A DNA stretch of 64,000 nt, from positions 28,096,001 through 28,160,000 of the forward strand of contig CP068257.2 of NCBI GenBank assembly GCA_009914755.4. The letters run 5' to 3'. Position numbers and translations under genes: made by a program. This document shows positions 1-64,000 of the stretch, piece by piece. Positions within the stretch are counted from its first letter, which is position 1. Each line of letters opens with the position of its first letter. Under the pieces are notes generated by a model that worked only from the letters and a program-made list of their open reading frames with translations, was not told the DNA's origin and made no database searches. This DNA comes from the human T2T-CHM13v2.0 reference genome, Homo sapiens.

Positions 1-719
1 AACAGTGCTTAAATCCCTAGTTGGCCAGTCCGTACCTGAAGGAACTGTTCAATTCTACAAAGTACATAATTGCGGTATAAATTTATTTTTTCACTTTCTA
101 CAGCACAAATGAACTACTTATAATAATTATTGTATTTTTTTAAATAATACCACCACTCAGAAGGAAATTTTATCTGTTGAATTCCCTTCTGAGAGGTAGG
201 TATTTTAGAATATGCATGCAAAACAGGATAAGCAGAGGAAATCTTAACACCAATCAAAATATCTCAGGAATGGCACAGGAATTCTTTTTAAACCAAAGTA
301 TTTATGTGTCTCAATATTCTGAAGAATAGTTTTCAATGTAAATGAGCTCTTCAGAGTGAAAATTTCTGAGAAACTGCAGATAAGATTTCAAATAGCCGAT
401 TACATCAATCCAAGGGAAATTTCATCTGCTCACAGATATAGCTATGGGATGTATTTGCAAGACAGAACTTAGCTGAACTTGCATAGCTGTTTCCTGGCTC
501 TCTTTTTATCCTCTAATTTCTTCTAGTTTTATTAGCTTCTCTTCCTCAGCCTGCTCCATAATATTGATATTTCCTGGGTTTGTTTGCTCATTTATTTATT
601 TTACCATTCTCTCTTTCTATTCACAATTCTTTTGTGATTTCATTTACCATCATGACATTCATAGCCACGGTATCTTTAGCCTACACTTTTGTCCTATGGG
701 ACATGAGGGAACTTCAAAA

Positions 720-2020
720 AATTCATTAAAAATGAAATTAAAAGATAAAATAAAAATATAAACCTTATTTCTCATCATATCATTCAACAAGTTTAAGACA
801 GTTTTGTAAGCAGTGATAGCAGCCATTTAGTCTATCTCTAAAGAACTGAGATTCCTGGGAATTTAACCATGTCAATGCATTCTTTTTCTCATTACTAGCT
901 GAAGAAAAATGGGTTCCCCTTAAAGATTCTTTAAGATTAGGAAACAAAAAGAAGTTAGAAGGAGGCAAATGAGGACTGTAAGGTGGATGCCTGATGGTTT
1001 CCCATCAAAACTTTCACAAAATTGCCCTTGTTTGATGAGAGGAATGAGCAGGAGCACTGTCATAGTGGAGGAGGACTCTCTGGTGATGTTTTCCCAGGTG
1101 CTTTTCTGCGAAAGCTTTGGCCAACTTTCTTGAAACACTCTCATAATAAGCAGATGTTATCATTTTGGCCCTCCAGAAAATTGACAAGCAAAATGCCTTC
1201 AGCATCCCCAAAAAACTGTTGCCATAACCTTAGCTCTTGAGCAGTTTGCTTTTACTTTGACTTGACCACATCCACCTCTTGGTAGCCATTGCTTTGATTA
1301 TGCTTTGTCTTCAGGATCATACTGGTGAAGCCATGTTTCATCTCCTATTAAATTCTTCAAATAAATGCTTCAAGATCTTGATACCACTTGCTTAAAATTT
1401 CCATTGAGAGCTCTATTCTTGTCTATAGCTGATCTGGGCACAACAGTTTTGGCACCCATCAACTGGAAAATTTGCTCCATTTTAATTTTTAAATCGGAAA
1501 TGTGTAAGCTGAACAAATTGAGATGTCTGTGGTGTTGGCTATTGTTTCTGCTGTTAATTGTTGATCACCATCAATTAGAACACGAACCAGATGAATTTTT
1601 TCCTTACAAATTGATGTGGATGCTCTACCGCTAGAGGCTTCATCTTCAACATCATCTCATACCATCTTAAAATGAGTTATCCATTTGTAAACTGCTTATT
1701 TCTTTGGGGCATTGTCCCATAAACTTCTTGTAAAGCATCAGTGATTTTCATCATTCTTCCACCTAAGCTCCATCATAAATTTGATGTTTGTTCTTCCTTC
1801 AATTTTAGCAGAATTTATGTTACTCATATAGGAGCTCTTTTCAAACAGATGTCTTCTCCTTCTTAGTGACTCAAACTAGATTGTGTTCATATTTGTTATA
1901 ATAAGTTAATGTGAGTTTATTTTGGTGCAAACAATTGAAATCCTTGCGTAATTCTTTCTCATAATAAGCACTTTCCATGAACTCTTTGAACGACCGTTGT
2001 AATTTAAACTGCGTTTGGAT
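720..2020 (-). mobile_element. Hsmar2-like mariner (Tc1/mariner superfamily) DNA transposon fossil carrying a decayed transposase pseudo-ORF
   Basis: Minus-strand translation gives collinear mariner transposase blocks. N-terminus: MSNINSAKIEGRTNIKFMMELRWKNDE..DDVEDEASSGRASTSICKEKIHLVRVLIDGDQQLTAETIA. Middle: GDETWLHQYDPEDKA.SKQWLPRGG..KANCSRAKVMATVFW. Then ITSAYYESV.RKLAKAFAEK..HQRVLLHYDSAPAHSSHQTRAIL (decayed HDNAPAH catalytic motif). C-terminus: FLFPNLKESLRGTHF...CYHCLQNCLKLVE, stop near 780. ATG near 1827. Several in-frame stops and frameshifts, so non-functional. Ends are approximate; TIRs not identified. Confidence 0.75.
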
Positions 2021-4007
2021 TTCTACCTAAAGTAGGGTAATAAAGTATCCCAGTTTGCCTGAAACTCCCAGTTCTGCATCCTGGGAAAGTTTCTCTTCCA
2101 GATGTGAAGAATCCAGGCTTTGGGGGATAGGCATGGAAGTTTGGGAGAAAGGTACAAAACCCATCAGCACCTTCAAACATAGGGGCTGAAGGCAACACTA
2201 TTTTTAGTGTCAAATTGATAATGGCACACATTATCCACCTTCCATTGCTGCAGTCACTGTTTTTCCCCAACCACTGGCGCTGGCAACTGTAATTTGGGGC
2301 TAACAATAATAGCTAATTAACTGTTGATTTTCTTCAAGTGATGCATCCTAAATGGGCAACTTAAGTAGATTGCAATCATGATTATTAACAATCTGTCTTT
2401 GAGTTGGCCAGTAGATTAATTTTTGAGTTGTATTAAGATAGAGAAGTTTTAAGTTGTTAAATGTTAAATATCATAAATATCACTTTAAGAGAGATATGCC
2501 ATTGACTTTACCCCACGGATATCAATGATATATTTAAATAAGGAAAAAAGTTCTCAGAGGATTGGGAGAGAATAACTTCTATCCATTGGAGATGTATTTG
2601 TGGATATGCTAGTAGTGGAATAGGGTTAGTTTATTTGCCTCACTCGATTTTGGATGAAAACAAATGGGATCTGAATTTCCGTGAGATTAATATATTCCTT
2701 TAACTACATCCTAGTTCTGTGTGACTGTAAGCCTCAGAAGATCAAAATGGCAACTATTTAACCAGCAATATCTGTGGTTAATTTTCATGATGAACAAGAC
2801 AAATGTGAAAAAATGCCACGGAAAATGGTATTATGTTTAATGGTTTAGATTTAGAAGTATTTTCATTTAAGTAGCATGTGGCATTGAACTTAATTTATAT
2901 AAAAATATGAGTGAAATTTATGTTTTACTTCTACAGGCGGTTACATTTTGACTGAGGGAGATGCTTTTGCAGTGCTGTTCCTTGGGGCCTTGCTACTACT
3001 AAATGAATATCTGCCATATATTTCGAGATTTTTCTATGCTTTGATTTACCATGGATGGTTTGTGTAAATAATTTTCAAATTCTAAATACCAACATAGGAG
3101 AGCCTTATCCAGAGCTGGTTAAATATTTAAGAACCAGCTCTCAAAACTCTATGTGTGTTTATATATAAATTTTACTGATATTAGAATGTATACCAATAAC
3201 TTATAAATAATAATAAAATACACAATGCTATTTATCATAAATTCTATATAGCCAATTGAGTCTTGCTATATTCTAGCTATATGAACATTTTTTCCTGATT
3301 TTTGCTAAATTTGTATATCTGTATCCAGCTTATAGTTGAAATTTGAACATAGTTTTATAAATAAAGTTGCATCCTAATCCCCTAATTTTTTTTTCAAAAA
3401 AATTGTTGTAATTAAATTTGTGGGCTACTTTAAAACTTTCCCATTCTTATGCAAATTATATTCATTAAACTAAAACCTCTTTTAGCTTCAGCACTTGACA
3501 TGGTGCACTTTTAAGTTAAATCTGAATTATTAACATTTCTTCATCACTTTCTTAAGTGATGAAGAAAATGTTTCATTTTGAGGAAAAGGATTGTTTTGCT
3601 CGACAATCACATGAACCTCTGTTAGCGTTTATAGATGTAGATTTACAAGGGGTAAATATTCCCATGATTGCCAGTTACCATTTACTAACATAATGTCACT
3701 CAGTGCAGTTAAAAGAGATGCACAGTAGCACATCATTGTATGACATTTTTAGTATATGGATATAGTAGATGTAAAACTGTAAGGCATAGGTAATAGTAAA
3801 ATACAGGGAAATAATTAGTTTTACTATTATATTTACTATGTATTTTTAATATTTACTTTTATTTTAATATAAGATATTTAATTGTAAGTTTGTGTAATTC
3901 AATTTTTTCATAATGGCTGTGTTTAACAATAGGCTTGCAACATTCCTGAAAATTTAACAGTTGGCTCTTGTGAGCCAATACAAACTTGCTCCAGAACATT
4001 ATTGGCC

Positions 4008-4050
4008 TAATCTGAAGAGGCTTATTTAATCTGAAGAGGCTTATAAATAA
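4008..4050. repeat. Tandem duplication of a ~21-bp unit (atctgaagaggcttat...)
   Basis: taatctgaagaggcttatt then taatctgaagaggcttataaataa read directly. Confidence 0.8.
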
Positions 4051-4228
4051 AAATGCCCCACTTCCAAGCACCTCCATCACTACCACTCCATCCAGGCTAC
4101 TGGCCTTCCTTTCTAGAATTATGGCTTAGCCTCCACTCTGTCCTTCTGGCTCGCACTTTGGCCCATTGGTCCACTTCCCACACTACAGACAGAGTGATCC
4201 TTTTAATGGATATACTGGATCATAGCAC

Positions 4229-4278
4229 TTTTCTTTTCTTTTCTTTTCTTTTCTTTTCTTTTCTTTTCTTTTCTTTTC
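4229..4278. repeat. (TTTTC)n microsatellite (decayed A-tail of the adjacent minus-strand Alu)
   Basis: ttcttttcttttcttttc... x ~9, directly abutting the Alu poly-T end. Confidence 0.95.
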
Positions 4279-4550
4279 GAGACAGAGTCTTACTCTCTTG
4301 CCCAGGGTGGAGTGCAGTGGCACAATCACAGCTCACTGCAGCCTCGACTCCAGTGATCCTCCCACCTCAGCCTCCTGGGTAGTTGGGACTATAGCCACGT
4401 GACACCATGCCTGGCTAATTTTTTTGTTTTTGCAGGGATAGGGTTTCACCATGTTGCCCAAACTAGTCTTGAACTCTTGGGCTCAAGAGATCCACCCCCC
4501 TGGGCCTCCCAAATTTCTTGGATTACAGGCATGAGCCACTGAGCCCAGCC
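4274..4550 (-). mobile_element. Alu SINE (old, CpG-poor; AluJ/S-like)
   Basis: Reverse-complement Alu: gagacagagtcttactctcttgcccagggtggagtgcagtgg ... ggattacaggcatgagccactgagcccagcc; only ~3 CpG left. Confidence 0.9.
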
Positions 4551-5466
4551 TCCTTTTATCAAAGTTCTTTATTGTCTTCCTTTCTTACTCAGAATTGAAC
4601 TCAACATTCTTGTCATCATTGCCTCTTTGACATAGCTCTAATGACCTCTGCATTCTGTTTCCTACTAATTCCCCACCATTTTGCTCTCATCTCTTTTGCC
4701 TTCTTGGGATTCTTCTCACACATCAGAGAACCTGCCTCAGTGCATTTTGTACTTTGCTTTCTTGGCCTGGCATGCAGGGACCTCCAACTTGCACACTCCT
4801 TAAATTGCCTGCTCTCCAACCTAATGTTACTTTCTCAAAGAGACCTCCCTGCCTATCCAAGTCAGAGCACACTCAAAAACTCTAGACTGCCTGTTTTCTT
4901 TCCCCATACTCTACATCTCATTGCTCTTCATAGCATGGTTCAGAACCTACCATGTTAATTTTCCATCTCCCCAACAAGAACATAGATTTCATGAAAGAAA
5001 GGACTTTGCTTTATTCATCGTGGATCTCCAGAGCCTAAAAAACTATCTGACATAGATAACTGATAAATATTCATTAAATTCATGCATGGATCCTTATTAG
5101 AATTGACTCTGAACTGTGTTCACTTTAGGTGAATTCCATCACTGTTTCTCTCAGCATGAGGGTGGTTCAGTGGCAAGAAGGTGTCAAGTCCAACTCATAA
5201 AGTGAGGCTGTGTTCATTCAGAGGGGTACCGCTTTCTAATTCTCACAAAGGCACAATATGAGCTGGTGACAGTCCTAATTTCATCCTATTGACAGATATA
5301 ATTTTATGTCTTTAATGTCTTCCTCATTGCACCCCAAATCTTCTAGTGGCTTGGAACAACTTATATATGCTATTCTCTTCTCTTGGGGACACATGGATAT
5401 GACTAAGTAACCATATCATACTTGTATGCAGGGTGAGTCTGTGTGTAACCAAAAGTTGAAAACATC

Positions 5467-5716
5467 GGCTGGGCACGGTTGCTCAGGACTGTAATCCCAG
5501 CACTTTGGGAGGTCGAGGCGGGTGGATCACCTAAGGTCAAGAGTTTGAGACCAGCCTGACCAATATGGCAAAACCCCGTCTCTATTAAAATTACAAAAAT
5601 TAGCCGGGCATGGTAGCATGCACCTGTAGTCCCAGCTACTTGGGAGGCTGATCGCGCCACTGCACTCCAGCCTGGGCGACAGAGTGAGACTCCGTCTCAA
5701 AAAAAAAAAAAAAAAA
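5467..5716 (+). mobile_element. Alu SINE with internal right-arm deletion and 18-nt A-tail
   Basis: ggctgggcacggttgctcaggactgtaatcccagcactttgggagg ... gggaggctga|tcgcgccactgcactccagcctgggcgacagagtgagactccgtctc + A18. Confidence 0.9.
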
Positions 5717-6051
5717 TTGAAAACATATTTGAAGAGATTGGTACATTGCCAATACTAAAGAAAAGGGAATAAGTGAAAGAAGTTAAGCAAGGTCATAACA
5801 TATAAAGAATATTAAGTGAAATATAAAAAGAAATCAAGTCAAATGTTTTTCCCTAGCACGACCCCAAGACAAAATTAGGTCTAAAGACATAGAAAGCAAT
5901 TAAAACTCATTGTAGTGACTGTGCTCATAGAATATTTGTAAACAGCCTATTTCCTTTAGGCCTCAGTTTCATTACCTGTGAAGCAGGCATTGTAGTATTG
6001 ATCTCCTCAGAAAGAGTTATAAAAATCAGATACTGTCTGAAAACTGGTATT

Positions 6052-6078
6052 GTTATTATGATTATGATTATGATTATT
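6052..6078. repeat. (ATTATG)n microsatellite
   Basis: attatgattatgattatgattat immediately 5' of the Alu. Confidence 0.9.
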
Positions 6079-6372
6079 TTTGAGATAGAGTTTCTCTTTG
6101 CTGCCTAGGCTGGAGTGCAGTGGTACAATCACAGCTCACAGCAGCCTCCACTCAACTGGACTCAACTGGACTCAACTGATTCTCCAACTTCAGCCTCCCA
6201 AGTAGCTGGGACCACAGGTGCATGCTACCACCTGGCTAACTTTTTTTATATTTGTAGAGACAAGGTGTCACTATGGTGGCCAGGCTGGTTTGGAACTCCT
6301 GACTTCAAGTGATCCTTCCTCCTCAGCCTCCCAAAGTGCTGGGATTACAGGCATGAGCCACTGTACCTGGCC
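6076..6372 (-). mobile_element. Alu SINE (old) with internal 3x tandem 10-mer
   Basis: Reverse-complement Alu, tgagatagagtttctctttgctgcctaggctggagtgcagtgg ... gggattacaggcatgagccactgtacctggccc; contains ctcaactgga x3 at ~6150-6180. Confidence 0.9.
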
Positions 6373-6450
6373 CTGAAAATTAGTATTATTAACCTTAAGG
6401 ATATGTTTCATAAATTCATTTAAATATTTATTAAGTGGGCATTTTTATGA

Positions 6451-6822
<372 letters not shown>

Positions 6823-9802
6823 CGACATTTTCATTATTAACAATTATTTCTTAAAGATCACTTAAGAAAATGTGAGTTTTTTTTCAGAGAATAAGTATGT
6901 TCATACTTCTAGATGTATTCTCCATTTATGTTTTACCCACAATATGAAAGTCACCTATGCTTAACAATTTCCAAAGACAGCTTGATGTTTCCAAGAAGTC
7001 CCCTTTTAAGTGTGGCCTGTAAGACCTTGCCCAGGTGGCTTATCTGATGGTCTTGGCGAGACTCTGGCCTGGGCAGTAATTCTGGCTCTAACATTTCTGC
7101 TTGAAGCACAAAGAAACTGTAGGCTCATTTCCCAGAGGATGGGGGAAGTTGTAGCTCTAACTGTTTAAAATTGGATTTTATTGGGTAATGTTTCAAAGCG
7201 CTCACTTTGCATTTCTGCTTACAAAGCTGAACATTCAGCCAAAATATTGGAAAGGAAATACTCAGGCAGAATGAAACGACTGAGGAGGCTTGAAAAGTGG
7301 GGAGCCGAGCCAAGAATGACAAAATAAAAGGGGCACATTCCAGAAGGAGACGTGAAAGAGAAAACTGTTTTTAGCACATCAGTTAGAGCCTTCTTTTCCC
7401 ACATCCATATCCAAACCTTGGGAATAACTAATGTTTTAGTTGGGTTTTTAGCTTTTCTTCTCATATACTCACTTCAAATCTCATGCTAACACATTAAAGA
7501 AGGCTTTGCCGGCCCATCTGGGGCAACCCAAGCCTTTAATTCAAGTTGGCTTTTACCATTTCATGGCAGGTGCCAAGGATGGAGGTCACGTGAAGGTTTT
7601 CTACCCTCCACTCTGGAAACATGAAATAAAATTACTTTAGCATTGATGCAATGAACAAATATTCCTGTCAGATGCGATCACCATCTGAGACACAAGTCTG
7701 GGAAGTATTTTACATCCCATAACATGACTTTGAGGGTGAGCACATGTATTTGTTTATCTCCCATGAAGGCAACTTTATTTATACGCTATTGATTTTTTTG
7801 TGAACTATTCTGCTCCTTGAAAAACTCCATTTATTTGATTATAGGAAGCAAATCTCCCCCACACTACCAGAGTGGATTATTTAGAAATGGCTGAGAGCAA
7901 CCATAGAGACAGCTCAAGAAGCTAGTCTACAAAGGCAGGTCAGGAGGCAGCACAGAACTGAATGGAAGTGCGTTGCACTGGGCAGACAGAGAGGTTTGGA
8001 TGAACTGACTTCAGTGAGGTTTCCCACCTGGGAAATTTTGCTGATAGTGACTCACTTGTGCTCCTAATTCTCCCACCTTATCTGTTTGTGTGGGGTGTGT
8101 ATATGTGTGCTCATGAACACTCATATGTGTATATGCATGCATTTCTCTTATAAAGCCATCTTTAATAATTACAACCATCTTCCCACCTTTGAGAAGATTC
8201 CAAACTACATTCAGAAGAAGCAAACAGTTTTTGAGGTGTTACCTCCATCATACCAAGAGGATGGATTTCAAATCTTTTTGCAGTCACTTGGAGAGAGTTG
8301 ACTTCTTTTGCAAGTCTCTTGCATTGTTAAATATCCCACAGAAATGAAACTTGAAAGGGTAAAAGCAGAAATGATCCTTTGTGCTTAAGACACTGAAGAA
8401 AATAAATTGTATGGAAACAATAAATGATTAATTTGAAAACAAAGCAACGACTTTTTCTTTTTCTCTCAGATATGGTAGCATCTCCAAGTGGTTTCTGTGG
8501 AGGAACTATATTTCAGAGAATATGAATTCACAGACTGTACAAGGTGATTATTTTTAACGCATCTATCTATCTTGAATTATCATAAAGTCATAGAATGTAA
8601 AAGGAACTTGATTATCTAGTAAAGTTCTTATTCTTTATTTTGCTTCTTTTAGAAACAAAAACCACTTGTCATTTACTAAAATATCTTCAGATAAAGAAAC
8701 TAGATATTGCTCTTGGAAACAATAATGCAGCCTTTTGTAATGTCTTCAAGTCAGTACACATTTATTGCGAAATTAAACTGTGCTGGGGACACAAAAATCA
8801 AATTAGACATTTTCTTATTTATGTATGCATTCATTTAAAATATTTATTGGCTGTCTACAATGTGCCAGAATGGTTTTGAGGCAATAGGGGTACAGGAGTG
8901 AAAAAGGTAGACCTAGTTGCTGCCTTCATGAAAATTGTAGTACATTGGAGAAAAAGGACATTAAAAATATAATATAATGACAGGCAGTGAAAAGTGCTGT
9001 GATTACAAATAAAGCGGAATGAGGGGGTTAAGAGTGATGGAGACAGACTCCTATTTTAGATAGGATGGTCCAGGTAGGTCTCTCTGGCAAGATGACATTT
9101 AAACAGAGATCTGAATGTGATGAGAAACAGAAGACATTCTAGGGAGAGGAAACGGAATAAGGGAGGGGGAGAGACCAAGGATAGTTCCCATAACCAGTGG
9201 TTCTGTGTGGATAGAAGTTGAAGTCATGCAAAATTACAGAAGTAGAGACAGGAAAGGGATGTGGGAGAATATTTGTAGGGCTTGTAAACTGCACTGAAGA
9301 GTTTAGATTTTTCCTAAAATCCAAAAGGCAGTGTAGAATTGAAGAAGTCTAGGGAGAGATAAGACCAAGCCAGGGCAGTTAGCTGGTTACTCTGACAGTA
9401 GTATGAAGATTAGGAAGAGTAAAGGAACATCGTGCATTCATTTTATATGGTACAAAGCAGAGGTCTTCAGACATTTTTGTTCTTTTCTCCCCAAAAAAGT
9501 AATTTTGAACAATATGTAAACAAATTTTATAGTGATTTTAAATACTGCCAAATATATAATTTCCAACATCCTCAAAATATTGGCATTTAAAAGTAATTAT
9601 TTTACTCAATTAAAATATGCAGTAGAATATAAACGCCAGTGTGATTTGATTTCCACCAACATCCATTTAAAAATACACACTAAGTTGTTTTTCACTCTTT
9701 TTATATTATCACCTTTCTCTTTGAACTTCTTCCACCATAATTTTACCATAAAGTGTTTTTATGATTTGGAGATGTTTTATAGATAACTGTCATATGTTGT
9801 GC

Positions 9803-9850
9803 AACACACATGCACATGCACACACATGCACACACATACACAAACACACT
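9803..9850. repeat. (CA)n / CACATG-interrupted dinucleotide repeat
   Basis: caacacacatgcacatgcacacacatgcacacacatacacaaacacac. Confidence 0.9.
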
Positions 9851-9970
9851 GTTTATAATATGCATTAATTTTAGTTTTCTGTGACCAAAATGATTTCAAT
9901 TGAAAAAACTTCTTCTGGATTAAGTGACTATTACATTGTTTATTAGTACACGATTCATCAAGCAACATAA

Positions 9971-10359
<389 letters not shown>

Positions 10360-13257
10360 TATTAATTAACTGAAATCCTCACAACCACCCCATGAGGCAG
10401 CTCAGAAATCTTGTTCAGAGAAATAAGGAGGTGGGAATGGAGAGACTTCTGCCAGAGCAATGTCTTTGAAACTCTTCAGTGCCACATGCCAAAATCAAAC
10501 AGCAAACTGTCATCAAAGAGTATCTTTAACAATCTATTAGCCAATTCAATTAGTTACTCCTTTAATGTTTGATAGGAAAATATTTGAAAGTGCTCAACCT
10601 GCTAAAAGATTTGTTACATGGGAACCATGGTTACCAATCACAGGGGAGTCATTATACCCGTGACAAGGCACTGCAGACGACTCAGGGGGTTGAGAGGTTG
10701 GCCTTTTCTTTGCTAAGGGAGGGAAGGGCAATTCACCAAGTAGATAGCTGAAATATTCTACTTTCTCAAGAAGATAGATTTTAGGGAAGATGACTACGGA
10801 AGCTGAAGATGTAGAAACCAACTCCCTTAAACACCTTACTGCTCTTGTTTCTCTCAGAAAGCCTTTCTGTACTACCAGGGCGATGTGTACTCAATCCTCA
10901 GACACCTGGTTAATCCCAGTCTCTTCCATTGCCCCTTTGCCAGGGCCTTCTTGGAAGGCTTACTCAATGTTCCTCCAAACTATCCTTTCTGGTGCTTTTC
11001 TTGTCCTTAAGACAATTTGCAACCTTTTAAAACTTTGCTCTGCACAATTTAGGCAATTGAGTTCCTAGGACATTAAATGGCTCTCTCATGCCATGACTTG
11101 AAACTGGAGACCTGATTTTTATTATATTGATCAGCTCTTTTAATGATGTTCAATCATTGACAGGTTAATTTATGTTTTTTTTAAATTAGAACATCAATAC
11201 ATTTTTTTTGTCACTGCAAAACAGCAATCGTCACATTTTAAAAGGGAACAAACTGTGAGTAAATGTGGGTGATGGTGGGGGGCATTTCTGAAATCATTGT
11301 GAATGTAGCTGCTATTTAGTATCTTATCAGCCAAGAAGCAAATTTTTAAAAATTGCAATAAAGAAAACAGACTTTCCTGTTTCTACCTTTGGAATTCTAG
11401 AACCATTTCAAAATCATATTGATAAAAAATAACTTATTTAAATTTCAACAGCCTACATTCCTACTAGAAGACACATATTTCTTGAAGGATACATCTTGAT
11501 ATATGAATTTATATATAGAAGGTTTCAGAGCTTGCTGGTTGAATGATCTGTTGGAACATGACCATTTTTATTAAACTGCCATATTTTAAGTTATCCAACA
11601 GTTATGTTTATAGTGTAAAATCTCATTGGGGACTTTACATGTTTCCACAGGTCGAGTGGTAGAAAATTGATTGCCGTTGTTTCATTTGACAAATTCTTGG
11701 ATCTTTACATATTTTCTTGCATTTACTCATCACTAGGAAATGGACTGTTGTTACTTGCCAGGCCTTTGCTGAGAGAAGGAAACAGAGTCCTTTTGAAAGC
11801 TCTGGGTGATGTTTGTGAATATTTAATCATGGAGAAGGTACAATGGCCTCATTTACAGTGATACATCAAAATTAATTTCATGGTATTTTGTCAAGGAAAG
11901 ACTCTTAACCATATGCCTTCAAATAAAAATAAATTAGTTGCAAAACTCTGACAAGGAATTTATCTAATTCTGCAAAGTCTTTGGATGCAAGATTTCCTTA
12001 AACAAAAATAGAATCATTCATGCAAACATGATTGAGTTCAATTTATTTCTGTTGTTCAAAAGGAATCAGAAAAAAAAGCATTTCTGTCTTCTGATGCTTC
12101 CAAACTCAAACTGAGTGTCTTTAATTGAGTCTCATGTTTTTATTAGAAATACATTAAATGCAAAATTAAGTAGAAAGAGAGAGAACCACACAAACATAGA
12201 AGGATGTTAAATACTTGGATTGGAGACAAAGTGAGCAGATCCTTCAAGTACAACATCCATTTCCTGGACCCAGAACAACACTGTATATTACTGAGTCACT
12301 CAACCCATCTTTAAAGGCAATCTCAGAGAAAAGAGCCTAGCTCCGTCTGAACTCACGGAACATTAATCAATGCTGAATAATAAACCTCACTGCGTGGTTC
12401 AGTAAACATATGGACTAAAAGTGGTTTCATGGATGAATTTCTTGTACACATTTTATTTTTTGCCATGTGATGTTTTAAAATCATGTATACAGTCAAATTT
12501 ATCAGTTTTTGAAATTGTACTTGGATTTTCTTGAACTTAGATTCTAAAGAAATTTACTCACGGTTTCTTCTAGTACTTGTATGGTTTCATGTTTTGCACA
12601 TTTGGAGTGTATTTTATGAACATAGTGAATCTGAGGTTACATTTTTCCAAATAGCTATCCAGTTTCCTCCACACCATTTATTAAAAAGAACATTTTTTTC
12701 TCATTGCTTTGAGATGGCACCTTAATTGCTTCTAAATTTCCACAAACAGGCTTGAGTCTGTTTCTGCGTATTCTATGCTGTTTCTCTGGTATGTCTGTCT
12801 AGGTATGCTCTAGTATCACTGTTTTAATTATAGAGCCTTTACAGGATGGTTTCACGCTGGATGGGGCTAGTCCCTTCCTCACTTCTTTTTTTTTTTCAAG
12901 GTGTTCTTAGATATTTCTGCATGTTTCTTTAGGAGGATTCAATCATAGGGGTAAAGTATCAGAATTTCTGTACCTAACTCCCAAATAAATACATGTAAAT
13001 GTATACATACAGAGAGAGATGAAGCAAATGTGGCAGAATGGTGTCAAGTGATGGCTCACTGAAGGGCATATGGGTGTTTATAGAATTCTTGCAACTTTTC
13101 TCATGCTTTAAAAAATTTCAAAATAAAATGTTGGGAGAAAATCAAAGAAAAAAGTTGGAGAGAAGTTAAAGTGGTTACCATTTATGCTTTGGAAGAGGGT
13201 GGACAGACATGGGAGTGGGAAAGTGGCTCTTCAGCGTGTACTTTAAAATAATATTTA

Positions 13258-13576
<319 letters not shown>

Positions 13577-13752
13577 TTATTTTGAGCAATCTAAATGTAT
13601 CAGTGATTCAAAGGAAAACATAAATCAAGTGAAAATTAATATAATTACCTCAAAATATGGAAGCTATGAAATGAATTTCAGGCTAATATCAAATTTGGCC
13701 AGTGTTAGAATTGGGAAATTTAAACGGTGTCATAAAATTCTTGAGGAATAAC

Positions 13753-13938
13753 ACACACTGGGACCTTTCACTGGACAGAGGGTGGTAGAAGGGAGAAGAT
13801 CAAGAAGAATAACTAATGGGTACTAGGCTTACCACCTGGGTGATGAAATAATCTGTACAACAAACCCCCATGACACAAGTTTACCTATGTAATCAACCTG
13901 CACTTGTACCCCTGAACTTAAAATAGAAGTTAAAAAAA
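13753..13938 (+). mobile_element. LINE-1 3'-end fragment (3' UTR and A-rich tail of an older primate L1)
   Basis: acacactgggacctttcactggacagagggtggtagaagggagaagat...taactaatgggtactaggcttaccacctgggtgatgaaataatctgtacaacaaacccccatgacacaagtttacctatgtaatcaacctgcacttgtacccctgaacttaaaatagaagttaaaaaaa matches the canonical L1 3' terminus. Confidence 0.75.
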
Positions 13939-14632
13939 TAGAAATTCGTGTACATAAGTTATAAGTTATAAAAATAAAATTCTTGAGGATGGATGAGCCA
14001 AGGGAGTTCTTCTGGGGGTCTGCCTCTTCCTGGTCCAGGGACCTACTGGTTGAGAGGAGCTGGGAGCCAGGTGGCATCTCACTCCCAGAGGAGGCATCCC
14101 TGGAAACTTAGAAAACTTTTTCATCTAGAGATGACAATTCTGACTCCTTTTCCCACTTTCATCCTTCTCTTTCCCACTCTCTAGAGATTTCTGTATTTAT
14201 TAAAGGCCAACCAACTTCCATCAGGTGGAGTCCTGTGTACCATGTGTCCTTGTGGTGGAGTTGACGCATGCATATGCACATTTGCACACCTCCAACATCA
14301 CTTCTGTCTTTGTTCCACTTTTCAAAGCAGACATTCTGAGGAGAGGGGGCAAGAAATCCTTCCTAGTTGTCAAGCTAGCTGGCACTACTGCTCTCTCTCA
14401 GCTAGGTTTTTTTTTTTTTTTCCTCCCTGGAATTCTATTGTCTTGCTTCTTATTCTTCATCTGATTACAGCTCTCCTTCATTCAGGTCTCAGGATAGACT
14501 TCACTTGTTCTGAAAATTTGGTCTATATTTTTCAAGATCTTGTTATCTGTTCTTTCCATGTACTCCTATAGTCCTTGGGATAAGGACAGCATAGGACATT
14601 TTGTGGTGTGTTGTAATTACCTAATGATGCCT

Positions 14633-14765
14633 AACATTTACTGAGCACTCACTATATGCTCAGGGCTTAAATGTACTATTTGATTTCCACATCAATCCCA
14701 TGAGGTAGGAGACACTTTGACCTGTATTTTACAGAAGAGGAAAGTCGGCTTAGAGAAACGTAGTC
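14633..14765 (-). mobile_element. MIR SINE fragment
   Basis: acatttactgagcactcactatatgctcagg is the reverse complement of the MIR cctggcacatagtaag.gctcaataaatgt box; attttacagaagaggaaa..ggcttagaga is the reverse complement of the MIR core. Confidence 0.6.
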
Positions 14766-15665
14766 ACTTGTTGTGACGGGCAGTCTTTAGGGTGGCCTCC
14801 AATGATCCCCACCTTCTGGCATTCACAGTCTTGTGTAGTCCCCTTCCCTTGAAAGTGGGGCTAGTAACTTTCTCCTAGACAACAGAATACAGAGAAAGTG
14901 GTTAAATGTCACTTCTGTGATTTGATTATAGAGGACTGTGACATGTATCTTGGTGGCAGAGTCTCTCTAATGCTTTCTGAGCTTGTACCCTTTGATAAAA
15001 CAAGAGAGTATGTTGGAAAGGCTCATATGGCAAGGGACTGGGGGTGCCCTCTGGCTAACTGCAACCGAGATCCTCAGTCCAACGATCCTCAAGACTTGAA
15101 TACTGTCAACAACTGCACGAGTAAACTCAGAAGTAGATGCCTCTGCTGTTGAAACTGCAGATGAGACTTTACTCTTGTGTATGATTGTAGCTTTGTGAGA
15201 GACCTCAAGAAAGAGGGCTCAGTTAAGCTATGCCCAGATTCCTCACTCAGAAACTGTGAGATAATAAATTTGTGTTGTATTAAGCTGCTGCATTTTGGAG
15301 AAAAGGCAGATAACTTTGGGTAACTGATAGATAACTTAGCAATAGATTGCTAGCAATAGACAACTAATACACTTGACTTAGATCCCACAGGTAGAAAGAG
15401 TACAGGGTTAAAATCCAGGGCCTCTGATTCCCTCAATGAATACTTATGTCATGCTGCCTGGTTACTTACCAATTATTATTATTATTTTCATTTCAAACTT
15501 GTTCTGACTTTAATTCCTGGCATTTAGCCTGAATCTGGTATTTTGTGCGTCCTTGACAGTTATGAAATGAAAAGTGGGTCCAGGAAACACAAAATATTGT
15601 ATGGTAAATTAGCCAATCAAAGCAACATTTTTAAACTTTGTATTTCTTAAAATTGAGAAAAGAGA

Positions 15666-16045
<380 letters not shown>

Positions 16046-17392
16046 TTAGGTTGCATGGTTAATTTTAACATCTCTCTACACTAGAACATGGATTGGGTAC
16101 CACACTTGGGCCCTGATTTGAAATTAATTACTTTATCAAACATTTGTTAAACAACTTTGAAATTTCTGCCTATGTGCCAAGCCCTTGAAACACAAAGCTG
16201 GGTAAAACAGTGTAAGGGCAAGGACAAATACAGATAGTGACATCATTGCATGATCTGATAAGTGATTTAATCACAATTTGAACAAAGAACTGTGGGAATA
16301 AAATACAGAGGATAACCTTCCTTCAGTGGTCTCCCTGTTTCTTTCTCTCTCATTTTCTCTGTCTACACACATGTGCACACTAACACATGTATTGATATCA
16401 TTCCGGCTAATTCAGAAAATCATAAATGTTCACTCAAGAGAGTTAAGATTTTACTCAATGATTGTAATTGTAAAGTGACTATGAGAAAAAGTTCAAGTGA
16501 AAGGACTTGGCTGATCTGAAGTAGGGTGTTATCAATTTTAATGAATCATTGAGCAACAGGTTTAGAGAGGACATTAAAAGAGATGACACACAAATATAAA
16601 CCAGAGAATTGCCAATTGAAGGGAACAACCAGAAATGCAATTTAAAGTGGTGTTCTTTTGATGTTCAAAGTAACTTTTGGTGATTTTTACACACAGAGAA
16701 AAAGAAAACATTTTTTCCCTACTCAAGGTACTGCCATACAAAATAATCAAAAGGAAAAAGTATCACTTTTAGGTAGCCATTTTCTACACCTCAATCAGAT
16801 TAAAGGTCTATTTTTCATCGGTTTACTTAGAGTGAATTTGCACTGCTGCATGGTGTTGTTAGTCTTTGTTGGATACCATAAGGTGTCTCCCAAGAACTTA
16901 GGAATAATGAAAATAAAATTGTTCCCTGAGAGCTAAACTATGAGCCAAACAAATAATAAATAAAAGTAGAGAATCACAGTTACCTTAAATAGACAAAAGA
17001 GCTCCCAGGACTGCAAGACTTGATTGTAACCTGCCTGAATGTATTAGAGTACTAAGAAAGAATATAGTCTCAACTGATGTCTGCACAGCCATGGGAAGAT
17101 AAGGGAAAAGAAAGTCTCAGAGCAATATGGGCATGCCATTTATGCATGGTCCTGGCTAGGGAGTAAGAGCATCCTTTTGAGTAGGATATGTCTAGCTCTT
17201 ACACATCAGATTAATCTCCCAAATCCTTGTTGTGTTCTCTTTACATGATCAGGAAGGAAATCTCCAATTGTGATCTGGCTTCCTGCAGGGGTTAAGGTAA
17301 ACAAGGCAGACCCTGAGAAGAGGCGAAGGCAGAAAGTATCAGTTGGTTGAAGAAAGATAGTATCAGTTTGTTGAAGAAAGAATAGAAAGCAT

Positions 17393-17750
<358 letters not shown>

Positions 17751-20040
17751 TTAATGTCAGTCTTTTTAAAGTCACAATTTACAGCAACCTTTTTCTCCCT
17801 TAGAATTTAAACATGCTTAATCCCCTTTCATCTCAAACAATAAAATAAAAGAGACATGCCACCTCCACTTTTTCCAACACCCCTTTCCTGAGTTCCAGCT
17901 AACACTGTGAAAGCAAGGTGTATGTTTCTTAAGTATTCATTTAAGTTCTTGGGTTTATTTACATATTGTTTCTCCCTGGCATTAATCAGAGTATTGTTTG
18001 AATTTTCCAACGGTATTTCAGTTACACTCTGTTGATTCAAAAGAAGGTTGTTTGTCCAAGCTTGTCCAAGTCAGTTTCAAGAGGCTCAGCCACCAAAAGT
18101 TTCATCAAAGAGGAAGCCAAGGTCATCAGTAAAGCCTCACGAGAGGTAGGATCACAGGGGTGAAGTGGACACTCACGGGTCCTGCCATCCTTGGCATCAG
18201 GAAAGTCTCCATTCTGGACCACCTTTGTCTGTCTGAACAATTCCTCTCAGATTTTAGAGTCTGGAAATTTCCTGAGTAGCTTAAGAGAAGATAAGAGTCA
18301 AAGTTTCCAAACTGTAGAAATAACCCAAATGCATGGCTCCTTTTATTTCCACAAATTTGGCCAGAGACACGACAATTTGGGCAACTTTGTGCAATGTTTT
18401 ACATTTAATGATTTTTATGACCCAAACTCTGCTAGGCAGAATAGTATAAGCATTTGTAATCCGTACTGAAATAATCCATCTGGCATAAAATCCAAATTTC
18501 AAAATTGGATGAGATTGTGTGTTCTGGGCCTACCAAGATAGTTATTACACACATGAGAACTCAAAATACTAAAGCTACTGGTAGAAACAATTGCTCTTCT
18601 CCTTGCTGTAAACATGAAAGTGAGAAGCAGCAAAGAACGATCAACAAATTAACACCCTTTTCATATTTTTTGTGACAGCTACCTGGAACGGGCAGGAAAG
18701 AAAAATGCAGATAAGAAAATTAAAACCACAGACTCCTGGGCAGCGAACAAGAGCCTTCTGATCCTAATTCGATCTGGAGTTAAGAATGAAGGGGATTTCT
18801 GTAGCAGTTTCTTTTGCATAGCAGAGCTCCGACTTTTCCAGCAACAGCGTGTCCCTGGAAGCTACACAAAGTCCTCTTTGATTGCCTGTGATCAAAGCCA
18901 CGAAGGCTCTCCTGCAACATCTTAGCTTCAGAAAGCCAGGAAAATCAGAATGCTGAGAGTATATTAATAATTCCTAAACATATTTTTAAGGTGAGTGGTA
19001 CTTCTAACAGAGCTTCATTATTACTAAAAATGATTTGTTTCTGACTTTCCTGTTGGGGAAAAAGTTAGCCTTAACTTTCTGATGAGCAAGTTGCATGTTA
19101 CAGTGGATATTGAACAATATAGTCAGTTGTTTTACTCAGAATTTATGCAGCTGATCACATAGGGACAGGACTGGATGATAGAAAGCTCACTAGACTGGAA
19201 GTCAGGAGAATCAGCTTTGTCACCGATCTAACGTAGCATAGTGGACGTGTCTAATAGCCTTGGCCTCAGCATCTCCATCTGTGAAATGGGCTGAAGGGCT
19301 TGAGCTCTCTGTTACTTCTTTGGGATGTGGTAGTTAAGAAGGCTCCCATTGGATTCCACATACCCTTGTTTATAGCCATGGCTGAATCTTCACAAGACTG
19401 CCAAATCCCAAGCTGCCTCCTCTTCTGTACCATTTCTGCCACATTTGGGTCTTTATCAGCAGGAGAGTGCAGACACTTTAATGTGAATTCATGTGCAGCA
19501 TTTGACCGAGGATTATTTCTACTTTTTAAAAGGCAGCAAGCAAAAACATGCAACTTGATATATGGGGGTGGGAAGGATCATATTTTAAAGTCAGAAGAAC
19601 TGCTTATATATTTCAACTATAAAATTTATTATCTGTGTGAATTTCATTAAATTATTTAACTCCTCTGAGTCTCAATTTCTTATCTGTATAATAAAACCTA
19701 GTCCGCATATTGCAATGAAGTTAAAAAGACAGTCTGTTTATGAAAAGTGTAAATTTCTATTTAATATCAAAAGTACGTAATCTAAATTGTGAAGTCTTTA
19801 TTATTTTTACTATTTATTTTTATTTATTTATATATTTCATGAATATTAGTAGTAGTTGTTATAGAAGAGTATTAGTAGTATTAGTTGTAGGGACAAGAAC
19901 CAACAAACTATTTTTTTAATGATGGCATTTCATATACAATGAGGAATCAGGGTAGAAGAATTAATTGAGGAGAGGGAAGCATCTTTTTGCGGCAATTAAA
20001 ATATGTACAATCATACCTAAACTAGTCACCCTATTTTTAG

Positions 20041-20153
20041 TTCCTTCTCTCCCTTCCTTCTCTCCCTCCCTTCCTTCCCTTCCTCCCTCCCTCCCTCCCT
20101 CCCTCCCTCCCTCATTCCTTTATTCCTTCCTTCCTTGCTGTCTTGCTTTCTTT
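20041..20153. repeat. (CCTT/CCCT)n polypyrimidine microsatellite
   Basis: ttccttctctcccttccttctctccctcccttccttcccttcctccctccctccctccctccctccctccctcattcc... Confidence 0.95.
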
Positions 20154-20597
20154 CTGAATATGTACCTACTCTACATTTGCCAACTCCAACTCTGGATGCA
20201 TTCTAAAGGAAAGACAAGCCAACCACAGGGTAGAAACATCACCCTGAGCCAGAGCTCTGGGTCAACAGTGACGACAGGAGGCATCTGGTAGGGAGAAAAG
20301 ATGTAGCAATTTTACCTGGAACTACAAAGATTTGAGACTCAGAATCACGCTGACATTTGGGGACCTAGCAGGGGTGTATAGACAAAATGTGGCACCACAT
20401 TTGTCTTGAACTACTGATTGCTGAGGCAGATTTTCTTGTAAAGGTAGGACGCCAAGCAGTATGGTCCAATCTCTCCTTGATTTTCTGATGAGGGTCAATA
20501 GAGGAGAGAAGGAGAGAGAAGAATTGAGAGAAGCAAAATTTGGAGACTGTTGAAGAGTCAGGCTCTCTTATAGATTCTCAGAAGAAAAAAGAAAACC

Positions 20598-20681
20598 TGT
20601 GATACTGATATATCAAATAAGAGAGGTTTGATATATTATTAGATATCAAATTGATGTATCTAATAAGATAGGTTTGATATT
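20598..20681. repeat. AT-rich palindromic low-complexity repeat (left flank of the LTR7 insertion)
   Basis: gatatatcaaataagagaggtttgatatattattagatatcaaattgatgtatctaataagataggtttgatat; atcaaat.aagata and ggtttgatat units recur, including in inverted orientation. Confidence 0.7.
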
Positions 20682-21078
20682 TTCACTCTCGTCCGTGTGA
20701 AGAGACCACCAAACAGGCTTTGTGTGAGCAATAAAGCTTTTTAATCACCTGGGTGCAGGCGGACTGAGTCCGAAAAGAGTCAGCGAAGGGAGATAGGGGT
20801 GGGGCCGTTTTATAAGATTTGGGTGGATAGTGGAAAATTACAGTCAAAGGGGGTTGTTCGCTGGCAGGCAGGGACAGGGGTCACAAGGTGCTCAGTCGGG
20901 GACCTTTTGAGCCAGGATGAGCCAGGAGAAGGAATTTCACAAGGTAATGTCATCAGCTAAGGCATGGACCAGCCATTTTCACTTCTTTTGTGATTCTTCA
21001 GTTACTTCAGGCCATCTGGATGTATACGTGCAGGTCACAGGGGATATGATGGCTTAGCTTGGGCTCAGAGGCCTGACA
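20682..21078 (-). mobile_element. Solo LTR7 (HERV-H long terminal repeat)
   Basis: Reverse complement matches the LTR7 consensus end to end. Start: tttcactctcgtccgtgtgaagagaccaccaaacaggctttgtgtgagcaataaag (rc of LTR7 3' end ..CAAAGCCTGTTTGGTGGTCTCTTCACACGGACG..). End: ..gatatgatggcttagcttgggctcagaggcctgaca (rc of LTR7 5' end TGTCAGGCCTCTGAGCCCAAGCTAAGCCATCATATC). Candidate 5-bp TSD gatat/gatac. Confidence 0.8.
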
Positions 21079-21170
21079 GATACAACATTTGATTATATTT
21101 GATATATCTTATTTGATATACCTAATAAGATATATCAAATAAGATAGATAGGTTTTAAATAAGATTAGTT
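21079..21170. repeat. AT-rich palindromic low-complexity repeat (right flank of the LTR7 insertion)
   Basis: gatacaacatttgattatatttgatatatcttatttgatatacctaataagatatatcaaataagatagataggtttta; inverted copies of the units seen in the left flank. Confidence 0.7.
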
Positions 21171-22393
21171 GGCAAGAAAGCTGCCTCACACCACCCCTAC
21201 TGCAGCCTTTTGCACATTTCTGTCCTTAGCTTACCTCCCTTTCATCTGGTAATAATGGTGGCACTGGACCTTTTTTCCAGATCACCTTCCTTTAGCTGCC
21301 TCTTGGTCCACTTTTCCCCTTCAAGGTTGCTCTTGCTGCTAAAGGTTTACCATGACTTTATTTCTGTGGATGGGAATGGGGAGTGAGCGTGTGTTATTAT
21401 GGAGCCATCTCTTAATGATGTAGTCCTGGGCCCAGGGAGAACTTGCAATTGCATGCTCCATAAGTCCTTCTTTATTTCTTCCATGCACACAGCAGCTTTG
21501 CTAATGCCTCTCAGCCTGACACACCCAGTCAATCTGTTACACTCAAGATGGTTTTTACTACAATGGGAGGGAATCTGCATATGTCCTGGTGGGTACTGGT
21601 ACATCTGATTTTTACATAGGTTGCAAGTAATCTGACCAGTTTGTTAATGACCTTCTAATGTACATTTGCATTATGATTGTTCCCATTATTTGCCATTCCA
21701 ATTCCACTTACGGGGGTTTTCTTTCGAGACGCTAGCTGTCTTTCCTACCTGCCTGTAACACATTCACAAAGTTAATGAGGACATGTGCGCATGGCAGTGG
21801 GTGTCACCATTTTAATTGCTTCCAAATATGGTTAGCATATGTTGTCTCAGTATAGAAAATCTGAATTAAAATGCTAAGCCTTTTTAGTACTGGCAAGAGA
21901 TAATAGTCTCTAGAGCTAGGGCTCTTCTGAGAAATTCATGACGTCTCCAAAGTTTCCCTCTGGTTCAAGAAGATGCTGGTTTTTCTGAAACAGCTCTTAT
22001 ATACTTTTGATCTCCTTGGACTTTTAACGCTTCTGTAGATAGTGATTTGGTAACTTCCATGAGATAAGGTCAGAGCTAGAATGGGCTGGGACTTGCTTTC
22101 ATTAGTATGTGTCTAAGCACTTGGTCCAGGAATGATATCCTTAACAGTAGCTTTCCTGTTCAGTCACTTCCCCCTAATTTAACTATAAGAACAAGGAACT
22201 TAATTTTGTTGAGGTCTTACAAAAAATTGTATTCTTTGATTATATGCTGTGAGCATGAAGGATGTGTGAAAATACTCAAAAGAGAACGTCTGCTTCTTCT
22301 TTGCAAGAAGCTTACTATTTCTTGGATGAGACCAAATGGCCAGAAAAAGGAGCTTAACAATATTGTACAAAGTAAATTCAAAGAAAAAATATG

Positions 22394-22789
<396 letters not shown>

Positions 22790-24788
22790 TTAGAAATGCT
22801 GGACAAGTTCAGATTTGATATGACAGGCTGCTCTAGTTCCTATTTGGAGAACCTGAAAAATAATATGCACAGCACCCTATGCTCTTGTCAGATGATATCA
22901 TGCCAGAGGCAAGAGCTCTTTTTCTGGTGAGTGCATGCATGCATGTGTGTGTGTTTTGAGTTTGCAAGCTGTCTTACTTCATCCATGTTTAGTGGAAAAG
23001 AATATTGGCCCACTGTGTAATAACAATTATTAATAGTTAATAACAATTTTATAAAATAAATTATCTAGTGCGATGAAACAAAGGATAGTCTCTTCTTCAT
23101 GTATAATAAAATATAATTTGATTGAGAAACAAACCCTTCATCTGCATTGTACAAATAGGTGAGAGGTAATTAATGGGAAGATTTTCTTTTTCTCTCTGGG
23201 AAAATGAATCACATACTTGGCTTCCTTGGCTGCCTGTCAAGAAAACAACTCTCCACACGCTGAAATATCTTAGAGGCAAATTGGATGCTCAAGACAGAAG
23301 CCTGTGACAGAATCAATGTTGGACTCTCCGCAGATGGGGCCAGTGTAGCAAAGCCCTCTGGCATAGATGGGCTTCATATTACTGTTAGCTACCATAAAAT
23401 TGTCCCTGTGAAACCACAGAAAATTTTACCAACTCCCTTTAGGGCAAGAAAGAGAAATGGGAACAAGAAACAGAAAACAAATCACTCACTCTGTTCTAGA
23501 GTATAAAAGCAGATACTGGCAGGCTATTTTTAAAAGTTACCTTTAAAATCATCCCTTTGCTTTATTAAAGAAAGCAGTCTTTGATTTCATGTACAGGTGT
23601 ATGAAATATTTTTAGGTAAACAGTATGAAGATCTAAGGGAAAAGTCTGTGTGCCTCAGAAGAGGTAATGGTGTGTGCAATTGGATTATTGGATGTTCTGT
23701 GCCCTTGTATAATATATATATAATATATAGTTATGTAGATCATATGTACGTTGAGCAAAACTACCTGGATCTGAACATATGGAAATCTCTATGATCCAGT
23801 AAGAGGTATTGGGATCCTTTTTCTTAAGGAGAAAAATCCTTCAAAGTTAGGTATCCTTTACTAGGCAGGCAGACTCATTACCAAAACTGCAGTATGCGGA
23901 CCAGTCTTGGGTGTTTGAAACTTGGCTTTGATACGGTGACAACTCTGTGTGTAAATTACTCTGCATAGTAAAATATTCTAACCTCTCCTGCATAGTAAAA
24001 TACCAATCAGCAATGAAGACAGATTACAGCTGGAACAAATGCAGTTAGTGAACTTGGATTTTTCCATACTAATGAAGTTAAACAGAAAAATAAATAAATA
24101 CAACAATAGGAAAGTCCAAAATAACTCATGTGTGGGTGGCTTTATGTACTTGGAGATCGATGCTTACACATATGCGTCATGCCTACAAAGACTGAGGTCC
24201 CAAGCAGGAGATCAAGAATATGGAAGGAAAAACTAAACTTCCTATAGAAAATGCATGTAAAACAGGTTTTAGAGCCAAATAATCACGTGTTCAAATCCTG
24301 GTTCCTACTATTTAGTTGAGTTACACAGTATTTCAGATCATGAAAGCATAATTTCCTCACTTACGAAATGAGGAGTAATCCTCGCCCTGGGATTTCTGTG
24401 AGGAATAAATACAAAATCACACATCTGACACAGAGGGGTGTGATTGTCATTTCAATGTGTCAACTTGACCAGGCGACAGTACCCAGTCATTCAATTAAGC
24501 ACTAACCTGGGTGTTGCTGGCAAGGTATTTTGTAGACCTTGTTAGCATCTGCAATCTGTTCACTTTCAGTAAAGCAGATTATTTTCCATAATCTGGGTGG
24601 GCCTGATTCAACCAGTTGAAAGGATGTAAAGGTAGAACTGAGGTTTACCTGGGGGACAGGAAATTCTCCCTGTGGACTGCAGCATCAGCTTCAGCCTGGG
24701 AGTCTCCATTCTCTCTTTTTTAATGGCCTGCCCTATCGATTTCAGACTTATCTAGTCTCCACAGTCATGTAGGCCAATTCTTTGTACT

Positions 24789-24848
24789 CTATCTATATAT
24801 CTAAATCTATCTAGCTAGCTACCTAGCTAGCTATTATCTATCTATCTT
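24789..24848. repeat. (CTAT)n/(CTAG)n compound microsatellite
   Basis: ctatctatatatctaaatctatctagctagctacctagctagctattatctatctatc. Confidence 0.9.
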
Positions 24849-25948
24849 GGTTATATGTTTCTTTCATGGAATGCTGACTAATACAAGTAAGAATCTTAAA
24901 ATGTTATTTTCTGTATAATCCAAATTTGAGGGTTCATATTTGAATACACAAATTCTATATTTCTATCAGATTGTAGTGATGGATAAAAACAAATATTTGT
25001 CTTCTGCTCACCTCCTTTAAACTAGAGGAGAAAGAAAGTGTGCCTGGAAGTTCTCAAGTCTTTTCCTGTTAGTATATTAATATGGATTCATTTATTTGAA
25101 GCATGATCATCCCACACTTAGAAAGCCTAGCCTTGAGGAAATCAGGCATAAGGCAGATTAATTGCCCTGGCTGAAAAGGGAAAGGGAGAACTTAGGGATG
25201 AGAACATCAGCATCAACATCAACATGGAACACCATTTATCATGTGCCAGGCACTGTTCTTAATAGTTAACTAACAGGCATTCACTTATTTCATCTTCATG
25301 GTAACCCTAACAGGTGAATACCACTATCATTCTCACATTCCAGGTGGGGGATCTGAGGCATGAGGTTTAAATTGCTTGTCCTGGAATGTGGTAAAGTCAT
25401 AGCGGCCACCGCAAAACATCGCTCCAGAGAGTCAATAGAGTGGAAGCTCCTTTGGGTGCCTCTTTACATGGAGAGATGGGAGGCAGGTGGAAGAGTGCAA
25501 TCCCGTAGAGCATGGAGCATCCACAGGAGCCCTCTGATATGGAATGAGAACTGGAGGAGAGAAATCAAAAAATAGGAAGAGCTTAGGGCAAGGAATCTGA
25601 AAACAGGACTATTAGATAAAATGTCAGTGTAGGGACAACGTCTTGGTCTTCTGGTCTCCAGAATTTAACTCAGTGCCTGGAAAGTAGAATATATCCCAAA
25701 AACCTGTCATGAATTGAGTAAAAAGGTTCGGATAACATTTTACCAGGAGCTGGCTTAGGTATTAGGGTTAGAAGAGAAATGCAAAGCATATTTTTACTGT
25801 CTGTGATTGAGGCCATGGTTATTAAGGTTGTCTGGCTTATAAAAACCTCTTAAAGAATGCAAAAAACATTTTTGAGTTATTTAAGTGGATGCCTCAAAGA
25901 ACATTGAGGGAAATTTTTATTACGAGGATGTGATATTTAAAATAAACG

Positions 25949-26453
<505 letters not shown>

Positions 26454-26529
26454 TTACAAATATCCAATGAATACCAGGATGGAAATAACTTGTTTCCTGG
26501 CATTCAAGACAGAGGAAATCCTTACTATT

Positions 26530-26566
26530 AAAAACAAAAAACAAAAAACAAAAAAACAAAAAAAAC
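26530..26566. repeat. (AAAAC)n microsatellite
   Basis: aaaaacaaaaaacaaaaaacaaaaaaacaaaaaaaac. Confidence 0.9.
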
Positions 26567-26604
26567 TAGAAATGATTAGCAAAGACATGAAACACAACAG
26601 TTTA

Positions 26605-27008
<404 letters not shown>

Positions 27009-27551
27009 AAATGCGAACCAGTGACTGAAATGTATATTTCCCAACCAGGGACTGTTCCAATATCACATTTAAAAGGGGTTGGTGGCCTCATTTCAATTCC
27101 CATCACATACATTGTTCTAATTGGTAAATCCCTGCAGACAAAGCAGGAGCTCCAAAATCAGGGTAGAAGGTTTCCTTCAACTTCTCAGATTAACTATTTT
27201 GGTAAACAGCATACATATTTCTCACATAGTGCTAATATTATAATGGCCAACCTCCAGATTTAAGTGCATCAATTAAGTAAACTACACTACTTCTGTGAAT
27301 AAAAGATGTTTGTTTTACTAAATCTGCCAATTTAATTAACTAGCACAATTTCCTATATATAGAAAATTTGAAACACAAACAGTGACTTCTTCTATGACTA
27401 AATTTTTTCCTAATAAATACCTGCTTAAAAGATTGTCGGCATGAGGATAGCATTATTTTTTTAAGTTCTTTCTCAAAGAAGCCAGTCAATCAAGAGCTTA
27501 TCGAGTGTGTACCAGATAATCAATTTTTCCCCCAGAGGACTTAACTTTAAG

Positions 27552-27758
27552 CAGGGTTTTTCAACTTCTGCATTAATGATATTTTGGGTTGAAAAATTTT
27601 ATACTGTGGAAGACAGTCCTATGTTTTTGAATTTTTAGCAACATTCCTGGCCTCTACCCATTAATGCCAATACTACCCCTTCCTCAGTTGTAATCTTAAG
27701 TGTGTCCAGACATTTCCATATCCCTAATTGGCAAAATTACTCCCAGTTGAGGGATGCT
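27552..27758 (+). mobile_element. Ancient hAT-type non-autonomous DNA transposon fossil (MER/Charlie-like)
   Basis: cagggtttttcaac...ttagcaacattcctggcctctacccattaatgccaatactacccc...gtgtccagacatttccatatccctaattggcaaaattactcccagttgagggatgctg resembles the family whose consensus has CAGTGGTTCTCAAC / GTTGAGAACCACTG TIRs and an internal gcagcatccctggcctctacccactagatgccagtagcaccc block. Family name not certain. Confidence 0.5.
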
Positions 27759-28079
27759 GCTTTATATTCTTGAAATAGATTGCATTAGACAGCGTAGGCT
27801 ATCTATGACAAGTATTTCTCAGATCTTAGCTTGAGATAATAGAAATTTATCTTTTGCTCTAATCAGAGAACAGTGAAGGTCATGAAGGTGGGAAGGGGTA
27901 GCATGTTCCATGTTAGAGATCTTCCACCTTTCAGCTACTGGAGCCACATTCCATTGGCCAGAATTTAGTCATCCATGCCCACCTAAATGCAAGGAAAACC
28001 GTGAAATATAGTCTCATTGCATGCCAAAGAGGAAAACAAACTAAGATTTGGGAAATAACATCAAGTCTCTGCCACAGGG

Positions 28080-28438
28080 TGTGTTAGTCTGTTCTCGCGC
28101 TGTTAATAAAGACATACTCGAGACTGGGTAATTTATAAAGAAAAGAGGTTTAATGGACTCACAGTTCCACATGGATGGGGAGCCCTCACAACCATGGCAG
28201 AAGGTGAATGAGGAGCAAAGTCACGTCTTCCATGGTGGTGGGTAAGAGAGCTTGTATAGAGGAACTCCCCTTTATAAAACCATCAGCTCTTATGAGACTT
28301 ACTATCATGAGAACAGCACGGGAAAGACCTGCCCCCAAAATTCAATTACCTCCATTGGGTCCCTCCCCCGACATATGGGAATTATGGGAGTTGCAATTCA
28401 AGATGAGATTTGGGTGGGCACACAGCCAAACCATATCA
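28080..28438 (-). mobile_element. THE1/MST-type (MaLR) solo LTR
   Basis: Reverse complement of the THE1 consensus: the left end (tgttagtctgttctcgcgctgttaataaagacatactcgagactgggtaatttataaag) is the rc of ..cctttataaattacccagtctcaggtatgtctttattagcagtgtgagaatggactaataca; the right end, ..cacacagccaaaccatatca, is the rc of TGATATGGTTTGGCTGTGTCCCC. Confidence 0.85.
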
Positions 28439-28814
28439 CAGGGATTATAACAAAATAAGGTCAAGTCATGACAAACAGATTATTTTGACGTTGTTGGAAG
28501 GGATTGCCACAAAACATCATTAGACTAATTTACTTCCAGTCAAAGAAGCCTGTATTTGCTTACATAGTCCTAGAACACTGAGCAAAATTATGAAAGGATA
28601 ATCTCAAAGCCTCTTTTTAGGTCATTAGTGTGCGTTTAGTGAGATAATGGACCCTCTTCTAGTCCAACATTCTCTTCAGGTTCTTCAGGCCTGTCTCAGA
28701 GCTATGGAGGATGCAGCAAAAGGGATGCCTTTGATCTGCTGTCTCTGGATGCACAAGGAGCTCAGAGAAACAACCAGGACACAGAACAAAACAAAGCATG
28801 GAGCTCTAATTTAG

Positions 28815-29266
<452 letters not shown>

Positions 29267-43507: not shown

Positions 43508-43600
43508 ACCATAGCTCATCTAGAAAACGATAAAAATGTGTACAGCATAGCTCATCAGATAGCATAGCTTATCTAGAAAATGATAAAAATGTGTACAGGG
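43508..43600. repeat. Tandem duplication of a ~46-bp unit
   Basis: catagctcatctagaaaacgataaaaatgtgtacag then catagctcatcagatagcatagcttatctagaaaatgataaaaatgtgtacag. Confidence 0.8.
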
Positions 43601-43979
43601 CAAAGGGATGAGGGGGTTGACATCAACATCTCAGCACATTTGTAACATATTCACAGGGGCTTGCATGTATTTTGTGGAAAAATCTGTCATAAACTAAGGC
43701 AATTTAAACTACATTCATTCAACTTAAAATAATAGCAAAACAACACACCTTCTCAAGTCTTGTCCATCCCTTTCCCGTCTGAAAAAAGTGTTTACTCATT
43801 CACTCAATCCAACTTTTATTTTTAGGCTATATGTAGCCAGACCATATCTCTATGCTGGATTTAGCATACAAAGATAAGGAACTAATATTTTCTGCTACTC
43901 GGTGGATTTATATCCTGAATATAAGCTCTACTGGCAAGGCATTCATCTTCCTTCCCTACTGTACCCTTCAATTTCTTAT

Positions 43980-44022
43980 TCTGCAGAGAATTATAATATC
44001 CTTGCAGAGAATTATAATATCC
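43980..44022. repeat. Tandem duplication of a 21-bp unit (gcagagaattataatatcctt x2)
   Basis: ctgcagagaattataatatccttgcagagaattataatatcctta. Confidence 0.85.
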
Positions 44023-44167
44023 TTATATCCATTGGTTTCTCGGTTCATCAACAGAAAGCACTTTTGTCCCCTTGGCTTACAAACCAGCAACCTACTTTTC
44101 TTTCACTAACCATATGAATACAACTTCAACATATTATTCAACAACTTAAGCAAATTCAGACTGTTAG

Positions 44168-44596
<429 letters not shown>

Positions 44597-44889
44597 CAAG
44601 TGCTGTTTCTTTATCTCCCTCTTTTTCTAAGTTGAGGTTTCTGATCTGGCTGGCTTTATGGATGTGAGACCTGTGCAGTTGCATGGGGCTTGCACATCGG
44701 AGGACGCTGAGCTTGGTTTCATGCCCTGCTGTTGCTGTCTTGAACTTCTTAATAATTTTTGAAACAAGGGGATCCACATTTTCACTTTGCACTGGGCCTC
44801 TGAATTAAGTAGCTGGTCCTGCTCCTCATATACTATCCTGGGGTTAGTTGATTCTTTGCTTTTACTGCTAAAAACATCCACCAAAACTC

Positions 44890-45151
44890 AGCCAGGCATG
44901 GTAGCTCACGCCTGTAATCCCAGCACTCTGGGAGGCCAAGGCTGGCAGATCACGAGGTCAGGAGTTTGAGACCAGCCTGACCAACCTGGCGAAACCCCGT
45001 CTCTACTGAAAATACAAAAATTAGCCGGCATGCACCTGTAATCCCAGCTACTCAGGAGGCTGAGGTTGCAGTGAGCAGAGATTGCGCCACTGCACTCCAG
45101 CCTGGGCGACAGAGTGAGCCTCTGTCTCAAAAAAAAAAAAAAAAAAAAAAA
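44890..45151 (+). mobile_element. Alu SINE with two internal deletions and 29-nt A-tail
   Basis: agccaggcatggtagctcacgcctgtaatcccagcactctgggaggccaaggctggcagatcacgaggtcaggagtttgagacc ... ttagccggcatgcacctgtaatcccagctactcaggaggctgaggttgcagtgagcagagattgcgccactgcactccagcctgggcgacagagtgagcctctgtctc + A-tail. Confidence 0.9.
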
Positions 45152-45727
45152 GTCCACCAATAGTTGCTTTGTCAATAGATGGCCTTAAACCATTGAAGAA
45201 TCAAGGAGTTTGGAATCCTGGTATTGTTGGACTTATAGACTTGTAGTACTAGAGTACAGAGAAGCACCTTTCTCTGCTTCCTCTCTCCAGCTACCAAGGA
45301 GCTCAGTTGCTCAGCTGAGGAGGTAAGAGCAGCAACCAGCCTGGACAGGCTTCTGCACTCCTGGTACAGTCCAGGGAGGCTCACCTTGCTGGTGGTATTT
45401 CCCTGCCAGCCCTCACAACTTGAACTTCCCTTCTTCCAAACCAGAAAGGAAAAAAAGGGCAACAGGAAAGGCCAGGTCTCCTGACTCTGCTCCATGGTGA
45501 GCCCTTTCCAACTGTGTGCTATTTTGCTGTTACCATGGTGATCAGTTGCTCTCTACTAAGTCATTTTTTTACCTTTCTCTTTCTTCAGTGGAAATTTGCA
45601 TTTTAGAACTTCTCCCCAAAACCTGTTCTTCTTAGCATTCCTTCTTCACTTCTACTACTGTATGAACAGACTTCCTTTTTAGATTTAAAGGCGCTAAACC
45701 TCCCTTTAGTAGTTTTATACTTACTTT

Positions 45728-46112
45728 GTATTAGTCAGTTTTCATACTGCTATAAAGAACTGCCCGAGACTGGGTAATTTATAAAGGAAAGATGTTTAAT
45801 TGACTCAAGGTTCAGCATGGCTGGAGAGGCCTCAGGAAACCTACAATCATGGCGGAAGGTGAAGGGAAGCAACGCACCTTCTTTACAAGGTGGCAGGAAG
45901 GAGAATGAATGCAGAAGGAACTACCAAACACTTTTAAAACCACCAGATATTGTGAGAACTCTCTCACTGTCATGAATATAGCATAGGGGAAATTGCCTCA
46001 ATGATTCAATTACCTCCCACGAGGTCCCTCCCTCCACACATGGGATTATGAGGATTATGGGGATTGCAATTCAAGATGAGATTTTGAGTGGGGACACTGC
46101 CAAACCATATCA
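45728..46112 (-). mobile_element. THE1/MST-type (MaLR) solo LTR
   Basis: tgtattagtcagttttcatactgctataaagaactgcccgagactgggtaatttataaaggaaagatgtttaattgactcaaggttcagcatggctggagaggcctcaggaaacctacaatcatggcggaaggtgaagggaagc ... gattgcaattcaagatgagattttgagtggggacactgccaaaccatatca; rc of TGATATGGTTTGGC... Confidence 0.85.
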
Positions 46113-46894
46113 ATGATTTACCTTTTTATTCTTTACTTTATTACATACCCTCATAAGAAACTGTAGCTGAAACCTTAACATACTTGGTCAAATACTTGGA
46201 TTGAATAAGGTGAATATTGAGTTTGTATCAACAAAACACTTCTCGTGTAATCAGCATATAATTTGAATAGCTATAAAGTTAAGATATACAATGAAAAGAT
46301 TTGTAGAAAATAGTCTCCATGAAGGCATATTGCTCAATTTTTATTTATGGAGTTGAAATTTAAGTCTACACATCTCTGTAGCACCCCAATTAAAATGAGA
46401 GAAGAAAAATGGAGAGATAGGAACTACATGTAGTTTCCAGTGTGGAACAAGTGGATGGTATTTATTAACGGTGACAAGGAGGATGATATTTTTAATATTT
46501 TAACTCCCTGTTGATAAAAGTGAAAGAGTCTAAAGTTTAGAAGGGGTTGTTAGTGATTTAGTGATGACCTAAACAAGCAAATGTGGACTTTTCAATGAAA
46601 ACCTCTTTGCAGGGGTGGTTGAGGTCATGTTAGCCAGTAATCTTTTGCCAGGGATCTTAGGTAGATATCCATTCAACATGTATTTTTTTCAATACATTTT
46701 AATTGAGTGACTACTACATCTGAATTATTGTTCTGGGACTGTGCTTGAACTGTTCAGATACAGTTTTTACCCTCATAAACTCTGTCTACCGAGGATGTCA
46801 GACAATACCAGAAGAAAATAAAGGGATCAAGTATCAAGAAAGGGAAGTACAAGACTGGTCCTAAATTAGCCTAAGGAAGAAGATCTCATCCCTG

Positions 46895-47215
46895 ACTGTA
46901 CATTAGAGTCATATTGGGAAACTTAAAAACATAAGTAACAAGAATCCAATTCTCAGGCCCCACCCTAGACCAAGTAACTCAAAATCTCTGGAGATTAATA
47001 TAAATTCTGGAGATGAGCTTGAGGTGTCAGTACTGGGTGACTCTCGTGAGGATTGGGGTTCACCTAGAGGGAAGTGGGTCAAACTTCAACCAGAACCAGA
47101 ATCACCTGAAGTACTTGCTAAAACATACACTTTAGTTACCACCCTAGAGATCCTGGTTCAATGGGTTAGGGATAGGGCTCTAGAATTTATATTAATCATT
47201 AACAAGGTCCCAGTC
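46895..47215. mobile_element. MER5-like (hAT-Charlie) fossil, two partial copies head-to-head
   Basis: attgggaaacttaaaaacataagtaacaagaatccaattctcaggccccaccctagaccaagtaactcaaaatctctggag matches MER5A ..cacctgggaacttgttagaaatgcaaattctcaggccccaccccagacctactgaatcagaaactctggg. 47090-47215 (cagaatcacctgaagtacttgctaaaacatacactttag...cctggttcaatgggttagggatagggctctagaatttatattaatcattaacaaggtcccag) is an inverted copy of the same region. Confidence 0.55.
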
Positions 47216-47859
47216 GTTGCTTAGGCTATTAGTCAAGGGACTGCAATTTCAGAACTACTGCTATGTGAAAACCATGAAGGCTTTCCAAGGATGTGAAAAT
47301 TTTCCCAGGACTAGAAGGATGTGTGGACAGAGAGAAAAGGTAATTGGAGAGGGTTTGGGGTATGGATAACAGCATTGAAAAGGCCCAAGTCAAGAAAGCA
47401 TTTGAAAAATTGAAAAAGGTCTAATTGTGTTTGGAGCATAGAGTGTTAAGGACATAGGTGAGGTGGCAAGCAGGGAACGAATATCTGGTGATACTGAAAA
47501 CCATATCAAGAAGTTTGTACCTCATTCTAAGGCCAATGGCAGCACGCTGAAGGACGTTAAGTACAGGGATAACACGATCTGATCCTCATTTTGGAACGTT
47601 AATGCAGGTGACTGTCGGACTAGAGGCTGTTTCAGCAGTCCTGGTGACAGAACGAACAGAAAGAAAAAAAAGAAAGAAAAACGAATCCACAGAACTTGAC
47701 GACTAATTGAGTGGCAATGGGTCAAGTGAGGGAAGAGTCAAGGATGATACCTCTAATTTAGGTTTAGAGAGCTAGAGGATGGAGCCCTTCACCATGACGC
47801 AACACAAAGAATTTGGGTCAGTGATATGCAGGCTGTGGGAACTGCAGCAGACTATCTAA

Positions 47860-47940
47860 TGTCCTTGAACTTCAGCTTCTTCATCAATAAGAATAAAAAC
47901 GTATCTGAATCATAGGGACACTGTGAGGGTTAAATGTGGT
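47860..47940 (+). mobile_element. MIR SINE core fragment
   Basis: gtccttgaacttcagcttcttcatcaataagaataaaaacgtatctgaatcatagggacactgtgagggttaaatg resembles MIR ..ctctgagcctcagtttcctcatctgtaaaatggggataataatacctacctcatagggttgttgtgaggattaaatgag. Confidence 0.5.
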
Positions 47941-49180
47941 TGTGGGTAAAAAACTTAATATAGAACCTAGCGTGCAGTTCTCCTACCTCCTGTCTTCTCA
48001 ATTTAGTATACATGTTTTGTCCCAGCTGAAGAAAAGCACAGATCTCTAAGCACACAACTTTGTGTTATGTATTTTGTGTTATATGCTCTTAATGTCTGTA
48101 AGATGAGAGAGAAAACCAAGGTGATGCTATACTGCCACCATGCTAGAACCAAAGCACAGGATAAAGCCGATTTGTTGTTTTCTCATTTTTCCAATTTTTG
48201 CAAAATAAAATTAAGATTTAATATAAGTGGTTTCTGGGAAATATTTAAAGCAAGATTCTAGCGCAGTTCCTTGCGGCGACTCAGTGCTTCCTAAGAGCAG
48301 TTTATTGTTTCGTGTGTATGCTGGGACTCCTTCATGAAAGATGTTTGATGGACAGGACTAATGTCTGCTTCATATGCTGTCTCTTATCAGAACTTTTCTC
48401 TGTGTACTTAAGCTTCAAAGGAAATTATTTGACTTAGGATGGAACAAATCCATCCAACAACCAACCATGTTTTAATAGGGTTTTACTCTACACATGCCCT
48501 ATCAAGAATGCAATCTGTTGGCCATTGCTCTGTGCTCCCCACACCAATAAAAATGTGACAAAAATTAATCTCTAGTTTTTCGGGTCAGTTACTGGTGGGT
48601 GAATAAGTTATTCTGAAACAGATATGACCTCACAGATGGAAATCCTTGACCCAGAGTCCCAACTTCAATGAAGCACTTGCTGGCTTGACCACTTCTAAGA
48701 GATCATTGGCTTCTGGTCCTTCCTGAGTTATTCCTCTAACACTCTTACTCTTAACCAGAGGGCTTTTCGAAAAAAAGGGAATTATACTAATTCAAAATGA
48801 TTTGGGAAAATATTTTAAGGTCCTCTTCCTTGAAATCTTCTATTTCGAATTGTGAGATAATGCCCCCAAGAAAATAAGTCTTCCTATTTGGTCTGAGTAC
48901 ATGGTGATCTCACAGATAGGCTACCCAGCTGAGCACAGGGCAAGCTCAGCTTAAGGATGAGTATCTGAAAAGAAACAGAAATGTTCTGTTTTTCTAATTC
49001 ATTGAGAATTACTTTTACAAAGGTGACATATTTGCTTTTAATCCCCAAAGCGACAACCATTTTTGTACTTTATCCTCAGAAAAATATGTCACATTTCTTT
49101 GACTCTGCATGAAATGCCTGTGATAAGTCAGACAGAAAAACCATTTCTTCTTTGCCATGAATAAAATATTTTGGAGGTCA

Positions 49181-49184
49181 GTGA

Positions 49185-49215
<31 letters not shown>

Positions 49216-49236
49216 CACGTGTGTGTGTGCATGTGT
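49181..49236. repeat. (GT)n microsatellite (interrupted)
   Basis: gtgagtgagtgtgtgtgtgtgtgtgtgtgtgtgcacgtgtgtgtgtgcatgtgt. Confidence 0.95.
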
Positions 49237-49347
49237 TTGGAGGCTTATGTGTGTAAGGGAGCTTATGATTTTCAGTGACATTCAAGTTTATTTCTATTAT
49301 AATTAAGACAATATAATAGAACAATAGCTTTGTTTTGCCCTTTTATG

Positions 49348-49372
49348 GTGTGTGTGTGTGTGTGTGTGTGTG
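49348..49372. repeat. (TG)n microsatellite
   Basis: ggtgtgtgtgtgtgtgtgtgtgtgtg. Confidence 0.95.
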
Positions 49373-49840
49373 ATCCCAACTAAAGTTAATGTGTCATTTC
49401 TGACATAATTATCTTTACCACCCACAAAAAGTGGACTTTAGGTCAATTGAAGAGGTAAGTAATAAACTATATAAGGGGAGGCTTTATGGCCATGAATATA
49501 TAGTATGAGCCCAAAGGAGTATTCTCTACTCAATGTCTTCTCTCCCAAACAACTTAGGGAATCAATGGCTGAGCAACATTAGCTAGGCTCCAAAAATTCC
49601 ACTAATTTACTATGTGATAATATCGTTTTAAAGATGTGGTCTTATAAAAAGTTACATTCTCATGGAACAACTTTTGCTGGAGGTATCTAGCTGACAAAAT
49701 GTAGATAGTGAGATTGGTGAAGGCTAATTACTTATATGACTGTGACCTGCAAAATACAAGTGCAAAGAAAAAAAACCCTCATGCCTGGATTTTCTTCTTG
49801 GAACACTAAATACTATGAAATAATTAAATCTGAACTGCAG

Positions 49841-50035
49841 GTTGGGCACTTCTTTATTAGCTTTGTGGTCTTGGTCAAGTTATCTAACTTCTATGACCTT
49901 AAATTTACTCATCTGTAGAACGGGGCTAATTATACCTATCTCATAAATAGATACTACCTCTTAATTAGGTGGATTCAGTGAGATAGAATATGTAAATACT
50001 GTAGCTAATTGGATGCCAGCTAGTATCTACTTACT
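49841..50035 (+). mobile_element. MIR SINE
   Basis: gttgggcacttctttattagctttgtggtcttggtcaagttatctaacttctatgaccttaaatttactcatctgtagaacggggctaattatacctatctcataa... is collinear with the MIR core ggcaagttacttaacctctctgagcctcagtttcctcatctgtaaaatggggataataatacctacctcata. Confidence 0.6.
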
Positions 50036-51510
50036 CTGAAATTAGTAAGTGTTAGTTGGAATTTCCTGAAAGGTACTTATGGGGACTATTATTTTGAACC
50101 ACGTTCCCCTTTTCAGCCATGTCCATGAGATTACAAGGAACCACTAAGATTTATATATTTTGGATTTAAGCTAAATTTACCCATCTTGGACATAGTTATC
50201 CATTATTTTGTAATAACATTATTGGAATATTTACAAAGATGGTAAAATAGAAAAATTCAGTGCATGAGACAGTTTAGGAAGGCATATATATTCTGAAAAG
50301 AAAGTGGGTGCTATCACTTGAATTATTAAAGCCAACAAGTACCCCAGAGGTTGCTTAAGATTTCATTTCACTTAGCTAGGGTAAACCTGCCTGAAGTAGC
50401 GGAGAATTTGCTAGGTATCCCTGCCTGCGACAATAGAAACAGAAGCCGTTCAATCAAAGCAAACAGGAGAACGAGCAGCTTTAGGGGAATTAGGGCAAGA
50501 ATCTCTTGTGGCTCAGCATCATTTTATCACTTGATTTCAAGCCAGCAAACTTGTTTCTGATGATTAGATATTGTTCTTAATTGCAGAAGAAGCACCTTAT
50601 GGATTTCCTGTCCATCTTTATAGTATATTTCAATATTTTGTAACTAAATCACTATTGCTTCTGCCACACCTGCTTTACATTTGACACATTGAAGGGTGAG
50701 TAAAAATGATTAGAGACAATGTTTATATGAAAGACATGTCAGGAGAGCAAGAGAGAGGATCTGCTATTCCTGGATGATTTATTTCCACCCACAACCCAAA
50801 ATTATACCAACCCCTCAACCTCAGATTATAGATATAACACATTCCCATCTGGAATAGCCAAGCAATACAAAAGAAGTATTAAGAAAAGTAAAACCCATCT
50901 AAAATCTCACTCCCAGGGGTGACATAGGTGAGCATTAAAATGCTCATTTTAATGAGTATTCTTTAAGACATCTCTTTTATGTACACACATGCACACACGT
51001 ATACACAAACCCTTTTCACAGATATATACACAAAATTTTATATAAATGGAATCATACCTATCTGTGCTTCTTTGCAACTTTATACTTCTTTGCAACATGC
51101 TCCTTCCTTTTTTCCTTTCTTTCTCCTTTCCTAAAACCTCCTTCCCTCCCACACTGCATTTCTTCCTTTCTTCCATCCCACCTTAATTCCTTCCTTCCAT
51201 TTTTTATTTTCCAGGAACAAGGAGTTAATTATATAACTTTCATGGCCTACTATCATCATTAGCCCATGCAATATCCCTCTTTATAAATACGTACCTATGT
51301 GTATGCCATTGTATTTCCCACTCTCATTACTCTCTTCCCCACCCCAAGCTGGTGAACATTCAATGGATTTAATGTATATCTTTAAATGTCTATAGTTGTT
51401 GTATGCACTTTTAAACTTACATAAATTTTGTTGTTTTACAGATATCTTTCTGATTTTTTTTTTTCTCAGCACTATCCCTGTTCTTACATGTGCACCTAAC
51501 CTACTGTTTC

Positions 51511-52219
<709 letters not shown>

Positions 52220-53786
52220 ACTTTTTTCGGTAATGTTCCCTTTCTTTGGGACATATGTCAGGAATGGAATTGCTGAGTCATGGAGAAAGTTTATATTTAA
52301 CTAAGTGCGCCAAACACTTCACAGATTCTTGATTTTTCAGAAGGGCAAGGGGTGGTCAGCACCCCCAAGATGGAGTATCATGAGGTCTAGGATTCTCTTT
52401 GGTCCACAGGCTTACTCTGATTGATTCTGTGCCTGCCTGTTACAGGCAGAGAGACAGGGGCCTGGATTACCCATTGAACCTGTTTGTCTTGTAGATTTGA
52501 ATTACTTATTTCACATAAAACGGGCAAAGATTTCCCCATGGATACTACTCAGATTTGAAACTAGTTTTTCCTAACGATGACATGGATGTCTTTCTCAGTT
52601 AATGAATATATCTAATTCATCTCCCTTTTAATAACTTCAGGGAATTTCCTTTTACTTTGCTTCATTTTATCAACCCTTCAGTATTACACACGGAGGCTTG
52701 GTTTTGGTTTTTCACTATGTAAACAATGCTGCAATGAACATCCCTACTCATGAACATTTGTATTCACTTGATCATTTTTCATCTTGGTGTAAAATCGTAG
52801 GTGTGAAATTGTTCCAGCAAAATTCATGCACATTTTAATTCTTGATGTGCAGTGTCATTTCCCTACAAAAAGACTGTACCATTATATAGCCCCCAACACA
52901 ACACATTAAAGTATCCATTTCTTCCCATTCTTGAACAATGCTTAATTTATCCATCTCCAATAATCTGATATTAGATTTTTTATTTTTATTCTTTGATTTT
53001 ATTAAAGTTAAATATTTAAAATATACAGTATTTATTGACCTTCTTCCTGTAAATTTCCTGTTTTTGTCTTTTGCAAATATTTTTCTATTACAATATTTGT
53101 ATTATTGTTATTTGTAAGACCTCCATCAGGGCAAAAATAGTACCATTGATGTGGATCTCTATTTCCCATTTTCTAGTACTTAGTAGCTGCTCAATAAATG
53201 TTTGCTGAATAAACATTAATATTTTGTCTGTCATATATTTTGCAGGTTTTTTTGTTTGCTTTAAAATTTTATTTCACTGTGCATATACATATTTTGATGT
53301 AATCGACAGGTTAGTCTTTTCCCTTATGTTTCAGTTTTCCTGTATTTTTAGTTTTATTTACTCCACATATTATAAGCATATTTGGTAACTATTTTATTAT
53401 AGTCCTTATATGGTTTTATTTTTTAGCATTAAAATTTTTCAATCCATATCAAATGAACTCAGTGAGATCAGTAACATAGGGTTCTGGCTTATATTTTTCC
53501 AGCCCCTTTTATTGACTGGTTTGTTGTTTTACACATAATGCTGCATTTATCTTATACTATATTTTATGTATACTTAGGTCCATTAAAAAATTCTCTATTC
53601 ATTTCCACACATTTATTACTTAGGCTATCTTTCTTATAATTTTAACTTTATTGACTTTGAAAACATAAAACAATCACATGACTCAAAATTCTAAAGAGTC
53701 CAAAGGATACACAGAAAAACGTTTCTTTTACTATTACCATATCAATCAGCCCTATGAACAAACTGAGCCCCGACTGTTGTTTTTTT

Positions 53787-53929
53787 GCTCTTTGTTTTTT
53801 TTAGACGGAGTCTCGCTCTGTCGCCCAGGCTGGAGTGCTCAGTGGCGTGACCTTGGCTCACTGCAAGCTCTGCCTCCCGGGTTCACGCCATTCTCCTGCC
53901 TCAGCCTCCTGAGTAGCTGGGACTACAGG
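53787..53929 (-). mobile_element. 5'-truncated Alu (right monomer only) with ~13-bp TSD (actgttgtttttt)
   Basis: gctctttgttttttttagacggagtctcgctctgtcgcccaggctggagtgctcagtggcgtgaccttggctcactgcaagctctgcctcccgggttcacgccattctcctgcctcagcctcctgagtagctgggactacagg; gactgttgttttttt on both flanks. Confidence 0.85.
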
Positions 53930-55134
53930 ACTGTTGTTTTTTAAAAATAGTATATTATAGGGATTGTTACGTATCTTACCTTTTGTGAAGCTTAACAGTA
54001 AATCACACTATGTCAATATAAAAGAAGCTTTTTCAGTTGTTCCATATTTGAATAGTCTCACGTTGATGGATGTTTAAGTTTTCCTAAACTTTTGCTGTTA
54101 AAAAATACTAGAATCAATAACCTTGTACAAGCTTATTTTGTACCTTGAGTACATGTGAAGAATATTTCCTAGAAGTGTGATTACTGGGTCAAAGGGTAAA
54201 TGCGTTTGGTTTTCTGACAGATACTAATATTGACAAATCACTCTTTATAAAGGTTGTGCTAATTTTCATTTCTACCAACAAGGGATCAGAATGACAACCC
54301 TCCATCCCCCATATACATACAGTGGGTGTTGTTTGGGGTAGTATTTAATCTTTGTCTAGGTTTTTTTTTAAAAAAATATCACATTATATAACAACTTCTT
54401 TTTCTTCTTTGGTTAAATTTGGAGATTTATAAGCTCTGAGACACTTCTATTTAAAGTATGTATGACATACACAGAAAATCTCTTTGTTTTTAATAAAAGA
54501 TGTGTTTACAGAAATAAAAATAAAATTAACTATAGACTTACCATTGTTTAATTAATACTATCCCATACATCAAATGGATTATTTCTAATAATGCCTTAAA
54601 TGTTTGAAAATTCGTGAGTTTCAACTCTGAGTTCACACAAGTTAAGATACATTTTAGTTTAGTAAATTAAGGTGTAATAGAAATGAATGAATGAATTAAT
54701 AAATAAATACACTTATAAATCAGGGAGTTGCCCAAGCTGTCTGATGTTATCTCAAGGGGTATTTTGCAGCTGAAAAGCTCCATGTAGGCAAACAGAAACA
54801 TCAAGTCATAAAATAAATCCTACTCAGGAAAAATCATAATTTGACTTAGGTTTTAATAATTATTATTGAAGTTGCAGCAAAACAAAACAAACCCAGGGTG
54901 ATTAGTCAATTCACAAACAATTCAGAAATGGTTCCCTCCAATACCTAGTTTTTCTGGTGCATTTTAAAATGTGTGATTATATTTTTAAAAAGCTTTCCTC
55001 ACAAAAAATCAGAAGCATCACCATTTTATAAAAATCGTTTTATAAATACTCACTGCTACAAGAAGATATCAGCCTAATGCCATGCTTAAGTTGAACTTTG
55101 AGGATTTATTTTGACTTTTAAAAACGCTACTTCA

Positions 55135-55438
<304 letters not shown>

Positions 55439-55857
55439 GCCCCCGAAAAACCCATTACTTCATTTTTGTTCATATACTTTTTGGTATCATACACATGGCA
55501 AAGCGCAGAAAGTGCGTGTTCCTTATGTGACAGCTTTTTGTTCCCTGGGCATAGATTCCCGTGGCTGCTGTAGCGAATGAACAGAAACTTGGTGGCTTAA
55601 TATAACAGAAACGTATTCTCTCACAGTTCTGAAGGCCAGAAGTCCAAAATTAAAGCATCCATTCCCAAGGCTTTATCCCTCTGAGAGATTGGAGAGATGC
55701 TGCCACAGTGAAAGAATGGGCTAGGGGACAAGCCTATATTGCCTCTGTCAGTTTCTGGTAGCTCCAGGCATTGCTGGACTGTGGCAGCATTACCCCAATC
55801 TCTGCCTTTGTCTTCTCCTTCCCTCTGTGTCTCTCCTCTGTGTGTTTTGGTGTTGTT

Positions 55858-56140
55858 GTTTTGAGACGGAGTCTCGCTCTGTCACCAGGCTGGAGTGCAG
55901 TGGCGATCTCCGCTCACTGCAACCTCTGACTCTCTGGGTTCAAGCGATTCTCTTGTCTCAGCCTCCGGAGTAGCTGGGATTACAGGCACACACCACCATG
56001 CCCAGCTACTTTTTGTATTTTTAGTAGAGATGGGGTTTCCCCATGTTGGCCAGGATGGTCTCGATCTCTTGACCCTGTGATCCGCCCGCCTCAGCCTCCC
56101 AAAGTGTTGGGAATACCCGCGTGAGCCACAGCGCCCAGCC
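55858..56140 (-). mobile_element. Alu SINE
   Basis: ttgttttgagacggagtctcgctctgtcaccaggctggagtgcagtggcgatctccgctcactgcaacctctgactc ... cccaaagtgttgggaatacccgcgtgagccacagcgcccagcc. Confidence 0.9.
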
Positions 56141-58356
56141 TCAGTGTATCTTACATGGACACTAGTCATTGGATTTACAGCTTATTTGGAAAATGCAAGA
56201 TTAATGTCATCTCAAGATTTTTAGCTTAATTATATCTGCAGAAGCCCTTTTTCCAAATAAGGTCACATTCTCAGTTTCTGGGGGATTAGGATATGGACCT
56301 ATCTTTTTGAGGGCCACCTTCGACCCTCTACACCCCTATTCTAAATTCTATTACTGTAGTTATATTTTGCCTATCCCTGAACTTCATGTAAATGAAATCA
56401 TCCCTATATCCTTCTTGGTGTCTGTCCAGCTTCTTTCACCAGTTTGCTTTTTGTTAAAGAAATGTACACAGAAAAGTCTCTCTGGTATTGCCACAGTTAA
56501 TAAATTTCCTGTGAAACCAGAAAGTCTTGGGCAAGACATTGATGACTGTAGCACATGGAGGATAAAATCAGGAAGCTTCCTCAAAGCACTCGCCAGCCCA
56601 GCCTTCCCATTTAGGGCACCCTACAACAAAATCCTGCATTTGATCCATTTTAACTTGAGATTTCTCAGTTCTAAGAGACTCAGTATATAGGAATTAAACC
56701 TATCCCCAGTAAGCCTTCAGATAAGAGTGTCTCTGAAAGAATTCATTGATGGATAGCCTTGCTTTGAATAAGAATATCTTCACACTCACACTAAGGGTCA
56801 CTAAACCCTTTCATAGCTCTAGAGTCAGGCTTTTTCATTTATCTGAGATTCATTGTAATGCATTTGTTTCTTCCTCTTTAATGAATGGATATTGCTTCTC
56901 TCAAATTTAAATTTAGTTTCAAATACATATTTACGATGTCATTGTCTGTGCTCAAGCAGGCGATTTTAAGATGATCTGTAAGTATAACCAGGCAAATTCG
57001 CTGTTCAAATGAATCCTGCCAACATATTTCTCATTAATCCTGGGAACATGACAGGTGCATTTATTAATACAGAGGACTTAGTGTTAGAATGCCATGTCCT
57101 TTCTGACATACTAAGCCATTTTTAATTTGCTCTTATCATTTAAAGTCTCTCCTTTTCAAAGATATTAGATAACTCTACAGTGTTAAACATCATGGAGTGA
57201 TTTGGGGGCTCAAGGGAGAGCATCTTATATAAATGTTTTCCTAATTTTCAAAGGATCCAGGCACCACCCAAAATGGTAAGATTCATAGACTATCTGGAGG
57301 AGAGGGAGAGGGGAAGATAATTTTGTTTATTTAATTGATTCTCTGTAACTTTTCTCTTGGCAAGTATAGCTCACTAATGGACTTTGCACAGCACAATCAT
57401 TATTAGAAATGCCACTGTGACATTTGATTAATCCAGTCTATTTAGATTTCGAAGACAAATCATATATTTATCCTAATATAATTAATTACTATTTCCTCCT
57501 TTTGGATTTTCCAACGAACAGTATTTAGAGATATCCTTGACATTTTCATCTTTAGCCTATAGACGCACCACGATTCTTCATAGGTTAGGTCCATTCCAGT
57601 GTGATGCAACAGACATTTTTTGGTAGAACGCCAGGAACATTTATCAATCTTGCTAGTGACTTCATTTAAATTTTAATAAGTTATGCATTTCTTTGGTAAT
57701 TTCTAGTGCTGGAAATTGACAACAGGGTTTTATGGCTTCCTATTTTAGTGTCCCTCATTTTGTTCCTCGTTTATCCTGATCTCCCAAGAGAAATAACTTC
57801 TTAGGCACGGTCGAAGAATCTTTGTACGAAGTTTCTCAATTTGAGACAATATAATTACTTCTATTCATTCATTTGTTCATTTATGTAATCATTTGTTTGC
57901 TTCTTCGATAATCTAACAAACAGTTATAGGTGATAAAGATAAAAGTATAGCAGTAAATCAAAGAGACAGTCTATATCTTTCTAGAGCTCACATTTCAATG
58001 AACGGTGAAAGATGACAAAACAATTCCAAATCTATACAACATGTCAGATTGTGATAAGTCCCACAGAGTGAAATGAAGCAGGATGAGGAGCTTGGAAGGG
58101 CGAATTGTTATGAGAGTGATTGTGTTATTATACAAGGTGGTCAAGACGGGCATTGCGAAAAGACATTTGCAGATACCCAACGCCATGTGGTATCTGGGAG
58201 AAAGCATTCAGGCAGAGGATGAGCAAGCCCAGAAGTCTTTGAGCAGGAACATAGAATCCTAGAATGGAACCTAAGGAGGCCAGTGAGCACAGTTGAGATG
58301 GGATGGAAATGACTCAGAGAGTGGGTGGAAGTCAGATCACATGGTGTCTTATAGAC

Positions 58357-58868
58357 CAATGGTCCCCAGCCCTTTTGGCACCAGGGACTAGTTTTGTGGA
58401 AGATAATTTTTGCATGGACCAAGGAGAGTGGGGAATGGTTTCAGGATGATTCAAGTGCATTACATTTATTGTGCACTTTATTTCTATTATTATTACGTTG
58501 TAATATATCATGAAATAATTACGCAGCTTACCATAATGCAGAAATCAGTGAAAGCCTTGAGCTTGTTTTCCTGCAACTAGACAGTCTCATCTGGGGGTGA
58601 TGGGAGACAGTGACAGATCATCAGGCAGTAGATTCTTACAGGAGCCTGTAGCCTAGATCCCTCACATGCACAATTCATAATAGGGTTCACACTCTTATGA
58701 GAATCTAATCCCGCTGCTGATCTAACAGGAGGCAGAGCTCAGGTGGTAATGTGAGAATGGGGAGTGGCTGTAATACAGATGAAGTTTCACTCACTCACTC
58801 ACGGCTCCCCTGCTGGTGTGTGGCCCAGTTCCTAACAGGCCACATGGCCCATTGGTTGGGGACCTCTG
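58357..58868 (+). mobile_element. Palindrome-centred hAT-like non-autonomous DNA element (MITE), copy 2 (longer), flanked by 8-bp TSD ttatagac/ttacagac
   Basis: caatggtccccagcccttttggcaccagggactagttttgtggaagataatttttgcatggaccaaggagagtgggg ... cacaattcataatagggttcacactcttatgagaatctaatcccgctgctgatctaacaggaggcagagctcaggtggtaatg ... cccagttcctaacaggccacatggcccattggttggggacctctg. TIRs ggtcccca.cc / ggttggggacc. ttatagac at 58349-58356 and ttacagac at 58869-58876 (7/8). ~165 bp of extra internal sequence relative to the 39.2-kb copy. Confidence 0.75.
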
Positions 58869-59889
58869 TTACAGACCACTGAAAATAATGGGTTTACTTC
58901 AAATGAACTGGAAAGCCATTGGAAGTGGCTATGTTAAACCTTACCTGAGACCTGTGCTCCTTAATATCAGCAATGATGAAAGAAATCCCTGTACTCTTTG
59001 TCTTATTAGAAATGGCTTACTGCAAGAACCACCCTTCCCCATATGACTTAGATAAGGGTTGGGAATGACTTCCTTGTTTACCTAGGGCAAGGCCAGATGC
59101 AGACCTTCCAAATTCCCATTCTTTGTCTCATACACGATTAGCTGAACTATTGGTCCCCACTGACCAATCAGAACAAAATGCTTGTTAATTTGACTTAACC
59201 AAACTTCAATTAAGTTTCACTCTTCACCACAGGACCCTGAAATTGACTCACTTCTTAGGTTAAGCAAGTATTGGAGTCATAATAATCCCTCCTGAAAATC
59301 ATCTACAAAGAAAGATGTCTCCTGTTTAACTGTCCGATCAAGCCATCTGCTCTCCCCACTCCCCCATACCTGGCTCCTTCCAGGTTGGCTTACTCCTTTC
59401 TGTAAAAGAAAAGCTCTTTTCTGCCTGACCTTTGAATTGCTTTCATACCTCACGGAGTAAGCATTTTCCCTATTGCAATAGTACCCCTTCCCTTATCGCA
59501 GTAACCCTGTTATTGCAAAAGTCCTTTCAAATAAAGTCTCTATTTTCTTAAGTCCAGATTTGTTTTTTATTTGCTACAGGTTTTGAATGTAGGAGAGATA
59601 TGGATAATGGAGTTTATGAATAAAGGCTTTGGGTTGATTGCTGCATGGAGAAAAGCAGTAGAAACCTGTAGAGAAACAAGAAAGGTAATGGGGAAACCAG
59701 TGTTTATTTCCGTGTTGTGAACTTTAAAAGGGTATTTGTAAAATGCCTATAAAGTTTTAGTAAGAATTGATCATGCCCATAAGCTGTATTCAATGCTCAC
59801 AAATCAAATCTTTGTGAAGCTCATGAATAAATGAAGGTTGCTAGAGGGAAAGTTAAACTGAGTGACATGTTCACGTAAGTCTCCTTTAA

Positions 59890-60200
<311 letters not shown>

Positions 60201-60302
60201 AAGTCCCCTTTTATTATATTTGAGATACATATTACCAGTAAGAAGGCCCAATAAATGATACAGGTTAAGATGTTAATCATAATGAATGCCCAGTTTCGTA
60301 GT

Positions 60303-60637
<335 letters not shown>

Positions 60638-61959
60638 TGAATGTTTGGTTGGTGCCCCTTTTCTAAATCCTATTCCAGATTCTAGGATACCACAGTGAAT
60701 GAAGGCTCATTGCTTCACGGAATTTACATTCCAGGTGGGGTGATGGATTCTAAATAACAAATCAGTTTAAAAGAGGCACTGATGGTGGTGGGAAAAAAGT
60801 AAACAGGGTAATAGAAAGATGCTTGGGAAGGAGAGGGGGCCAACTTTAAATTGGGTGGTCTGAGTAGGTGACACTGATGCTGAGAAGTGGTTGGAACAGT
60901 TAGTGCAAAAGTCCTCAGAGACCAAGAGTTGGGCATCATCCAGGAACAGAAAGCAGATCACTGTGGCTGGATCTGAAGCTGGATCTGGAGTATGGTGTGA
61001 GCTCTGGTCAAAGAGAAATGCTGGACCAGAGCCCATGGGACTTCGCAAGATGTGGTAAGGGACGAGAAATTTATCCTCAGTGTGATGGAAAGCCAGACAA
61101 ATCTGTGATATACTGATGCTGGAGATATCTCCCGATTAGAATTGTCTTTTCCTGCATTCCCAGGAGAAGAGGAGGAAAAAAAAAGGAGGGAAAAGGGTTT
61201 GGGGGCACTGAAGCCTGGAGAAAGAACAGTGCTTTATAAGAGTGGAGTCGTTCCTGTGGTTTAGTACTATGATTGCTGTTGAGTTCCAGCAAGGACCCTT
61301 TGGATTCAGCTATCCACATACATGAAGCAGGGAGAGACAAAGAAGAAGAAGGAGAAGGGAAGTGGGGGGGGAATTTAAATAGTATAGTTTAGGTAGTTCA
61401 ATGGGCCTGAAATAGTCCACGCATGATGTTGAACTGTATGAAAAGCAAGCCTCAAGACTTTTACTGGATTCTCAGCCTTGGCAAAGAAGGAAAATTTATT
61501 CTTAAGGTGGGCAGGCAATTGGTCAATGATGGCTTTCTAATAGTCTAGTAAAAGCAGTTGAAAGCCCTAGAGAAATGCTGACTACTAAGGAGTTGGAGGG
61601 CCTGATAAAGGAGAGGATGGAGATTACTGTAGAGAGGAAGAACCAAGATGAAATTTGCATATATTTGTTGAAATATTTTAAGCAGAAAACTCTTAAATAA
61701 ACTAATTTCTGAATATGAGCTTTCTGTGGGCCTATGTATTCATGATACTATAAATATAACAAATATTTACACATGTATTGATGGAGAGGACTGCAGGTGC
61801 AAATAAGAATGTTTGCTTTATATGCTGATTTAACAACATAATTTTTGTACGTTAGAATTTTTGATAAAAAAGTGGGTTTTAGAGTTTAATGAAATACTTA
61901 CCATATCAATTTTGGAGTTTAACCCATTTGTAAATTGGAAACTGACTGTTATGTGTGTG

Positions 61960-62070
61960 TGTATATAGTATATATTAATAAATAGTATATATGTCTATGT
62001 ATTGTGTATATGTGTATATGTATGTGTATATGTATATGTGTGGATATATATACACACATATGTATATAGC
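61960..62070. repeat. (TA)n/(TG)n-rich compound low-complexity tract
   Basis: gtgtgtgtgtatatagtatatattaataaatagtatatatgtctatgtattgtgtatatgtgtatatgtatgtgtatatgtatatgtgtggatatatatacacacatatgtatatag. Confidence 0.9.
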
Positions 62071-63298
62071 TTAGATAAGTTCAGCTTTTGAATTTACTGG
62101 AATAAGAGGTGCTTTCCCTTTGTTCCATCTGTAAAAGAAGAAAAGGATCCCCATGGTTGCCATGATTATATGACACAGATGGAATTATGAATTCAGTGTT
62201 AGGAAAGTGCTCATGATTACCATTATTTGAAATGTCTTGTGGGTGAGGTGAGAAAATTACTTCCTGAAGGTGCATTTACTCTCTCAGGGCACTGGTTTGC
62301 CATTCCCATCGTTATGAGGTAATTTCCTGAAAGGCACAGACTTCTCAACATGAGAAATCCTAGAGCATTGTCAAAAGCAAGTTTCATCCCAAGTACGCAG
62401 TAGGCACTCCATAAATGTATGCTGAATGGACAAAATTTGAGCAGCTGGTGGTGATAATTATGATTTAACTACAACCAAAATGTCCACTATGGTTAATTAA
62501 ATATGCCTGCTCTGAAATATTTCCTTTGCTTTGCTCAGTGCAACATGATGCATGGAGTTCCGAAGGCATGGTGTGGACTCACTGCTAGGTGATGGTGCAA
62601 GTTGCAAGGTACACCTATTCCTATTCATGATGCGACTTAGTATGAAAGTGACAGTACAAACGTAAACAACCTCATTAGCAGCTCTTACCAAATGTAAATG
62701 TATAGCACGAAGAGTAATTGTTTTACTGGGGAAAGAAAGAATATCTGCTTTTTTATTTTTAATTAGCTTCCTCAGAATACGGGAAGAATAATTTCCACTT
62801 TTGTCTCAGTAGCACTTAGTGCAATCAAAACTATTTAATGTCACTATTTTCTACTACCCTGTGTCAATTAATGCACCTTCATTGCACGTGAGCAAATCTG
62901 ATCCTCTCCCTCATACGCAGGCTGTGAATGAAAGCTGGTTCATGTAAATGGCCCAGAAAAAAACATATTCAGGAGGAGGATGGAGGAAAATTCTTCTCTA
63001 ATATGCACACACACTACATTGTTGACTGGGACCTAGCATGCAAGGCAATATAGGGTGTCTACGAGACTAAGCCAGATAACATGAACATGAGGCTATTGCT
63101 TGTGGATATTCTTGATAGGAACATTTTTTTGTGTGTGTAATGTTTAGGGCCATAGCCTTGGACAACCCCGTGCATTAATCTCTCACAGTATAGTCCACAG
63201 GAATGTTGCTCCCCCAAGTCCCATAGTGCCTAGCTGCTTCCATATGTAACAGCCCTGCTACAAGTTATGGCTCTTGAGTATATTCAGTGGAGTGCATG

Positions 63299-63422
63299 CT
63301 CTCTCTCTCTCTTTGTCTCTCTCTCCCACCCCCTACCCTGCCCCTTCCCCTTTTCCTTTTCCCCTCTCTGCCTTTTCCTTCTCCTCCTCCTTCTCCCCCT
63401 TCCTGTTTATTCCTCTCTCTGT
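63299..63422. repeat. 124-bp near-pure polypyrimidine (CT-rich) tract
   Basis: ctctctctctctttgtctctctctcccaccccctaccctgccccttccccttttccttttcccctctctgccttttccttctcctcctccttctcccccttcctgtttattcctctctctg; ~96% C/T on the + strand. Confidence 0.95.
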
Positions 63423-64000
63423 TGGTTAAAGAGCATGGCAGAGAAAGACAGAAAGGAAAGCTGCCTTCCCCTACTAGAAGAGAAATATCCTAATAATGTG
63501 ACCATCACCGGCTAGCTAAATAATTCAGGTTAACTAGAAAGGGCTACTAGAAGACCAGCAAATTAGCTGAATTATAGAATAAGTTTGAAAATCATTGATT
63601 TCAAATAAATACATTAAATAAAGGCTCAGAAAATTTTGCTTATAGCGGTGCTCCACAGATTTGCTTTAAAAATGTATTTATAATTCACATGTAATTGTTT
63701 GTCTGCCAAGTGGGTGTGTTTTTAGGAAGCATTCCACGCACTTTGTTAACCTTCTTCACAAACTTTGCCCTCGTGGAAGACACAAAGGTCCATTTCAGCA
63801 TGGCTCTGTCCAAATTATGACAATTATTTTTTATAATAATGACATAAAGCTTGAAATGCAAATTTATGTACAAAATGTTTTAAAAAGACCTCATGAGAAT
63901 AAAAGGACTGTGTTTTCATAGTCCAACAACAAAAACCTGATTTTACTTCAAAAAGTGACCCCGATTAGTCATTTAATTTTACCAAAAATAGGATTTTGTT

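What the first reader, a model, noticed from the sequence alone, without database searches (positions are those of the whole stretch)
20598..21170. Solo HERV-H LTR7 embedded in an AT-rich palindromic low-complexity array
A ~397-bp LTR7 (minus strand) is cleanly delimited: tttcactctcgtccgtgtgaagagacc... at one end, ...cagaggcctgaca at the other, and a candidate 5-bp TSD gatat/gatac. Both flanks consist of the same short AT-rich units (atatcaaataagata, ggtttgatat) in direct and inverted orientation. The LTR therefore sits in the middle of a hairpin-capable palindrome. LTR7 family members are established stem-cell/early-embryo promoters and enhancers, so a solo copy in a presumably gene-poor region is a candidate cryptic regulatory or lncRNA start site.
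Basis: partly seen in the sequence, partly recalled or inferred. Interest (0 to 1): 0.5.

Follow-up and report, generated by a model that had tools for sequence, protein, structure and literature searches.

The report
Old, ordinary solo HERV-H LTR7
This is one of roughly 1,500 leftover single end-repeats (solo LTRs) of the ancient retrovirus HERV-H in a primate genome; it landed in a short AT-rich repeat, it lacks the sequence block that makes some relatives stem-cell promoters, and it is ordinary.

Summary
A 398-bp HERV-H LTR lies on the minus strand at window 20681-21078 (TGTCAGG...GTGAAA). Similarity to 38 independent full-length LTR7 copies stops exactly at those two bases. It is flanked by GATAT/GATAC, and two other solo LTR7s fetched here have perfect 5-bp duplications, so 5 bp is the family's target-site length. 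No second LTR and no HERV-H internal sequence occur in the 64 kb, so it is solo.

Against 11 published HERV-H LTR consensus sequences it is LTR7 in the strict sense, not 7B, 7C or 7Y. It belongs to the old grade: 7o 95.3%, 7d1 94.3%, 7bc 93.8%. It lacks block 2b, which carries the SOX2/3 motif shown experimentally to be required for promoter activity in pluripotent cells. The 7o and 7d subfamilies are reported as silent or weak there. The stem-cell promoter reading is therefore unlikely, though I could not test it directly.

The flanks are a roughly 165-bp, 80% AT, degenerate minisatellite of quasi-palindromic units. Its hairpins are local. The best palindrome (21096-21141) lies wholly in the right flank, and no predicted stem spans the insertion point. 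Verdict: a correctly recognised, already-annotatable repeat of low interest.

The parts
20681..21078 (-). Solo HERV-H LTR of 398 bp. It is LTR7 in the strict sense, of the old 7o/7bc/7d1 grade. It reads TGTCAGGCC...GAGAGTGAAA on the minus strand.
   Evidence: Sequence. It is the only copy in the window. Edges are defined by 38 independent full-length LTR7 alignments. Scored against 11 subfamily consensus sequences.
20676..20680 (.). Target-site duplication copy GATAT. It abuts the U5 end of the LTR.
   Evidence: A 5-bp duplication length is supported by perfect duplications at two other solo LTR7s: L022 GATAC/GATAC and L017 CACAC/CACAC. Chance of a match of at least 4/5 in this array is about 6%.
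21079..21083 (.). Target-site duplication copy GATAC. It abuts the U3 end of the LTR.
20808..20814 (-). TATAAAA (TATA box) of the LTR, at LTR positions 265-271.
   Evidence: Motif located. It is conserved in all the consensus sequences. Calling it a TATA box rests on general knowledge of HERV-H LTRs.
20796..20806 (-). GGCCCCACCCC, a GC/GT box just downstream of the TATA box, at LTR positions 273-283.
   Evidence: and conserved in the consensus alignment. Sp1-type binding is recalled from the literature and was not tested here.
20740..20745 (-). ATTAAA polyadenylation signal variant, at LTR positions 334-339. This is the block type of 7o and 7d1, as opposed to the AATAAA of 7bc, 7d2 and 7up1.
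20908..20927 (.). Tandem 10-bp duplication: TGAGCCAGGA x2 on the plus strand, TCCTGGCTCA x2 in LTR orientation. It is shared with the 7d, 7u1 and 7up consensus sequences and absent from 7o and 7bc.
20601..20680 (.). Left part of the AT-rich degenerate minisatellite. Tandem Repeats Finder reports period 23, 3.3 copies and 62% matches over 20606-20680. It forms two local hairpins.
21079..21167 (.). Right part of the same AT-rich array, with period about 14.
21096..21141 (.). 46-bp AT-rich palindrome with 23-nt arms, 91% complementary and no spacer. It is the strongest hairpin-forming or cruciform-capable element here, and it lies wholly in the right flank.
   Evidence: (I1). As single-stranded DNA the right flank folds at -13 kcal/mol, z = -4.7. 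Rfam gives only sub-threshold miRNA-hairpin look-alikes there: 25 bits against a gathering score of 100.

Best explanation
An inert molecular fossil. A HERV-H provirus carrying an early-type LTR7 integrated, in a catarrhine primate ancestor, into a pre-existing short AT-rich degenerate minisatellite of about 165 bp and 80% AT. Integration duplicated 5 bp of target (GATAY). Later, homologous recombination between the two LTRs removed the internal region and one LTR, leaving a solo LTR. One duplication copy has since acquired a T/C difference.

The LTR keeps basal promoter and polyadenylation motifs (TATAAAA, GC box, ATTAAA). It belongs to the old 7o/7bc/7d grade, which lacks the SOX2/3-bearing block 2b, so it is most likely silent in pluripotent cells and has no dedicated function. 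The flanking array is ordinary AT-rich low-complexity DNA. Its units are themselves quasi-palindromic (TTTGATATATCAAA), which is why they match in both orientations.

What is shown: identity, edges, solo status, subfamily grade, absence of block 2b, and the local nature of the hairpins. What is inferred: the order of events (integration, then LTR-LTR recombination), the age, and the transcriptional silence.
For: - Edges and identity: 38 full-length LTR7 copies from other loci align to the region, nearly all from 20681 to 21078 and none extending more than one base beyond.
- Subfamily: identity to published consensus sequences is 7o 95.3%, 7d1 94.3% and 7bc 93.8% with few gaps. It is 7up1 90.6% with 55 gap positions, 7y 90.6% with 96, 7c 88.8% with 83 and 7b 87.0% with 110.
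- Control: the same scoring assigns nine fetched copies to a best-scoring subfamily at 94.7-99.2% identity, most at 97% or more. The lower 94-95% here fits an older copy.
- Solo status: there is no other LTR7 hit in 64 kb. Loci that carry kilobases of HERV-H internal sequence hit the window elsewhere only at Alu positions.
- Target-site duplication: 5 bp is confirmed empirically at L022 and L017, and the window has 4/5.
- Age: non-CpG divergence from the nearest consensus sequences is 4.1-6.2%. This fits the published 25-40 My wave (7o, 7bc, 7c) or the 9-20 My wave (7d, 7u1) (PMC8912925).
- Activity: block 2b is absent and there is a single AAAAGAAG. The 8-bp motif is required for iPSC promoter activity, the 7d consensus is weak, 7o is untranscribed in the early embryo, and only 7up is robustly transcribed (PMC8912925).
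- Commonness: 711 LTR7 + 524 7b + 223 7c + 77 7y solo LTRs are annotated in hg38 (PMC8912925).
- Flanks: 15-mer units in both orientations occur only in the two flanks. The empty site folds as three local hairpins.
Against: - No orthologous empty or filled site from another primate could be obtained, so the age rests on divergence and subfamily alone.
- The copy is a mosaic. It has a 7o-like backbone and polyA block, but also the 10-bp duplication and the adjacent G>A change typical of 7d/7u1/7up. It cannot be placed in one subfamily with confidence.
- Basal promoter motifs are intact, and 13% of 7o and 32% of 7d1 loci bind NANOG in ESCs (PMC8912925). Activity at this particular copy, or in another tissue, is not excluded.
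- The duplication has one mismatch, and in this array a match of at least 4/5 has about a 6% chance.
Confidence: 0.85

Rival explanations
1. One reading: this solo LTR7 is a cryptic promoter, enhancer or lncRNA start site active in pluripotent or early embryonic cells.
For: TATA box, GC box and polyA signal are intact. Some loci of the old subfamilies bind NANOG: 13% of 7o and 32% of 7d1. 7bc elements are expressed across the blastocyst, and 7bc gives the best raw alignment score (PMC8912925). [quoted passage not shown]
Against: Block 2b with its 8-bp SOX2/3-overlapping motif is absent, and that motif is required for iPSC promoter activity (PMC8912925). 7o is untranscribed and the 7d consensus is weak. 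Its polyA block is of the 7o/7d1 type, not the 7bc type. Co-opted roles have been found for LTR-flanked HERVH, not solo LTRs. A solo LTR has no downstream HERVH leader or splice donor, so its own ATTAAA signal would end any transcript shortly after the inferred start just downstream of the TATA box (inference).
Confidence: 0.07
2. The two AT-rich flanks are the halves of an old non-autonomous DNA transposon (a MITE with terminal inverted repeats), or of a functional long palindrome or cruciform that the LTR split in two.
For: Left and right flanks are complementary over 27 nt at 78% and over 13 nt at 100% (I2, I8). The inverted alignment scores far above shuffles.
Against: The flanks match equally well in direct orientation (score 46 against 44), because the unit is itself palindromic. 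Tandem Repeats Finder sees tandem periods of 23 and 14. The best palindrome is internal to the right flank, and no stem crosses the insertion point in the reconstructed empty site. Nothing similar to the array occurs elsewhere in the window. With the LTR in place the arms are more than 400 bp apart, too far for cruciform extrusion by general knowledge.
Confidence: 0.07
3. The element belongs to another HERV-H LTR subfamily (LTR7B, LTR7C or LTR7Y), with that subfamily's stage-specific activity, rather than to LTR7 in the strict sense.
For: The first ~130 and last ~230 bases are shared by almost all subfamilies. The old 7bc subfamily connects to 7b and 7c in the published network.
Against: Global alignment scores are 7c 428, 7y 413 and 7b 282, against 586-624 for 7o, 7d1 and 7bc. 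The three rivals need 83-110 gap positions and reach only 87-91% identity. Their diagnostic insert blocks are absent.
Confidence: 0.04

Closest known systems
HERV-H LTR7 in the strict sense, old subfamilies 7o / 7bc / 7d1 (Carter et al. 2022, eLife 11:e76257)
   Same: Full-length collinear alignment at 94-95% identity, with the same termini (TGTCAGG...GTGAAA). Block 2b is absent, as in 7o, 7bc and 7d. The ATTAAA polyA block matches 7o and 7d1, and CCACTA(Y)C matches 7o and 7bc.
   Different: No single subfamily fits. It carries the 10-bp TCCTGGCTCA duplication and the adjacent G>A change of the 7d/7u1/7up lineage on a 7o-like backbone. It lacks the 7d-specific insert blocks (CCGGTT and CATTCC). 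It has 17-25 private or diagnostic substitutions and a 2-bp deletion (CT) upstream of CTCTTTTCGG.
LTR7up1/up2, the hESC-active HERVH promoters
   Same: Same LTR family and termini. It shares the TATA box, GC box and U5, and the 10-bp duplication.
   Different: It lacks the roughly 50-bp block 2b, which includes the second AAAAGAAG (SOX2/3 motif). Identity is 90.6-91.9% with 55 gap positions. That block is what confers pluripotent-cell promoter activity (PMC8912925).
FRA16B-type AT-rich minisatellite (33-bp unit ATATATTATATATTATATCTAATAATATATC/ATA)
   Same: About 80% AT, TATC-punctuated and hairpin-forming. A 17/17-nt stretch, GATATATTATTAGATAT (20632-20648), equals the reverse complement of part of the FRA16B unit. 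The alignment scores 69, against 42 +/- 6 (maximum 60) for 200 shuffles.
   Different: It is only about 165 bp, with degenerate 14- and 23-bp periods rather than a 33-bp unit, and it is not expanded. There is no evidence of fragility. The resemblance is one of composition and motif, not demonstrated common origin.
Palindromic AT-rich repeats (PATRRs) and cruciform-forming palindromes
   Same: An AT-rich, spacer-less, near-perfect palindrome at 21096-21141.
   Different: It is 46 bp, against the several hundred bp of translocation-prone PATRRs (size from general knowledge). It is not centred on the LTR.

Membership tests
HERV-H LTR (LTR7 group) | Collinear full-length similarity to the LTR7-group consensus, with the family termini TGTCAGG... 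and ...TGAAA/TGACA. | tested here: met
   94-95% identity to the 7o, 7d1 and 7bc consensus sequences over the whole length. Edges coincide with those of 38 other full-length copies.
HERV-H LTR (LTR7 group) | 5-bp target-site duplication directly abutting both ends. | tested here: met
   GATAT/GATAC, a 4/5 match. The 5-bp length was verified on L022 (GATAC/GATAC) and L017 (CACAC/CACAC). Chance of at least 4/5 in this array is about 6%, so this is supportive but weak on its own.
Solo LTR (as opposed to a provirus LTR) | No primer-binding site, polypurine tract or HERVH internal sequence next to it, no partner LTR within proviral distance, and the same host sequence on both sides. | tested here: met
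   The flanks are the AT-rich array on both sides, not TTTGGTGCC or AGAAGRCAGGAA as in proviral copies. No second LTR occurs in 64 kb, and no internal-region hits.
LTR7up (pluripotent-cell promoter subfamilies 7up1/7up2) | Block 2b carrying the duplicated AAAAGAAG (SOX2/3 motif). | tested here: not met
   Block 2b is absent in the alignment. There is only one AAAAGAAG, at LTR 90-97. The control 7up copies L002, L022 and L007 have two.
LTR7up (pluripotent-cell promoter subfamilies 7up1/7up2) | Transcription and KLF4/NANOG/SOX2 occupancy in hESC. | not testable with these tools
   No expression or chromatin data can be reached, and the locus could not be mapped.
LTR7B / LTR7C / LTR7Y | The subfamily-specific insert blocks, and best alignment to that consensus. 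| tested here: not met
   Scores are 282, 428 and 413, against 586-624 for 7o, 7d1 and 7bc. These three need 83-110 gap positions.
FRA16B/FRA10B-type expanded AT-rich minisatellite | A tandem array of a ~33-42-bp AT-rich unit, in many to thousands of copies. | tested here: not met
   The array is about 165 bp in total, with periods of 14 and 23 and 62-88% matches. Only partial motif similarity to the FRA16B unit was found.
DNA-transposon MITE split by the LTR | Terminal inverted repeats at the outer ends, its own target-site duplication, and other copies in the genome. | tested here: inconclusive
   No inverted repeat at the outer boundaries 20601 and 21167, and no other copy in the window. 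No repeat library (Dfam) was available to exclude an ancient family.

The most novel reading that the evidence does not exclude
The copy may be a relic of a transitional HERV-H lineage between the central 7o subfamily and the 7d/7u1/7up branch. It has a 7o backbone and polyA block, plus the 10-bp duplication and adjacent G>A change, and has neither the 7d inserts nor block 2b. None of the 11 published consensus sequences captures this combination. Separately, HERV-H integration may favour GATAC-like or NNNAC pentamers. GATAC or its complement occurs at the window, L015, L022 and L042, and 8 of 17 distinct 3' flanks end in AC. Either would be a small refinement of HERV-H natural history, not a new kind of element.
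Probability: 0.2. Interest if true: 0.2.

Novelty: already known. Interest (0 to 1): 0.08.

Why it matters
It matters little. Solo HERV-H LTRs number about 1,500 in the human genome and are routinely annotated by RepeatMasker. The useful outcome is a negative one. The label 'LTR7' does not by itself imply stem-cell promoter activity, because that property belongs to the young 7up subfamilies, which carry block 2b. This copy is of the old type without that block. The flanking AT-rich, hairpin-forming array is the kind of sequence that can vary in length between individuals and can trouble replication or sequencing, but at about 165 bp it is unremarkable.

Tried and rejected
1. Mapping or finding the same locus elsewhere. 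An exact 24-mer from the unique right flank found nothing in metagenome contigs. None of the 67 loci fetched with a conserved LTR7 34-mer is this locus, since no alignment extends into the flanks. No orthologous or empty-site evidence was therefore obtained.

2. Viral contigs held no LTR7.

3. I searched the Carter et al. supplementary alignments for this copy's private substitutions, hoping to get its hg38 coordinates and subfamily label. It was not found. The stored files are truncated at about 400,000 characters.

4. Rfam gave nothing at gathering thresholds over the whole window. A permissive scan of 20300-21500 gave only sub-threshold hairpin look-alikes at the right-flank palindrome: mir-944 at 25 bits against a gathering score of 100. 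I rejected these as chance.

5. A literature look-up for the HERV-H target-site duplication length gave no explicit number. I replaced it with the empirical test on other solo LTRs.

6. My own recollection of the 'canonical LTR7' consensus turned out to match the published LTR7b consensus. I discarded it in favour of the published sequences.

7. ORF listing found nothing above 144 aa in 64 kb, so I made no protein searches.

8. The bacterial promoter/terminator scan was not run, as it is irrelevant to a primate sequence.

Full report
**What is in the sequence**

Window 20598-21170 contains a GC-balanced (50%) block embedded in 80% AT sequence. On the minus strand the block reads TGTCAGGCCTCTGAGCCCAAGC...CTCTTCACACGGACGAGAGTGAAA.

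I fetched 67 human-derived contigs that contain a conserved LTR7 34-mer. Two are contaminants in bacterial assemblies and 65 come from mostly human-associated metagenomes. In blastn of window 20300-21500 against them, 38 full-length LTR7 copies align to the region. Nearly all run from region position 382 to 779, which is window 20681-21078, and none extends more than one base beyond. The LTR is therefore 398 bp with exact edges.

**Target-site duplication**

The pentamers that abut the LTR are GATAT (20676-20680) and GATAC (21079-21083).

I could not find the HERV-H duplication length stated in the open literature, so I tested it on the fetched loci. Most metagenome contigs are collapsed assemblies with a polypurine tract on one side and the tRNA-His-type primer-binding site TTTGGTGCC on the other. 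Two genuine solo LTRs have perfect 5-bp duplications with the same LTR edges: L022 GATAC/GATAC and L017 CACAC/CACAC.

The window's 4/5 match fits a 5-bp duplication that has since taken one substitution. GATAT is a frequent word in this array, so a match of at least 4/5 has about a 6% chance here, against 2% in the window at large. The duplication is consistent but is not the main evidence. The main evidence is the exact edges together with the same array on both sides.

**Solo status**

- No other LTR7-like sequence occurs in the 64 kb.
- The fetched loci include kilobases of HERV-H internal sequence. They hit the window, outside the LTR, only at the positions of the roughly 23 Alu copies.
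- No primer-binding site or polypurine tract adjoins the LTR.

It is a solo LTR.

**Which LTR7**

Carter et al. 2022 (PMC8912925) give aligned consensus sequences for 7b, 7c, 7y and eight subfamilies of LTR7 in the strict sense. Global alignment gave the following:

| Consensus | Score | Identity | Gap positions |
|---|---|---|---|
| 7bc | 624 | 93.8% | 13 |
| 7d1 | 601 | 94.3% | 17 |
| 7o | 586 | 95.3% | 35 |
| 7d2 | 578 | 92.1% | 18 |
| 7up2 | 540 | 91.9% | 55 |
| 7u1 | 538 | 93.3% | 58 |
| 7up1 | 520 | 90.6% | 55 |
| 7u2 | 514 | 91.8% | 46 |
| 7c | 428 | 88.8% | 83 |
| 7y | 413 | 90.6% | 96 |
| 7b | 282 | 87.0% | 110 |

Of the 35 gap positions against 7o, 23 come from a single gap in that consensus.

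As a control, the same scoring assigned nine fetched copies to a best-scoring subfamily at 94.7-99.2% identity, most at 97% or more. The method therefore discriminates, and the lower identity here reflects an older, more decayed copy.

Column by column, the copy has:
- a 7o-type backbone: no 7d inserts, no block 2b, CCACTAYC, and the ATTAAAAAGCTTTATTGC polyA block;
- the 10-bp TCCTGGCTCA duplication and the adjacent G>A change typical of 7d, 7u1 and 7up.

This mosaic fits the paper's network, in which 7o is central and gives rise to the 7d and 7u1/7up lineages. I cannot assign one subfamily with confidence.

**Age**

Non-CpG divergence from the three nearest consensus sequences is 4.1-6.2%. 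This fits the published older wave of 25-40 My (7o, 7bc, 7c) or the intermediate wave of 9-20 My (7d, 7u1). No orthologous site could be retrieved, so the age is an inference.

**Function**

The copy retains TATAAAA (20808-20814), a GC box (20796-20806) and an ATTAAA polyA signal (20740-20745), all on the minus strand. It has only one AAAAGAAG and lacks block 2b.

Carter et al. report the following:
- only 7up is robustly transcribed in ESC and iPSC;
- deleting the 8-bp motif in block 2b, which overlaps a SOX2/3 site, essentially abolishes 7up1 promoter activity in iPSCs;
- the 7d consensus is only weakly active;
- 7o shows no significant transcription at any early developmental stage;
- NANOG binds 13% of 7o loci, 8.7% of 7bc loci and 32% of 7d1 loci.

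A 2025 review notes that co-opted roles have been found for LTR-flanked HERVH rather than solo LTRs, and that enhancer roles for solo LTRs remain unvalidated (PMC12228294).

The stem-cell promoter/lncRNA reading is therefore unlikely for this copy. I put it at about 7%. It cannot be tested directly here.

**The flanks**

- The 15-mer ATATCAAATAAGATA occurs six times at up to 2 mismatches. All six are in the two flanks, on both strands, against 0.43 expected.
- GGTTTGATAT occurs only in the left flank.
- Tandem Repeats Finder sees degenerate periods of 23 on the left and 14 on the right.
- Left and right flanks align about equally well directly (46) and inverted (44), both far above shuffles. 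This is because the unit is itself quasi-palindromic.
- Each flank folds on its own, with z about -4.2 and -4.7.
- The reconstructed pre-insertion site folds into three local hairpins, none crossing the insertion point.
- The best palindrome (21096-21141, 23-nt arms, 91% complementary, no spacer) lies wholly to the right.

The LTR sits inside an array of palindromic units, not at the centre of a palindrome. With the LTR present, the cross-flank arms are more than 400 bp apart.

The array shares a 17-nt identity and a modestly significant alignment with the FRA16B 33-bp AT-rich minisatellite unit: score 69, against 42 +/- 6 (maximum 60) for shuffles. It is short and unexpanded. I treat this as a resemblance in kind, not as membership.

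**Context**

The window has about 23 Alu copies, no ORF above 144 aa and no Rfam family at gathering thresholds. This is typical primate non-coding DNA. Whether it is 'gene-poor' could not be tested.

**Verdict**

The identification as a solo LTR7 is right. The palindrome-centred picture and the functional suggestion are not supported. This is an already-known kind of element, and almost certainly an already-annotated copy. Interest is low.

Noticed in passing
L001 (JAHZSU010000025.1, Ornithinimicrobium laminariae) 1-363; L002 (BMRF01000220.1, Actinomadura cremea) 1-692: Two short contigs in public bacterial genome assemblies are human HERV-H sequence. L002 is a 7up1-type 5' LTR followed by the primer-binding site TTTGGTGCC. 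L001 is an LTR7 3' end plus human flank. This is human DNA contamination in those assemblies.
   Followed up: partly
L003-L067 (metagenome contigs), e.g. L035 1218-1620, L010 578-1030: Most human-derived metagenome contigs carrying LTR7 show polypurine tract (AGAAGRCAGGAA), then LTR, then primer-binding site (TTTGGTGCC). A single LTR is joined to both ends of the internal region. This is most likely assembly collapse of the 5' and 3' LTRs rather than real structures.
   Followed up: no
window 21079-21083; L015, L022/L051 3' flanks; L042 5' flank: The pentamer GATAC, or its complement GTATC, abuts HERV-H LTRs at the window and at three other loci. Eight of 17 distinct 3' flank pentamers end in AC. 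This may reflect a weak integration target preference, but the sample is small and no statistics were done.
   Followed up: partly
window 20041-20136: A (TTCC)n/(CTCC)n polypyrimidine microsatellite of about 95 bp lies about 550 bp from the LTR.
   Followed up: no
This marks the window as primate, with roughly average Alu density.
   Followed up: partly
window 20632-20648: GATATATTATTAGATAT is identical to the reverse complement of 17 nt of the FRA16B fragile-site minisatellite unit. This is likely convergence or a shared type of AT-rich minisatellite.
   Followed up: partly
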